From NCBI GenBank assembly GCA_963664705.1, contig OY761556.1, positions 4,096,001 to 4,160,000 on the forward strand: a DNA stretch of 64,000 bases. The letters run 5' to 3'. Source of the DNA: Acidobacteriota bacterium (GTDB taxonomy: Bacteria; Acidobacteriota; UBA6911). The notes beneath the pieces were generated by a model, which was not told where the DNA came from, ran no database searches, and was given only the letters and a program-made list of their open reading frames with translations. This document shows positions 1 through 64,000 of the stretch, piece after piece. Every line of letters starts with the position of its first letter. The stretch's first letter is position 1. Made by a program: the position numbers and the translations under genes.

Positions 1-210
1 CCTTCCCAGTTTACCTTGAATGCTTCTCTGGGCCGCGTGTTCCGCACCAGTGACCGGACCAGCCTCGATCTGCGCGTAGATGCCAGCAACGCACTCAATC
101 ATGTTACCTTCCCATCCTGGAACACAACCGTGGGAAGCTCACAATTCGGATTACCCCTTTCGGCGAACGCGATGCGCAACGTCCAAACAACCGTTCGATG
201 GAGATTCTAG
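1..210 (+). CDS. TonB-dependent receptor-like outer membrane protein, C-terminal fragment (5' partial)
   Basis: LDLRVDASNALNH...FG...RNVQTTVRWRF with terminal Phe, the typical tail of Acidobacterial Oar-like TonB receptors. Confidence 0.8.
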   Translation, partial: PSQFTLNASLGRVFRTSDRTSLDLRVDASNALNHVTFPSWNTTVGSSQFGLPLSANAMRNVQTTVRWRF

Positions 211-2375
211 TGTTGAAATTCAGACTCCCCAGCTTTGCCCGTGAGGATCGATCTAAGCTTGCACTCCGGCAGCGCTGCATTTCTCCGCTGGCCTGTATTC
301 ACATCGCCCTGATCGCTCTTGCCGGATTGGGATCCTACGCGCAACAGGTAGGACAGAATACCTCAGGCCGACAGTCCGCGCCGACCTTCCAGGTCAGTAC
401 CCAACTTGTAATTGAGACAGTTACGGTAACGGATAAAAACGGAGCGCCCGTCGAAGGACTCAAGTCGGACGATTTTGTTATCACCGAAGATGGCGCACCA
501 CAGGACATCAGTGTCTTTGAGCATCAGAAGCTCGAGGATGCAGCCACCGCGCCCCCTCCACCATTGACGACACGGGCGGTGCCGCTGGCAAGATATCCGC
601 GTTCACAGATCGCAGCGGAATCGGCAGGAAAGATCCGATATCATGACCGACGGCTTCTCGTGCTCTACTTCGATATGGGAGCCATGCCGATTCCCGACCA
701 ATTACGCGCATTTTCCGCTGCCGATAAATTTGTCCGAACCCAGATGACGAAGGCCGATTTGATGGCCATCATGATGTACGATGGCGGGAGTGTCCGGGTT
801 CTCCAGGATTTTACCGCGGACCGAGACCGTATCCTTACCATCATCGAAACGCTTGCGGTTGGGGAAGACCAGAATTCCGATGACATATTGGCTGATGCCG
901 ATTCCGGACCCGCCTTCGGACAGGACGACAGCGAATTCAATATCTTCAATACCGACCGGCAGCTGTCGGCCCTTCAGACGGCAGCAAAAATGCTCGCCTC
1001 ATTGAGTGAAAAGAAGGCTCTGGTGTACTTCTCGAGCGGCCTTCGGCTGAACGGCGTCGACAACCAGGCCCAACTGCATGCAACCATCAACGCCGCCGTT
1101 CGCGCGGGAGTATCGTTCTGGCCCATCGACGCTCGCGGACTGACCGCGGAAGCTCCATTGGGAGATGCCACGCGCAGCGCGCGCGGCGGAGCAGGGATGT
1201 ACTCCGGAGCAGCAGCTGCCGCGATGATGAGCAGTTTCCAGCACTCGCAGGATACCCTGTGGGCACTGGCTTCCGATACCGGCGGCAAAGCGCTGCTGGA
1301 TTACAATGACCTCTCTCGCGGCATCGCCCAGGCGCAACACGCCATCTCGAGTTACTACATTCTCGGCTATTACACCACCAACCAGAATCTCGACGGCAGA
1401 TTCCGCCGCATCAAAGTGGCGTTGAAAAACGGCATCGCGGGATCACTCGACTACAGGCAGGGATATTATGCCCGTAAACAGTTTGGCAAATTCACCGCCG
1501 CAGAAAAGGAACGCCAACTGGAAGATGCCCTGATGCTGGAAGATCCCGTTACGGATCTTACGATCGCCATGGAAGTGGATTACTTCCAGTTGAACCGGGC
1601 AGAGTATTTTGTGCCGCTGATTGTCAAAATCCCCGGCAAGGAATTGGTCCTGGCTAAACGCGGCGGAGCCGACCGCACGCTGCTCGACTTTATCGGCGAA
1701 ATCAAAGATGAATATGGCGTAACTATTTCCAATGTACGGGATAAGGTGGACATCAAGCTGAGCGATGCCACGGCCTCAGAGCTGGCAAAACGGCCGATCC
1801 AGTACGATACCGGATTTACACTGCTTCCCGGCAAGTATCGGCTGAAATTCCTGGCCCGAGATGCAGAAACGGGCCGCATAGGAACTTATGAAATGTCCTT
1901 TGTCATTCCAAACCTGAACAAGGAAGACAAACGGATACCTATCAGTTCCGTGGTTCTCAGCAGCCAGCGCGTTGAGCTGCGTGACGCGTTATTCAATGCG
2001 TCAAAGGACAAAGGATTGAACGACTCGGTTAACCCGCTTGTGCAGGAGGGGCAGAAACTGATTCCCAGCGTTACGCGCGTATTCAGCCGGGAACGAAACA
2101 TGTATGTATACCTGCAGGCGTATCAACAGGGAGCGGATGCAGCCCATCCGCTTGTTGCCTATGTCAGCTTCTACCAGGGACAGACGAAGACATTCGAAAC
2201 CCAACCGATCCTGATTACCGAAGCGTTGAACAATCGGCTCAAGACCATGCCCGTCAAGTTCGACCTCCCACTCCGCAATTTGCCGCCGGGAGAATATAAG
2301 CTCCAGGTTACAATTACCGATTCGTCGGGGCAAAAGGCTGCATTTTGGCAGGCGCCCGTTGTTCTGATACCATAG
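198..2375 (+). CDS. VWA domain protein (VWFA-related, Acidobacterial type); start uncertain
   Basis: Signal-like segment, TFQVSTQLV..VTVTDKNG..V.GL..DF.I.EDG, LA..TGG, YYILGY, DGRFRRIKV..YRQGYYA. Confidence 0.9.
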   Translation: MEILVLKFRLPSFAREDRSKLALRQRCISPLACIHIALIALAGLGSYAQQVGQNTSGRQSAPTFQVSTQLVIETVTVTDKNGAPVEGLKSDDFVITEDGAPQDISVFEHQKLEDAATAPPPPLTTRAVPLARYPRSQIAAESAGKIRYHDRRLLVLYFDMGAMPIPDQLRAFSAADKFVRTQMTKADLMAIMMYDGGSVRVLQDFTADRDRILTIIETLAVGEDQNSDDILADADSGPAFGQDDSEFNIFNTDRQLSALQTAAKMLASLSEKKALVYFSSGLRLNGVDNQAQLHATINAAVRAGVSFWPIDARGLTAEAPLGDATRSARGGAGMYSGAAAAAMMSSFQHSQDTLWALASDTGGKALLDYNDLSRGIAQAQHAISSYYILGYYTTNQNLDGRFRRIKVALKNGIAGSLDYRQGYYARKQFGKFTAAEKERQLEDALMLEDPVTDLTIAMEVDYFQLNRAEYFVPLIVKIPGKELVLAKRGGADRTLLDFIGEIKDEYGVTISNVRDKVDIKLSDATASELAKRPIQYDTGFTLLPGKYRLKFLARDAETGRIGTYEMSFVIPNLNKEDKRIPISSVVLSSQRVELRDALFNASKDKGLNDSVNPLVQEGQKLIPSVTRVFSRERNMYVYLQAYQQGADAAHPLVAYVSFYQGQTKTFETQPILITEALNNRLKTMPVKFDLPLRNLPPGEYKLQVTITDSSGQKAAFWQAPVVLIP

Positions 2376-2503
2376 CTTCAGGAGATCGCCATGAAACTCC
2401 ACGCCTTATGTGGAATCATGGAAATTTGAGGTACACGCAAATAAGAGTGAACGAAATGACGCTCCGTCATCACTATATATGCAGAAGCGGAGGAATAACT
2501 TAT

Positions 2504-3520
2504 ATGAAACGCCTGATTAGATTCGCCTGCGTAATCCTGGTTCTTTTTGGCTCGATCCAACTATGCACATCCCGGCTGAATGCCCAAGGCCGCTTCGGGG
2601 ACAGGAATGACCAACCGCGCGAAGGCGTCTGTTTCTACACCGATGAAAATTATCGCGGCGAAAGCTATTGCGTTAACGCCGGCGAAAGCCGCCAGAATCT
2701 CGGAGATCGATTCAACGACCGCTTCTCCTCCGTCCAGGTGTTTGGAGGAGCCCAGGTCGTCGTTTACCAAGATGACAATTTCAATGGCCCCAGAACAACC
2801 TTCGCCAGCAATATCAGCAACTTGAGGGATTGGAATGACAGAATTTCGTCCTTCCAGGTTTCGGGAGGTCGCCAGTCGGGAGGCTTGTTTGGCGGGCGTC
2901 GCTCAGACCGACCCTTTGACGACGAAGCCAGAAATCGCGGCAACAAGCCCCGCAATGGTGTCTGCTTCTATACCGATGAAAATTATCGCGGCGAAAGCTA
3001 CTGCGCAGAAACCGGAGATAACCGGCGCAATGTGGAAGACCGGTTCAACGACAGGTTCTCTTCGCTGCGTATCTTTGGAGGAGCCCGCGTTGTTGTTTTT
3101 GAGGACGAGAATTTTGGCGGGCCAAGCACGACCTTCACAAATGATATTCCCAATCTGCGCAGCTGGAACGACAGAATTACCTCGTTCCAGGTTCTCGGAG
3201 GCCGCGGTGGATTCTTTGGCGGACGCCCTTCCGATCGGGATAACGGCAATTGGGGCAGAGGCAACGAACCGCGCAACGGAGCCTGTTTTTATACCGATGA
3301 GGACTATCGCGGGGACAGGTTCTGCGCTGAAACCGGGGGAAACATACGAAATGTAAGGGATCGCTTTAACGACCGGATCTCCTCAATACGTGTGTTTGGC
3401 AGAGCCCGGATCATTATCTATGAGAATGAAAATTTCTCCGGTGCCAGCAGAACATTCAATAGAGATGTTCCCAATCTGCGAGGCTTCAACGACAGGATTA
3501 CCTCCATTGAAATTCGTTAG
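2504..3520 (+). CDS. Secreted beta/gamma-crystallin-like (peptidase inhibitor I36-like) triple-repeat protein
   Basis: GGAGG RBS before ATG 2504, signal peptide, three GVCFYTDENYRGE.YC...FNDRFSS..VFG...WNDRISS repeats with Gly/Arg linkers. Confidence 0.85.
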   Translation: MKRLIRFACVILVLFGSIQLCTSRLNAQGRFGDRNDQPREGVCFYTDENYRGESYCVNAGESRQNLGDRFNDRFSSVQVFGGAQVVVYQDDNFNGPRTTFASNISNLRDWNDRISSFQVSGGRQSGGLFGGRRSDRPFDDEARNRGNKPRNGVCFYTDENYRGESYCAETGDNRRNVEDRFNDRFSSLRIFGGARVVVFEDENFGGPSTTFTNDIPNLRSWNDRITSFQVLGGRGGFFGGRPSDRDNGNWGRGNEPRNGACFYTDEDYRGDRFCAETGGNIRNVRDRFNDRISSIRVFGRARIIIYENENFSGASRTFNRDVPNLRGFNDRITSIEIR

Positions 3521-3534
3521 ACCGGAAGCACCGG

Positions 3535-3796
3535 CACTGGGAGCGCCGCCGGAGCAGCTAATGCCGCATATTATTTGTCGAGGATGAAGCCCTTTTGGAG
3601 ACAGCTGAGGATGCCATCGCCTTTGGCTTTTATGGTTTTCCAGGGCGGCAGCAATCTGCCACACTCCACGGTTCCCATTCGGGCGCAACTTTTTCTAAAT
3701 AATATGCGGCATTAGCCCGGGTGGAAGCGCTCCCAGTGGGCTTAGTCTGGAATCTGGAATCTGGAATCTGGAATTTGGAATTTGGAATCTAAAATC
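3535..3796. repeat. Nested inverted-repeat (MITE/REPIN-like) element plus TCTGGAA heptamer array
   Basis: cactgggagcgc (3535)/gcgctcccagtg (3738) outer IR; perfect 20-nt inner IR gctaatgccgcatattattt 3557-3576 / 3697-3716; (tctggaa)n 3746-3796. Confidence 0.85.
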
Positions 3797-4617
3797 TATC
3801 TCGGATCGTAATTCAAAAACAGCCGCTCATGGCGATCGAAGGTGCCATCCCACAGGTGGAAGACAAAACCGGAATCGATCGCCACGCAACCTTTTTGCGC
3901 AAGGCGAGCCAGAACCAGCGGAGCGCCGATCCCCGCGCCTACAAGGGCAATATCGATTTTTTCGTCGATATGGAGATCGAAATTGCCGTGTGCCACGCCT
4001 GATTCCGGAATCTCAAAACAGCGGACATCCCGAATCTCCATGCCCTGAAGGGTGTTCATGATGGCATCGGAATTCTTATTCTTGAAACTGGTGATGAGAG
4101 CGACGCGGCAATTCTGCAAACGTCGAAGAAAGATCGGATGCACCAGCAGCGCGTACACGAAATAAAAGGGGGCATAGTTGCGCAGCGGCATGCCATGCTG
4201 AGCCAGGAAATCCGTGAACTTGGACTGAAGCCCCAGATATACGAGATTCAGGTTCGGACATAGAACTCCATTCTCGTAAATCGTTCGAAGAGCCTCGACA
4301 TGGAGCCTCTCTACGCCGTCATTCTTCAGGCTGCTGCGACGCTCTCCCCAGCAGGTCGTTGTCGTCTTACCCGAATAGAAGCTGTATTCGCCATCGCAGA
4401 ACCGTGCGATCGGCATATATCGCGGGTTATCCAGCGCCTGAAGCACATGGTTCAAAAAGGAGTCAAACAGGACCTGATCCGAAATTCCCTTGGGCAGCAG
4501 GATCGTACACTCCGCCTTGCGCGTTTCCAGCTCTTTCGAAAACCGCTGAAAGTGAGGCGTGTTGTCATAATGCTTCAATTCAAGAAAACGGAATTCCACA
4601 GTTGCCGCATTGCTCAT
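3796..4617 (-). CDS. GT-D fold (DUF1792-like) glycosyltransferase-related protein
   Basis: ARFCDGEY resembles the GT-D RFGDGE motif; C-terminal DIALVGAG...AIDSGFVF; last gene of a GT operon. Confidence 0.65.
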   Translation of the reverse strand: MSNAATVEFRFLELKHYDNTPHFQRFSKELETRKAECTILLPKGISDQVLFDSFLNHVLQALDNPRYMPIARFCDGEYSFYSGKTTTTCWGERRSSLKNDGVERLHVEALRTIYENGVLCPNLNLVYLGLQSKFTDFLAQHGMPLRNYAPFYFVYALLVHPIFLRRLQNCRVALITSFKNKNSDAIMNTLQGMEIRDVRCFEIPESGVAHGNFDLHIDEKIDIALVGAGIGAPLVLARLAQKGCVAIDSGFVFHLWDGTFDRHERLFLNYDPR

Positions 4618-4652
4618 TGGTATTTTCCCGCCGAAAGATCGTCCTTCCGGTC

Positions 4653-5618
4653 CTAGTGCATTGTATTCCCGAGCCTGGCTTCCAGTTCTTCCCAATATTT
4701 ATCCGCCGTGCGCTCATAGATGGCAGTGTTTTTGAGATCGAGCTTCCAGGAAGTTGCTCCGACCCTGTCATTCACAATAATGTTGCAGCCACACAAGGAT
4801 GCCTCCGCCACAATCAGACCAAAAGGTTCCGGCCATCGCGGCACGTGGATATAATTCTGCGTCCGATTCAAAATGGTTGGCATCATCTCGCCGGGGACCG
4901 CACCCAGCCAGTGTCCATCTCCTTCTTTTACCAGATCCGGAGTGTGCCCCCCGATAAAAATAACGCTCCCCCGCGGGAAGTGCTGCATGATGTTGTGATA
5001 GCCTTTAGCCTCGCCCTGGCCTCCATAGCTAAGCAGCGCAATATCCCGCTTGAGCTTCATGTTGCGAAACCGTTCTGCATCCACGGCGGGAAGATACAGC
5101 ATGGTTTTTTCGTTCGGGAGCACATCGTTTCCTAAAGCGCCGGAATGAACATCCCGGTGAAGCGGTGAAAGGAACGAGCAGGCAATCGCATTCGCATAAA
5201 GCGGCTTTGCCCGTGCGATAGAACAAAGACCCGGCTTGACGTGGCAATCATGCCCGTTGACTCCAACTCCATTGCAGGGAAGATTGTCGCGTCGGCAAAG
5301 ATCTACATAGGCATTGTCGTGGTGGATATAAGGCAGCTTCCCACGAATAACCGAATCCACCAGCGACTCAATCGGTCGCTTCAGGTTCATGGGGCAGTTA
5401 TACACATCGCATAGATACCACAAGTCCGGATTTTCGTGCAGATCGCAACCATCCCGTGAAGCTATCTTGATATCGTGCCCCCTGCGCTTTGCCGCATCCA
5501 GCAGTTGGCGCATGACCTGCTCTCCCCCGCCCCCATAGATATAGGGATCCAGGTGGGCAAGATAGTTGATCCGCAGCTTCAGAGAGCTTCCGGTCTGATC
5601 ATCAGGCGCATTGTTCAT
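4653..5618 (-). CDS. Glycosyltransferase family 4 (GT-B)
   Basis: GGGEQVM N-terminal loop, KG, WPEPFGLIVAEASLCGC (EX7E); Cys-rich insert. Confidence 0.85.
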   Translation of the reverse strand: MNNAPDDQTGSSLKLRINYLAHLDPYIYGGGGEQVMRQLLDAAKRRGHDIKIASRDGCDLHENPDLWYLCDVYNCPMNLKRPIESLVDSVIRGKLPYIHHDNAYVDLCRRDNLPCNGVGVNGHDCHVKPGLCSIARAKPLYANAIACSFLSPLHRDVHSGALGNDVLPNEKTMLYLPAVDAERFRNMKLKRDIALLSYGGQGEAKGYHNIMQHFPRGSVIFIGGHTPDLVKEGDGHWLGAVPGEMMPTILNRTQNYIHVPRWPEPFGLIVAEASLCGCNIIVNDRVGATSWKLDLKNTAIYERTADKYWEELEARLGNTMH

Positions 5619-6672
5619 ATATTTGTTCGTACTGACCAAAAACTGCAGTCGGCATATTCCGCTGAAGAACCAGCGCTCGCGCGGCCTCCGATTTGGCTTT
5701 GAGCAACGCACGATCTTCCAGAAGCGAAACTGCCGCCTTTGCCAATCCGTCAATGTCTCCCTTGGGCACCAGCATCCCCGCCTCTGGAGTTACCGTTTCG
5801 GGCATTGCGCTGTCATCATACGTAATGACCGGAAGTCCCATGGACATTGCCTCAATCGCGGCTATACAGAACCCTTCGCGCGAAGTCGGGTAAAGGAACA
5901 CATCCAGCATGCCAAGAAAAACAAACTTTTGCGGTATGTTCCACAAAAATCGGATCCTGTTTTCGACGAAGAGCATTTTTGCAGCCCGCAGGACTGAGCC
6001 TGCATAGGCAGGGTTTTCATGCACCGCTCCCGCCAGCATGAAAGCAGGCGCATTCCTGGTTGTGCGCAAAATCAACGGCACGGCGTGGACAAAATCGGTC
6101 ACTTTCTTCCACGGCGTTATGTTCCCAATTCGCCCTATGGCGAGGGTGTCGAGCGGAATATTCAGATCCTTCTCTCGCAATAACAGGAGCTGCTGCCGCA
6201 CCTGCTCCCCTTGAACCACCGACCATTCATCCTCATCAATGGCATGCGGGATGATGTGGAGGCGTTCTTTGCTATTCTGCAGGCTGTGAACATACCGGGA
6301 GTTAACAATCCGCGCCCGCATGACTTCCTCTTCGCGGGCAGTTGCTCCCCTGACGCAATGAACGTTCTCAATACACGGCACGCCGATTCCAACAATGCGC
6401 TCCGCATAATCAGGGAATTCGCCCCCGGGCATGTGCATGTGGACAATGTCCGGTTTAATCGCACCAATAACCGAGACCGCATTCCCAAAATTGCCTCCGG
6501 CCTCATGCACCGCGGCGAATTTTCTGAAGTGGTCTTCAAGCCCTCCGGCAGATACCCGCAGGACATGATGCGCAAACGGATGGCCTTGAACCGCGGAATT
6601 TCGGCAAATGCCAAGCACGCATTGCTGAACTCCGCCAAAATTTGTATCTGTGGTAACGTGCAGGATTTTCAT
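5602..6672 (-). CDS. Glycosyltransferase family 4 (GT-B)
   Basis: MKILHV..GGVQQ; REGFCIAAIEAMSMGLPVI; VPKGDIDGLA. Confidence 0.92.
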   Translation of the reverse strand: MKILHVTTDTNFGGVQQCVLGICRNSAVQGHPFAHHVLRVSAGGLEDHFRKFAAVHEAGGNFGNAVSVIGAIKPDIVHMHMPGGEFPDYAERIVGIGVPCIENVHCVRGATAREEEVMRARIVNSRYVHSLQNSKERLHIIPHAIDEDEWSVVQGEQVRQQLLLLREKDLNIPLDTLAIGRIGNITPWKKVTDFVHAVPLILRTTRNAPAFMLAGAVHENPAYAGSVLRAAKMLFVENRIRFLWNIPQKFVFLGMLDVFLYPTSREGFCIAAIEAMSMGLPVITYDDSAMPETVTPEAGMLVPKGDIDGLAKAAVSLLEDRALLKAKSEAARALVLQRNMPTAVFGQYEQIYEQCA

Positions 6673-7475
6673 TGGACTGAGCCGTGCGGATCTTCCTCAG
6701 TAAACGCGCCGGAGCAGGTCTCCGTAACCAAGAGCGCATATCGGCGCTGACGATTAGGGTCATTATGAAATTTGACTTTCACTCTGGATGCGCCCCTTTT
6801 GAGAAACGGGCCGCTCCGGGTGTCGTCCCGGTTTACAGCCAAAAAAATGGCCTCAGCTTATTGGAAATCCACGGCTTGGCAAAAATACGAAGTCTGGATT
6901 CAGATTTGGCTGTCTGTCCGCTTTACAGAGTTGATGAACCTGGATCCTCCGACTCTCGAATTCGGGCTTCAGGCAATGTATTCTATCTAAATCACTTGCG
7001 TCCTGGAATCGCGGCCAATCTCCATCCTCCGACACAGTGGAATAGCTATTGCTTCCAAAATAACAACTGTCGAATCCCGCTTAGGCTTTCTGCCCCCCCG
7101 GGAACTAAGCACTGACCACGATGACGCGTGTGCCCAGCGCGGCGCTTCAGAAGCTGGAAGCATAGCTGCAGGTGCCTAAGCATGGAAGGTTCGTGGGTTG
7201 AACAGAGGCTTCCCTGGTGATTAAATAAGAAGAAAGCCTCTAACTTGTGACAGAGATCACACCTTTCGAAAGCAGACGTTGATAGCCATTGAGGCATGTG
7301 GCGCAGAAGTTCCTCTCTGGAACTGAGCTCAGATCCGTCGGCTGTGGTCTCAACATTGAACATCGAGAACAGGCATGGGCGCCAAATCGAGGGTCGCACT
7401 TCCTGCATCCATCCACAACAAAACCTTCCGACAATTGCGGAATAGTGTAGCAAGCGATAGGACTGGGGCCGAACC

Positions 7476-9611
7476 ATGAGACATTCTCCCGCTTTGGTTC
7501 ATTTTCCTGGCGCAGGCATAGGGGCAAGGCTGACAGCCGCCGTGCGCCCTGCGGCTGCCGCTTTTGCTGTCATCGCGATGATGCTCTTTCTGGCAATGCC
7601 TCAATGCATCTTTGCGGAAGACATTACACTGCTATGGGATCCAAATACCGAATCGGATCTGGCGGGCTACAAGATGTATTACGGCATGGCCTCCGGGAAA
7701 TATGGATCGCCGATTGTGGTGGGCAAGAACACCACCTACACATTTGCAGGTCTGCCGCCAGGAACCTATTTCTTCGCAGTCACTGCATACAGCACGAGTG
7801 GGCAGGAAAGCGGTTTCTCCAATGAGGTCACGACAACTGTTTCAGGAACAATTTCCATCCCGGTCGTATCGATCGTTTCACCGACTACCGCCGCGACATA
7901 CAACGCAATAACCGAGACTCTGAGTCTCAGCGGTACGGCCAGCGACAGCGTCGGGATTGCGTCTGTCACATGGGCAAGCAGCAGCGGAGGCAAGGGGACC
8001 GCCGCCGGCACTACCGCCTGGACCATTCAGGGAGTCCCGCTTCAGGCAGGAGCAAACACCATCTCCGTCACGGCCAATAACATATCGGGATCTGCAGGCA
8101 GCGCATCGCTGATCGCTAACTACACGCCCCCTTCCATCGACACAACAGCCCCTTTCATCTCCATATCCTCGCCGACCACAGCGGGGACATACAGTACGGA
8201 CAAGCCATCCCTGAGTATCGGCGGCACGGCCTCCGACAATGTGGGAATAGGCGAAGTCTCATGGTCAAACAGCGGAGGCGGCCGTGGAATCGCAGCCGGA
8301 ACCAACTCATGGTCCATTCTGGATATTGCGCTGATTGCCGGAACTAATGTCATAACAGTGATCGCAAAAGATCCCGCCGGAAACACGGCAACAGCCGTGC
8401 TCCAGGTGACCTATACCGCCGACAATATCGCGCCCGCGGTGGCCATCCGTTTGCCAACCACATCGGCGAACTATGCAACCAATACGGCTGTATTGGATAT
8501 CAGCGGAACAGCCTCCGACAATGTCGGCGTTACGGAGGTTACCTGGTCAAACAGCGCCGGCGGCAGCGGGAGCGCAACCGGAACAACCGCCTGGTCCGTC
8601 TCCGGTATAACACTGGCGCCCGGCAGCAATTCCATCACCGTCACGGGAAAGGATGCCTCCGGCAATAAGGGCACCGCCGGCCTGTCGGTTACATTCGACA
8701 ATAAAGCGCCTGTCATCAGTTCGGTGACAACCACATCTATCAAAAACACGACCGCCACTGTGACGTGGTCGACCGATGAATCATCGGACAGCCAGGTCGA
8801 ATGGGGAATAACCACCACCTACGGCTTTGTTAGCGCGTTGTCCTCAATCATGACCGCTTCGCACCTTCAGTCCCTTGACAATCTGACGGCAAACACCACC
8901 TATCACTTCCGGGTAAAATCCCGGGACACGGCAGGCAACCTGTCAACATCCTCCGATTACACTTTTCGGACCACCAACCAGATGGATATTTTGACCGGCC
9001 TGGTGGCGGCATACGGATTTGACGAAGGAACCGGAACCAGTACTGCGGACGCTTCCGGCAATGGAAGAACGGCGACTCTGTTTAACGGAAGTTGGAGCAC
9101 CACCGCAAAATTCGGGAAAGCACTCTCTTTCAATGGACACAACTCCTATGCCCTGGCTCCCAGCGGTGGATTGCCGGCCACGGGCGCCCAACAAACAATC
9201 GCCTATTGGTGGCGAACGACCCAGAAAGTCACGGACACGGAATCGATCGTTGCGCTCTTCAGCAATTCGCCACGGGCTGCCGTGCAGCCGGGTTTTAAGG
9301 ATTCCCTTATTGGTGCCATGCAGGACGGAAATGTCTGGTTGGTTGCCGGGGTGCAGCCGGCCACCAAGACATGGCATCACCTCGCCTATACCTTCGATGG
9401 GCGTATACACAACCTCTATCTGGATGGCCAGCTGATGAGCACTTCAACGATAGCTCCCGTTTTGGCCAGTCCGACGATGTTCGTGATAGGCCGCGCCGGC
9501 AACAGCACCCAGTACTACAAAGGCATCATTGACGAGCTTCGAATCTACAATCGCGCGCTCAGCCTGCCGGAAATCCAGGCTCTGATGACATCCGCGATTA
9601 ACGGGAAGTAA
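7476..9611 (+). CDS. Secreted/surface protein: Fn3 + three Ig-like repeats + Fn3 (purple acid phosphatase N-terminal-like) + LamG; start uncertain
   Basis: LLWDPNTESDLAGYK..YFFAVTAY..ESGFSNEV; repeated GTASDNVG..V.W..GT..W..L..G.N.I.V.A.D; AYGFDEG.G..D.SGNG; WHHLAYTFDG; G.IDELRIYNRALS. Confidence 0.9.
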   Translation: MRHSPALVHFPGAGIGARLTAAVRPAAAAFAVIAMMLFLAMPQCIFAEDITLLWDPNTESDLAGYKMYYGMASGKYGSPIVVGKNTTYTFAGLPPGTYFFAVTAYSTSGQESGFSNEVTTTVSGTISIPVVSIVSPTTAATYNAITETLSLSGTASDSVGIASVTWASSSGGKGTAAGTTAWTIQGVPLQAGANTISVTANNISGSAGSASLIANYTPPSIDTTAPFISISSPTTAGTYSTDKPSLSIGGTASDNVGIGEVSWSNSGGGRGIAAGTNSWSILDIALIAGTNVITVIAKDPAGNTATAVLQVTYTADNIAPAVAIRLPTTSANYATNTAVLDISGTASDNVGVTEVTWSNSAGGSGSATGTTAWSVSGITLAPGSNSITVTGKDASGNKGTAGLSVTFDNKAPVISSVTTTSIKNTTATVTWSTDESSDSQVEWGITTTYGFVSALSSIMTASHLQSLDNLTANTTYHFRVKSRDTAGNLSTSSDYTFRTTNQMDILTGLVAAYGFDEGTGTSTADASGNGRTATLFNGSWSTTAKFGKALSFNGHNSYALAPSGGLPATGAQQTIAYWWRTTQKVTDTESIVALFSNSPRAAVQPGFKDSLIGAMQDGNVWLVAGVQPATKTWHHLAYTFDGRIHNLYLDGQLMSTSTIAPVLASPTMFVIGRAGNSTQYYKGIIDELRIYNRALSLPEIQALMTSAINGK

Positions 9612-9685
9612 CCGCGCACCGATTTGGGCCGCCCGGGTTGCAGACATGCGACCCGCTCCATTGCGGCAGGAAGGAAACAGAAGAC

Positions 9686-10990
9686 ATGGCCACCAGCTAC
9701 GAGAGCATACGAAAGAATGTCCGAGCCAACCTCCACATTGGAGTTGTCCTGACCGGGGCAAGTCGAGACGGCCGGCCCTTTAGCATCTCCGGGCAAAGTT
9801 TGGATTTTAGCCGGGGCGGCTTGGGCGTCCTGGTGGACAGGGATGTCTTGAAAACCGGCTCAGTCGTAAGCGTGACGAGTGCAGGGTTCCAATCCTCCGC
9901 CACGGTTCAGTGGTCCACCCGGGACAAAGAATCCGGAAAGTACCGGGTCGGCCTACGCCTGGTCAAGCCGCGCGTGACTACGCGGCTCAGGATGGTTGCA
10001 GCGCTGCTCCTGATGGGCGCATTCATGAAACAGATTTCCTCTGCCAGCCCGCGCGAGTATGTCCGGCAAACTCCTGTCAGCCGGAGCGGGAGTTCCGCCA
10101 CGGCAAAAACTTCCTCGTCACCACCGGCCAGATCAGAAGTATCCTCCTCGGAAAGGCGGGAACTCCTCACGCAATCCGATGCCGCCGATCTGGATGTGGA
10201 TGAAGGATCCTGGATCCAGGAGGCGCTTGCCATATCCCGGGAAAACCGACATACCGCGGGCCGCGCGGCGTTGAATATCGAGATGAGCAAGGAAAACTAC
10301 GCTGTCGGGGAGACGATTTCGGCAAGGGAATACCGTGTATCCAATCCTTCGGAGCATTCGCGCAGCGTTGAAATTAAAACATGGCTGGCCGCCCCGGGCA
10401 TTTCTCCAATATCCATCGGCAACGTGGGCGCCGACGGAAGCTATATCCTCACTCCGGGCAGCAGCCAGAACTTCGGCCCGGTTGAAGTCCTGTCCATCCC
10501 CGATGAAATGCCGGGAGGAATATATAAGTTCAGCGCCCGGATGATCGACCCGGTCACCGGAGACATCCTGGAGGAAAAGATCAAGCCTTTTTCCCTGCTT
10601 ACGCGAATGGAGAAATCCTCAGCCCAGGAACCAGGGAGCGAGGTCCCGCTGCTGGATGTTCAGTTCAACTTCAGCAATGCCTTGTATACTTATGGAGAAA
10701 CAGTTTCGCTCGAACAGTTCCGCATTGAAAACATGGCGTCATCGGTAGCCACGATCGAGCTGAAGCTATGGCTGGAAATACCGGATAAGGATCCGGTTCC
10801 AGTCTACAGCATGGGCGCGGATGGTTCGTTTATCCTGACTCCCGGCGCGGAGATGAATCTGAAACCATTTGTCTCGTTTAAGGTCACCGAGGACTTACCG
10901 GCAGGTGAATACCGCCTGAGATGCCGGGCTATGAATCCCGCGACCGGTCAGACCTTCTATGAGAATGCAAGTTCCTTCCGGATCCAATAG
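9686..10990 (+). CDS. PilZ domain + hydrophobic segment + duplicated beta-sandwich domain protein
   Basis: RKNVR (RxxxR) and DFSRGG (DxSxxG); hydrophobic VAALLLMGAFM; two repeats with Y..GET.S...VE.K.WL..P...GADGS.ILTPG. Confidence 0.8.
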   Translation: MATSYESIRKNVRANLHIGVVLTGASRDGRPFSISGQSLDFSRGGLGVLVDRDVLKTGSVVSVTSAGFQSSATVQWSTRDKESGKYRVGLRLVKPRVTTRLRMVAALLLMGAFMKQISSASPREYVRQTPVSRSGSSATAKTSSSPPARSEVSSSERRELLTQSDAADLDVDEGSWIQEALAISRENRHTAGRAALNIEMSKENYAVGETISAREYRVSNPSEHSRSVEIKTWLAAPGISPISIGNVGADGSYILTPGSSQNFGPVEVLSIPDEMPGGIYKFSARMIDPVTGDILEEKIKPFSLLTRMEKSSAQEPGSEVPLLDVQFNFSNALYTYGETVSLEQFRIENMASSVATIELKLWLEIPDKDPVPVYSMGADGSFILTPGAEMNLKPFVSFKVTEDLPAGEYRLRCRAMNPATGQTFYENASSFRIQ

Positions 10991-11035
10991 TCCGGAATCC
11001 GGAATCTGGAATCTGAAATCTGAAATCCAAGATCC
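10990..11035. repeat. GGAATCT-type heptamer tandem array
   Basis: tccggaatccggaatctggaatctgaaatctgaaatcc between convergent genes. Confidence 0.8.
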
Positions 11036-11053
11036 GTGAACTCCCGGCAATGA

Positions 11054-12388
11054 TCAGTACACGCCGTATTCCAGGGATGCTTCCATAAAGGCCCGCAGGT
11101 TTTCGGCATTCGTTTCTGTCGCGGAAGCTCCCCCGGCAAGGATATACCCGCCCCCGGGAGCGCATATATCAATCAGCCGGCGGCAACGTTCCTTGACGTC
11201 ATTGGCGCTTCCCGTGATGATCACGGATGCCGGTACATTCCCTGAGATGCAACATTTGTCGCCCACCATCTTTTTTGCGTTTGCCATATCCGTCTGATCG
11301 AATTGCCAGTTCACCCATCCCTTGGGGAAATCGCTGATATACTCCAGGCGTTCATTGTACCGGCCCTCAGCAACCATCCGAAGATAGATGCCCTCTTCGA
11401 TCAGTGTATCCATTACCTTCTTGAGCGAGGGCCAGTAGAATTTCTCAAACTGTTTCCTCGACATGAATGTATCGTCCCCTTTGTGCAACGGGAATGTTAC
11501 ATTGAAGCCACCGGTGGCATTCAGCATCGACAGAATCTGTTTGATGGTAATCTCCGTCACCCGATCGATAGCTTCCAGCAGCTTGTCGGGACATCGGTAC
11601 ATATCCAGGATCACGCCTTTGGTGCCTCTCAGGAAATCGGCTATTACATCGAAGGGAGCGATAGCCAGGCCCCCGAACGAAGAGGGGAACCCGGCCTCGC
11701 GCGCAGCTTTGTCGACCGCCCTGATATGCTTCCGCCATTTCTCGATCTCCTCGCCGGCCTTGATCAGCGACTGGAATGCCGCTCGCATATTCGGATCCTC
11801 GAACGGGTAGGCCACCGTCAGAAACAGATTCATCATGGTATTAAGAGGAGGAAAGTTGTTCAGCGGCTTCAAGGCTCCGACCGTGCGCGGGATCAGGTAC
11901 CGGAATGAAAAATCCGATTGGTCCTTCAGCAGGGCATCATACTCCGATGCTTCCATAATGGCTTCTTCAACGAACTGATAGGAGTTCACTTCATCGCCCA
12001 GCCCGTGCCCCGGCCATTTCAGCGCTTTATAGTCGATGGCTTCCATGGCAGGAGCGGGATGCACTTCGCCGGGCCCCCGGAAGATATCCATGTCGTCATG
12101 GAAGTCCTCGAGAAATTTGAGCCAGGCCCGCTCCATCGCCTCATAGTCATTCATCACCTGTTTCAGCGTGTAGCCGGCATGATAGGCCGGGAAATGAGCG
12201 GTAGGCAGCAACACCGGCACGCGATCCGGAATCTCGCACAGCATCGCCTTCTTATGCCGAGTCACTCGCTCCCGATACAATCTCTCCGCCCTGGGATCGC
12301 GAAATACAATGTCCGTTCCCTCCAGCCAGCGCTTCATTCTGATTTCTCTTTTCTGCTCGCGGTTCAACTCGGACCAGTTGGATTGCAT
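11054..12388 (-). CDS. Uroporphyrinogen decarboxylase family protein (MtaA/CmuA-like corrinoid methyltransferase type)
   Basis: PDRVPV, APFD..ADFLRG, FMS.KQFEKFYWP.LK, CISGNVP, GGGYILA; GGAGG RBS. Confidence 0.9.
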   Translation of the reverse strand: MQSNWSELNREQKREIRMKRWLEGTDIVFRDPRAERLYRERVTRHKKAMLCEIPDRVPVLLPTAHFPAYHAGYTLKQVMNDYEAMERAWLKFLEDFHDDMDIFRGPGEVHPAPAMEAIDYKALKWPGHGLGDEVNSYQFVEEAIMEASEYDALLKDQSDFSFRYLIPRTVGALKPLNNFPPLNTMMNLFLTVAYPFEDPNMRAAFQSLIKAGEEIEKWRKHIRAVDKAAREAGFPSSFGGLAIAPFDVIADFLRGTKGVILDMYRCPDKLLEAIDRVTEITIKQILSMLNATGGFNVTFPLHKGDDTFMSRKQFEKFYWPSLKKVMDTLIEEGIYLRMVAEGRYNERLEYISDFPKGWVNWQFDQTDMANAKKMVGDKCCISGNVPASVIITGSANDVKERCRRLIDICAPGGGYILAGGASATETNAENLRAFMEASLEYGVY

Positions 12389-12613
12389 AAGTCCTCCTCC
12401 TGCCTTCGCACAAGATCTGATTCGTAGAAATCCGGGATTTGTGGAACGAGGTTAACCGCGGAGCCGCTGATATTCAAGCAACTCTTTGTGATCCGAATGG
12501 TGGTCCGTTCTGCAATTGTTTACCCGGCCGTTCGCTTTGTGTGGTAAAAGAGTGTCACCAAAGCAGCCCCAAAACCGAGTGAATGACCCGAACCCTTTTT
12601 TGTTGGGACCCGT

Positions 12614-13870
12614 ATGGAAAACAACAAAGCCGTTGGATATTCCTGGGTAATTTTTGCCGTCGTCCTTTGCGCTCAAAGCACCGTTCTTGGATTGGCGATG
12701 ACATGCATCCCTCCCTTTCTGACGACCATCGCAAAGGAAATGAACCTGACTTCGATGCAGGTTGGAACAGCGTGGGGTATGATCGGCCTGGGAGCCCTTC
12801 TCTTCTCAGCCATGGGAGGCTTGATCAGTGACCGATTCGGCGTCCGATGGACCGGTTTTGCCGGTCTGCTGCTTTTCGCCACGGGCGGAACGCTGCGGGG
12901 GCTGGCCAGTGATTACCGCGAGTTCATAGCCGCCATGTTTCTGTTCGGCGCTGCCATGGGCCTTACGCGACCGAATTTCCCGCGCGTCTTGAGCCAGTGG
13001 TTCCCGCGCAACCGACTTGGAATGGTCAATGGATTCTCGTCGGCCGGCTCCTCGCTGGGTGCCGCCTTGTCGATGGCATTCAGCGTAAGCGTCATCGGGC
13101 CCGCTGTAGGAGGCTGGCGTCATATCACGATGATCTATGGCGCGATGACGTTCCTGCTGGCCATTGCATGGATCGTCCTGGTAAAGGAAAGGATCCTGGG
13201 AGAAAGGCCGGCTCCGAAACTATCTACGGTGCTGCAAGGCTTCGGCCTCGTGCTGCGATCGAGAACGGTCTGGATGCTGAGCATCGCGGCGTTCCTGCTC
13301 TTTGGCCACTCCTACGCATGGTCCAGCCACATCCCTGGCTTCTTCGAAGTCAAATACGGAATGACCAAAGCTCTGGCGGGGCAGATTGTATCCATCACCT
13401 TGTTCTCCGGAGTTTTTGCGGGGATCTTTCTGCCGACCCTCTCCGACCGGCTTGGATCGCGCAAGCCGGCGATCCTGATTGCGTGCATCGCCGGTGGACT
13501 CTGCAATTTGCTTCAAGGCAGTTTTCTCGGGCCTGCATTGACGATCATCCTTCTGATCATGCCCTTTGGAGTGGGAACAATTGCGCCGCTGCTCCTGACA
13601 ATTCCCTTCGAACTCAAGGAGCTTTCTCCTTCGGTTGCCGGCTCGGCCATTGGCATGATCCTCACATTTCAGAATCTGGGGATTTTCGTTTATCCGATCT
13701 TTTCCGGAAAACTGATCGATCTTTTCACCCCCAACTACTACCCCTATTTTGGCGCGCAAATGGCGGCCTTTGCCCTGACGTTTCTCCTGGTATGGCGACT
13801 GGTACCTGAAACGGGACCGGGTGCCACCCGAAAGGCTCCCCGGCAGGAATTGGTGAGGGAGGGCGCGTAA
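12614..13870 (+). CDS. MFS transporter
   Basis: About 12 TM helices; GGLISDRFGVR and LSDRLGSRK motif A copies. Confidence 0.92.
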   Translation: MENNKAVGYSWVIFAVVLCAQSTVLGLAMTCIPPFLTTIAKEMNLTSMQVGTAWGMIGLGALLFSAMGGLISDRFGVRWTGFAGLLLFATGGTLRGLASDYREFIAAMFLFGAAMGLTRPNFPRVLSQWFPRNRLGMVNGFSSAGSSLGAALSMAFSVSVIGPAVGGWRHITMIYGAMTFLLAIAWIVLVKERILGERPAPKLSTVLQGFGLVLRSRTVWMLSIAAFLLFGHSYAWSSHIPGFFEVKYGMTKALAGQIVSITLFSGVFAGIFLPTLSDRLGSRKPAILIACIAGGLCNLLQGSFLGPALTIILLIMPFGVGTIAPLLLTIPFELKELSPSVAGSAIGMILTFQNLGIFVYPIFSGKLIDLFTPNYYPYFGAQMAAFALTFLLVWRLVPETGPGATRKAPRQELVREGA

Positions 13871-13904
13871 AGGTAATCGTTTGTCGAGGCCCCGCTTTTG
13901 CGGA

Positions 13905-14212
13905 ATTCCAGATTCCAGATTCCAGATTCCAGATTTCGGATTCCAGACCGCTATTGCCTAATGGTATTGGCTTTGTCGCAATTGCCGTTCTTTCGCCCCC
14001 TTCAGGGCTCCTATTATGCTTCATTCCTACCGGGGGTTCGCAAAAAGCGCTCACCCCCGGCTACCTGCTTTCGGCCCTCCGGGCCTGGTGCTTCGCTCGC
14101 GTCCCAGGAATTAGGACAAATAATATGCAGCTTTAGCCGGAATGGCAGCACGCCCGGAATACTCCCCGGTCTTGGTCTGGAATCCGGAATCTGGAATCTG
14201 GAATCTAAAATC
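13905..14212. repeat. Composite element: inverted heptamer arrays bracketing a REP-like core
   Basis: (ttccaga)n 13905-13948 versus (tctggaa)n 14174-14212; core tttcgcccccttcagggctc...ttcggccctccgggcctggtgcttc...acaaataatatgcagctttagc, shared with 30364-30445. Confidence 0.85.
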
Positions 14213-14273
14213 CTGCATTGCCACAAAACGCCTGCTAGTGTATGGATATCACACATGAGGAGAGGACTCCGAT

Positions 14274-14810
14274 ATGAAAACTTGCGCCGCGCTTCTATTG
14301 TGTTCACTGCTGGTCACCTTGTCTGCCGTCAATGGAATGGCAGCCGGTTATGCGGAAGACCGTGCCGCCATTATTGATTTGCAGAGTCGATACCTGTTTG
14401 CCATGGATTTTCAGGATGCCAAAACGTATGCCTCCACTTTTGCCGAGGACGGGGCGCTGAATTGGGCAAGAGGCGAAATCAAAGGCCGAAAGGCTCTCTA
14501 CGAGTTCATGGCCTCCGGCACCTATAATCCTTCGCAGACCGCTGAAAAAGGCAAATGGCCGGCGGCCTCCCGCCATTTCATTACCAACCAGGTCATCAAG
14601 GTGGAGGGAAATACGGCAAAAGCCCGGACCTATTGGTTCCAAGCAACAAACAACACGGCCGATCGGCGCACCATGGTGTTGGGATTATTTGGCCACTATG
14701 AAGATGATCTGATAAAGATCAAAGGGAGATGGTACTTCAAGAAGCGGACCATCTATAACGAAGGGTTGGAGGACAGGCACAAAGCGGGTCAGCAAAATCC
14801 AGCCTGGTAA
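14274..14810 (+). CDS. Secreted SnoaL-like/NTF2-family protein
   Basis: Signal peptide; EDRAAI.DL..RY..AMD; RHFITN.VI.VEGNTA; GHYEDDL.K..GRWYFKKR. Confidence 0.88.
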   Translation: MKTCAALLLCSLLVTLSAVNGMAAGYAEDRAAIIDLQSRYLFAMDFQDAKTYASTFAEDGALNWARGEIKGRKALYEFMASGTYNPSQTAEKGKWPAASRHFITNQVIKVEGNTAKARTYWFQATNNTADRRTMVLGLFGHYEDDLIKIKGRWYFKKRTIYNEGLEDRHKAGQQNPAW

Positions 14811-14823
14811 AAGCACCGACTGA

Positions 14824-14874
14824 ATTCGCGAAATTCGTGGCTGGTTATTCTCTTCCGCCACGAATTTCGCGAAT
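14824..14874. repeat. Intergenic hairpin of the gccacgaat type (possible bidirectional terminator)
   Basis: attcgcgaaattcgtggc ... gccacgaatttcgcgaat inverted repeat between convergent genes. Confidence 0.7.
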
Positions 14875-14888
14875 GAAGGATGCAGATC

Positions 14889-15440
14889 CTACTTGATCTT
14901 CTGTCCCGCCTGGATCAACTGTGCATGATAGATTTTCGTCTGCACACTTTTGGCTGTCGCCACCGCCTTCACAAGATCATGCTGATCTACGAGTTTGTTG
15001 ATGTCCTCTTTATCCTTTTCAACTTCAGCCACGATGGTATCCACCTGCTTCCGCTGGGCCGCAGAGATTGAACGGGTCAAAAGATCATTTTTCACCTGAT
15101 CAAGGTTGCTGCCGATTGTTACCCGCATGGCATCGAGTTCGCGGGTCAGTGTTTCCTGTTTGGCCCTGGCAATATCGGCCGCTTTACCGAAAAAAATCTT
15201 GGCACTGGTGTAAAGAACCTTGGCGCCATCGGTCTTTTTCTCCTTTTCGGCTGTCTGGGCATGATCCCAGGCCGTCTGGGCCTTCTCGAAATCGGAGGAA
15301 GCATAATTATCGGCATGATAGGTCTTTGCCTGCTCCATGGCAGCCTGCGCCTGCTTCCGCTCAACTTCGGCGCTTCCGCCACACCCACAGAGGGACAGCA
15401 ATACAAGGCAGGCGAAGCAGATATAAAATCGATTTTTCAT
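14889..15440 (-). CDS. Alpha-helical lipoprotein (DUF4398-like)
   Basis: Lipobox-like LSLCGC; A..AMEQAK...A..YA..DF.KA; coiled-coil C-terminus; start 15440 or 15452. Confidence 0.7.
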   Translation of the reverse strand: MKNRFYICFACLVLLSLCGCGGSAEVERKQAQAAMEQAKTYHADNYASSDFEKAQTAWDHAQTAEKEKKTDGAKVLYTSAKIFFGKAADIARAKQETLTRELDAMRVTIGSNLDQVKNDLLTRSISAAQRKQVDTIVAEVEKDKEDINKLVDQHDLVKAVATAKSVQTKIYHAQLIQAGQKIK

Positions 15441-15723
15441 GGTGGTCCTCATTAGACTTTCGCGCCGGGGTCGTCGATGCTGCATTTATTCAGACTGGTC
15501 GTTGAAGCAGATCGCAAAACGAAATTCACGCGCAAAGTGGAAGATTGTTCGGATCAGGGATGCCGATATGTCCTTGCTACCATCCGATATATCGACTTGC
15601 ACTCCCTTCTGACTCCTTATTCTCAAGCAATACAAACGCAAAAAGTAGAAACGATACCCCTATGAATGCAGGGTTTCAAGACAATTGCGGCAAGGCGGAC
15701 GCGCGCCATGCCATGGTTTGGCA

Positions 15724-16881
15724 TCACTGCAATCTCACATGCAGCTTATAGGTATACGTGGAACCACCGTTGCCGGAAGTATCGGTTACTGTTATGTAAT
15801 ACGCGCCATCCGCGGGCAGCTCCAACTGAATGAAAGCATCCATACTTGGATAAAGTTGTGGCGTAAGCCCGTTGTCATCATTTTGAGCGATCAGGTTCTG
15901 GGCACTGTCACGCACGACGAGATAGGAATCCAGATCCGATGTCAGCCCTTGCGTGGTACAGATCACCGAGAGGATATCACCGGCATTGCCTTGAATTTTA
16001 TATACGTCCGCATCCGATGAGGTGCTTATGGTGCCCGATATCAGTGTTGCACTGGCAACGGACTGGGCATTGGCCGTGTTATTGTTCGGCTCATTCTCTT
16101 TGGTGGCTGCAGCGTTTACGGCGAAAGGCCCCAGGATAGGACCTGTGTCTGTTGAGATTGCGCCAAACGCTTGTTTGTCCTGGCGGAGGGCCAGGACGCC
16201 CAGGCCCAATGGGCTGGAGATGCTGATAGTCCCGGTAAAATTATCGAGACCGGGAAACAGTCCGTCCTGATCGATGTATTGAGAAATGTGCAACCCTGCT
16301 TCCATCGGCACGGTCGTCAACGCATGAATGCTGCCATCAGGGTTGATCAAAGTCACCACCACCGTCTCGTCCACGCCGTCGTTAAAATCCATTGGATTGA
16401 TCAGGGCGATGGCCGTATTTATGTTTTTTGACGAGTTGACTTCAACAGGAAAGGAATAGTGATTTCCCTGCTCCTGCTGTGCAACCCCCACCTCTACTTG
16501 CACCGTTCCGCCCGATTCATATCTATAAACGAGGCTTCCACGAACCGGCGCGGAATAGGATGGATATTCTACCAGGACATAGCCGGTAACCAGATCGGCG
16601 GGCGGAGTGATCTCTATTTTCTGGCTTGTCCCCGGATTAAGGTCGAACACAAATTGGCTGCTGCTGCCGAGATTTGAGGCAACCGGCAGAGGATCGCCAT
16701 AATCGCCCAGAAAACTGACCGTGACGGAAGACACTTTTTCTATACCCTGATTGGTGAAAAAGAGCACGCTTGACCAGCCTCCTCCGGAAGCAAATTGAGG
16801 AAAGACGGTGTATCGTTGCGCAAATGCCGGGGCAGCAAATATCAAGATAAGCGTGAACAAGAGACCTGACGCTCTTTTCAT
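15724..16881 (-). CDS. Secreted protein with Acidobacterial-type beta domain and C-terminal PPC (pre-peptidase) domain
   Basis: Signal peptide AFA-Q; FPQFASGGGW; ENEPNN..A.AQ; D.D.Y...G.AGD; LDSYL...LIAQNDD; GGAGG RBS. Confidence 0.8.
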   Translation of the reverse strand: MKRASGLLFTLILIFAAPAFAQRYTVFPQFASGGGWSSVLFFTNQGIEKVSSVTVSFLGDYGDPLPVASNLGSSSQFVFDLNPGTSQKIEITPPADLVTGYVLVEYPSYSAPVRGSLVYRYESGGTVQVEVGVAQQEQGNHYSFPVEVNSSKNINTAIALINPMDFNDGVDETVVVTLINPDGSIHALTTVPMEAGLHISQYIDQDGLFPGLDNFTGTISISSPLGLGVLALRQDKQAFGAISTDTGPILGPFAVNAAATKENEPNNNTANAQSVASATLISGTISTSSDADVYKIQGNAGDILSVICTTQGLTSDLDSYLVVRDSAQNLIAQNDDNGLTPQLYPSMDAFIQLELPADGAYYITVTDTSGNGGSTYTYKLHVRLQ

Positions 16882-17145
16882 CTGGTTTCCTCCACCATTA
16901 CTATTCGGCTTTTAAGTCTCAAAAATACACCTATTGTAGACCAGGAACCTCCACATTCCCAATCGGCCCCTTGACTAACAATCTCATAAACAATTTATTT
17001 ATATATATTTAACCCACCCATGCAAATATTTGCTCTTCCCGGAGGCGGAAGATGCCGATAAACAATAAGCCGTAATAGGCATATCTCTGTGTTGGGAGCG
17101 AACTTGTCGGCCGGAAAGATCCGTGGCTGACCGCAAGACGAACAA

Positions 17146-18327
17146 ATGAAAAAGCAGATACTTTTTGTTGATGACGAATCTCACATCCTTGAAGGCCTGA
17201 GGCGCATGCTTCGGGGAATGCGCAATGAATGGAATATCCTATGCGCATTGTCCGGTGCCGAGGCGCTGGATGTTATGGCGAAAGAGCCTATACAAATTAT
17301 TGTCACCGATATGCGGATGCCTGAAATGGATGGCGCTGCATTGTTGTGCGAGGTAATGAAAAGGCATCCGAATGTTATTCGGATGGTCCTGTCCGGACAT
17401 GCAGACGCCAAACTGATTATGAAATCCGTGGGCGTCGCGCATCAGTTCATTTCAAAACCATGCGACCCGGAAACGCTGAAAGCAATCATCAACGGTGCCA
17501 TTGGGATAAGAGCTTTACTGAAAGACAGCCGGCTGGAAAGCATCATCGCCGAAATGAATACGCTCCCCAGCGTGCCATCGCTGTATGTTGAGATGGCGGA
17601 TGAGCTGAAATCGCCCGAACCCTCCGTTACCAAGGTGAGTCAGATCATTTCACGCGATCCAAGCATGACAGCCAGGATCCTTCAGCTTGTGAACTCGGCA
17701 TTTTTCGGACTCCGACGCCGGATATCCAATCCGGAAGATGGCGTCAGCTATCTGGGACTGGAACGCATTCAGCACCTCTTCCTCGTCTTGCATGCCTTCT
17801 CCCAGTTCGTTCCGCCCGAAACCAGCTCATTTGCCATCGAGCCTTTATGGGAACACAGCATATCCACCGCGGTGATCGCAAAGGCGATTGCGGAGAGAGA
17901 AGAGGCGGGCAAAAGCACGATTGATGATGCCTTTGCGGTGGGGTTACTGCACGACATCGGACAGTTGATGCTTGCCTGCAAGCTTACCGATAAACATGAG
18001 CAGTCCGTAAAACTTGCCAGAAACGAGGCTATTCCGCTGTGGCAGGCGGAGCAACAGATCCTGTCGGTGACCCACGCGGAGGTCGGAGCGTATCTTCTGG
18101 GATTATGGGGACTGCCGGATCCGATTGTCGAAGCGACGGCCTATCATCACAATCCTGTCATGCATGAACGCAATTCCTTTTGCCCACTGACAGCGCTTCA
18201 TACAGCAAACAGTCAGGTCCTAAACGGCAGCTATCCCGGAATGTTGAAATCCCGGGCTGATACCGACTACCTCTCAAAGCTGCTGCGAAAGACCACCATT
18301 CCAGATCCTCTGGAACGGCCGTTATGA
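17146..18327 (+). CDS. Response regulator with REC and HDOD domains
   Basis: ILFVDDE, TDMRMP.MDG; LPSVP, DPSMTARILQLVNSAFFG, GLLHDIG, HAEVGAYLLGLWGLP. Confidence 0.93.
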   Translation: MKKQILFVDDESHILEGLRRMLRGMRNEWNILCALSGAEALDVMAKEPIQIIVTDMRMPEMDGAALLCEVMKRHPNVIRMVLSGHADAKLIMKSVGVAHQFISKPCDPETLKAIINGAIGIRALLKDSRLESIIAEMNTLPSVPSLYVEMADELKSPEPSVTKVSQIISRDPSMTARILQLVNSAFFGLRRRISNPEDGVSYLGLERIQHLFLVLHAFSQFVPPETSSFAIEPLWEHSISTAVIAKAIAEREEAGKSTIDDAFAVGLLHDIGQLMLACKLTDKHEQSVKLARNEAIPLWQAEQQILSVTHAEVGAYLLGLWGLPDPIVEATAYHHNPVMHERNSFCPLTALHTANSQVLNGSYPGMLKSRADTDYLSKLLRKTTIPDPLERPL

Positions 18328-18458
18328 CCGACGTTGCCGTGCAAGACAGGAAAGGCCGATCTTAGATATCGGCCTCGCCCACAATCTGGCTTTCTCTGGT
18401 TCTAAAGTCTCCAAGGGCACCTAAAGGGACGCACTCATAGAGCCCCATAATCAAGGAG

Positions 18459-21089
18459 ATGCGCATGGATCGCCTCCATCCGAAGAACATAAGCCTGAAT
18501 GCCAAAGTTGCCTTTTTGGGGATAGGCAGCGTTTTGATTACCTCGCTGGCGCTTGTCGGCCTTGCGATGTGGCAAAGCAGTCAATACAACAGACTGGCAC
18601 AAGGCCAAGTCGCCATTATGGGCATAGCCGGGCTCCTGATAACGGTATTGATGGGGCTTTTGGGTACTTTTGCCGCATGGACAATTACCCGGCCCCTCCG
18701 CCAGATGACCACGGTTGCAGAGAGCATTGCTCGCGGAAACCTCGATCAGCGAATGGATATTCATTCCCATGAAGAGATAGGCAAGCTTGCACAAACCTTT
18801 AACCTGATGACCGACAGGTTGGAGCAGACAATGGAGGGTCTGCGCGGGAGTGAGGAGGAATACCGGTTCATTTTTGAAAAGGCTCTGGAAGGCATTTTCC
18901 AGATGTCTTTTGCGGGACATATCCTGAAAGCGAATCCGGAACTGGTTCGGATGTTCGGGTATGAGTCCGAGGATGAACTGAAGGCAAATATGGATCTTCC
19001 CAGTCAATTGTATGTCAATCCCGAAGACAGAGATGCGAACCTCTATGAAATCCTCGAGCATGGAGAAGTGCTGAGAAAGGAAATCGAGCTCTACAAAAAG
19101 GACAGACAAAGGATCTGGGTATCAATCAGTGCGGCGATGGTTTGCGAATTGGGGAAGCCCCTGTTTATTCAGGGATTCGTCACCGATATCACGGATCAGA
19201 GACGCGCCGAGGATGAGCTCAAGAAATTCAGCAAGCTGCAATCCATTGTTCTGGACAACAGTACCGTGGGGATTGCATTTGTGCGGGATCGCATTATCGA
19301 GTGGATCAATCCCCGGTTTTTGGAGCTTTTTGAATTTGAAAAAGAACAGGTCCTGGGAAAATCCACTAGGCAGCTTTATATAGATGAAGCCTCCTTTGAA
19401 AATACCGTGCGGATCGCCTACCCGGTTCTTGCTCAAGGACAAAAAGCAGCGTTTGAACTCGAGATGCACAAAGGATCGGGAGCTTCGTTCTGGTGCCGGC
19501 TGGAAGGAAATGCACTGGATGCCGCGAGTCCCAAAGATGGATCCATATGGATTTGGGAAGACATCACCGACAGAAAGAACGCGGAAAAGGAGATCCGAAG
19601 ACTGAATGAGGATCTGGAGCAGCGGGTTATCCAGCGGACAACCCAGCTGAAAGCACTCAATGCCACGCTTTCCAAGGAAATTCTCGACCGCAAAGAAGCG
19701 GAAAAAGCCCTGGGATTCCGGCTGAAATGCGAAAACCTCATTGCGAAGGTCTCTGCGGATTTTGTCGGACGGGAAATACATCAACTCGATCAGAGTATCA
19801 CGCACGCCCTGGAAACGCTGGGCTCCTTTATTGAAGCCGATCGCTGCTACATCGGGTTATTCACCGGCGGTGAACTCGAGATGCATATCACTCACGAATG
19901 GACTGCCCCGGGAATTGAAGCCTCCGCTGAAGCACAGGATCAAAACTTCTCAGCCGTTTTGCCCTGGCTGCACGGCGAACTGAATAAGCTCGTGCCCGTC
20001 TGGATTCCGAGAACAATGGAATTGCCGCGTGCCGCCAGCATCGAGAAAGGATATTTTGAAAACAGGGGAGCCAAATCCTCCCTCATCATTCCTATTGACT
20101 ATGAAGCAAACCTGCATGGGTTTGTTGCCTTTGAAGCGGTGCAGTCCGAAAAAGCCTGGCGAGAGGACAATGATGTTTCGGATCTTCTGTGGACCGCATC
20201 TCAGTTTCTGGCCAGCGCGCTGCAGAGCAAGCGATTTGAAGAGCAGCGGCTCGCGTTTGAAGCACAGCTGAACCAGGCTCAGAAGCTTGAATCGGTCGGA
20301 CAGCTTGCCGCGGGGATTGCCCATGAGATCAATACGCCCATCCAGTATGTCGGAGATAACATCCATTTCCTGCAGGAGGCCTTCGCGGATCTGCTCAAGC
20401 TGATCGATAAGATAGGACAACTGGCGGCATCTACGGAAGCACGGGAACATAGGCCAGGCACATGTAAAGAGATCGAGGAGGCGCGAGCTTCCTCGGATGT
20501 GGAGTATTATCGGGACGAGGTTCCCAAAGCCATCGGCCAATCCATCGATGGGATCCAGCGGGTCACCAAAATTGTCCGTGCCATGAAGGATTTCTCTCAC
20601 CCGGATATCGGCGAGAAAGTGCCGACAGATATCAATCGGGCGATCGAAACAACGGTGACGGTGGCTCGCAATGAATGGAAATATGTCGCTGAAGTGCAAT
20701 TGGATCTAGATTCCAATCTCCCTCTGGTCGACTGCATTGCCAGCGAAATCAACCAGGTTGTTTTGAATCTGATCGTCAACGCGGCCCATGCTATTGGCGA
20801 AAAAGCAGGGGAGGGAGCCAGGGAGCGTGGACTCATCCGGATCACAACAAAAAGCGAAGGAGAAATGGCCGAAATTCGAATCCAGGATACCGGCACAGGG
20901 ATTCCCGAAAGTCATCGAGCACGCGTTTTTGATCCATTCTTTACAACGAAGTCGGTTGGCAGGGGCACGGGACAGGGGCTGTCGATTGCCTATAATGTGG
21001 TTGCCAAAAAACACTCCGGAACCATCCGATTCGAAACCGAAACCGGAAAGGGAACAACATTTATTGTATGCATTCCCCTGCATGGATAA
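18459..21089 (+). CDS. Sensor histidine kinase (TM-TM-HAMP-PAS-PAS-GAF-HisKA-HATPase)
   Basis: TITRPL..EEIG.LA..FN.M; DITDQR/DITDRK; GQLAAGIAHEINTP; NLIVNA, DTGTGI, FDPFFTTK..G.GTGQGL. Confidence 0.95.
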   Translation: MRMDRLHPKNISLNAKVAFLGIGSVLITSLALVGLAMWQSSQYNRLAQGQVAIMGIAGLLITVLMGLLGTFAAWTITRPLRQMTTVAESIARGNLDQRMDIHSHEEIGKLAQTFNLMTDRLEQTMEGLRGSEEEYRFIFEKALEGIFQMSFAGHILKANPELVRMFGYESEDELKANMDLPSQLYVNPEDRDANLYEILEHGEVLRKEIELYKKDRQRIWVSISAAMVCELGKPLFIQGFVTDITDQRRAEDELKKFSKLQSIVLDNSTVGIAFVRDRIIEWINPRFLELFEFEKEQVLGKSTRQLYIDEASFENTVRIAYPVLAQGQKAAFELEMHKGSGASFWCRLEGNALDAASPKDGSIWIWEDITDRKNAEKEIRRLNEDLEQRVIQRTTQLKALNATLSKEILDRKEAEKALGFRLKCENLIAKVSADFVGREIHQLDQSITHALETLGSFIEADRCYIGLFTGGELEMHITHEWTAPGIEASAEAQDQNFSAVLPWLHGELNKLVPVWIPRTMELPRAASIEKGYFENRGAKSSLIIPIDYEANLHGFVAFEAVQSEKAWREDNDVSDLLWTASQFLASALQSKRFEEQRLAFEAQLNQAQKLESVGQLAAGIAHEINTPIQYVGDNIHFLQEAFADLLKLIDKIGQLAASTEAREHRPGTCKEIEEARASSDVEYYRDEVPKAIGQSIDGIQRVTKIVRAMKDFSHPDIGEKVPTDINRAIETTVTVARNEWKYVAEVQLDLDSNLPLVDCIASEINQVVLNLIVNAAHAIGEKAGEGARERGLIRITTKSEGEMAEIRIQDTGTGIPESHRARVFDPFFTTKSVGRGTGQGLSIAYNVVAKKHSGTIRFETETGKGTTFIVCIPLHG

Positions 21090-21103
21090 AGCCGGACACG
21101 CTC

Positions 21104-22060
21104 TCAGGCTTTGATTTCCGTGAGGTCTTCGAATGGGTAGCGGTCGCTGAGGATTCCTAAAGACAGGAGCTGTTGCGTTCCGGCATAGCGCAGCGATACA
21201 TCCTTATCAAAGAAGCAGACCGTGCCTTCCTCCATAACCTCCAGATACGCCTTGTAATCGCGCGCTTCCCCGAAATGCTCGCCGCGCTGCACCTCCACGC
21301 GACACCGGTCGAGAAAATCGCCCAGCATTTTGAAATGAAGCAATCCAGCGCGCATGGGCGCCAGCGGAAGCTCTGGTGTCATATTGTGGGTTGACAGCAC
21401 GTATCGATAGCCCTTCTGCCACTTAATCAGGGGAACCTTGCTGATCGTGGACGGAACAAAGCTTCGGTTGCGATTGTTCCAGAAACAGCGCACGCGCGCG
21501 CCCCCGTAGAGTTGAACCCCAGGCGGGATTGGGCATTTTACATAACCATAGGGACTGCGGTCGAAGAAGGGGGTTGCGTCCAGAAACGATGCTCCCGGTT
21601 GATAAACGACGCGATCCATCGGCTGGTCGGAATAGAAATCGATCATGACCGCGACCGCAGCCTTGGCACCGCAGGCGTCCAGACGATCGGTAAACTGCGG
21701 CAGGCTCTCGTTTTCGCTCCCGGGCCAAACCAGCAGTTCGTCGGCATCGACCACCACGCACCACCGGCCATCGCACAGCAGGTTTAGGAGGTCATTCGTC
21801 CAACTCAATCCGCAGGCACTCTCGGCGTAGCTGTTTTTGGTCTCAAATAGAAAAACATCGTTCTGCGCCAGGAGATACTCTCGGGTGTTGTCTCCGGAAT
21901 CGTTGTCCAGAATGACGAAGGAACGAACACCGATGTCCCGGTAATATTTCAGCAGGAACGGAAGGCGCAGCATTTCATTGCGAACCAGCACAAAAGCAAC
22001 GGGCTCCGGCAAAGGGAGGTTGACCGGGCGCGCTCCGCAATAATTGATCGCATGTCCCAT
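21104..22060 (-). CDS. Glycosyltransferase family 2 (Glyco_tranf_2_4-like)
   Basis: VRNEMLRLPFLL.YYR.IGV..F..LDNDS.D; W..VVDADE; KVPL..W; LLHFK. Confidence 0.88.
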   Translation of the reverse strand: MGHAINYCGARPVNLPLPEPVAFVLVRNEMLRLPFLLKYYRDIGVRSFVILDNDSGDNTREYLLAQNDVFLFETKNSYAESACGLSWTNDLLNLLCDGRWCVVVDADELLVWPGSENESLPQFTDRLDACGAKAAVAVMIDFYSDQPMDRVVYQPGASFLDATPFFDRSPYGYVKCPIPPGVQLYGGARVRCFWNNRNRSFVPSTISKVPLIKWQKGYRYVLSTHNMTPELPLAPMRAGLLHFKMLGDFLDRCRVEVQRGEHFGEARDYKAYLEVMEEGTVCFFDKDVSLRYAGTQQLLSLGILSDRYPFEDLTEIKA

Positions 22061-22150
22061 GATCGATCCATCTCTCCCGGATCAATGAGCAGTGGTCACC
22101 TGAGTATGGTGCGCGGCAATCAGCGCGCTCAACTCCGAAGGCAGGGAGGC

Positions 22151-22945
22151 CTATGCGCATGTCCTGTTTTTTGAAGCGACAAGCTCATTATATAGTCTTT
22201 GGGTTACTTCAGGAACAAGGTTGGCTAGCCCGGACTCCTTAATCCGGCAGCGGGCACAGATTGCCGGAATTCCCAGCGGGCGTTCCGGAGAATCCAGCGT
22301 CGTCAGCGTCAACAGTGACCGTATGTGCAAAAAACGCGCAGCAATTTCAGCAAACGAATCTCGGTAGAGGCTTCCCAGATTGGTTGTTCCCTGCCAGTCG
22401 GCGCAGCACAGATGCGCATTGGCAAAATTGTCAAAAATCATTTCATTGAAGGGGCGAAGGCAGACGGAATCTGTTTCCCGGCGGATAGGTCTTTTACGCC
22501 CATCCAGCAGCCCATCGCCTATCTGGAGACGATCGCAATAGGGAGCAACCCAGGACCAGTCCTTTTTGAAATAATTGCTGATAACGATGTCCTTAAAATG
22601 AGGCTTTTGGGCAGCGGGAGCTTCCTTGAGTTTGTGCAGGTTGAGGCCGTTAGTCCAGAGCACAAAGGTCTGGCCCGGAATCCTGCGCTCAATCTCGCTT
22701 TTCAGAGCCAGAAGCCGATCCCATTGGGTGGTTGGTTCGTTGTAGTAGTGAAAGCCGATCCGTCCAGAAAAACCCATGGCATGGGCTTCCCGGGCAGCCT
22801 GCAGAATCATCGCATCGGTTAATTCGCGGGATGTGTCGAGCGATCCGTACCTGTCGCTGTCGGAGCTTGGGCAGCGCCCCTTGTGTTCCTCATCGAGATT
22901 GCAGGCCGATCCCAGCTCAAACACCAGGTATTGAGTATAACGCAA
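22151..22945 (-). CDS. Radical SAM/SPASM-twitch domain protein with an atypical cluster motif
   Basis: TTG start at 22945 after GGAGG; FELGSACNLDEEHKGRCP; FHYYNEP; WTNG; C.RPF..CC.DW..NLG..C..C. Confidence 0.75.
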   Translation of the reverse strand: MRYTQYLVFELGSACNLDEEHKGRCPSSDSDRYGSLDTSRELTDAMILQAAREAHAMGFSGRIGFHYYNEPTTQWDRLLALKSEIERRIPGQTFVLWTNGLNLHKLKEAPAAQKPHFKDIVISNYFKKDWSWVAPYCDRLQIGDGLLDGRKRPIRRETDSVCLRPFNEMIFDNFANAHLCCADWQGTTNLGSLYRDSFAEIAARFLHIRSLLTLTTLDSPERPLGIPAICARCRIKESGLANLVPEVTQRLYNELVASKNRTCA

Positions 22946-23157
22946 TGCCTTTTTCCTCCGGTCATTTCCTTTATCGGCAGTTAATGCGCAATGAGTATCG
23001 CAAAAGCCCGAAAATTCAGCAGCAATTCCCACCGGGAGCGCCAACGGCCGTTATCCACATCCACTATTTCTATAAACCCAAACGTGATACAACATTAGGG
23101 GACCGGTCAGGTCCTTTCCCGATGACACAGACACACATCCGATTGAGGGGTAGAAAG

Positions 23158-23751
23158 ATGAACACTTCCGCGATCAACAGACTATTTGGTTTCCTGGTGC
23201 TATCCTTTCTCGCTTTGGTTTGCATCACAACCAGCGCAAAGGCACAAACCGCTCCGGCCGCACAATCACCCGAAGTCGCCGCGCTGATAGACCGCGCAGC
23301 CATAGAGAACCTCATGGCGGACTACTACTCGCACATAGGCAACAGCTCTTTCAATTTCGGCCAATATTTTGCCAAGGACGGCGTCCTGGATGTCAACGGC
23401 ATCGTCGCCAAAGGATCGGAGGAAATTAAGGCACTCTACGTGATGGCATCGGGAGGCTCCGCCGCCGCGCCGCCAAAGCAGGATCCCAAGGCCCCACCGC
23501 GAGGTTTGTTCATTATGCAGTTAACCAACCTCAAAGTCGTGGTAACGGGCAATACGGCAAAGGCCGACATGTTCTGGAGCAGCGTGGAATCCAAAACTCT
23601 GATCAGCCCGCCAAGTGTTACGGAATACGGCCTGGACCATACGGAACTCGTCAAACAGAACGGTCATTGGCTGATCAGCCATCGTCTTGTTACCAGCGGC
23701 GGCGGCATGCCGGAAGGAGAGTTAAAATCGTATAGGAGCATGAAGCGCTAA
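23158..23751 (+). CDS. Secreted SnoaL-like/NTF2-family protein
   Basis: Signal peptide; LIDRAAIENL..DYY; F..DG.LDVNG; ELVK.NG.WLI..R.V. Confidence 0.85.
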   Translation: MNTSAINRLFGFLVLSFLALVCITTSAKAQTAPAAQSPEVAALIDRAAIENLMADYYSHIGNSSFNFGQYFAKDGVLDVNGIVAKGSEEIKALYVMASGGSAAAPPKQDPKAPPRGLFIMQLTNLKVVVTGNTAKADMFWSSVESKTLISPPSVTEYGLDHTELVKQNGHWLISHRLVTSGGGMPEGELKSYRSMKR

Positions 23752-23844
23752 AGCCGCTGGCTTCGAACTGACAACAAACAACACAACCCTTGGACCGTGA
23801 TTGGCGATGCTGGAATCGCTCCATCATCCAAAGGGAAAGCTCTT

Positions 23845-24753
23845 ATGTCCAATGCCCGCATGTACGCCCGGATTCTTTCCTTATTGATAGCGATATCCGT
23901 GGCGGGCCCTCTTCGCGCAGAGAATACAAACACCGGATTCGGAGTCGATCTCGATTTTTACACCGGTCCGGTCTCGCGCGTGGTCTGGTTGCAAATGAAA
24001 GAGGCAGGACAAAGATTTGCCGTGGTGCAAGCATGGGGCGGGCGGAGTCGAAATGAATTTGCCACGGCGCAACTTTCAGGCGCGCGCAAGACGGGCGGAA
24101 TGGCTACCGCCGCCTACATTCTTTTAAACTATGATGACAAGGTCTGCCCGACATTTTCCAAACCTGTCCGCAATAGCGACGGCAAGTGTGTGGGTGCGCT
24201 ACGGGCCCAGCCGAAGCGCGGCGGCCGATGGCAGGTACGCCAGGGAATCGCCGCATTGGGTTCAGAGCGGGCACATACCGCCTTCATTGCCATCGATGTC
24301 GAGTGGTTTTTATCGGATTCACCGCCACTAAATGCAGCGGCGCAGTCGAGCCGCAGGCAGCGGTTACTCGACGCCCTCGATGAAGTCCGCATCCTGAAGA
24401 AGAAACCGGTGATTTATACGAGAAACGCAAACCTGCACTGGCGCGATATCACCGGCTGCGATCAGGATTCATCGGAACGCCAATGCGATCAGTTATCAAG
24501 ACTCATCAGAGACCGCGTACGACCGATTCCGCTATGGGATGTCCAGACGGGAGAACCCGAACTGGAGAATTTCAGCCCATATGCCGAATGGACCCAACGA
24601 GCCGGAAGACAATATAAACTCGATACGAATATGTTTGGACTTCCTCCCGGACGCACCGTCGACCTCAACGTATTCCATGTTTCCCTTTTCTCGCCGACCA
24701 GGGCGGCGCTCGACGGGCAGCGACTTCGCACGCGGAGCAATCCTCGAAAATAA
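23845..24753 (+). CDS. Secreted glycoside hydrolase family 25-like (muramidase-fold) protein
   Basis: Signal peptide; GVD at the mature N-terminus, AY, AIDVE (DxE), PVIYT, LW, QY, VDLNVF. Confidence 0.65.
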   Translation: MSNARMYARILSLLIAISVAGPLRAENTNTGFGVDLDFYTGPVSRVVWLQMKEAGQRFAVVQAWGGRSRNEFATAQLSGARKTGGMATAAYILLNYDDKVCPTFSKPVRNSDGKCVGALRAQPKRGGRWQVRQGIAALGSERAHTAFIAIDVEWFLSDSPPLNAAAQSSRRQRLLDALDEVRILKKKPVIYTRNANLHWRDITGCDQDSSERQCDQLSRLIRDRVRPIPLWDVQTGEPELENFSPYAEWTQRAGRQYKLDTNMFGLPPGRTVDLNVFHVSLFSPTRAALDGQRLRTRSNPRK

Positions 24754-24778
24754 AACGTATGCATAGGTTTTGATTCCG

Positions 24779-27523
24779 ATGTCTAAAAAATCTGTTCTCC
24801 TTTTGGGATGTTCTGTCGCGGTTCTGATGGGGTGGCTTCTTTACCGAACTGCGCACAAGTCCTCGGGGCCCGTTTCACAAACCTCTCCGGTCCCTGCCAC
24901 GGATCAAGTTCCGAATCCGATGACAGCGGCCGATCCGCTTCTGGAGAAAGCCCTGGGCATCGTCGGCCGTTATCGCAAAATGATCGTGCTTCTGGAAGGC
25001 ACGGATTCTCCCTCCGACGTACAATCCGACCAGGCATCGCTTGTTGGCCGGATTATCTTCCAGGAAAACCATGCGGCCATCTCCAGCCTTTCCGCCGAAC
25101 TGACAACGGAAATCGAAGGTGCGGGCGATTTCTCGAAACCGCTTATCCACATCAACCATTTTCTCGATCTCGTCGAAAACAAACCGGACTTCCACGACGC
25201 CGACAAGCTCAGCTTCCGTGACCTGCTCTCCGACCTGGCAGACTCCTTGTCCGGCCTTCGCAGTTCCGCACCTCTGAAGGCGGAACTGGAAGCCCGCGTG
25301 GACACCGATCGAAAAGCGCTCGCGGAGATTCAGTCTCTTTATGAAAAGGAACTCGACAAGATATTCGGCCGTTTTGAAACACGCGGAATAGTCGTGCGGC
25401 GCGAAGCCTGGGAGCAGTATATCGCGTATTTGCGTACGAAATACAAACGCCAGGATATCCTGAAAGAGTATGAAACGCAGGCGGGACGTATCCAATCAAT
25501 CGGGAAACAAAGTGAAACGCGGCGAGATTCCGATCTCGAGATCTTCGGAACCAGGCTGCCCCCAAAGACATTTGTCCTGACCTTTGATGATGGGCCGCAT
25601 CCGCGATATACCGATCGCATTCTGGATGTGCTGAACAAATACCAGGTAAAATCGGTATTCTTCGAGCTCGGCACAAATCTCGCTTCTCTGAAACACAACA
25701 GAATTCAGTCTACACGCGCGGCAACGGCTGCACGGCACGTCGTGGAATCGGGCTTTGCCGTCGGAAGTCATGGATTCTCCCACGCTCTGCTGCCCAAGAT
25801 GAGCGATGCTGAAATTGCAACAGAGATCGACCAGACGAACCGTCTGCTGGAGTCTGTTGTGAATGTGCGGGCGGTGCTCTTCCGTCCGCCGTATGGCAGC
25901 CAGAACACCAAGGTGCTGGCTGCCGTCGAGGCTCACCGCATGAAGTCGGTGATGTGGAATGTCGACTCGAAGGACTGGGCCGATCCAATCGCCAAATCCA
26001 TTGCGAACCGGGTGATCGGAGATGCCCGAAAACTCAATCATGGCATCATCCTTCTGCACGACATTCACGAAAGAACCATCGACGCGCTGCCCCTGATCAT
26101 TGAAACGCTTAAGAACGACGGCTATCAGTTCTTTGCCTGGGACGGCCACACATTCGCCGGCGATTCCGTTCAGTCCGAGCAGGCCTCCGCAGGCGCCGCT
26201 TTGCCTCCAGCGACGCTTTATCGCGAAAGCTGGGCGGTGGTAATCGGAATTGACAATTACCTGAAGTGGCCGAAGCTTCACTACGCCGTCAACGACGCCA
26301 ACGGGATCAAGGAAATCCTTGCACGCCGGTATCATTTTCGGCCCGATCACATCATTTCGTTGATCAACGAAGAGGCGACGCGGGAAAAGATACTGTCCGT
26401 TCTCGGCGACACGTTGTCCAATCCGAAAGCGGTTCAGCGCGAAGACCGTGTCTTCGTCTTCTTTGCGGGGCATGGGGTGACGCGGCGATTATCCAGTGGG
26501 CGCGATCTGGGCTATATCGTTCCTTATGAAGCCGACTCGGAAAATTTCCAGGGCCAGTCGATTTCGATGACCAATTTTCAGGACATCTCCGAATCGATTC
26601 CGGCCAAGCATGTGTTTTTCGTCATGGATTCCTGCTACAGCGGTCTCGCCATCACGCGAGGCCAAGCCGTCAACAACTACATACGCGAAGTATCAAAGCG
26701 CGCGGCACGGCAAATGTTAACCGCCGGCGGCGCCAATGAAGAAGTCGCAGACAACGGGCCCAACGGCCATTCCGTTTTCACCTGGACAGTCCTGCAGGGC
26801 CTTGAAGGACGGGCGGACCTGAATTCGGATGGCTTTATCAGCGCGGCAGAATTGGCTTCCTATGTTGGCCCGGGCGTCTCGGCACTGTCGCTCCAGACAC
26901 CCGCGTTTGGCAATCTTCCGGGCAGCGAGGGGGGTGAATTCATATTCGAGCTGCGGGCCGAGGCGGAGGCGCTCAGCGATCTTTCCACCCAGCTCGATCA
27001 GGAGGCAATTCGACTTAATGCAGAACTGGACCGCGTTCGCAAAGAGATCGCGGCTAAAACAGCTCGCAACGAAAAACTGAAAGAGCAGCTCGCCGCCGCC
27101 ATGTCGGAGCAGAGCAAGATCTCCGGCATTCCACCCGCTACAACAAAGGTTGTGGATACAGCCGCGCGCCATCTGGACATGGGCGACCGGCTGTTCAAGG
27201 AAAAACATTACAATGAGGCGCTGGAAGAATTTTTGGCAGCGGCGAAAATGGAGCCTAAAAACGCATTGGCTTCAAACAACGTCGGCTATTTATACTATCG
27301 CCTCGGCAAATATGAGGACGCCATTTCCTGGTATCAGAAGACGATTCAAGTCGATCCACGCCGGGCCATCGCCTATGCCAACCTCGGCGACCTGTATTAC
27401 AAACTGGAGCGAATGGCCGATGCGCGGCCCATTTATGAAAAGTACCTCGAACTGGATCCCAACAACCGATATGCCGCCACGGTACGGTCACGGCTGGCGT
27501 CCCATCAGCCAACGGATAAATGA
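24779..27523 (+). CDS. Membrane-anchored polysaccharide deacetylase (CE4/NodB) - caspase-like peptidase C14 - coiled coil - TPR fusion
   Basis: LTFDDGP, HGFSH, FRPPYG, DSKDW, ILLHDI; WAVVIGIDNY..L.YAVNDA, FFAGHG, MDSCYSG; three TPR repeats. Confidence 0.92.
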   Translation: MSKKSVLLLGCSVAVLMGWLLYRTAHKSSGPVSQTSPVPATDQVPNPMTAADPLLEKALGIVGRYRKMIVLLEGTDSPSDVQSDQASLVGRIIFQENHAAISSLSAELTTEIEGAGDFSKPLIHINHFLDLVENKPDFHDADKLSFRDLLSDLADSLSGLRSSAPLKAELEARVDTDRKALAEIQSLYEKELDKIFGRFETRGIVVRREAWEQYIAYLRTKYKRQDILKEYETQAGRIQSIGKQSETRRDSDLEIFGTRLPPKTFVLTFDDGPHPRYTDRILDVLNKYQVKSVFFELGTNLASLKHNRIQSTRAATAARHVVESGFAVGSHGFSHALLPKMSDAEIATEIDQTNRLLESVVNVRAVLFRPPYGSQNTKVLAAVEAHRMKSVMWNVDSKDWADPIAKSIANRVIGDARKLNHGIILLHDIHERTIDALPLIIETLKNDGYQFFAWDGHTFAGDSVQSEQASAGAALPPATLYRESWAVVIGIDNYLKWPKLHYAVNDANGIKEILARRYHFRPDHIISLINEEATREKILSVLGDTLSNPKAVQREDRVFVFFAGHGVTRRLSSGRDLGYIVPYEADSENFQGQSISMTNFQDISESIPAKHVFFVMDSCYSGLAITRGQAVNNYIREVSKRAARQMLTAGGANEEVADNGPNGHSVFTWTVLQGLEGRADLNSDGFISAAELASYVGPGVSALSLQTPAFGNLPGSEGGEFIFELRAEAEALSDLSTQLDQEAIRLNAELDRVRKEIAAKTARNEKLKEQLAAAMSEQSKISGIPPATTKVVDTAARHLDMGDRLFKEKHYNEALEEFLAAAKMEPKNALASNNVGYLYYRLGKYEDAISWYQKTIQVDPRRAIAYANLGDLYYKLERMADARPIYEKYLELDPNNRYAATVRSRLASHQPTDK

Positions 27524-27555
27524 TTCAATCGGAGATCGGGTAGCGGTCGGAGCCA

Positions 27556-28797
27556 TTATCGGAATTTCGCGAGGAAAATTGCGATCACGCTGATTGCGGA
27601 CACCGGGACCAATACATATCCGGCCCCCGTCCAACCGATTGACTCGACAAATCGGCCAAACAGGATTGGCCCGATGAACATGCCCAGGTTTTGTCCCATG
27701 GCCAGCACAGCCATGCCCAATCCGGCCGACTGCCTCGACACCATGATCTCGGGCACCGCCGCGAATGTCGCGGGGACAATTGTCCCTGCGATAGTGCCCA
27801 ACGCAAAAGTCAGGACCGGAATCATCCATCCCGTCGCAATAAAAGCGAACATGCATATCACAGATAGAATGATCGAAGAGACGATAATCAGATGCCTGCG
27901 CATTCCAAGTCGATCCGAGAGATAGCCGCCCAGCGGCTGCGAAAAGACAGCTGCAATGGTGCACAGGCTGAATGTAAACGATGCCGCCGGCAAACTATAA
28001 TTGCGGGTGGTATTCAAGAAGGTCGGATAATAAGTATTCAAGGCAAAGCAGATCAGGTTAAAACACATAAACTGCAAGGCAATCAGCCAGAGGCCGGCAT
28101 TTGCCATTGCCTTTCCGTAGGCTGGAGGCACTTCATGTTCAGGCTTTGCTTCGCTTGATAGAGGCTTTGCACCGGCCTCTTCCGGTTTCGGCATTCGAAA
28201 GAAAACCCAAAACAGAACAAATGCCGCCAGTGAAGAGGCCGCGCCCACTTTCCAGATGAATTGCCAGCCGCCCAGTTCCGCCATCCAGGGGGCCAGATTA
28301 AACATGATGATGCTTCCCACCGGCATACACGTCGTCCACAATCCCAGTGGAGTGCCACGCATTTCTGCTGGGAACCAGATGGAGATTGCGGCCGGAGCCA
28401 TGATGGTTATTAACCCGATTCCAGCCCCTTCTATGAAACGGGTGGCCAGCATTGCATTTGGCGTGCTGCAAAACACTCCGAGGCCCGACCCGATAAATAC
28501 GGCACCGACGGCAATCAGGCCGGTTATTTTGAGCCCCAGCCGCTGCAGAATAAAACCTGCCGGAAGCGCCAACAGAAAGCCTGTTAAGGAAAATACCGAC
28601 ATCAACATACCGGCATTGCTCAAGCTCAGGTTGAACGCGCGGATCAGAATCGGCAGCACCGGAGGCACTTTGAACTGGTTGAGCGCCGATGCCAGGCTGG
28701 CCAGGTAAAGAACCGCCATAATAACCCACGCATAAGCAGAGGGCTTTTCAACCGATCTTGGAACAGATGAAACCGCTGCATCCGTCGTGATTCCCAT
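27556..28797 (-). CDS. MFS transporter (CynX/NimT-like)
   Basis: NQFKVPP, about 12 TMs, GGYLSDRLGMRR. Confidence 0.9.
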   Translation of the reverse strand: MGITTDAAVSSVPRSVEKPSAYAWVIMAVLYLASLASALNQFKVPPVLPILIRAFNLSLSNAGMLMSVFSLTGFLLALPAGFILQRLGLKITGLIAVGAVFIGSGLGVFCSTPNAMLATRFIEGAGIGLITIMAPAAISIWFPAEMRGTPLGLWTTCMPVGSIIMFNLAPWMAELGGWQFIWKVGAASSLAAFVLFWVFFRMPKPEEAGAKPLSSEAKPEHEVPPAYGKAMANAGLWLIALQFMCFNLICFALNTYYPTFLNTTRNYSLPAASFTFSLCTIAAVFSQPLGGYLSDRLGMRRHLIIVSSIILSVICMFAFIATGWMIPVLTFALGTIAGTIVPATFAAVPEIMVSRQSAGLGMAVLAMGQNLGMFIGPILFGRFVESIGWTGAGYVLVPVSAISVIAIFLAKFR

Positions 28798-29040
28798 TTC
28801 AGCCGCTTTCCTGGAATATTGTCTTGTCCTGGGTTGACACCGAAAAAAGGCAGCACTCGAAATTCACGCCTATTCTAATGAAATCGCGGATTATTCCATA
28901 GGATAGATTTGGCAATGGCTCAGCCCAATGGAGGCCTGCCCAGGCATGAACACACGGAGGCACGGAATGACTGGTGCCGCCGGTAGTGTGCACTATCGGG
29001 ATGACTGCGGGCTAATTGCGATATGCGAATATTTTCCGCG

Positions 29041-29241
29041 CTATTTGTATTCCAAAATATCGCCGGGCTGACACTCCAACGCTTTGCAAATCCCCTCCAG
29101 AGTCGACAGCCGGATCGCTTTTGCCTTGCCATTCTTCAGCACGGAAATATTTGCCATCGTGATACCGACCTTCTCGGCAAGCTCGGTTACGCTCATCTTC
29201 CGCTTCGCCAAAATGACGTCGATGTTAATGATGATTGCCAT
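29041..29241 (-). CDS. Cro/C1-type HTH transcriptional regulator (YozG-like)
   Basis: IIINIDVILAKRKMSVTELAEKVGITMANISVLKNGKAKAIR..L.CQPGDILEY. Confidence 0.95.
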   Translation of the reverse strand: MAIIINIDVILAKRKMSVTELAEKVGITMANISVLKNGKAKAIRLSTLEGICKALECQPGDILEYK

Positions 29242-29251
29242 GCGGGTCTCG

Positions 29252-29728
29252 CTATATCGTTAAGTCGTTTTCGGACTTTATATCCAGGGCGCTTTGCAAA
29301 AGTCTCTCAAACACAGCCGCGGCAGCGGCAATCACGGAAGAGGCAAAAGTCGTGATAATACCCATGAAAATGGCAGGCGGCTTCTCTTCGGGATCGTTTA
29401 GCAAGAGGCCGGCTACGCCCACGATGATAAAACCAACCGTGGCCATCGCGCAGTATTTAATAATCCGCAAGGCTCTCACAGACCGTTGTGTAAATACCTC
29501 ATTGCGTCCTATATACCCCAACAGTTTGAATGCTTGATAGAGCGCCGCGAAAAAGGGAATAGAGGCTATATACGCGTATGCCAAAAACGGATCTTTGAAG
29601 TAAATCTCAAAGTTCGTGGCGTGCGCATTCCTGCCCTCAATGCGAGGCTCCCCAAGGAGGACGGCAAGACCGGCAATACCGATGAGCACGACTACTATCT
29701 GAAGAAATATCGTTGGGCTTCGTTTCAT
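29252..29728 (-). CDS. DUF2975 (YoaS-like) membrane protein
   Basis: Four TMs; ALYQAFKLL.YI..N.VF; ends DIKSENDLTI; canonical pairing with the HTH gene. Confidence 0.92.
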   Translation of the reverse strand: MKRSPTIFLQIVVVLIGIAGLAVLLGEPRIEGRNAHATNFEIYFKDPFLAYAYIASIPFFAALYQAFKLLGYIGRNEVFTQRSVRALRIIKYCAMATVGFIIVGVAGLLLNDPEEKPPAIFMGIITTFASSVIAAAAAVFERLLQSALDIKSENDLTI

Positions 29729-29918
29729 AATGCCTGCACTCCGATTACGCGCGTATGGTTATTCAATATTACATCAGACCACTGGCGTAGAATCGGCTCC
29801 CCACCGGGTCTAATGAACACCCTGGATAATGAGCGGCTATTTTTCCTTCGTGAAAACCTGGTCCCCCTTGGCTCGCTTGATCGTCAAGAGTCTTAATGGT
29901 TGTATCCTAGCTTACACA

Positions 29919-29958
29919 TTATCGTTTATCAATATATATTTATCGTTTATCAATATAT
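29919..29958 (-). promoter_or_regulatory. Tandem operator-like direct repeat upstream of the DUF2975-HTH pair
   Basis: ttatcgtttatcaatatat twice (29919, 29940), 21-nt period. Confidence 0.65.
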
Positions 29959-30100
29959 CGCAAGAACGAATCTGAAGCTGGCGGCGCCAAAGCTCCGCCG
30001 ACATATGACGAAGGCCTGGAATGAAGCGGGGTCCACTGGAATACCGATGTCTCGATGCTGGATGATATTTGCTCAAGGAGCAAGGAATCGCGATGCATAT

Positions 30101-30457
30101 CCGGCCCGGAGGGGCGATCAGAAAGTAGACATAATGGAGTGATCGGTCTCTAGCATGTAATATCGTGGGTTACAGCTGAAGTCGCGGTGACAGAAGCTGC
30201 AGAGCCATAAAACATGAGGGGTGAAGCGCAGCGGACCCCTGGATTGGATTAGGCCGGCAAATAACCCTGAAGGGGCGGCAGAATGCCGATCTTTCGCCCT
30301 TTCAAAGCCCTTTCCCACGCTTATCTTTACCAGGGGTTCGCTGCGCTTCACCCCTGGCTGCTCGCTTTCGGCCCTCCGGGCCTGGTGCTTCCCTCGCGTC
30401 GCAGGGCTCAGAACAAATAGTATGCGGCATTGGCCGGGACGGGACGTTCCCAGTGGG
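30101..30457. repeat. REP doublet/composite element with an 88-nt insertion
   Basis: ggcccggaggggcgatcagaaagtag...aggggtgaagcgcagcg / cgctgcgcttcacccctggc...gccctccgggcc arms; inner ccctgaaggggcg / cgccctttca; ends acaaatagtatgcggcattggc. Confidence 0.85.
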
Positions 30458-30491
30458 ATATCGCTAATCAGCCACGGCAAGGGCTGTCTGG

Positions 30492-30704
30492 TTAGGATGC
30501 AGGATTGGATTCCTCAAGAGGCTCAAGCTCGCTCGGCCTTGCGGCTCGAACTGTCCTGTCGGGAAGTTTGATCTTATAGATTATTCGCATTTGGCCCGGG
30601 GCGCGAAAGCGCTCTACGCCCAATACTGTTACCGGGGTTCCGGTGACAGTAAACCGTACGTTGTCACCGACCTTGAACTCCGCCTGACCTTGAACTTTAT
30701 CCAC
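30492..30704 (-). CDS. Small SH3/KOW-like hypothetical protein
   Basis: GTG after AGAGG; FKVGDNVRF...V.V...Y.I.L.D....SELEP. Confidence 0.65.
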   Translation of the reverse strand: MDKVQGQAEFKVGDNVRFTVTGTPVTVLGVERFRAPGQMRIIYKIKLPDRTVRAARPSELEPLEESNPAS

Positions 30705-31054
30705 AGCTAAAACCTCTCTGGTAAGGAGGGGTAACCTAACCGAAATGCGCTGCGCGCGCAACAATAATATAGGCCTGTCGCCCCCCCGCATTCTCAAGTC
30801 TTCACTGTGCCATTATCAGCGGATAGGATCAAGTCTCAGGCAACATTTCCGGTTACCCCTGCATGGTATCCGCAATGCCTGGCAGGAATGCCTGAGTCTG
30901 TTAATAGTCTGTATGCCCGGCTGCGGTAATCACTAATGCAGGAACCTGCATAACCCCCATTGCTTTTGGCTGTGATAGTTCGTATAAATAGGAATATTGT
31001 TCCAGACGGTTTTCATCGCGACAGGCCTGCTTTCGACATCGAGGAGATCCTCTC

Positions 31055-32545
31055 ATGATTGGAAAAATGCATGCGCATGTTCAAACCAGAAAAAGCAAAG
31101 TAATCGGGACACTATTTCTGAGCGCGATCGCTTTAGCCGCAATCTCGATTCAGTGGTCTCATTCAGCACCAGCGCGTTCCGTACCGCTTACGGTAACTAA
31201 ACTGACCGACAGCAATGACGGTGCATGCGATTCCGATTGCTCGTTGCGCGAAGCGCTTGCAGCCGCCGCATCCGGTGATGTCATTGTTTTCGCACCCGGC
31301 TTAAGAGGAACGATCACGCTGGGTGAGACATTAATGATTCTCAGAGATGTAACAATTCACGGGCCGCGGACCAAAGATGTCATAATCAGCGGCAATGAAG
31401 CTGTGCGCGCCTTCTACATCAATCCCGGAGTCAAATTTACGCTGAGCAACCTTGTTATCACAAAGTGCCGTAACATCGGAATGTTTGAAGCAAGCCCACA
31501 AACTCCTCCGCTCGTTCAGGGTGGCGGCCGGGCCGTTGGAGGAGGCCTATACAACAATCAGGGTATTGTGACCGTTGTCAACTGCACGTTTTCGGACAAT
31601 CGGGTGATCGGAGGACACGCAGGGACCGGCCCCCACTATGGCGGAACGACGGGCGGGGATGGATATGGCGGTGCAATATACAGCAGCGGAAGCATCGATA
31701 TTGTCGGAAGCACATTCTCGGGAAATCAAGCTCTAGGCGGGAAGCCGATCGAGCACGAGTCTGGCGGGCATGGTTTGGGAGGCGCGCTGTATACCAAAGG
31801 GAAAGGGGTTATCTCCAACAGCACTTTTTTTGGAAATTCTGCTGTGGGCGGAGTAGGAAGGAGAGGAAACTATCCCGGGGGCAACGGCAATGGGGGAGCG
31901 GTGTATGCCACAGCGGAGCTTCAAGTGGTCAACAGCACATTTTCCGGGAATCAAGCGAAAGGCGGCTCGGGCGGCATGACGGGATTTCCCGTTTTTGCAG
32001 GTCGTATTGTTGGGTGGGCCAATACGGGTGATGCGGGTGATGGCGGTAGTGGATATGGTGGTGCCATCTACATCAAGAGTAATGCATCGATCGCCAATTG
32101 CACATTCTACGGCAATGACGTACAAACCGGTTCAACGGGTGGGACCAGGATGAATAAAAGCTCGGCAGTGGCTACGGGCAGCTCAATTTATTCCCCACGC
32201 GCTGGAACAAACCGACTAACTGTTAAAAATACAATAATAGGCAACCGTTCTTCTGGTACCAACTGTGACGCTCCAATGGTTTCAAAAGGCTATAACATCG
32301 ATTCAGATGGAACCTGTGCTCTGGATGGGCCAGGAGACTTATCAAAGACCGACCCTAAGCTGGAACCGTTGAAGCAAAATGGAGGAAATATTTTCATTCA
32401 TGCACTGCTGCCATCCAGTCCTGCAATCGACGGAGGCAATCCTGCTGGCTGTTCAGATCAAAACGGTGCGCTTATCTCTACCGACGAACGCGGGCGGAGC
32501 CGGTCGGGCAGGTGTGATATCGGTGCTTTTGAATATTCAAGATAA
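31055..32545 (+). CDS. CSLREA domain / beta-helix / choice-of-anchor Q secreted protein
   Basis: D..DGACDSDCSLREA; repeated GGAIY/STFSGN.A.GG; DPKL.PL..NGG...HALLP.SPAID.G...DERG..R..CDIGAFE. Confidence 0.9.
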   Translation: MIGKMHAHVQTRKSKVIGTLFLSAIALAAISIQWSHSAPARSVPLTVTKLTDSNDGACDSDCSLREALAAAASGDVIVFAPGLRGTITLGETLMILRDVTIHGPRTKDVIISGNEAVRAFYINPGVKFTLSNLVITKCRNIGMFEASPQTPPLVQGGGRAVGGGLYNNQGIVTVVNCTFSDNRVIGGHAGTGPHYGGTTGGDGYGGAIYSSGSIDIVGSTFSGNQALGGKPIEHESGGHGLGGALYTKGKGVISNSTFFGNSAVGGVGRRGNYPGGNGNGGAVYATAELQVVNSTFSGNQAKGGSGGMTGFPVFAGRIVGWANTGDAGDGGSGYGGAIYIKSNASIANCTFYGNDVQTGSTGGTRMNKSSAVATGSSIYSPRAGTNRLTVKNTIIGNRSSGTNCDAPMVSKGYNIDSDGTCALDGPGDLSKTDPKLEPLKQNGGNIFIHALLPSSPAIDGGNPAGCSDQNGALISTDERGRSRSGRCDIGAFEYSR

Positions 32546-32595
32546 AACTGAGACGGAAAATCCCGCTTAAATGCAGCGTAGCAGTGGATTTTTAT

Positions 32596-33744
32596 TCATT
32601 TCCTCGATCGCCTGTCGTATCGCAGGAGCCAGTCGTAGATTTCCTTGCCCGGGTAGACCTGCCAGTGGATCCAGTGGCCGAGATCCGGTTCGGCCGTGAA
32701 TCTCAGGTTCCGGTTCCCTCCCCCAATCTTCCTGATGATTCGCTCTGTTTCTTCGAACGGAACGACAGTGTCCAACTTCCCATGGAAGGCCCACACTGGC
32801 AGGTCGAGTAGTTTGTCGATGTTACTATCGATGTAATCGAGATGACTCGTGAATCCGCTGATCGGAGCGATGGCCGCGAATCTTCGCGGATACCGGGCGG
32901 CGATGTACCAGGTGCCCGAACCGCCCAGGCTCGGCCCGGTCAGATAGACTCTGCCAGTGTCGATTCGGTATAGGGTGGTCGCTTCCTTGTAAAAGGTCTC
33001 GAACCAGTCATCGGTTGACCATCTGAGATGATCGGGACATTGCGGGGCGAGCATAATGAACGGGAACTCCCGCCCTCTGTATACCTGATCGGGGATCCCG
33101 GCCGAGTACAATTTGTTCAGATCGGTCCCCCTGTCCGAACCTCCGTGCAGGTAGATGACCAGCGGCCACTTCCTGACGCCATCCGCCTCGTACTCCTTTG
33201 GAAGGTATGATAGATATCGATAGCTGACGCGCCTTCGATGCTGGTTCATGCCGTGGCTGAATGTCGAATCGAACTGCAAGTCCCCCTTCTCGGACCAGTA
33301 TCTGACCCGACCGTGCAATTGTCCGTTGAGCCAGGGCTCCTCCGCTTCTTTCCGCCCGTTCTCATACCAAGCGGTGCTTGCACCGTTCAACCTGCCCCGC
33401 GCGAAACGGCCCTCGAATCTCATTTGGCCGTTCCGATACCATTCCGTGTACGGCCCTTCCTTGGTATTCGAGCGGTAGTTGCATTGATAATCCTCCTTCA
33501 CCCGTTTGTCGAAGGAGCTGTAGAAGGCATCCATCTGGATTTGTCCGTTCTCGAAGAAGTCCTGCACGTGGGACAGATGCTTCTGGTCGTCGCAATGGAT
33601 GGCTCGCGTGTAGACGATCGTCACGCGATTCGAGACCGCCTCGCGTAACACGTAGGTTTCAGGTACCTGGGCTTGCACCCCAAGGCAGAACAGCACGGAG
33701 AGAATGGCGACAGTTCGTTTCATGGCAACCAGGAATTTCACCAT
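32596..33744 (-). CDS. Secreted MORN-variant repeat + alpha/beta hydrolase (esterase/peptidase) fusion
   Basis: EWYRNGQ..EG....G.LNG...WYENG; PLVIYLHGG, MLAPQCP, YLTGPSLGG, VWAFHG..D.VVP, GH. Confidence 0.85.
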   Translation of the reverse strand: MVKFLVAMKRTVAILSVLFCLGVQAQVPETYVLREAVSNRVTIVYTRAIHCDDQKHLSHVQDFFENGQIQMDAFYSSFDKRVKEDYQCNYRSNTKEGPYTEWYRNGQMRFEGRFARGRLNGASTAWYENGRKEAEEPWLNGQLHGRVRYWSEKGDLQFDSTFSHGMNQHRRRVSYRYLSYLPKEYEADGVRKWPLVIYLHGGSDRGTDLNKLYSAGIPDQVYRGREFPFIMLAPQCPDHLRWSTDDWFETFYKEATTLYRIDTGRVYLTGPSLGGSGTWYIAARYPRRFAAIAPISGFTSHLDYIDSNIDKLLDLPVWAFHGKLDTVVPFEETERIIRKIGGGNRNLRFTAEPDLGHWIHWQVYPGKEIYDWLLRYDRRSRK

Positions 33745-33943
33745 ATTGCCTCAGCCGGAGCGGTTGTCGTGCTTTCTATGCGACGCTATGACACCATTAT
33801 CTACAGATGCTCGCCCGGCTGCTATGTACAAATACCTTGAGTCCCTCGAAGTCGCGATGGAATTATCCTGTAGCGTTTGCGGAGATAATGCCGAAATATC
33901 AATCAGCAAAATAAGGTCAGAATGGAACACTTCCTGTGTAGCC

Positions 33944-34489
33944 TTACCAATTATTCAACTCGCTCCGCTGCATCTGTTTCGTATCCTCAGGATGGAAGAG
34001 ATTGATAGCCAAAAAAGACGCAATCCTTGCCGAGTCGGCATCGATTTCGTATCGGCAGGCTTCCTCGAAACCAAAAAAGCTTCCGGAAGGCAGTATTGGC
34101 AGGGTTTTGGAGTTAATGCCGGATGGTTGGAGTTCACAATCCAAAATCGGCAGCGCGCGATTGAAAACCACGGCAGTCTCGTAACGCGGCGGCTTGTTTG
34201 AGGCGGAAATAGTGGAGCGTAGAACGAAGCCGGAAAGTGGTATGTCTTGCTCCGCGATTCTAAAATGAAGAGAAATTGTTGTGCCGGACGCAATCCGGGC
34301 CCTGGTCCGCAGCAGCGCTCCTCCCCGAGATATATTAACCAGGGAAGTCTCAAACCCGGAGCCCGAGACAACGTTCATGTGCGAAGACTTATCCGCTACC
34401 GTAAAGCGCGGCCATTGCCTTGTGCCCGGCCCAGCGAACAACCTTATCTTGTTTGCAGTGATGGCCGACGGCAAGGCATAAAAATTCAT
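33944..34489 (-). CDS. PilZ domain protein
   Basis: RQWPRF (RxxxR), NISRGGA, G.VLR, Y..AV.F. Confidence 0.75.
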   Translation of the reverse strand: MNFYALPSAITANKIRLFAGPGTRQWPRFTVADKSSHMNVVSGSGFETSLVNISRGGALLRTRARIASGTTISLHFRIAEQDIPLSGFVLRSTISASNKPPRYETAVVFNRALPILDCELQPSGINSKTLPILPSGSFFGFEEACRYEIDADSARIASFLAINLFHPEDTKQMQRSELNNW

Positions 34490-35036
34490 TTTAAAAGCCC
34501 CCCTAAAACAATTGTGGACCAGACCCAATCCTAAAACTTGTGATGATCGTCACGGTGTCGGCAGCTGCCGCTATTTGCTTCAATGCTTCTTGCTCTGCAA
34601 CTTCCAACCTGCGTTAGTTATCTCCGGACAGGCCTGTAGCTCAGGTGGACATGGGACGCAGAGAATCGACACATGCCAGCCTGGATTCACGATATGGGTA
34701 AGATGCTCCATTAATTTGGGGGTTAATAGCACAGGCCTGTTAACAAGACTTGCAGCGGGTTGGTCGACTTTTTACGGAGGATGCCAGGCAGGAAAAAGGG
34801 AGCTTCGCTTCAGGCGAATCTAGAACCAATGAGAGTAGGTGGATCCAGCAAAGAGCGCAAAGATACTTCAACTGAACGGACAGAGATACAAACAGCCTTA
34901 CCCGGGGCGGAAATTCGGTTTGTTGGCGCACAACAGCCTTGACGCCCCGGGTGTCTATTTGGGTAAACTTGGCCGGTATGAAGGCATTGTCAACCGCAGG
35001 TGCCCATGAATGAAAGGCTCGCTGCAAAAGGCCGGA

Positions 35037-35945
35037 CTAAGATGCGAGTTTTCGTATCTCGTCCTGCCGCACTCGGTCTGAATCGAGCCCTCTCCAGAAA
35101 GTCAGGACCCCATTGAGCATTTCTACCCCGCCTTGGATGAACTTCTCCGTGTCAATATCCGAGTGGCTGAAAAATTCACCTTCGAGTTCCTCCCAGGTGT
35201 GTTTGGCATGCTGGTCTTCAACCATATCGTGCCAGGTAAAAAAGCCGAGGGGCAGGCCGGGGCATTCGCGAGCTTTAAATATGCGCAACCCGCCGATCAG
35301 TTCTTTCCAGAATCCTGCAGCGGCCCAATTTTCAACTGCAAAGCTGGCGCCCGTCGCTGTGCTGGCATCCTCAGAGGCATAGATTCTTGCCAGTTCATCG
35401 CAGAAAAAGAGTGTGCTTTTCGATCCGTGCTTTCGCTTCCCGACATCTTTGAATTGCAGACCCAGGTGAGTGGTTGTGTGTAGAAGCCACTCGAAATGAG
35501 CCGCAGCAAAGTAAAAAGTAGATCCGTCCACCGTACCTTCAAATTCGGATGGTTCTGCCTTATGCTGCCCAGAGGCATTGCGATCCGAGGATTTCCTTTC
35601 GGGATTGTGAAAGGAAACTCCCAATTCGTTCATTAATATTTCCTTTGAGGCGTGCATCGCCTCCAGGGTAGGCGCATTGATGGTTTTCAGCAATTGCGCC
35701 ACAATGAAAAAATTGGAAAAAACGGAGAATTGCGTCAGGAAATGACAAAGGTCTTTTCTCTCGAATTCTCCCTTTTCGAACCAATGAGTGTATTGGTTGT
35801 TCACGATTACTTCGTGCGGCAGAATGTCCCGTTCGATACGTTCGACGAGACTGCAATACTTTTCAACGCTATCCTGTGGATAGGAGGTCGCCTGAAGGCG
35901 GGCGCGAGTTTCCTGCGCGCGCCGGCTTGCATAATCCGAAGCCAT
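35037..35945 (-). CDS. Heme-oxygenase-like diiron oxidase (TenA/PqqC/CADD superfamily)
   Basis: Helical; EILMNELG, AAHFEWL, FAVENWA..GFW, FF.WHD.VED.HA.H, FW.GL. Confidence 0.75.
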   Translation of the reverse strand: MASDYASRRAQETRARLQATSYPQDSVEKYCSLVERIERDILPHEVIVNNQYTHWFEKGEFERKDLCHFLTQFSVFSNFFIVAQLLKTINAPTLEAMHASKEILMNELGVSFHNPERKSSDRNASGQHKAEPSEFEGTVDGSTFYFAAAHFEWLLHTTTHLGLQFKDVGKRKHGSKSTLFFCDELARIYASEDASTATGASFAVENWAAAGFWKELIGGLRIFKARECPGLPLGFFTWHDMVEDQHAKHTWEELEGEFFSHSDIDTEKFIQGGVEMLNGVLTFWRGLDSDRVRQDEIRKLAS

Positions 35946-36101
35946 ACCTGCTTCCCCTTTTTGTTTCTGATTTCCTGTCTTTCCAAAATCTGTCCATCGA
36001 GGTACTACCTGAAATAAGGATGCTCTCCCGCCATCCCATTTTTCAATATCTGGCGGTGAGATCGCTCCGGGATGGCATCTTGAAAAGCCCGATTTGTTTG
36101 G

Positions 36102-36152
36102 TGGTGCCGGGGGGGTGGAATTGAACCGTCGACATGCGGATCTTCATTCCGT
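36102..36152 (-). repeat. Degenerate copy of the tRNA-Phe 3' half (att-like direct repeat)
   Basis: tggtgccgggggggtggaattgaaccgtcgacatgcggatcttca versus tggtgccggggggcggaattgaaccgtcgacacacggattttca at 37829. Confidence 0.88.
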
Positions 36153-36529
36153 ACAAGGCGCGTTTCACTAATCTGCATAGGCATTGAGGATGCACCCGCA
36201 CGAATACCGGGGAGGCGAGAAGCCTTCCTTCCCTCCATCCTGTTCATGAAGTGTCATCATCTCCGCGCAGTTACCCACCATTTACCCACAGCCCGCGGCG
36301 CGCTCGATTTGAGGACAGGAGTCCCATTTCGGGCTACCCCAGCATCGCCCCTGCACCCTCGATCAAAGCGCATGTGACCCGCTGGCGGAATCGGGACAAA
36401 AACAGACAATTTCGTCAAGATACCAGTTCTCGAAAGCCGTTGGTTCTAATCAAAAGGTTTATTGAATACCACGATGCAATATCCTATAATTTCAATATTC
36501 ACGTCACCAAAGATAGAAGGGACACTTAT

Positions 36530-37462
36530 ATGAAACTCCTCCGCCTCGTCACGCTTAGTGCGTTTTGTGGCTTTGCCACTTTAAGCATCATCGGATTTAC
36601 TGCACAGGCGCAAACACCCGAAATGTTGGTGGATTTCAGTGCAGACCAAGACGTAAATGCCGTAAATAGCATAGTCACTAAATGGGGAGACCAAACCACA
36701 AACCATTATGACGCGACACCAATCACCGCCAACGGCCCTACGCTCACGACGGCGGTTATCAACGGTAGGAATCGCCCGGTACTTCAATTCGACGGGACCA
36801 ACGTGTTGGTTGCTCTTCCGCATGTTCCACCGACAGGGACGCTCTTTATTGTGCTTAGCAATACGGCCCCTGATGGGAGTGACACCCGCGTAATTGGATG
36901 GGAAGGTTCATGCAATGGCACGCACGGGATTGGAATGTCTGCCAATTACAGATATCAAGGACTCATCGCTATCGCAAGAAATAGCAATGCATCGGGGGAC
37001 ATATCCATATCACCTGGCATTAGTGATGTGGAGGTTGTCACGATGAGTTGGGGTATTGAAGGCGTTACGTTAGAGCGGAGGCTGGTCGATGGTCAGGTTG
37101 TCAGCGCTCCGTCCAACACGAACATCAACTCCGTTAGCGACGGCGGATTTGCGCTTCATATTGGTGGTCCAGGCGATTACCCAGCTTGTCTTTCTCAGCC
37201 TTTTACGGGAAATCTTGCCGCCATACGAGTGTATAACGGGCAGCTTAACGCTTCCGAACGCGCTGCAGTGGCGAGCACTCTTTACAGTTACTGGATAGGT
37301 TTGAGGTTTGCGGGAACGCCAGGACAGCCAGACTGTCGTGGGAAGAGCATTTCGGCATTACCCGCACAAGTTCAGCAGGGAGTCCATAAAGCCGCTGCAG
37401 CTCTGGGGTTCGCAAGCGTAAAAGAATTGAAGGATGCCATTATCGCATACTGCAAGGACTAA
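36530..37462 (+). CDS. Secreted LamG/concanavalin-like protein with a Cys-bracketed C-terminal module
   Basis: Signal peptide; W.DQT....DA...P......INGR..LQFDG; F.G.LA.IRVYN..L...ER; tail FAGTPGQPDC.GKS.SAL...AAAALGF.SV..L..AI..YC. Confidence 0.8.
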   Translation: MKLLRLVTLSAFCGFATLSIIGFTAQAQTPEMLVDFSADQDVNAVNSIVTKWGDQTTNHYDATPITANGPTLTTAVINGRNRPVLQFDGTNVLVALPHVPPTGTLFIVLSNTAPDGSDTRVIGWEGSCNGTHGIGMSANYRYQGLIAIARNSNASGDISISPGISDVEVVTMSWGIEGVTLERRLVDGQVVSAPSNTNINSVSDGGFALHIGGPGDYPACLSQPFTGNLAAIRVYNGQLNASERAAVASTLYSYWIGLRFAGTPGQPDCRGKSISALPAQVQQGVHKAAAALGFASVKELKDAIIAYCKD

Positions 37463-37828
37463 GATCGGCCTCAGTGCTATTTAACATTCGCGGGGCAGGA
37501 ATGTATCGTCTTCTCTGCCGCAACGGACATGGATGCCGGGGATTCACGCCTCTCTGCTTACGTTCGCTTTAATCCGTTGGAAGTGATTCCGTGACAACTT
37601 GTACAAGAACTGTTGCGGTTTCGTGATCATCGGAAAAGAGCAAATCGATGCCGGGAAAAATTCCATTTTGAGGCGAAGCGGTTGACTGAAGGAAAAGAAA
37701 TTCTGCGCGCAAAGATCGATCGTCAGGAGAAACAGCATAGTTACCCACAATGTACCCACAAGGCATCATGCGACAACCTGAGACCAGGAAAATGGAATTT
37801 GTAAGTGGAAGGAAATCAGGGAGTTGTG

Positions 37829-37904
<76 letters not shown>

Positions 37905-38008
37905 ATTTGCGGAACAACTGCAAAGAGGAAGTTTTATACCATTGACGAGAGAAAAAATCTACCCAGATATTGAAATATCTTTTGACTCCCGTAAATCCCC
38001 GGGCTTCA

Positions 38009-38920
38009 TCACTTCCGGGATTCCGGTCCCGCCGCCCGAAAGCGATCCGGATAAGCCGCGACGAGCATTGGCGGCACGTCCGGCGCCCGCCCGTCCAGCT
38101 CTTCCAGTATTTCCATGGCATTTACCAGCGCCTGGCCGCGAAAGTGATTGTTCGTGACGGCGTAGGTTTCCTCCGTCCCCTGCTGCACCTTTTTTATCTG
38201 CGCTGCCAGCTGCTTCACTTCCTGCTTCGTATACAGATAGTCATAGCGGGCATCCCGTCCGGCATCCTCCTTGAACCAGTTCCCGTAATTGCGCCCGTGC
38301 AGCCGAAAATATCCCAGCCGCGCGGTGACCCTGGCATCGGGACGCAGCGAATCGCCGATTACCGGCTGATCCACATTGCAAAAAGCAACACCCCGTTCGC
38401 GCAGGAACTCGTAAAAGGATTCCTTGTCCCAGCTCCCGTGCCGCACTTCCAGTACCAGCGGAAAATCGGGCAGCAGCCGAAACAGCCGGTCCAGGTATTC
38501 CTCCTGCTCCGGAGCATGGCGAAAACGCCAGGGAAACTGAATCAGCAGCGCGCCCAACACTCCCGCTGCCACCAGCGGATCCATCGACCGACGCACCTCC
38601 TCGCAATCCGCTTTCAGCGCCGACTCCTCCCCGGCTCTGTTTTCGTGCGAGATCCTGTTCCATGCCTTCGCGGTGAATCTGAACGCCGGATTGTTCTTCA
38701 CACGTCGTGCCCAGGATGCCGTGTCCCTGGGACGCGGCGGCGCATAAAATGAACTGTTGATCTCGATGGTATCGCAATACTCGGAAAGGAATGCAAGCGG
38801 ATCCAAGGACTTGGTCCCGGGATAGACGATCCCCTCCCAATCCCTGTAATTCCACCCCGCGGGTCCTACACGCAGGCTGGAGTTTCTCCTGGCCGATTGG
38901 AACAATGAGCCCTGGAACAT
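38009..38920 (-). CDS. DUF72 family protein
   Basis: VGPAGW.Y.DW.G..YP; TIEINSSFY; LIQFP; LEVRH.SW; YFRLHGRN; TNNH. Confidence 0.93.
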   Translation of the reverse strand: MFQGSLFQSARRNSSLRVGPAGWNYRDWEGIVYPGTKSLDPLAFLSEYCDTIEINSSFYAPPRPRDTASWARRVKNNPAFRFTAKAWNRISHENRAGEESALKADCEEVRRSMDPLVAAGVLGALLIQFPWRFRHAPEQEEYLDRLFRLLPDFPLVLEVRHGSWDKESFYEFLRERGVAFCNVDQPVIGDSLRPDARVTARLGYFRLHGRNYGNWFKEDAGRDARYDYLYTKQEVKQLAAQIKKVQQGTEETYAVTNNHFRGQALVNAMEILEELDGRAPDVPPMLVAAYPDRFRAAGPESRK

Positions 38921-38935
38921 AGTATGAAATTCCGG

Positions 38936-39721
38936 CTACGCCGGCATCACGCCGATCGGCGCTCCCGGCTTCAGGTCCAGTGCGGATGCGGCGGATCCAT
39001 TTTTCACACAGATTTCCAGATAGCCGCACGACCCTGGAACAACAAACGCTTCCCCGGGCGCCCCTTCCGCGAATGTCCCGCGGAAGTTCGCCACTTCCCT
39101 CTGCCCGGTCAAAATTATCTTTGATTTGGGCGGCACATCCTCCGGCCGCAGATTCGTGACCGCATTCCCGAACTGGTCGATCATCAGGATGGCGCCCTGG
39201 ATCACGCCTTCGCGCACCTTCTTGACCGCGGGAATCTTCAGTCGCACCGGATCCTCTATGCGCGGGCCGATTTGCTCCAGCGGAATGCCTCGGCTGATCC
39301 ATGCCGCAATAGGAGCAAAAATATCCCGGCCATGGAAGGTGTTGGCTACAGGCTTCCGAAAATAGTGGTCCGCCGTGATTTCGCAGGCGGTAAAATCCTC
39401 CTGACTGTCCATGACATAACTCAGGATTCCATTGTCCGGGGCCACGAAAAAATGACCGCCCGCGGTGGCAACCAGCGCTCTCCGCGCAGTCCCCACCCCC
39501 GGATCCACGACCGCAAGATGAACCGTCTTTGGGGGAAAGAGAGACCAGACCTGTCCCAACCGGAATGCTCCGCCAAAAACATCCTGCGGCGGAATCATAT
39601 GGCTGATGTCCACGAAGGCAAGGCCCGGATTCAGACCAAGCATGACTCCTTTCATTGCCGCCACAAAATGGTCCCGCAATCCGAAATCCGTCAACAACGT
39701 CACGATCCCCGAAGTCGTCAT
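38936..39721 (-). CDS. SAM hydroxide adenosyltransferase (DUF62; chlorinase/fluorinase family)
   Basis: TLLTDFG, VVDPGVG, APDNG, TFHGRDIFAP, IDQFGN..TN. Confidence 0.95.
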   Translation of the reverse strand: MTTSGIVTLLTDFGLRDHFVAAMKGVMLGLNPGLAFVDISHMIPPQDVFGGAFRLGQVWSLFPPKTVHLAVVDPGVGTARRALVATAGGHFFVAPDNGILSYVMDSQEDFTACEITADHYFRKPVANTFHGRDIFAPIAAWISRGIPLEQIGPRIEDPVRLKIPAVKKVREGVIQGAILMIDQFGNAVTNLRPEDVPPKSKIILTGQREVANFRGTFAEGAPGEAFVVPGSCGYLEICVKNGSAASALDLKPGAPIGVMPA

Positions 39722-39829
39722 AGATCCCCCAGTTATTCTTCCGTCATCAGCCAGCCTTCGCGATAGACAGATCTTGTTCCTATCGACTGGCTACTGGCGG
39801 CTGACGACTGATATGATATTCTAAACGGC

Positions 39830-40987
39830 ATGAAACAGAGAATTTATCTTGATAATAGCGCCACGACCCGAGTAGACGAATCGGTCATCGAAGCCATGCT
39901 GCCCTGTTTCAGGGAAACTTTTGGAAATGCCAGCTCCGTTCATCTCTTCGGCCAGGAAGCCCGGGGCATCATCGAAAATGCCCGGCGCTCCGTCGCCGAT
40001 CTCATCGGCGCCGACACGCGCGAAATCGTATTCACATCCGGAGGAACGGAATCGGACAACTCTGCCCTGTGGGGAATTTTCCGAAGCGCGCGCCGCCCCA
40101 GCAATCATATTATAACCACCAAAATCGAGCATCCCGCGGTCCTGACCACGTGCCGAACCATGGAAGCCGCCGGCGCAGAGGTTACCTATGTGCCGGTCGA
40201 TTCCTCCGGCCGCGTCGATCCTGGAGAAATCGAAAAAGCGGTCCGTGAAACCACGCTGCTCATCTCTGTCATGCATGCGAATAATGAAACGGGAGTGATT
40301 CAGCCGATCGAGGAGATCAGCCGGATTGCCCGCCAACACGGCATTCCGCTGCACACGGACGCGGTCCAGTCCGTGGGCAAAATTCCCGTGGATGTAAACA
40401 CTCTCGGCGTGGACCTGCTGTCGCTTTCCGGCCACAAAATTCACGGCCCCAAGGGAATCGGTGTCCTGTATATCCGGAAGGGGACCAAAATTTCTCCATT
40501 CATGACCGGAGGTTCTCACGAAAGAAAACGCCGCGCCGGAACTGAAAACGTTCCGGGCATCGCAGGCCTGGGCACGGCCGCCCGTCTTGCGCGGGAGCGC
40601 CTGCCGGAGATGCAGACACGCGTGGCGGCCCTGCGCGATCATCTCGAAAAGATCGCTACGGAAAAGATCTCCGGCGCACGCATCAACGGCCTGGAACCGC
40701 GGCTGCCCAACATTTTGAACATCTCTTTTGAGAGGCTTGAAGGCGAAGCCGCTGTCATTGCGCTGGATCTGGAAGGCATCGCGGTATCCACGGGATCCGC
40801 CTGCTCCGCGGGATCCGTGGATCCATCCCATGTGCTGATGGCAATGGGACTGCGCCCCGAGGTCGTCCAGAGTTCCCTGCGCTTCAGCCTCTGTTTCTAT
40901 AACACGGTGGAGGAAGTCGATAAAGCCGTCCAGACACTGGAGGCCATTATCCAGAGACTGCGAAAGCTCTCGAGGCACACAATCTGA
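39830..40987 (+). CDS. iscS: Cysteine desulfurase (IscS/NifS)
   Basis: IYLDNSATT, FTSGGTESDN, HTDAVQ, SGHKIHGPKG, STGSACS. Confidence 0.95.
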   Translation: MKQRIYLDNSATTRVDESVIEAMLPCFRETFGNASSVHLFGQEARGIIENARRSVADLIGADTREIVFTSGGTESDNSALWGIFRSARRPSNHIITTKIEHPAVLTTCRTMEAAGAEVTYVPVDSSGRVDPGEIEKAVRETTLLISVMHANNETGVIQPIEEISRIARQHGIPLHTDAVQSVGKIPVDVNTLGVDLLSLSGHKIHGPKGIGVLYIRKGTKISPFMTGGSHERKRRAGTENVPGIAGLGTAARLARERLPEMQTRVAALRDHLEKIATEKISGARINGLEPRLPNILNISFERLEGEAAVIALDLEGIAVSTGSACSAGSVDPSHVLMAMGLRPEVVQSSLRFSLCFYNTVEEVDKAVQTLEAIIQRLRKLSRHTI

Positions 40988-41051
40988 TCGGGATCGGCCG
41001 TTGAAATGGCGGCTTCCCGGCCTTGCTCATAAACAGGCTTCTGCGAGGACC

Positions 41052-42014
41052 ATGAACGACAGCGCACGCAAATCCGATTTGAGTCTTGCACGCACCCTCA
41101 TCCTCGATGAGCTGTTCGACCTCTCCCTGTACCGCAAGCTCCACTCGATCTGCGATGCAGAGTTGCAGAAGGTGCTCGAAGAACTGATAGCGGTCGAAGT
41201 CCGGCATTTCGCTTTTTGGCAACACTTCTTCAAGCTGCAACTCCCGAACCTCGGATTGTTCCGTCGGCTCAAGTTCTGGTTCATCGTCCTGGTCTGCCGG
41301 ATTTTCGGCGCACCCGCCATCGATCTTGTGCTGGAAGCCATCGAAGTCTTCGGCGTCCGGAAATACCTGGATGTCTGGGAGCGATACAAAGATGAACCGC
41401 TGGGACAGGCCGTGCGCGGGGTTCTGCAAGACGAATTCGGCCACGAAGACATGGTCGTCACGCGCGTCAAGGAGAGGATCATCAACCCGGATCGTGTCCG
41501 GAACATCTTCCTCGGAGTAAACGATGGCATGGTCGAGATTCTTGGCGCGGTCAGCGGCTTTTTCGCCAGCTTTGGGCAGAACTCGCTGGTGCTGGTAGCC
41601 GGGCTGACTACCGCCGTTGCCGGCGCCATCTCGATGGGAGCGGGCGCCTATGTCGCGCTGAGCTCAGAAGAGGAAGTTCGAAAAACACAGGATGAGAAGG
41701 CGAAGTTCATGGGAGAAACGGGCAACTCCTATCGCCGCGAGTCCGTATTCAAATCGGGCATCATCGTCGGCATCAGCTATTTCATCGGATCCTCCTTCCC
41801 CATGATGCCGGTTCTCTTCGGAGCCAAGACCGCGCTCCCGTCCGTTATTTGCGGAGGAAGCATGATCCTGCTGGTCTCGATCACCCTCGCGTTCCTCTCC
41901 GGCATGGATATCCGCAAACGAACGCTGACCAACCTGATCCTGATCGCACTCGCCGTCGGCATCACCTATCTGATCGGCATTTCCGTCCGATCACTCCTTG
42001 GCATCCGGATTTAG
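41052..42014 (+). CDS. VIT1/CCC1 iron transporter with N-terminal ferritin/rubrerythrin-like domain
   Basis: DE..D..LY, E.RH..FW, DE.GHE; R.IFLG.NDG, AGA.SMGAGAY. Confidence 0.9.
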   Translation: MNDSARKSDLSLARTLILDELFDLSLYRKLHSICDAELQKVLEELIAVEVRHFAFWQHFFKLQLPNLGLFRRLKFWFIVLVCRIFGAPAIDLVLEAIEVFGVRKYLDVWERYKDEPLGQAVRGVLQDEFGHEDMVVTRVKERIINPDRVRNIFLGVNDGMVEILGAVSGFFASFGQNSLVLVAGLTTAVAGAISMGAGAYVALSSEEEVRKTQDEKAKFMGETGNSYRRESVFKSGIIVGISYFIGSSFPMMPVLFGAKTALPSVICGGSMILLVSITLAFLSGMDIRKRTLTNLILIALAVGITYLIGISVRSLLGIRI

Positions 42015-42135
42015 GATAATTTTCCAGTGATCTTCGTGAAATCCGCGGCCTGCATTGCTTTTTTGCTCTGAATTTCTTTAGCCACACGAACTTGGTTCAC
42101 TTTTGAGGGCCTATTCTGCTACCCTGTGTAAGTAT

Positions 42136-43335
42136 ATGGAATGTTTTCCCAAGGATGAGGCTGCAACATTTTCGCCGCCTCCGTATGCCGTTATTTCGAC
42201 CGCAGAAGACTTTCAAAAAGTGCTTCCGTCGATCCTTGCTGCCCCAAGACTGGCCATCGATATCGAAGCGGACAGCCTGTATCACTACCATGAAAAGGTC
42301 TGCCTGATCCAGGTTTCCACGGATACCGACACTTCGATTCTGGATCCGCTGGCATTGACGGATCTGAAGGAATTGGGCCCTCTGTTTTCAAGCCCTTCCG
42401 TAGAAAAGGTTTTTCACGCGGCAAGCTATGACGTTCACTGCCTGCGCCGAGATTACGGATTCTCGTTCGTCAATATTTTTGACACGCATGTCGCCGCGCA
42501 GCTGCTTGGCTATGAGTTTCTCGGTCTCGGAGCCCTGATGGAGCAGATTCTTGGAGTTTATCACTCCAAGAGGCGACAACGGGACGACTGGTCGCATCGC
42601 CCGCTTGAATCGGAGCAGCTCGAGTATGCAGCCATGGACACGCATCACCTGCTGCGCTTGAGAGACGTGCTGGAAAATGATCTGCAGCAGAAGGGCCGGC
42701 TCAGCTGGGCGTTGGAAGAATTCGAAACCGCCGCGGCCATCGAGCGTCCCGAGAAGGAATTTGATACGGAGGGATTCCGGCGGATCAAAGGGAGCCGTGA
42801 TTTATCCCTGCAGGACCAGGTGATATTGCGCGCCCTCTACCTGCTGCGCGACACAATCGCGGAAAAACTGGACGTCCCGCCTTTCAAGGTCATGAACAAC
42901 TCGGTACTGATCGACCTCGTGCATCGGCCGCCCATATCCCCGCGCGAAATGTTCAAAAGACCGGGGATCTCTTACAGAGTCGCGCGAAAATTTACCTCCG
43001 ATATTCTCAAGACGATCTCGGAAGCTCGCAACCAGGACCCGTCGTTTCTCGAACAACCGCCGCGCAACAGCTGGAAGCCTCCCAGTCGCGCCGCCAAATC
43101 CCGGCTGGAAGCGCTCCGCCTCTGGAGACAGGAGAAGGCGGCCCAGCTCAAATTGCACGTGGGAGTTGTTTTTCCGGCTAATGTGCTGGAGAATCTGGCT
43201 GTAGCGCCTCCCGCGGACATCGATGAACTGGCCGGCATTCCCGGGATGCGCCGATGGCGTGTACGGGAATTCGGCGAGGAGATCGTGAGTATCCTCCGGA
43301 AATTGCAGCCCACGCCCGAAACACCATCCACTTAG
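42136..43335 (+). CDS. rnd: Ribonuclease D with HRDC domains
   Basis: AIDIEAD, CLIQ, KVFHAA.YD, FDT..AA, DWS.RPL...QLEYAA.D. Confidence 0.92.
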   Translation: MECFPKDEAATFSPPPYAVISTAEDFQKVLPSILAAPRLAIDIEADSLYHYHEKVCLIQVSTDTDTSILDPLALTDLKELGPLFSSPSVEKVFHAASYDVHCLRRDYGFSFVNIFDTHVAAQLLGYEFLGLGALMEQILGVYHSKRRQRDDWSHRPLESEQLEYAAMDTHHLLRLRDVLENDLQQKGRLSWALEEFETAAAIERPEKEFDTEGFRRIKGSRDLSLQDQVILRALYLLRDTIAEKLDVPPFKVMNNSVLIDLVHRPPISPREMFKRPGISYRVARKFTSDILKTISEARNQDPSFLEQPPRNSWKPPSRAAKSRLEALRLWRQEKAAQLKLHVGVVFPANVLENLAVAPPADIDELAGIPGMRRWRVREFGEEIVSILRKLQPTPETPST

Positions 43336-43363
43336 ATAGACGCTCGATCGTTTCAGGACCGCG

Positions 43364-44371
43364 ATGCCCAAGGTACGCCTGAAGACGGGTTGGCTGTACC
43401 ACCCGGTAACCATCTTCCTCTCCATCCAGGTTCTCTGGATCCTGCTGATGGTCGTGTGGATCTGGTGGTACATCGAAAAAAATACGCAACTTCGCGCCAT
43501 GGCGGAGCGGTTGCGGACTCACGTCGAGGTGGACGGCTTCGGCTGGATCCCGATGCTGGTCGGGGCTCTCCTGCTGACCCTGTTCCTGGCCGGCGCCACC
43601 GTCATCTTCATCTATTACGTCAAACAACACAGCCTCAACAAAATGCAGCGTGCCTTTGTCTCCAACGTGACCCACGAACTCAAATCGCCGGTCGCCTCGA
43701 TTCAACTGGCGCTCGAAACAATGGCGATAAGGGAACTCTCGCCGGAGAAAAAGCGCGAATACCTGGCCATGATGCTCGACGACACCGAGCGCCTCACCAC
43801 GCTGATCGACAGAATCCTCGGAGCTGCGCGCATTGAGAAAATGCGCGGGCGATATACACTCGCACCCGTCAGCATGCGGCATTTCCTCGAAGAGGTCCTC
43901 ACCGAGGACCGGCATCTCTACGAGAAAGACGGCCGCACCATCATTCTGGAAAAGGGACGAGATGCCCGCGTTGCCATCGACCGAGCAGCCATGCGCGTCG
44001 TCCTGGCTAACCTGCTCGAAAACGCGGCACGCTATTCGCCCAGGGACTCCAAAATTCGGATTCGCCTGCACCGGGACCTGCGGAGCTGCCGGCTCGATGT
44101 CATCGATACCGGCGATGGGATCAGAAGCAAAGACCTCAAAAACGTGTTCAAGATGTTCTGGAGAAGCTCGGAAGAACAGAAATCACGCGTGCGCGGCACA
44201 GGGCTCGGACTCTATATCGTTCGCAATATCGTAAAAGATCATGGAGGCAAGGCATGGGTGTCCAGCCAGGGGATCGGCCGCGGATCCACCTTCAGCGTGC
44301 GCCTGCCCCGCTTCCGGAAATATTGGAGTCTCCCGGCCCGAAAGAGCCTGGTTGCGCAAGCGGAAAAATAG
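43364..44371 (+). CDS. Membrane sensor histidine kinase
   Basis: Two TMs; VTHELKSP; NLLENA; D.G.GI; GTGLGL. Confidence 0.94.
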   Translation: MPKVRLKTGWLYHPVTIFLSIQVLWILLMVVWIWWYIEKNTQLRAMAERLRTHVEVDGFGWIPMLVGALLLTLFLAGATVIFIYYVKQHSLNKMQRAFVSNVTHELKSPVASIQLALETMAIRELSPEKKREYLAMMLDDTERLTTLIDRILGAARIEKMRGRYTLAPVSMRHFLEEVLTEDRHLYEKDGRTIILEKGRDARVAIDRAAMRVVLANLLENAARYSPRDSKIRIRLHRDLRSCRLDVIDTGDGIRSKDLKNVFKMFWRSSEEQKSRVRGTGLGLYIVRNIVKDHGGKAWVSSQGIGRGSTFSVRLPRFRKYWSLPARKSLVAQAEK

Positions 44372-44407
44372 AATTCGAGGCCTGCTTCAGGCCGCTGTTG
44401 AGCGATT

Positions 44408-45100
44408 ATGAAACCACGCATTCTTCTGGTCGAAGATGAACTAAATCTGGCGCGACCGCTTCAATTCAACCTGGAACAGGATGGATATGATGTCCAGGCC
44501 ACACCGAGCGGGAAAAAAGCGCTCCAGATGCACGCCAGTGAACCCTTCCACCTGATCATTCTCGACCTCATGATCGAGGAAATGGATGGGTTTGAAGTTG
44601 CCCGCCAGCTGCGCCAGCGCGATCAGAGACTCCCGATTATCATGCTTACCGCGCGCTCGGCTATCGAGGATCGCATCCACGGGCTCGAAATGGGCGCCGA
44701 CGACTACATGATCAAACCGTTTCACCTGCGCGAATTGCTGCTGCGAGTCGAACGGATGCTCGAACGCACAACCTGGTACGCTGCTAATACGCCTCCGCCG
44801 CAGCCATTGGTCATCGGCCGCTACTCGGTGGATCTCGAGAAACTCAGCGGCAGCGGCCCGCGCGGGCCGCTGCAGTTGACCGCACTGGAAGCCGGCCTGC
44901 TGGAAACGCTGACGACGCATCCGAACCACGTGTTCACGCGCGGCGAACTCCTGGAAAAAGTCTGGGGATATCACTCGGAAGTGGAGACGCGAACCGTGGA
45001 TAATTTTATTGTTCGCTTGAGAAAGTATTTCGAGGAAGAACCGGAACAACCGCGACATTTTGTGAGCCTTCGCGGCAAAGGGTACATGTATGTTCCGTAA
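44408..45100 (+). CDS. OmpR-family response regulator
   Basis: LLVEDE, LDLM, LTAR, GADDYM.KPF, TRTVDNFI.RLR, RG.GY. Confidence 0.95.
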   Translation: MKPRILLVEDELNLARPLQFNLEQDGYDVQATPSGKKALQMHASEPFHLIILDLMIEEMDGFEVARQLRQRDQRLPIIMLTARSAIEDRIHGLEMGADDYMIKPFHLRELLLRVERMLERTTWYAANTPPPQPLVIGRYSVDLEKLSGSGPRGPLQLTALEAGLLETLTTHPNHVFTRGELLEKVWGYHSEVETRTVDNFIVRLRKYFEEEPEQPRHFVSLRGKGYMYVP

Positions 45101-45123
45101 TCCACAGGGAGCGGGCGAGACGC

Positions 45124-45441
45124 GATTTCAGATTTCAGATTCCAGATTCCGGATTCCGGATTCCAGATTCCGTAATATAACCCCGGGCTCGCAAACTCGC
45201 CCGGAGCTACTATCTTTCGCGCCTCCGGCGCTGGATCTTTGTTCCATCTATATACTAAGCACCGGAACCGCGCCTCATCCAGCCCCGGCAGGGGCGATCA
45301 GAAAGTAGCCAGGGGTGAGCGGAGCGAACCCCTGGTAGAGGAGCGAAAAAATTGGAGCCCTGAAGGGGCGAAAGAAGGGCAATTGCGAGAGACGCAGGCT
45401 GTCCCGGTGCGCTCCCAGTCTGGAATCAAAAATTTTGAATC
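45124..45441. repeat. Composite heptamer array + REP element
   Basis: (gattcca/gattccg)n 45124-45171; gccccggcaggggcgatcagaaagtagccaggggtgagc; gccctgaaggggcgaaagaa; gcgctcccagtctggaatc. Confidence 0.82.
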
Positions 45442-46216
45442 AATAGTATTCCGGGTGCTTTTCTTTCAGGCGCGCCAGATTCTTCTTTCGATTCTCGCCC
45501 CGCTCTTCGCTGTTGAACACGGCTTTGGCCGTCAGGCTCGAGTGATGAAGAACGTAGGTATCCAGGGAAAGCCCCAGGACATATCCGGATTTGCGAAGCC
45601 GCCGGCAGTAGTCATCATCATCTCCGCCGTGGCTGAAATTCTCATCCAGAAGGCCGATGGAATCGATCGTTCTTCTCTTGAGCGCCACGCAGAAAAAGGC
45701 GAGCATTCCTTCAACCAGGATTCCGGCACGGCGAAAATGGTAGCCAAGGATCCGGTTGCGTTCGTGCAGATCCTCGGTGAGGAACTTGGGTATCTGGGGC
45801 ACCAGGGTTTCACGTACGCGCTCCACGCACTGCCAGTCGGCCGGGCTTGAATTCAGCGGCCCGACCGCACCGATGCGCGGATGCGTGTTCAAAAACGTAA
45901 TCATGTTTCCCAGCCATCCCTGCGAAACTTCGATATCGTTGTTCATAAGAACAACATAGGGACTCTGGCCAAGCGAAATGCCCTGGTTGATGGCGCCGCA
46001 CCAGCCGCGATTCTCGCGATTGCGGACAATGGTGATGCGGTTCGTATAGATTTTGTGCAGATCGATTGTTTCATCGGTGGAGGCATTATCAATGATGTAG
46101 ATATGAAATGGCACATCCGTGTATCGATAGATGCCTTCAATAAGATTGCGCGTATAGGCGTACTGATTATGAACCGGGATGATCAAATCTGCGGTATTTT
46201 CTGACTGAACGCTCAT
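45440..46216 (-). CDS. Glycosyltransferase family 2
   Basis: IIPVHNQ, IIDNASTDET, NRG...AINQG, LMNND, LDENF..GG.DDDYC.R. Confidence 0.92.
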   Translation of the reverse strand: MSVQSENTADLIIPVHNQYAYTRNLIEGIYRYTDVPFHIYIIDNASTDETIDLHKIYTNRITIVRNRENRGWCGAINQGISLGQSPYVVLMNNDIEVSQGWLGNMITFLNTHPRIGAVGPLNSSPADWQCVERVRETLVPQIPKFLTEDLHERNRILGYHFRRAGILVEGMLAFFCVALKRRTIDSIGLLDENFSHGGDDDDYCRRLRKSGYVLGLSLDTYVLHHSSLTAKAVFNSEERGENRKKNLARLKEKHPEYY

Positions 46217-46347
46217 GGTCTAATCCTGCATTGTATATTTGCGTCTCCCAGTACATATCGACCATGAGTGGAAAACCTGAATGTTTTTAAGCGGAAGGAT
46301 TTGAGCCGCATCCGGGGCGATTCCGGCGTCTCCCCGGGTGCGGGCAA

Positions 46348-47256
46348 TTATGATTTGGGCGCGTAGTATCCTTTGCGGGCGCGGACGCGAACGCCCCGCA
46401 CTTTGCAGCGCAGATCAATCGAGCGGTAGGATCCGTCCTTTTTCTTATTCGTTGCGCTATACGCCAGGCTGTACTGGCCTTGAATATCCTCGCCGATGGC
46501 CTTGAAGGCATCCTGGATTTCGGTGAACTTGGCGCGTGGAGAGAAGAAGACGCCCCCGGTCTCCTCGGCAAACTTTTTCAGCACCCCGAAATTGGTCGAT
46601 TCATCCCCACGCACGCCGATGCCATAGATGAGCACGTCATTTTTCTGCGCAGCCTGGATGGCGTCCTCCTTTTTCATCTTGCTGGAGGTATCATCCCCGT
46701 CGGTAATGACGACCATGACCTTCCGGCCGACCTCGCCTTTGAGTTTTTCGTCCGCGGCGAGAAATACCGCATCATAGAGAGCCGTGCTGTTTCCCGCCCG
46801 GAGGCTCTCGAGAGCGTTCAGCAGTTCTTTCTGGCTTTGGGTAAAATCCTGAACCAGGTTCACATCCGCGTCGAATTGGATGATCAGCGCAAGATCCTTA
46901 TTGCGACGAAGCACCTCTTTGAAGAATTCCGAGGCGGTGGCTTTCTCGAAATCGAGCTTGTTCTTGACGCTGCCGCTGGTGTCGATAAGCAGGGCAATCG
47001 TCAGCGGGACATCGCTTGTTTTTCCAAGCGTGTCGAAATACTCGATCTGTTGGGGGACTCCGTTTTCGAAGATCTGAAAATCCTCCGCCTTCAGTCCGTG
47101 GACGGGATGTCCCTTTCCATCAACCGCGGTGAAAACCACATTGACCAGGGCTACCTCGGCGCGAATGGTTGTTTGGGCATCCTGGGCTTGAAGGCTGCAT
47201 ACGGACAGAATCGGACTTAAAAGGAGAACGCTGGCGATCAGAGGGTGAATGCGCAT
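46348..47256 (-). CDS. VWA domain protein (Acidobacterial type)
   Basis: Signal peptide; LLIDTSGS MIDAS, TALYDAV, VITDGDD, AEETGG, QYSLAY, ARKGYYA. Confidence 0.93.
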   Translation of the reverse strand: MRIHPLIASVLLLSPILSVCSLQAQDAQTTIRAEVALVNVVFTAVDGKGHPVHGLKAEDFQIFENGVPQQIEYFDTLGKTSDVPLTIALLIDTSGSVKNKLDFEKATASEFFKEVLRRNKDLALIIQFDADVNLVQDFTQSQKELLNALESLRAGNSTALYDAVFLAADEKLKGEVGRKVMVVITDGDDTSSKMKKEDAIQAAQKNDVLIYGIGVRGDESTNFGVLKKFAEETGGVFFSPRAKFTEIQDAFKAIGEDIQGQYSLAYSATNKKKDGSYRSIDLRCKVRGVRVRARKGYYAPKS

Positions 47257-47265
47257 GGCACCTCC

Positions 47266-48075
47266 TCAATGCGCACGGGGAGTAACCCGCAGCGATATGT
47301 CCACGATTCCGTTTTCATCGTCCATTTTCATATCGACATCGGAATCGGAGATAGGCTCATAGATGCGCGCCTGGTTGAGATACTGTAGGGTGAGGGAAAG
47401 CATTTCCGGATTGAAAATCCCCCCCTCGCTGAAGAAAAGACGTTTTTTCAGATCCAGCGGATTCACGGCACCGCCACTGATAATGTTGATTTTGCCGACG
47501 GTGTATATTTTCCCCTCCGCACATTCCATCGTGCAATCGACAGTCCGTCCCGATTCATTGATGGATTCCCGCAGAGGGCAGCGCGCCCCCATGTAGCCCA
47601 GCGCTCTGAAGGAATCCTCAACTCTGGCCTGCCATTGAGACGCTTTATCCGGGCTGTAGGGCTGATTTTTCTTGAGAGGACATAGCTGCATAAGAGTTTC
47701 CGCGGCAATCGCCTTTGTTTCCCTTACCGCCAATTTTCCCGTTGTGTACCGGGGCCCTTCCTTCACCGTGATTCGAATGACGGCTGTCTTCTCCTCACCG
47801 GCCGCCTGGATCCGAACATCCGGTAATCCTAATTGTACCTTTAGAAAGCCGGCATCCCGGTATATTTTCTCTACCTGGAGCAAATCGTTCGGCAGTAATG
47901 CCGCAACATAGGAATTCCCTTCCCGACAATACCGCAAGGCCATTTTGAGCTGTGCGGTGCTGACCAGCTCATTCCCCTCGAACTGAACGGATGCAATCCG
48001 CGTTGGATGATCCTGGGAGATGGAGACCGCCGGGAATAATAGAAGTGCGGAAAAAAGCAGGCAAAAACTTCGCAT
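47266..48075 (-). CDS. POTRA domain protein (BamA N-terminal-like, no barrel)
   Basis: I.S.QFEGN..VS..QL; Y.D.GF..V.L; I.V.EGPRY; EG..Y.VGKI. Confidence 0.85.
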   Translation of the reverse strand: MRSFCLLFSALLLFPAVSISQDHPTRIASVQFEGNELVSTAQLKMALRYCREGNSYVAALLPNDLLQVEKIYRDAGFLKVQLGLPDVRIQAAGEEKTAVIRITVKEGPRYTTGKLAVRETKAIAAETLMQLCPLKKNQPYSPDKASQWQARVEDSFRALGYMGARCPLRESINESGRTVDCTMECAEGKIYTVGKINIISGGAVNPLDLKKRLFFSEGGIFNPEMLSLTLQYLNQARIYEPISDSDVDMKMDDENGIVDISLRVTPRAH

Positions 48076-48157
48076 AAGAAGGCTTCAGTGGTCATTCACA
48101 TCATTCATGGCGGCTTTTGCCCTGTTTTGCCACAAACCTGTGAACCACACAAAAGAA

Positions 48158-48868
48158 TTAGGTGTTTTCTCTGGAAAAAAGGATGCGGGAGCAGCTGTCG
48201 CAGGCGTGAATGCTTTCGGTGCGCATCAACTCCGCATACATCTGGGGCCGGATACGAACATGACAGGCACTGCAGAGCTCGTCCTTTGCCTCCGCCAGGG
48301 CAATCCCCTTCCTTGCATCGGCGATGCGCCGGTACCTGGACAGCAGTTCGGTTCCGACCTGAGATTCCATCAGTCCTCTCTGCCCGCCCAGCTGCGTCAG
48401 TTCGGCTTCGATGGCCGGAATGGAATCCGCGGCCTTCTTGATCTCTTCCTGGATTGCGGCGCAATTCTTCTGCATTTCCTGTTCCGCGCCCTTCAACTGC
48501 TTTTCCATCCCTTCCATCTCTTCCATGAATTCCAGAATTTTGTCTTCCTCATTGCGGATAGCGTCTTCCGCCATCTGGATTTCGTGAAGCATGGCCGTGT
48601 ATTCCTTGTTGGTCTTGACCGTCATGAGCTGATCTTTCAATTTTGAAAGCTTGGTTCGATTCAGATCAACCTGTCCTTCAAGGGTACGCCGGTGGTTGGC
48701 GAGATCTTTAAAATGCGTAACGCGATCCTGATGTTCCGCACGGATGCGTTGAATTTCACTCTCGAGCTGTTGATTTTTGCTGGGAATTTCGGAGGCTTGT
48801 TTTTGCAGACTGGCGATCTTCAGTTCCAGGTCTTGTAGGGCTATCAGGTTCCGAAGATCAGGATTCAC
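48158..48868 (-). CDS. Coiled-coil C4 zinc-ribbon protein (CT398/DUF164-like)
   Basis: GTG start; L..LQ.L.L; VKTNKEY.A..HEI; CSACH...CDSCSRIL. Confidence 0.92.
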   Translation of the reverse strand: MNPDLRNLIALQDLELKIASLQKQASEIPSKNQQLESEIQRIRAEHQDRVTHFKDLANHRRTLEGQVDLNRTKLSKLKDQLMTVKTNKEYTAMLHEIQMAEDAIRNEEDKILEFMEEMEGMEKQLKGAEQEMQKNCAAIQEEIKKAADSIPAIEAELTQLGGQRGLMESQVGTELLSRYRRIADARKGIALAEAKDELCSACHVRIRPQMYAELMRTESIHACDSCSRILFSRENT

Positions 48869-49022
48869 CTTTTCGCCCCCTCCAACGAAGCAATCCTGGA
48901 GGAGGACACTGCCCACATTTGGAGCGGGCTGGCATACCTGCAGTCTCGTCTGTCGTTTTGTGCGTATGTCATAAGCCTATACGAGTAGGCAATATACACT
49001 TTAAGGTGGGTAAGTGTCAATT

Positions 49023-49052
49023 GTCAGTAGGCAGCAGGCAGTGGGTAGTGGG
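49023..49052. repeat. Heptamer array, left arm of the inverted pair around dtd
   Basis: gtcagtaggcagcaggcagtgggtagtggg; 28/30 reverse-complement match to 49543-49572. Confidence 0.8.
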
Positions 49053-49062
49053 CAGGATAGAC

Positions 49063-49091
49063 TTGACGAATTCGGGAAAGCACTCCAGAAT
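49063..49091 (+). promoter_or_regulatory. Sigma70-like promoter of dtd (probably leaderless or near-leaderless)
   Basis: TTGACG-17nt-CAGAAT, with ATG 8 nt downstream and no SD. Confidence 0.55.
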
Positions 49092-49099
49092 CTGCCGGT

Positions 49100-49537
49100 A
49101 TGAGAGCCGTTGTGCAGAGAGTGGCAAAAGCGGAGGTTGTGGTTGACGGCAATTGCGTAGGTCGCATTGGACACGGAATCCTGGCGCTTGTTGCAATTTC
49201 GAGAAATGATACCGAGAAAGAACTGCACTGGATGGCCAGGAAAATTGTTGAACTGAGAATGTTTGACGACCCCGAAGGCAAGTTAAATCTCAGCCTGCAG
49301 GAGGTAAAGGGACAGTTGCTCGTTGTTTCCCAATTTACGCTTTATGGAGATTGTAAAAAAGGACGGCGTCCTTCTTATATTGAAGCGGCTCTGCCTGCGG
49401 AGGCGGAAAAGCTATATCACCAGTTTGTAGATATTGTCCGGCAATTTGTTCCGGATGTCCAAACAGGCAAATTTCGAGCCATGATGGATGTCCAGTTAAC
49501 GAATTCCGGTCCCGTCACCCTTATCCTCGAAAATTAG
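49100..49537 (+). CDS. dtd: D-aminoacyl-tRNA deacylase
   Basis: MRAVVQRV, LVVSQFTL.GD..KGRRPS, G.F.A.M.V...N.GPVT. Confidence 0.97.
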   Translation: MRAVVQRVAKAEVVVDGNCVGRIGHGILALVAISRNDTEKELHWMARKIVELRMFDDPEGKLNLSLQEVKGQLLVVSQFTLYGDCKKGRRPSYIEAALPAEAEKLYHQFVDIVRQFVPDVQTGKFRAMMDVQLTNSGPVTLILEN

Positions 49538-49542
49538 TATTC

Positions 49543-49583
49543 CCCACTGCCCACTGCCTACTGCCTACTGACTACTGACTACT
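49543..49583. repeat. Heptamer array, right arm of the inverted pair around dtd
   Basis: cccactgcccactgcctactgcctactgactactgac. Confidence 0.8.
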
Positions 49584-49629
49584 ATTCGGTTATTGATTCC
49601 TTCGCCGCCGGTTCGTAAGATTAACAACT

Positions 49630-50214
49630 ATGGTACTAAGCAAATTTGCGGTGAACCTCATCTTTGGCATTGTCGTTGCCGTACTTGCAGTGACTGCCGG
49701 GATATTTCTATTTCCCGGAGCCGATCATCCGGCGCAGCGCGAACAGGCGCCGCCAGCCCAGGCCCAAATGCCGGCAAACAATCCGCCGGTGGATTCTGCG
49801 GGCCGAATCCAGGCTCTCGAGCAACTGATGTCGAGAGAGCCTCAAAACGCGGACTATCCCGCGCAGGTGGGAAATCTCTATTATGATCTCGGAGAATATC
49901 CCAAAGCCGCGGAATTCTATCAGAAAAGCCTGAATCTCCGTCCCAAGGACCCCAGCGTCGAAACGGATCTGGCTACCTGTTATCACTACATGGGCCAGGA
50001 CGATAGATCGCTGGAGATTTTGGATAACGTTCTGCGATACAATCCGGGCTTCACGCAGGCGAAATTCAACAAGGGGATTGTGCTGATCGAAGGCAAAAAG
50101 GATGTGAAGCGCGGAATTTCCATTTGGGAAGATCTGCTGCGAACCGATCCCACTTACAGCCAGAAAGCGGAACTGGAACAGCGAATCCAGAAGCTGAAGG
50201 CATCTGTTCAGTAG
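49630..50214 (+). CDS. Membrane-anchored TPR protein
   Basis: N-terminal TM; GNLYYD.G.Y.KA..FYQKSL; TDLA..Y. Confidence 0.88.
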   Translation: MVLSKFAVNLIFGIVVAVLAVTAGIFLFPGADHPAQREQAPPAQAQMPANNPPVDSAGRIQALEQLMSREPQNADYPAQVGNLYYDLGEYPKAAEFYQKSLNLRPKDPSVETDLATCYHYMGQDDRSLEILDNVLRYNPGFTQAKFNKGIVLIEGKKDVKRGISIWEDLLRTDPTYSQKAELEQRIQKLKASVQ

Positions 50215-50228
50215 AAGCCAATAACATT

Positions 50229-50522
50229 ATGGCAACGTTATTTCTTCGCTTTTTCATCCTGGTTTTCCTTCTCTGGCTTCTCCAGCGTTTGCTCTCGAAG
50301 GTACTGCGCCCGTCCAGGCCGAATGCCGAAGGACAAAGCCCTGCAGCAAGCCCGAATAACATGGTCAAAGATCCCGTCTGCGGCATGTACATGGACTCGC
50401 GCCTGGCCATCCGGATGGAGAAACGGAAGGAAACTCTTTATTTTTGTTCGGAAGATTGCAAAAACAAATATCTGGGTAAAGGCACGGAAGAAGCCGGGGC
50501 TCAAAACTCCCCTACCGTGTAA
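50229..50522 (+). CDS. YHS domain small membrane protein
   Basis: MVKDPVCGMY...YFCSEDC. Confidence 0.88.
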   Translation: MATLFLRFFILVFLLWLLQRLLSKVLRPSRPNAEGQSPAASPNNMVKDPVCGMYMDSRLAIRMEKRKETLYFCSEDCKNKYLGKGTEEAGAQNSPTV

Positions 50523-50604
50523 TTTTTCACAGTATGCCATTTCGGAGTTGAAAACCTGGTTTGCCATCGTATAATGGGAATCCCTGGCATCCTGAATAAC
50601 TTAC

Positions 50605-51390
50605 ATGGATGAGGTCCGGTCGAAAGTGGTTGATTTGGATAATCCGCGCTCAAAGAAACCGAAACGATTCTCTGAAGATATGATCCGCGAATGCCTTGCG
50701 GTGATGGAATCAGGTGATATCGAGGACCTTTTTGAAATCATTCCGAGGATCGGGGTGCTTCGCGACAAGCGTTTCCATCAGCCCCTGCTCACATTTCTCA
50801 CAAGCGACGACATCAAGAAATGCGAATTCGCGGCCTACTGCATGGGAGCCATGGCGGACCGGGTGTTCGTGGAACCCCTCAAGACAGCTTTTCTGAAAGC
50901 CCGGCAGCTGAAAGGGTTTGGAGCCCAGGAACTGCAGATCGCTATTATTGAGGCGATCGGTTCAATCGGTGACGATGCCGCGGTCGATTTTTTCCTCCCT
51001 GCGCTGAAGTCATGCTGTGCTACAAAAGCGGCCGGCGAAAGCAAGGGAGCCAGCAGGAATGCCGGGCGGATGAGCAAATGGATCATCGAATCCCTGGGCG
51101 CGATTGCGCAGCAGGGAGGAACGCGTTCATTGCATGCCCTGCTTGAATTGACTTCCCACGATGATGCGGAAATTCAGGCGCAGGCTCTGTCCGAGCTTTC
51201 CGTAGCTTATTGGCACCGACCCAACGAGATAGAAGATTCCACGCTTGAAAAGATTTACGAACTGACCAAGCATGACGATTCCATCGTCGCCGAGTCCGCA
51301 CTCGCGGCACTGCAGAATCTCGCCGATGTGGGATGCCTGCGTGCTGAAGAACTCTTCGCTTCTTCCGAAGATCAGGAAGAAGATCAGTAA
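50605..51390 (+). CDS. HEAT/PBS-lyase repeat protein
   Basis: AIIEAIGSIGD, IESLGAI, ALAALQNL helical repeats. Confidence 0.75.
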   Translation: MDEVRSKVVDLDNPRSKKPKRFSEDMIRECLAVMESGDIEDLFEIIPRIGVLRDKRFHQPLLTFLTSDDIKKCEFAAYCMGAMADRVFVEPLKTAFLKARQLKGFGAQELQIAIIEAIGSIGDDAAVDFFLPALKSCCATKAAGESKGASRNAGRMSKWIIESLGAIAQQGGTRSLHALLELTSHDDAEIQAQALSELSVAYWHRPNEIEDSTLEKIYELTKHDDSIVAESALAALQNLADVGCLRAEELFASSEDQEEDQ

Positions 51391-51453
51391 ATCCTGCCAC
51401 CAATCGCCTGGAATGAAGCCGGATCCCCTACCGAAGGCGAAGCCTTTCGCTGC

Positions 51454-51558
51454 AAATTCTGGAGAGAAATTCTGGACACCCATCCAAATTCTGGACACCC
51501 ATCAATTCATATCAAATTTCAAATTCTGGACACCCATCAATTCATATCCGCATCAATT
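51454..51558. repeat. Solitary tandem cluster of the CTGGACACCCA (Y1-element end) motif
   Basis: aaattctggacacccatc at 51467, 51486 and 51521, plus a partial copy at 51454 and aattcatatc twice. Confidence 0.88.
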
Positions 51559-51707
51559 CGCTGGTGTCGACAATTAGACTAGACGCTCCGAGTTGACGGC
51601 GGGAGACCACCGCACGCCCTGCATCTCGCCAGCAAGAGCAAATTTGCATCCACCACAGGCCTTTGCCGCCGGGACGTCGGTGCTCCTGGCAGGCCATGGC
51701 TATAGGC

Positions 51708-51760
51708 AAAAAAAAGCCCCGGTGCGCGCACTGGAATCTCTCCTTTGCATGCACCGGGGC
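51708..51760 (-). terminator. Rho-independent terminator of the TPR gene
   Basis: gccccggtgc / gcaccggggc stem followed on the minus strand by T8. Confidence 0.75.
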
Positions 51761-51782
51761 AATAATCCTGCGCCGCGTGTAC

Positions 51783-52802
51783 TTACTTCTTTACCGACTT
51801 CTGCAGCACATCAATGATCTGTTTGGAAGTTTCAATCTGATCCGCCTTCTTCCCGATCTTGAGGTAGGTTTCAAACGCTTTGATGGCTTCCGGCATGGTT
51901 TCGGTCTTGCCGGACAGGCACATACCCAACTGGTAATAGGCTTCGGCGAAACTCGGGTCCGCAGCAATGGCCTGCTTGAATGATTCCGCCGCTTCCGCGG
52001 TCTTGCCGTTGTTCACCTGGGTCGCGCCGATGTTATAGAAGTTCTGTGCCGAAGCTCCCGGATTCAGGGTGGCGGCCTTTTTAAACGCTTCCTGCGATTC
52101 GGCGTTCTTCCCCATTTTGCTCAACAGCACGCCCATGTTGGTATACAGAGCAGCGTCGTCGGGTTTGACCGTGATGGCCTTCTTGTATGTTTCGAGGGCA
52201 TCGTCATTCTTGTTCATCTTTGAATAGGAATCCGCCATGTTGCCAAGGATGTTGGATTGCTCCGGATCCTTTTCAAGAGCTTTCTTGAATTCGGCAATGG
52301 CTTCTTCGTGTTTTCCTTCCGCCGCGAGTTTCAAACCCGAATCGAATAAAGTCTGCACTTCCGCGGAAAACGATTTTCTCTTTTCGGCTTTTTCCGCTTC
52401 CTTCTGCAACTGTTCACGCTCCTGGTCGGTATACTCGAATGCGAGTTTGCCGTCGGCGCCAGGTTTCAGCGAAAAGTCCACATTGGTCGGAGCCTGAATT
52501 GTAGCGGACAAAGGCTGTTTGAAATCGGGGCTGAACCCGCTGGCACGAACAACAACGCGGTATTCACCGGCCGCGATCCCCATGTAAATCCAGGCGCCTT
52601 TTTTATCGGACTTGGTCGTATATACGCGGGATTTGGAATCCAGTGCCTGGATGGTGATCTGAGCGCCCACCACGGGCTGCCCTTTGTCATCCGTCACCTT
52701 GCCCTGGAAAATGCGGTTCTGCGCAACAGCAGGCAGAGTCATCGCAATCAACAAAAGCAGAGAAACACCTATCAACACAAAATGCCTGGACGAGATATGC
52801 AT
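51783..52802 (-). CDS. Secreted carboxypeptidase-regulatory-like domain + TPR protein
   Basis: Signal peptide; G.VTD..G.PV.GA.I; several TPRs; GGAGG RBS. Confidence 0.9.
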   Translation of the reverse strand: MHISSRHFVLIGVSLLLLIAMTLPAVAQNRIFQGKVTDDKGQPVVGAQITIQALDSKSRVYTTKSDKKGAWIYMGIAAGEYRVVVRASGFSPDFKQPLSATIQAPTNVDFSLKPGADGKLAFEYTDQEREQLQKEAEKAEKRKSFSAEVQTLFDSGLKLAAEGKHEEAIAEFKKALEKDPEQSNILGNMADSYSKMNKNDDALETYKKAITVKPDDAALYTNMGVLLSKMGKNAESQEAFKKAATLNPGASAQNFYNIGATQVNNGKTAEAAESFKQAIAADPSFAEAYYQLGMCLSGKTETMPEAIKAFETYLKIGKKADQIETSKQIIDVLQKSVKK

Positions 52803-52969
52803 GGAGCCTCCTTGCAGTTCTCACAAATAAGAATGCACAATTGCTAACCGAGCTATTTTATTGACGCAGCAACCACTTGTCAATAAACCTGCACATCGCC
52901 TTTGCGGTCTTTTTTGCGCCGCCGGCTCTGAGAGCTCCAAGTCCATGACAAGTTCGATAGGATAGATTC

Positions 52970-54916
52970 TCAATCCCTCAGGAAGTTGCAGATATTTTTT
53001 GAATCGTTCGTAACGGGAGCGGGAGGCAGGCTCCGAAGAAACATACGGCCGTAACTCTTGGTAAGGATACGCTTATCCAGGAGCGCAAGGATCCCGCGAT
53101 CCGTCTTGCTGCGGATGAGGCGTCCCATCCCCTGCTTCAGCAGAATCGTGGCGGTAGGAATCTGGTAATCATAAAAAGCATTCCCGCCTGATTCATTGAT
53201 CTGGGCAATACGGGCAGCCACGACCGGATCGCTGGGCACCGAAAACGGCAGTTTGTCGATGACGACACAGCTTAACTGATCTCCTTGCACATCAACTCCT
53301 TGCCAGAAACTGCTGGTGGCAAAAAGGACGGCGTTCGGAGTTCTCCGGAACAATTCAAGCAGCGCAGACTTGCTTTTTTCGCCCTGAATCAACAGTGGAA
53401 ACGGCAGCCTGTTCTTCAAGGACTGATAAACCTGTTCCATCTGGCTATAGCTGGTAAACAACAGGAACGCCCGCCCCCTGCTTGCTTCGAGGATGGTCTC
53501 GAGTTCCTTCGACGCCTGCCGCACCCATCCTTCCTCCCGCGGTTCCGGGATGTTCTTGGGGATATACAAAATCGATTGGCTGGCAAAATCGAAATGGGAA
53601 GGGACGATGAGTTCGTCCGCCTCGTCAATCCCCAGCCGGGATTTTGCAAACTGGAAATTGCCTCCGGTTGACAGGGTTGCCGATGTCAGGATGGCGGAAT
53701 CAACAAAAGAAAACAGCCGATCCTTCATGATTGCCGAAATATTGATGGGGGATGCCCACAAAAAGACTCCGCGGCCGCGAAGCTCGCACCAGAACACATG
53801 TTCCCGGGAGTCCGATTCCAGGATAGTTCCCAGATCATCTGCCAGTTCCCGGTAGCGGCGGCTCAGCGCATCGATGCTATCGCTCTGGACCGAGAGATTC
53901 TTCAGCGCGGTCCGAAGCACTTCCAGTTGCGTGCGCAGTCCGCTGTAAGCCTCGCTTAAAAGATCTCCGCCGTTCAATCCCCGTCGAACCGCCGATCCGG
54001 ACCCCAGCGGCTGAAGGACGTACCGTCCTTCCCTGCCATGAAATCGCCCGAAGAAATCCTTACCGCGCTCCTGCAGCCGGGCAATCTGCTCCGACAGGAA
54101 ACTGGACAAGGCACCGGTTTCATTCAACACGCGGTCGGTGTCTCTTGCCAGTTCTTCCACGCGGTAATTGCTGACCATGACTCCAAAATATTGTGTCGCG
54201 ACATCTTCAAGTTCATGCGCCTCATCAAAAACGATGATCGAATAGTCCGGGAGAACCGATCCAAAATCGCCCTGCCGCAGCGCCAGGTCCGCGAAGAAGA
54301 GATGATGATTCACAATGATGATATCGGATTGAAGGGCCTGCTGCCGGATTCGTGTGACGAAGCATGCATCGAAATTGCGGCATTTCTGCCCGGTACATAT
54401 TTCGCGGCGTGCATCAAGATGGTGCCACAGCAGAATATCTTCCGGCAATTCGGACAATTCCGCTCGATCCCCTGTATTGGTTTGCTGAGCCCATTTCCGG
54501 ATAAGCTTCAGGTATTCCGGATCGTGGGGTGAGAAAAGATACGCCCCGCCTTCAATTTCTTCCAGGCGGTTCCAGCAGAGATAGTTGCTGCGCCCCTTCA
54601 TATAGCAGACGGAGAGTTTACGGCCCAGCGCCTTTTCCAGGAAGGGGATATCCTTTAAAAAGAGCTGCTCCTGCAAATTCTTAGTGGCGGTAGAAATGAT
54701 TACTCTTTTGTTGGAGAAGATTGCAGGAACAAGGTAGGCCAGCGTCTTCCCGGTTCCTGTTCCCGCCTCGACGCATAAGTGGCGGCTTTCGTCGATCGAC
54801 CTCATGACGGCCTTTGCCATCTGGATTTGTCCAGGCCGATACTCGTAGAAAGGATGGCTCCCAGCAATCGGCCCCTCGGGACCCAGCATCTGTTCAAGCT
54901 CGTTGAGTGAATCCAT
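52970..54916 (-). CDS. DinG/YoaA-family ATP-dependent DNA helicase
   Basis: RPGQ..MA, EAGTGTGKT, KGR.NYLC, DEAH, LTSATL, FWQGVD, QG.GRLIR. Confidence 0.95.
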   Translation of the reverse strand: MDSLNELEQMLGPEGPIAGSHPFYEYRPGQIQMAKAVMRSIDESRHLCVEAGTGTGKTLAYLVPAIFSNKRVIISTATKNLQEQLFLKDIPFLEKALGRKLSVCYMKGRSNYLCWNRLEEIEGGAYLFSPHDPEYLKLIRKWAQQTNTGDRAELSELPEDILLWHHLDARREICTGQKCRNFDACFVTRIRQQALQSDIIIVNHHLFFADLALRQGDFGSVLPDYSIIVFDEAHELEDVATQYFGVMVSNYRVEELARDTDRVLNETGALSSFLSEQIARLQERGKDFFGRFHGREGRYVLQPLGSGSAVRRGLNGGDLLSEAYSGLRTQLEVLRTALKNLSVQSDSIDALSRRYRELADDLGTILESDSREHVFWCELRGRGVFLWASPINISAIMKDRLFSFVDSAILTSATLSTGGNFQFAKSRLGIDEADELIVPSHFDFASQSILYIPKNIPEPREEGWVRQASKELETILEASRGRAFLLFTSYSQMEQVYQSLKNRLPFPLLIQGEKSKSALLELFRRTPNAVLFATSSFWQGVDVQGDQLSCVVIDKLPFSVPSDPVVAARIAQINESGGNAFYDYQIPTATILLKQGMGRLIRSKTDRGILALLDKRILTKSYGRMFLRSLPPAPVTNDSKNICNFLRD

Positions 54917-55069
54917 GACCTGAAGCCTCTCCAGTCTAGTCACGAATCCTCCGGCCTTCCCTGGGGCATTCGTGTCGAAAAAAACAGTTTAACCCAGAGT
55001 CCCTGTTCAAAAAGAAAAAACCTGCAACTGCCTCCGCATATCCTGTAGTATCCCAGATGGAGGACACCC

Positions 55070-55618
55070 ATGGAACTCAAGAACCCGGAAACCGCAATCC
55101 TGGACCACAAGGAGATCTACAAGGGAAAAATCGTCGGTCTGCATGTGGATACCATTCGTCAGGCATCCGGCGGAACCACAATCCGGGAGGTGGTGCTTCA
55201 TCCTGGAGGAGTGACCGCGGTTCCCGTGCTGGACGACGGCCGGATCATGCTGATCCGCCAGTTCCGGTATCCTATTGGTAAATTTATTCTTGAGTTGCCT
55301 GCGGGAAAGCTGGACAGCGGCCAGCCGCCCAGGGAAACCGTTGCCCGCGAGCTGGAAGAGGAAATCGGGTATACGGCGGGAACGCTGGAATACCAGACAA
55401 CTTTCTATACAACGCCAGGAATCTGCAACGAGGCCATCCATTTTTTTGTTGCCAAAAATCTTGTGCCCTGCGGGCAAAGACTCGAGGAGGGAGAGCACAT
55501 CACTGTTGAGGCATATTCGCCGAGCGAATGCCTGGATTTGATCCGGACCGGAGGAATATGTGATGCCAAGACGATTCTCGGTATCCTCTGGTATACGCAG
55601 GCTTTAAATAAGGTTTAG
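55070..55618 (+). CDS. NUDIX hydrolase (ADP-ribose pyrophosphatase-like)
   Basis: ELPAGKLD.G......ARELEEEIG; QFRYP; DAKT. Confidence 0.93.
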   Translation: MELKNPETAILDHKEIYKGKIVGLHVDTIRQASGGTTIREVVLHPGGVTAVPVLDDGRIMLIRQFRYPIGKFILELPAGKLDSGQPPRETVARELEEEIGYTAGTLEYQTTFYTTPGICNEAIHFFVAKNLVPCGQRLEEGEHITVEAYSPSECLDLIRTGGICDAKTILGILWYTQALNKV

Positions 55619-55715
55619 TTGCCGGCGATTCATTATTTCTGCATTCTCCGCCTTTTATACCGCCTCTCCGTGTTTTTGGGTTAGGGATTTGCATCTGCTG
55701 TGGTATTATATCCAA

Positions 55716-56138
55716 ATGAGCAAAATTGCTGTTGGTTCCGACGTCGAAGCTTATTGCACTAAATGCAGAATGGTTCTGGCCCATGCTGTCGTGGCAATGG
55801 AGGGTGCCAAACCGCGCCGCGTTCGATGCAACACCTGCAACGGTGAACACAATTACAGAGCCACAAAGCCTGTCGCCAAAACCGCTTCCAAGAAAACCGA
55901 GAAGGGTGCGGCGAAAAAAACCACCACCAAGAAAACTCGGCAATCTTGGGAAGAGGTTATGCAGGAAGCTTCTGCAAAGCCTCACAAGAAATACAGCATG
56001 TCGGGCAGCTTTGGTGAAGGCGATTGGATCGAACACGCCACGTTTGGCCTGGGGTGCGTGCAAGTTTTTACCGCTCCGAACAAAATTACGGTTCGTTTTG
56101 CCGACTCCACCCGGATGCTGGTCTGCAACCAAGGCTAG
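55716..56138 (+). CDS. Conserved hypothetical protein with CxxC/CxxC zinc finger
   Basis: G..V.A.CTKC...HAVVAM..RV.CNTC..EH.Y; F..GD.I.H..FG.G. Confidence 0.85.
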   Translation: MSKIAVGSDVEAYCTKCRMVLAHAVVAMEGAKPRRVRCNTCNGEHNYRATKPVAKTASKKTEKGAAKKTTTKKTRQSWEEVMQEASAKPHKKYSMSGSFGEGDWIEHATFGLGCVQVFTAPNKITVRFADSTRMLVCNQG

Positions 56139-57005
56139 GTGAAAACCGTAGCTTCCGTCTCCAGTTCCCTTTTCGATGCTCTGCTGCTCCTGGTCCCAGG
56201 AGCTTCCAGGAGAACTCTGCGCCAAATGCTGTCGCAGGGGCGCGTTAGCATCAACGGACAGCCCTGCAGCATTGGCACGCACGAAGTCCATCGGGGGGAC
56301 ACGCTGGAAATCGGGCCGCGTCGAGCCCCCGCAAAGCTCCCGGGCGGTCTTTCTATCCTCTTTGAAGACAACGACATCCTGATTATTTCGAAGCCGGTCG
56401 GCCTGCTGACAGTAGCCACGGAGGACGAACGGGAACAGACGGTCTACTTTTATCTGCGCCAGTATCTGCAGCAACGCGATAAGCGTCAACGGCTGTTCAT
56501 TGTGCATCGACTGGATAAATTCGCCAGCGGGATTCTTGTCTTCGCCAAATCCGAGCGAATCAAGTCGCTGCTCCAGGGCATCTTCATGCGGCACGACATT
56601 CAACGAAAATATTGGGCCATCGTGGAAGGCAGTGTTGAGAAAGGGCGCGGGACGATCCGCAGCCATCTGGTGGAAAACAAATCGCTGCGAATGCATTCCA
56701 CCGAGGACAGCGGCAAAGGGAAGCTGGCGATCACTCATTACCGGGTTCTGCGGCGTGCGGGCCGAGTTACGGCGCTGGAAGTGACGCTGGAAACCGGGCG
56801 CAAAAACCAGATTCGAGTGCATTTATCGGAAATGGGGCACCCGATTGTCGGCGACAAAGCCTACGGCAGCACCAAAGACCCGCTTGGCCGTCTTGGCCTG
56901 CATGCGTTCCTGTTGGGGTTCAAGCATCCCGTGACAGGGGAGAATCTGCTTTTTCGCACCGAGCCGCCGCGGGAATTTGCAAAATACCTGCCGGGTGAAG
57001 ACTGA
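56139..57005 (+). CDS. RluA-family pseudouridine synthase
   Basis: KP.GLL, HRLDK.ASG, ETGRKNQIRVH, HPIVGD..YG, LHA. Confidence 0.95.
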   Translation: MKTVASVSSSLFDALLLLVPGASRRTLRQMLSQGRVSINGQPCSIGTHEVHRGDTLEIGPRRAPAKLPGGLSILFEDNDILIISKPVGLLTVATEDEREQTVYFYLRQYLQQRDKRQRLFIVHRLDKFASGILVFAKSERIKSLLQGIFMRHDIQRKYWAIVEGSVEKGRGTIRSHLVENKSLRMHSTEDSGKGKLAITHYRVLRRAGRVTALEVTLETGRKNQIRVHLSEMGHPIVGDKAYGSTKDPLGRLGLHAFLLGFKHPVTGENLLFRTEPPREFAKYLPGED

Positions 57006-57046
57006 GAGTTTAGGGATTGCGGATTGCAAATTCCAAACCAGGCGAT

Positions 57047-57706
57047 TCAATTCGAAATCGCAAATCGGAAATCCGCGATACCTCCCAGGTCAGTGATTTT
57101 CTCGATGTGATAATCCGCGCCATGACTCCCAGGCTGTCCGCCCACCATCACAGTCCTGATCCCCAGCTTGCGGGCTCCCTCGATGTTGGCAGCGGAATCC
57201 TCAATTAAAAGACACTCCTCCGGTTGCGCCTGGATGAGCGCGAGGGCTTTGGTATAGGAACGCTGATCGGGTTTATTGAGAAATTCGAGCAGGTGAATAT
57301 CGATGATGGATTCGAAGTGCCGCATGATTCTGAGCCGGTGCAAAACGCGACGGGCATGTTTGGCATCGGCGTTAGTAAAAATGATTTTCCGGAGATTCAG
57401 TCGATCGAGCATGTGATCGAGCTCTCGATCATACTGAATATAACGGTCCAGCGGAATGTTGTGAACAAAGTCCAGGAAATCACTCGGATCAACGGGGTAA
57501 TACCGGCGCAGGGCATTCAGCGTGGTCCCAAAAGCCGCCAGGAGATCCTGCCTCATTTTGCCGACTTCCTGCGCATTCATGCCGAGGCGTTCGATCATGT
57601 AGAGGTTGATTCGATTGCCGATTTCCTCCCACAATCCGCAGGATTGCGGATACAAAGTATTGTCGAGATCAAATAGTACGAGCCGAATCTTTGCTTTCAA
57701 ATCCAT
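57047..57706 (-). CDS. Pyrimidine 5'-nucleotidase (HAD superfamily)
   Basis: [14 protein letters not shown]...HA, KP, IEDS..N. Confidence 0.93.
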
Positions 57707-58445
57707 CCTCCGAATCGGCTTCGCCATGGAGCTTACCAACAGCCGACAGGATTGAATTGCGGATATTGGGAATCTCCCGCTCCAGATCGTTAATCAGCCG
57801 GCCAACGCGCTTGCGCTGCAGGTTTTCCTGCGATCCGCAAAGTCCGCAGGGAATAATCGGATAATTCTGAAGGGCGGCGAACCGCTCGATGTCCGACTCC
57901 CAGCAATAGGCCATGGGCCGGATAACGGTATTGCGGCCGTCTTCGCTGCGAAGATAGGGCGGCATGCCCCGCGGAGAACCTTCAAAAAAGACGTTGAGCA
58001 GGAAAGTCTGCATGATGTCATCAGCGTGATGACCGAGCGCAATCTTGCTGCATCCTTCTTCAACGGCGACGTTATACAGGATTCCCCGTCGCAGGCGCGA
58101 GCAAAGAGAGCAGTACGTTTCGCCCTGGGCCAGTGTTCGCTTGACGATGGAGTAGGTATCCTTGCGGACGATGCGATACGGGATCCGGTTGGCTTCGAGG
58201 TAGGCGGGGAGCACGGCGGCGTTGAAACCGGGCTGCATCTGATCGAGGTTGACGGCCAGGAGATCGAAGTGCACGGGCGCCCGGCGCTGCAGATCATGCA
58301 ACAGTGTGAGGAGCGTGAAGCTGTCCTTGCCGCCGCTTAGGCAGACCATGATCCGGTCGCCTTCGACGATCATTTTGAAGTCGGCAATAGCCTGCCCGAC
58401 GCTGCGCAGGAGTTTTCTTTTCAGGAGCTGTTCTTCACTTTTCAT
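57669..58445 (-). CDS. ttcA: tRNA 2-thiocytidine(32) synthetase
   Basis: [44 protein letters not shown]. Confidence 0.95.
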
Positions 58446-58537
58446 CGCAACGGAAAATTGTATCGTGAAACCTGCAAAATCAGTGGTTGTTTTTGCTTTT
58501 TTTTGCCACGAATTCCACGAATGTTTATACTGCTGAT

Positions 58538-59281
58538 ATGAAACTGGATCGCGTTGTATTTCTGGGTTCCGGGGATGCATTTTCGGCGGGCGGGCAATTT
58601 CAGGCCGCGTATCTCATCGAATGCAGGGCGGAATCGATTCTGCTCGATTGCGGCCCGGGTGTTCTGACGTCGTTGAGCCGCCATAATCTGTCGCCTGCTC
58701 CGATCGGCACCATTCTTCTGACTCATTTTCACGGCGATCACTTTGGGGGCCTGCCATTTCTCTTTCTATATTACACGTATGTGGAGCCACGCACCGCGCC
58801 TCTGCGGATCGTTGGCCCTCCCCATGTGGAAGCGCGCGTGATGCAGTTATACCGGGCCATGTACGCCGACTCGGCGGAAGAAAGGCTTCCGTTTGAACTG
58901 CAGTTCATTGAGATCAGGCCGGGCAAAGCGCTGACAATGAACGGGCTGTGGATCCACTGCTTCCCGGTGCCGCATATGCAAAGCTCTCCATCGTATGGAT
59001 ATTCCATTCGATCGGCGGAGAAAAAGATCGTATTTTCCGGAGACAGTGGCTGGACCGAGGACCTGTTGAGCCATACCGAGGGTGCGGATTTATTCATCTG
59101 CGAGTGCAGCTTCTTCGAATCTCGTTTTGACATGCATCTCGATTATCCCCGCATTGCGGAGAACCTTGACCGATTCGGGGCCAAGCGGATGGTGTTGTCG
59201 CACTTGGGGCAAGAGGTGCTTCGCCGGCGAAACGAGATCGCGCTGGAGATCGCGCATGACGGACTGGTTATTGAGCTGTAA
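58538..59281 (+). CDS. MBL-fold metallo-hydrolase (RNase Z-like)
   Basis: [28 protein letters not shown]. Confidence 0.92.
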
Positions 59282-59386
59282 AGGGCTAGGATAATTCAGC
59301 GACAAAAAAGCTATCCAGTCTTTACGGAATGCCCGGTCCGTGGTAATCTCTCCGGGCGTATTGCTTCAAGATTATCTGCAGGATAG

Positions 59387-59462
<76 letters not shown>

Positions 59463-59534
59463 TGAAAACAAAAGACTTACGGCAAATTAAACATCCCGCC
59501 AAAATCCAGAATAACAAATTTGGTTCCAATGCAA

Positions 59535-60877
59535 AAACCTGGACACCCATGATTTGTTCGGAAAACCGAGCGAGGAGTTTCGGGAAAGATCCCGGTAGAA
59601 AAGCTCCGACTTTCGATGCGAGCTGTTGGAGAATACCATAAGAAGAATTGTGATGTTCTTCGTAGTTGATGAGCTATTCGAGAGTATTTTACGCGGGTAG
59701 GCAGGCGGACATTGGATTAATCCCGAAAATGCGCTGAGTCCAGAATACTCCGGACTATGCGAAAACGGATCGAGCGGTCGACAAGCCTTTGAACCAATGC
59801 CGGTTGAGCCGGTCCGCGAATTCACGCATGTGGGTCAGGCTGCCAGCGGCCAGCAGGAATGTGGAACCAAAATGAGATATGGTTTCCCTCCATTCCTTGG
59901 GAACAGCTCCGATGCGATTCAGGATCGGGGCAAGGCGGGCGTCGATGAACCCGGGCTTATCAGAGCGAATCACGCGTCCCGATCGGTCGACCAGATCAAA
60001 ATATTCGGCTGCGGATATGTCGAGGATGCCCCGTCGGCCGGGGGTGGACTGAATCGGAGCCAGCCAGCTGTCGGAAGCAGTTTCAAGTGGAGAATGATCG
60101 AAAGCCGGGTCCGAATCACTGGGTTGAGAGGCTGGTTGCTGGGACAAGGATTGGCGATGCCAGGCGCGGAGACGCTCCTGGATGCTGGCGAAGTCGCTGT
60201 CTTCGGGAGTAGAAGCAATACCGGCCCGGACCAGATTCAAATCAACATAGACCATGCAGGCTGTGATAGCGGGGCCATCCAGGAGTGCCTGGCATTTGAA
60301 GCGGGATTCCCAGAAGCGGCCCTTGACGATATCCTCCTTGTTGGCCTTGCGCGCGATGAATTCATTGAATTTGGACATGAACCAGCTCAAGCTGCCCAAC
60401 CGCTTGCGCAGAACAGCAATACGTTCCGGACAATCGATTAATGCCTGGATCTGTTTATCTAGAGAAGGAATGGGTTGTTTGCAGATGCGAGGTTTCCTGG
60501 GGCAGAGCTCAAGCCAGCGAGCGGCGACATCGGAATCAGACCAGGAGCGAAGAATGTCGGGTCGAGTGCGCAAGATGGAATGCACGTGGTTTTCCATGAT
60601 GGCGTAAGCGCATACGTCGATGGCGAAGATGCCGGCAAGATGTTTCAAACGATCGAGAATCCATTTTTTGCGATGGGAGAAGTCCCGGCCGCTAAGCGGG
60701 TCATATCCGCAAAGATAAGCTCTGCGGACGCATCGGCTGATGCAGTGATAAACACCTTCCTCCCCTTCGATGACATAGTTGTTTCTTGCCAATCCCATGG
60801 TTTGCCTCCTTGCATAGTTACTAATGGCGAACCATGGGAATTGAGCGAAGAAATATTCAAAAATAGTGGGTGTCCAG
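59535..60877 (-). mobile_element. Y1/HUH transposase element bounded by inverted CTGGACACCCA / TGGGTGTCCAG motifs
   Basis: Motif at 59539-59549 and inverted at 60867-60877; identity with the second copy stops exactly at the motif. Confidence 0.75.
59755..60798 (-). CDS. HUH/Y1 tyrosine transposase (IS200-like, RAYT-related)
   Basis: YHCISRCVRRA, AYAIMENHVH (HuH), GRFWESRFK.Q.LLD, YVDLN.VRAG; GGAGG RBS. Confidence 0.92.
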   Translation of the reverse strand: MGLARNNYVIEGEEGVYHCISRCVRRAYLCGYDPLSGRDFSHRKKWILDRLKHLAGIFAIDVCAYAIMENHVHSILRTRPDILRSWSDSDVAARWLELCPRKPRICKQPIPSLDKQIQALIDCPERIAVLRKRLGSLSWFMSKFNEFIARKANKEDIVKGRFWESRFKCQALLDGPAITACMVYVDLNLVRAGIASTPEDSDFASIQERLRAWHRQSLSQQPASQPSDSDPAFDHSPLETASDSWLAPIQSTPGRRGILDISAAEYFDLVDRSGRVIRSDKPGFIDARLAPILNRIGAVPKEWRETISHFGSTFLLAAGSLTHMREFADRLNRHWFKGLSTARSVFA

Positions 60878-60929
60878 TCTCTCAGTCTCTACTAATCGCT
60901 ATGGGAGGCCGGAGATCTTCAAACGGACG

Positions 60930-61315
60930 AAGGCAGCCAGCTTGCCAGCACTGACCTACACATGCTGAACGGCATCAGGGTCAGCATGGATGGCAAGGGC
61001 GCTGGCGCCAAAGTCTTTGCGGAGCGGCATTGGCAGACGATTAAGTATGGGCAGTTATGCCCTCATGATTACAGTTCAAGGGATGACGCAAAATGCATTT
61101 GAATGAGTATCGGGAGTTTTACAATACCATCCGGCCGCATCGGTCTCTTGACACCAGAACCCTAGATGCGGCTTATTCGAGGACGCCGGAGCAGAAAAGC
61201 CTGCGGCATAAACTGAAGCTAAGTGAGACGCCTTGTTTTCGCTCGGCGTCTCACTAATAACCTTGCGGATTACGCTTAATTCCTACAAAAGCTGTCCAAA
61301 CCACCGGAACCACCG
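60930..61315 (+). pseudogene. IS3-family transposase remnant with right end
   Basis: GIRVSMDGKG, FAERHWQTIKY, FYNTIRPHRSL with frameshifts; end gctgtccaaaccaccggaaccacc; start approximate. Confidence 0.78.
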
Positions 61316-61395
61316 TTTATTAGGTGATTCGGATGCACTCGATCGCGTGATACCTACCAATAAAACATCCTTTGGTAGAAGAGTCTGAATTTTAC

Positions 61396-62166
61396 CTAGC
61401 GTTTTTTACGATAAACGGCAACCGTAGTCATGCTAAGACCCAGAAGCAATAATGTCACGCTGGCGGGTTCTGGCACTTCCTTTGACGGTTCGGTGAACCC
61501 AGTTGCCATGGTGATCCAATCGCCTGGTTTAAACGAAGAGCCCGAGACCTGAAACGCAAAATAGCCGGCGGCGGCCCAATATGTAGGATCATACGTTTGA
61601 TGCTGGAAGCAGCCTAGGCTGTATGATGGGGCAAACCCATACAATAATCCGTTAGCTGTGGATACACCGGGATCATAGCATCCTGGTCCTGTTGCCATTC
61701 CTCCACTGGTGATAGCTGAAGCGGGAACATCCAGACCAATGATCGGATTCCAGGCAGCAGCGCCCTGATAATCTTCCACGTAGAGGCTCCCGCCCGCTTC
61801 CACATAAGCGTCTACTTCTGCACCGTGTGTGCCAAGAGCGGCATAGGGGTCCGAGCAACATGTCCCCGGTGAGGCGAAAAACAAGGCGCTGTAATCGCTC
61901 AGGGTTACGCCGTCAAGTGAAGTTACAAAAGCAACCGGCACTCCGCCTGTAGCGTAACCGGCATATGAGAAATCCTTGATTACCAGCACGGGTAATGTCG
62001 AGGTCCCCTGCAGCTGCTTGAAGACCGGGATAGTGTAGGCAGCAATATGATGGTAACTGGCAGCTTCCGATCCGGCTAGGAAAATTGTGCTAGCATAGAT
62101 GGAAGATGCTCCGCAGAGCAACAGTACTGCCATAAAGCAAACTGTAACTGAAGTTATCTTTCGCAT
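61396..62166 (-). CDS. PEP-CTERM sorting domain protein
   Basis: Signal peptide; C-terminal VPEPASVTLLLLGL...YRKKR. Confidence 0.92.
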   Translation of the reverse strand: MRKITSVTVCFMAVLLLCGASSIYASTIFLAGSEAASYHHIAAYTIPVFKQLQGTSTLPVLVIKDFSYAGYATGGVPVAFVTSLDGVTLSDYSALFFASPGTCCSDPYAALGTHGAEVDAYVEAGGSLYVEDYQGAAAWNPIIGLDVPASAITSGGMATGPGCYDPGVSTANGLLYGFAPSYSLGCFQHQTYDPTYWAAAGYFAFQVSGSSFKPGDWITMATGFTEPSKEVPEPASVTLLLLGLSMTTVAVYRKKR

Positions 62167-62286
62167 AGAATTTTGACGTCCTCCCAAAGTTTAACACCGG
62201 CCCGCGTCAATGGCGCGCCAGTGAGATCTTCCAAAAAGGCAGAACATCCTCCCCTTATTTGGATTTTTATTTTTCACGTAACTTCT

Positions 62287-62505
62287 ATGCAATAAATGAT
62301 CCAGTTTTATATGTTGTTTATTTACTTATATTTATTCCCGAACATAAAATGGATCTGTAAGTTTCTCCGACATTTGGTTGCGAAAAATCTACTATGCCCT
62401 TAGGAAAAATATTCAAAAAAAGGCACACTCGTTATGTAAAACCATTACAGTCAATTACTTACAATCCTACGGCCATTGCTGGCAAAGTTGTAAGGAATTC
62501 CGACA
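62287..62505 (-). promoter_or_regulatory. Sigma-54 promoter plus enhancer-like TGT-N11-ACA boxes (PrsR type)
   Basis: Minus strand TGGATCATTTATTGCAT (GG-N10-GC, 62303-62287); tgtaagtttctccgaca 62356-62372; tgtaaggaattccgaca 62489-62505. Confidence 0.75.
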
Positions 62506-62798
62506 AAGTCAAGCTTGACCGACCGTGCGGGATTGTCGATGCAGTTTGGGTGGCAGAAGCTTATGAGAAGCCGATGGCTCGGTTTCCCCGCAATGATACA
62601 GAGAACGGATCCAAATTCCCGGTGACGGTCTGCAACGGACGAGACTGCAAAGCGTTAGATTACGGTGCAATGAACGGGGCGTGTTCCCTTTGCGTAATCA
62701 TGGTGGTTCTCTTTTGTGTTCACAAAATATGTTTTTGGATGGGCATTTCCAGGGATGCTTTCAGGGCTCCGCATAAAACAATGGGTGTCCAGGTTTAC

Positions 62799-63200
62799 GG
62801 AACCGCAATACAGAACCGCAATGTGTTCCGGACAATTGGTTAAGGCCTGGATCTGTTCAGCCCGAGGAGGAAGGGGTTTTTTGCCGATGCAGGATTTTCG
62901 GGGACAAAGCCCAAGCCAGCGAGCGGCGACATCGGAATCAGACCAGGAGCGAAGAATGTCGGGTCGAGTGCGCAAGATGGAATGCACGTGGTTTTCCATG
63001 ATGGCGTAAGCGCATACGTCGATGGCGAAGATGCCGGCAAGATGTTTCAAACGATCGAGAATCCATTTTTTGCGATGGGAGAAGTCCCGGCCGCTAAGCG
63101 GGTCATATCCGCAAAGATAAGCTCTGCGGACGCATCGGCTGATGCAGTGATAAACACCTTCCTCCCCTTCGATGACATAGTTGTTTCTTGCCAATCCCAT
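62799..63200 (-). pseudogene. Truncated second copy of the Y1/HUH transposase (N-terminal third)
   Basis: Same MGLARNNYV...NHVH start; homology lost after CPEHIAVL, lacks the YVDLN catalytic Tyr; ORF runs on into the end motif. Confidence 0.88.
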
Positions 63201-63325
63201 GGTTTGCCTCCTTGCATAGTTACTAATGGCGAACCATGGGAATTGAGCGAAGAAATATTCAAAAATAGTGGGTGTCCAGGTTTACAGTACAGTGGGTGTC
63301 CAGATTTATCTCCAGATTTACAGAT

Positions 63326-64000
63326 TTATCTTCGTTCGGCAAAAGGATCAGTGCCATTCCATTTGCCACCGCCGGAGATAACTGTATAGAGCGCATCGTA
63401 ATGCATGGTTTCAAAAATGGTAAACTCGTTGAAGGATATCATCTCCCTGTCATCCACATACTGGCGTTCCTTGGACAATGCGGTTACGGGAGGTATAACC
63501 GCCAATCCGCGGTTCCATCCGGTAACGCCCGGGCCAAAAACCGTAATGCCGGGTCTGGGCCCTTGTCCGAGCGACATCGTATAGGCACTTTCGCGGTCGT
63601 GGATATTGTGGACCTGATGAAATCCCAGCCCGGTAACATAACTGATGCCCAGGGGATTCAATCCCAATTTATAATCCATTAATTCCGAAGCTGCATCAAA
63701 ATATCTTTGATCGCCGGATAGCATCCATTGCAGCAAAGAAGCCGCAGCATATTGCGGCTGCCGCACATTGTGCCCCCACGCCTTTCCATCTGGATTATTT
63801 CCGATCGGATAGGCATGCCGACGCAATTCCTCGATATTGGCATCGGCTGCATCCTTGATCGCCTTTTTAAAATAATTGACGATCTCCGGATCGGTCGCGG
63901 TTTTCTTCTCCACGATATAGGAAAGGATATACGCGGGATTGTCAAACTTGGCATCGTTTAAGGAATATCCCGGCGTCTCATACAGATTATCCTTCAAGCC
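63326..64000 (-). CDS. Glycoside hydrolase family 9-like protein, C-terminal part (5' partial)
   Basis: DY.LG.NP...SYVTG.G, H.R, YVDD......NE.TI. Confidence 0.8.
   Translation of the reverse strand, partial: GLKDNLYETPGYSLNDAKFDNPAYILSYIVEKKTATDPEIVNYFKKAIKDAADANIEELRRHAYPIGNNPDGKAWGHNVRQPQYAAASLLQWMLSGDQRYFDAASELMDYKLGLNPLGISYVTGLGFHQVHNIHDRESAYTMSLGQGPRPGITVFGPGVTGWNRGLAVIPPVTALSKERQYVDDREMISFNEFTIFETMHYDALYTVISGGGKWNGTDPFAERR

Follow-up and report, generated by a model that had tools for sequence, protein, structure and literature searches.

The DNA analysed here, termed the window, is a stretch of 64,000 nucleotides. Near its right-hand end lie an intact transposase-like gene, a truncated second copy and several occurrences of the word TGGGTGTCCAG. 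The relevant features, with window coordinates and strand, are as follows.

51454..51575, − strand: gene-less cluster in which nested duplications accompany three co-oriented words (51472, 51491, 51526)
59387..59462, + strand: tRNA-Thr gene, 79 bases from the element end
59539..59549, − strand: the full element's downstream terminal word, which gives TGGGTGTCCAG when read outward; an end without duplication
59755..60798, − strand: intact HUH/Y1 transposase-like gene, 347 aa, TnpA_Y1 subclass 2.3 type
60867..60877, + strand: upstream terminal word, 69 bases ahead of the start codon
60875..60890, + strand: 8-base tandem duplication, CAGTCTCT twice (cagtctct)
60900..61211, + strand: decayed integrase-type insertion-sequence gene fragment, abutted by the element end
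62776..62798, + strand: lone element end, with an A-rich lead, TGGGTGTCC at 62782-62790 and the tail AGGTTTAC
62800..62822, + strand: duplicated target 10-mer GAACCGCAAT (62800-62809 and 62813-62822), just past the tail
62811..63200, − strand: truncated transposase copy 2, about codons 1-130
63269..63331, + strand: upstream end of copy 2, with two terminal words (63269, 63293) and different tails
63326..64000, − strand: 3' part of a glycoside hydrolase family 9 (GH9) gene, its stop inside the last duplicated unit

An earlier note on this DNA had placed the motif at 59539 (inverted), 60867, 62782, 63269 and 63293, and all five positions were verified. Other exact matches are at 44255, 51472, 51491 and 51526. 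Allowing up to one mismatch, the window holds 10 matches, nine of them exact, where 0.78 are expected. Also present are the short repeats that the note described: cagtctct twice at 60875, nested repeats at 63300-63331 that include the GH9 stop codon, and tccagaattt twice in the cluster at 51454. The duplication at 60875..60890 starts at the last C of GTCC and ends 7 bases outside, with no letters common at the join. Three nested copies of (C)CAGATTTA(TCT) come after the words of copy 2. Here, positions 63300-63331 read ccagatttatct/ccagattta/cagatttatct and span the GH9 stop at 63326-63328; 10 GH9 orthologues terminate 1-10 residues past DPF or just before DPF. The gene-less cluster has a degenerate opposite word near 51562-51575 and is likely a decayed mini-element. 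The integrase-type fragment is 68-70% identical to three intact paralogues, and we take it to be IS3-like.

The two transposase copies were said to part exactly at the motif. This holds for the upstream ends, which diverge right after TGGGTGTCCAG, but not for the word at 62782, which had been read as the second end of copy 2. That word, on the + strand, faces into the truncated coding sequence, and the match with sibling copies begins about 20 bases rightward. It belongs instead to a lone end, joined to the interior of the broken copy, whose tail is missing from the sibling target sequence.

A mobile element with inverted terminal words

The 347-aa protein contains the motifs H71-V-H73 (NHVH), F162-W-E and Y184-V-D-L-N-L, with 111 residues between H73 and Y184. 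Among 127 sequences, H71, H73, W163, Y184, D186, L187 and N188 are at least 90% conserved. A structure model (pLDDT 94.1) has PDB 4er8 as its best structural match (E 2.4e-4, TM 0.72 over the target); sequence searches against solved structures returned nothing relevant. The C-terminal tail is helical in the model, and no helix-turn-helix Pfam family of the subclass 2.1 type occurs among the 127 members. PF01797 is matched by 66 of the 127 relatives and not by the window protein itself, which scores 28.9 with NF047646 (cut-off 80). The family comprises 1153 clusters at E up to 1e-30. The conserved motifs, the model and the 4er8 match thus back the HUH/Y1 identity first proposed for the gene. 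By motifs, length and fold, the enzyme is a predicted HUH/Y1 protein of published subclass 2.3.

Genome-wide, TGGGTGTCCAG is strongly enriched: 45 exact 11-mers occur in 6.89 Mb, where Markov models predict 2.5-3.5. The word forms the inverted termini of an element of 1.3-1.45 kb, present as nine full copies and one truncated copy with 84-100% identity. Some full copies, which occupy unrelated sites, are 99.5-100% identical, and two have identical genes at separate sites. In 9/9 full copies, inverted words frame the transposase gene; they are unrelated to GTAG REPs. The family consensus is AAAWR(A/G)TGGGTGTCCA. The word is preceded by G or A plus TGG and its final letters are CC, the final C being variable among distant relatives. 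The genome also has one separate IS200-type gene; the queries used found no second RAYT-like family in it.

The word also marks the ends of relatives. It is present in 68/89 upstream and 70/91 downstream flanks of homologous transposases, and the opposite orientation occurs in 9 and 6 of these flanks, respectively. Hence, the proposal of a clade with a short end word stands as far as the ends are concerned. Comparison with empty sites was possible at one locus. There, 7/11 orthologous loci examined had the neighbours adjacent and no word between them. Three flank proteins queried for same-genus empty sites gave no or merely distant orthologues, and a TatC-like query retrieved a paralogue. Two P. 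shioyasakiensis strains retain a diverged copy at one common locus. Because there are nine full copies, identical genes at two sites and word-free orthologous loci, the gene and its two inverted TGGGTGTCC ends constitute a mobile element.

Several general rules for targets and ends were rejected. A direct flank repeat of at least 14 bases was found at 1/59 loci alone, a copy with a 59-base target duplication; the other 58 had none above background (maximum 11 in 300 random pairs, with repeats of up to 8 indistinguishable from chance). Although 3/9 copies in the genome sit 79-117 bases behind a tRNA, only 5/66 other loci had a tRNA in the fetched flank. Hairpin recognition was rejected, since the ends have no stable fold and the final C of the word is not constant among distant relatives. 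Five end sequences gave folding z-scores of +0.38 to −1.76, and the sole recurrent fold was a 3-pair loop over the word.

Duplications at the element ends

The link between duplications and element ends, first noticed in the window, is general. The first 7 bases beyond the word are repeated exactly at 62/137 element ends, a set that includes kin and so is not independent, compared with 1/129 isolated words. The remaining 75 ends lack an exact 7-base repeat. Control rates were 5/136 for the far flank, 7/135 inward and 2% for swapped flanks; single sites had the repeat in 5/148 cases. Gene-less mini-elements bear like scars.

The units are anchored on one side. The search seed required at least 5 matching bases outside the word, so shorter units are missed. 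Of the 174 units found, 139 stop 6-10 bases beyond GTCC and 172 no more than 15 bases beyond it. Starts are more variable, spanning 1-245 bases inside the word: 111 lie at −1 to −3 and 46 at −8 or further in. The period is 9-12 in 86/111 short units. At gene-less words, two long duplications of 232 and 251 bases likewise have their outer limit just beyond the word; their inner limits lie 223 and 245 bases inside, and at most 2-3 letters are shared. Most units begin within the word and repeat their own locus's tail (swap control 2%). The tails are T/C-rich. They differ among near-identical copies, and therefore are not simply carried along intact. At the two readable junctions, the tail was missing from the target and so did not originate there. 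What is duplicated is mostly the element's own end and not the target, the latter judged at those two junctions.

Could the repeats be assembly artefacts, or replication slippage at a pyrimidine-rich site without any enzyme? T/C-rich tails would suit slippage. However, repeats are found at only 1/129 isolated words and 5/148 single sites, and their outward polarity is strict. Contigs of runs X1 and X3, which are one sample and possibly the source, cover 60848-62867 and 63259-64000 without a single difference, so the window junctions are reproduced by short-read contigs. In run X5, from another study, 30 letters are identical to the stuttered flank of another copy in the genome. No joint bypassing the element was listed among the matches, which at this locus were contigs, the single raw-read run reaching just the tRNA; no RNA run was listed as containing the locus. 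The same pattern is found in numerous independent assemblies, as well as in finished Pseudoalteromonas records. An explanation by slippage or artefact is already largely refuted, and we consider it very improbable.

Joins were also informative. At 26 clean single duplications, the overlap was 0 in 13, 1 in 9 and at least 3 in 4. Simulated blunt joins gave overlaps of 0 in 49%, 1 in 30%, 2 in 12% and at least 3 in 9%. A slip-back driven by microhomology is thus not supported: overlaps at clean joins are no higher than in the simulation. Of the 13 zero-overlap joins, 11 end at +7 to +9 with no dinucleotide in common. Unambiguous starts lie at −1, −2, −3, −10, −19 and −21, again with differing dinucleotides. 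The cut appears to be set by distance and not by dinucleotide.

How the duplications may arise

The note had suggested that the enzyme repeatedly nicks and rejoins, or slips, at the end. Nick-and-rejoin is the best inference; the lack of stuttering at isolated words and of excess microhomology at clean junctions speaks against plain slippage. On balance, and judging from sequence patterns, the duplications are probably made by the HUH/tyrosine enzyme through a fixed-distance nick outside the word, inward copying and rejoining of the aborted copy. The enzyme would bind the word and nick the strand reading 5'-flank-(7-9 nt tail)-GGACACCCA-element, its tyrosine remaining linked to the 5' end of the tail. 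The 3'-OH of the flank would then prime displacement synthesis by host polymerase into the element. Synthesis would mostly halt once 9-12 bases are made, on reaching the opening bases of the word and perhaps against the bound enzyme; sometimes it would halt just beyond the word, and rarely after 200-250 bases. Attack of the new 3'-OH on the tyrosine link would leave a tandem copy with one end fixed and the other variable. This rejoining should require no homology; the phosphotyrosine link of TnpA_REP is described as resolvable by any 3'-OH oligonucleotide (PMC8266576). Repeated cycles would produce nested arrays, and a run completed to the far end would copy the entire element with its tails. 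The same enzyme would act in trans on gene-less mini-elements.

Some observations fit nick-copy-rejoin poorly. At the 62782 end, a target 10-mer and not the element end is duplicated. Small repeats lie just past the last unit in 17/134 cases, against 1-9 in five control windows. Together, these look more like polymerase re-priming. Extra letters, found at 18/44 single duplications and 35/141 short junctions, are beyond what a clean join explains. It is conceivable, but unlikely, that an enzymatic break falls 7-9 bases outside the word and that host polymerase on the outward strand runs off the template end and adds stray bases; it is just as unlikely that polymerase then re-anneals further back and recopies several times per event before target joining. 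The C/T richness of the extra join letters (127/179), the target-templated repeat at 62800-62822 and the distal small repeats would follow. So would the several units already held by very young copies, and the array unchanged over 30 letters in another study. Conversely, clean joins share no more letters than blunt joins, and the 232- and 251-base duplications would demand long-range re-annealing on at most 2-3 shared letters.

A tandem duplication alone does not reveal which strand is cut. Identical products are predicted if the TGGGTGTCC strand is cut twice, following the published model for BIMEs: a variable nick in or before the word would prime outward copying, and a second cut 7-9 bases past the newly made word would free the 3'-OH that rejoins. 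E. coli TnpA_REP is described as cleaving both sides of, and far from, its own site (PMC3333891), and a GTGG guide as directing CC cleavage in a group 3 enzyme (PMC8266576); our word has G or A plus TGG before it and CC at its end. Such a scheme predicts at least 2 shared letters at most joins, but 22/26 clean joins have 0 or 1, and unambiguous starts occupy six positions with differing dinucleotides. We regard both its priming step and its rejoining step as quite improbable.

Alternatively, repeated insertion into ends already present, together with imprecise loss from them, or unequal exchange among sister copies could have left the arrays behind as footprints. Lone ends are known (62782 and the 51454 cluster). 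Some arrays combine words whose tails differ, and inner units are common to sibling copies whose outer tails are not; at one locus (L066), sequence resembling the end of another (L040) adjoins the element's own end. However, orthologous empty sites at the sole testable locus are word-free, and most units repeat their own locus's tail and not another's (swap control 2%). We give this explanation little credence. Nick-copy-rejoin is the reading that we retain; it leaves the insertion step without explanation.

Relationship to known systems

Tentatively, and as something short of probable, we propose that these elements are a separate class of bacterial transposon, in which a RAYT-related enzyme would mobilise its own gene, using two equivalent 9-base inverted ends as rolling-circle origins, with a ruler-set cut and no base-paired guide. 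Duplication of up to hundreds of bases beside any active end would be a by-product. Such an element could be the state ancestral to domesticated REP systems. The available text of the published literature leaves open how RAYT-type enzymes spread repeats and whether any self-mobilise. If correct, the proposal adds a mode of transposition that combines symmetric inverted ends with single-strand chemistry; bacterial genomes would also have a site-directed source of tandem duplications. The family offers a minimal 9-base end and young intact copies, and its footprint predicts the strand and position of the cut; therefore short oligonucleotides suffice for testing.

The mechanism had seemed to match nothing described. 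Relevant precedents are in print, at least in the available text: TIRtrons (PMC3733652), protein subclass 2.3 (PMC6006769) and, for BIMEs, amplification by nicking, priming and rejoining (model in PMC3333891, Fig. 7B legend). In the openly accessible full text searched and the PMC6006769 supplements, neither TGGGTGTCC ends nor duplications at ends were found described, and no end sequence for subclass 2.3 was found in that literature.

Subclass 2.3 proteins have a median length of 325 aa, a median HuH-to-Y distance of 110 and the Y motif YVDLNP (PMC6006769). Ours is similar, with 347 aa, HuH and WE motifs, YVDLN, 111-residue spacing, several copies per genome and no GTAG REP; the model likewise predicts a Y1 core fold that carries insertions and is extended by a long C-terminal tail. 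The Y motif differs, being YVDLNL/M. The available text of PMC6006769 reports no flanking repeats for subclass 2.3 and no IS-like copy identity (mean 74.8%), whereas we find inverted 9-base ends, copies of up to 100% identity, mini-elements and polar duplications. The host here is likely Acidobacteriota.

TIRtrons also have a tyrosine transposase (TIRYT) framed by terminal inverted repeats and not by REPs, and in both systems repeats are also single, dimeric or clustered (PMC3733652). The published consensus GGGGWSAS, which covers most but not all TIRs, differs from TGGGTGTCC, and end duplications and unit mobility do not feature in the description available (PMC3733652). The 26 TIRYTs are placed in subclasses 2.1, 2.2 and 2.5, with no member in 2.3 (PMC6006769).

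REPtrons (TnpA_REP/RAYT) provide the closest solved fold, PDB 4er8. REPs, as BIMEs or REPINs, also spread as gene-less paired repeats, with amplification by nick-priming and rejoining proposed (PMC3333891, PMC8266576, PMC5581495). According to the available descriptions, REPtrons are mostly single-copy, are said to be immobile as a unit, and rely on GTAG plus a hairpin with guide-chosen CT/CA cuts. Here, there are nine full copies, many of them young, no GT[AG]G foot with a stable hairpin, and a duplication end fixed by distance.

IS200/IS605 elements (PDB 2xm3, 2vjv and others) share the HUH/Y1 core fold, are autonomous and multi-copy, and usually make no target duplication. They have two different one-strand hairpin ends and a small TnpA with a Y---Q motif; our element has symmetric inverted words and a 347-aa enzyme, twice as long, with a YVDLN motif. 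IS91/ISCR elements, Helitrons and Replitrons are of the rolling-circle type, with another enzyme class and non-identical start and stop ends. They resemble the step proposed here in the end nick, flank priming and displacement into the element. In our element, both ends look equivalent, and aborted starts would persist as tandem scars.

The word and its duplications in the genome

The ends of the element (59539-60877 in the window) are marked by an inverted short word ending in GTCC. Outside GTCC, the bases (the tail) are often repeated as one or more units. The earlier note had located the motif and such duplications in the window; all were confirmed. The 11-mer occurs there 9 times exactly, and 10 times with one mismatch, against 0.78 expected. 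The genome-wide search proposed by the note (G000, the genome of the window; 6.89 Mb) found 45 occurrences against 2.5-3.5 expected. Hence, the motif is enriched. The exact match at 44255-44265 is alone, with no partner word nearby, and is likely due to chance.

The note also considered that the duplications could be assembly artefacts. Short-read contigs from sequencing runs X1 and X3 match the window at 60848-62867 and 63259-64000 with zero differences; these contigs are not independent, because both runs are one sample, possibly the assembly's own source. The last 30 letters of a contig from X5, a run of a second study, are the same as in the stuttered flank of the G000 copy at 2.287 Mb. 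The same pattern is seen in many further assemblies and in finished Pseudoalteromonas records. The pattern of word and duplication is not an artefact.

G000 holds nine full copies besides the truncated copy of the window, with 84-100% identity among copies. Every full copy is framed by GGACACCCA and TGGGTGTCC, 1326-1443 bases apart. Mosaic copies (loci L120, L119, L127 and window 60400-60520) have two alleles shuffled around codons 103-127 and in the 3' region, which suggests recombination between copies. Three of the nine full copies have a tRNA gene 79-197 bases away, as do 2 of 16 gene-less clusters (window 59387-59549; G000:C1, the contig of the window, 374477-374686 and 1304095-1304271); across other genomes, tRNA proximity was not seen as a general trait. 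A PEP-CTERM protein gene (window 61396-62187) lies between both transposase copies, and the copy at 2.144 Mb likewise adjoins a protein with a similar C-terminus.

The transposase and its relatives

The gene of the element:
59755-60798: transposase-like gene, 347 aa; motifs NHVH, FWE and YVDLN

The protein has no Pfam match of its own and its match to NF047646 is below threshold; PF01797 is matched by 66 of 127 aligned relatives. The best structural match of an alignment-based model (pLDDT 94.1) is E. coli TnpA_REP (4er8), followed by IS200/IS605 enzymes. Together, the motifs and the match to 4er8 uphold the HUH/Y1 assignment of the earlier note. In length, motifs and HuH-to-tyrosine distance (111 residues), the protein resembles TnpA_Y1 subclass 2.3, as described in the accessible part of PMC6006769. 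Thus, by the feature tests run, it appears to belong to this subclass, for which the same partial text reports REP-like flanks as not found.

Of 29 other genomes in the genus, 20 have homologues, and the closest named records are Acidobacteriota. Our set of 97 loci comprised strong matches only, with 22 duplicates dropped and 9 own copies kept. Upstream of the gene, 68 of 89 flanks had GG[GA][TC]GTCC pointing outward and 9 had it reversed; downstream, the figures were 70 of 91 and 6. This bears out the enrichment beside homologous transposases on which the note's reading depended. Among 17 distant loci without the exact pattern, inspected by eye, 7 had TGGGTGTC or TGGATGTC with an altered last base, 5 had AAGTGCATGGCACC, 3 had TTTGGATGGCCCC and 2 had nothing clear; nested repeats of the same kind were present at some. 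Six of the 8 gammaproteobacterial records examined (13 were found) had the GG[GA]TGTC core at both ends, or at one end with a variant at the other. Two Pseudoalteromonas shioyasakiensis strains (L250 and L251) have the element at one locus, with ~82% identity and different end arrays; one carries a duplication of roughly 90 bases. Elsewhere, one array was unchanged between two studies.

Words also occur without a gene. In 11 gene-less clusters of G000, two back-to-back words are separated by 27-135 bases. Of the 28 sites in these clusters, 12 are accompanied by repeats; the corresponding numbers are 17 of 32 for transposase ends and 5 of 148 for single sites. At G000:C1 1362850-1363090, a short GGACGTT/GGACGAT-type unit is arrayed with terminal words interleaved. 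At 1429444-1429935, words face one another across a 137-base hairpin-like repeat, which we take to resemble a long REP.

Junctions with the target

The copy at 2.287 Mb (L123) is flanked by a perfect 59-base target duplication (G000:C1 2287514-2287572 and 2289112-2289170) that takes in the final 28 bases of the gene next to it; a long target repeat was found at this one of 59 loci only. The comparison with empty sites in relatives, suggested by the note, was informative: at 7 of 11 orthologous loci examined (80 were returned; two identical) the neighbours are adjacent and the word is absent between them. The closest orthologue terminates in the same residues as the neighbouring gene. The tails beside the words of this copy are absent from the duplicated target. 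The lone end at 62782 has the transposase gene as its target, and a sibling copy shows the sequence of that target; here, tail AGGTTTAC is foreign to the target and a target 10-mer is repeated. Because the tails are absent from both readable targets, they travel with the element end at these two sites. Tails differ even between near-identical copies. That the arrays are footprints left when elements repeatedly insert into existing ends and are imprecisely lost is improbable; the scars may arise in place or during insertion.

The note placed the stop codon of the GH9 gene (from 63326) within the repeated bases. This is seen in the sequence; as orthologues terminate at varied positions near DPF, the stop may be native or derived from the element. 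For two neighbour genes, the element tail or stutter apparently supplies the stop codon:
L126: around G000:C1 4260390-4260406 and 4261741-4261760
L121: around G000:C1 1305770-1305800

The L126 copy is flanked by an 8-base direct repeat. In another genome (L065), a same-family element lies ~70 bases behind a GH9 gene, in the orientation opposite to that at window 63326. The GH9 3' side is possibly a recurrent landing site of the family. To the left of the lone end, ~120 bases (window 62660-62781) are 70% identical to word-less G000:C1 5746287-5746427.

Geometry of the duplications, a proposed mechanism and known systems

An end was scored as stuttered if the first 7 bases outside GTCC recurred within 80 bases. 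This applied to 62 of 137 element ends, which are mutually related rather than independent samples, against 5/136, 7/135, 0.7% and 2% in controls and 1/129 isolated words. In G000 alone, 14 of 19 ends scored under a strict rule. Hence, the flank duplications extend to other copies, as the note had anticipated. Outer ends of 139 of 174 units (66 element ends) lie 6-10 bases outside the word; the seed rule overlooks units reaching less than 5 bases outside. Starts are more dispersed: 111 at -1 to -3, 17 at -4/-5 and 46 at -8 or deeper. Long duplications also arise at words without a gene; two such words anchor tandem duplications with the polarity of element ends.

Long stretches of host DNA duplicated in tandem up to a point just beyond a gene-less word
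G000:C1 2138727-2138959: 232 bases
G000:C1 1489315-1489566: 251 bases

Because outer ends cluster, starts vary and the long duplications share polarity, each unit has one nearly fixed and one free end.

Read on the opposite strand, each unit begins 7-9 bases 5' of GGACACCCA and extends inward to a variable length. Such fixed-start, variable-length units would be expected from single-nick HUH chemistry. A single nick would fall 7-9 bases 5' of GGACACCCA, with the enzyme keeping the 5' end; the flank would prime copying inward into the element and the resulting 3'-OH, of whatever length, would resolve the enzyme-DNA link. That any 3'-OH can do so was shown for TnpA_REP, according to the accessible part of PMC8266576. 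From the polarity and overlap tests, we lean towards this model, with the nick on the GGACACCCA strand. Of the single duplications (44), 26 lack extra letters; the overlap in these resembles that of simulated blunt joins. The nicking and rejoining claimed by the note is compatible with these observations; plain slippage, like artefact, is a very improbable source.

Other data run counter to the one-nick model. Extra letters occur in the remaining 18 single duplications (at least 4 letters in 11), often with a variant unit in between. There is a target-side repeat at 62800, and small repeats past the last unit are mildly in excess (17/134 versus 7, 9, 3, 5 and 1 in control windows). The insertion step is left unexplained. 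Run-off of a polymerase with re-annealing is an unlikely source of the units, and two cuts on the other strand would be somewhat less likely again.

The note could match the mechanism to no described one. This holds for the ends and scars, of which we found no account in the text (figures aside) of the accessible parts of papers including PMC6006769 (with supplements, by term), PMC3733652, PMC5581495, PMC3333891, PMC8266576 and bioRxiv 2024.07.17.603846, but a related model is published in the part of PMC3333891 available. Unlike REPtrons, the element has no REP hairpin and is not single-copy; unlike IS200/IS605, its ends are not asymmetric. Its layout, a tyrosine transposase gene between inverted words, resembles that of a TIRtron, although the word departs from the published GGGGWSAS consensus. 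Its ends likely work like those of a rolling-circle element.
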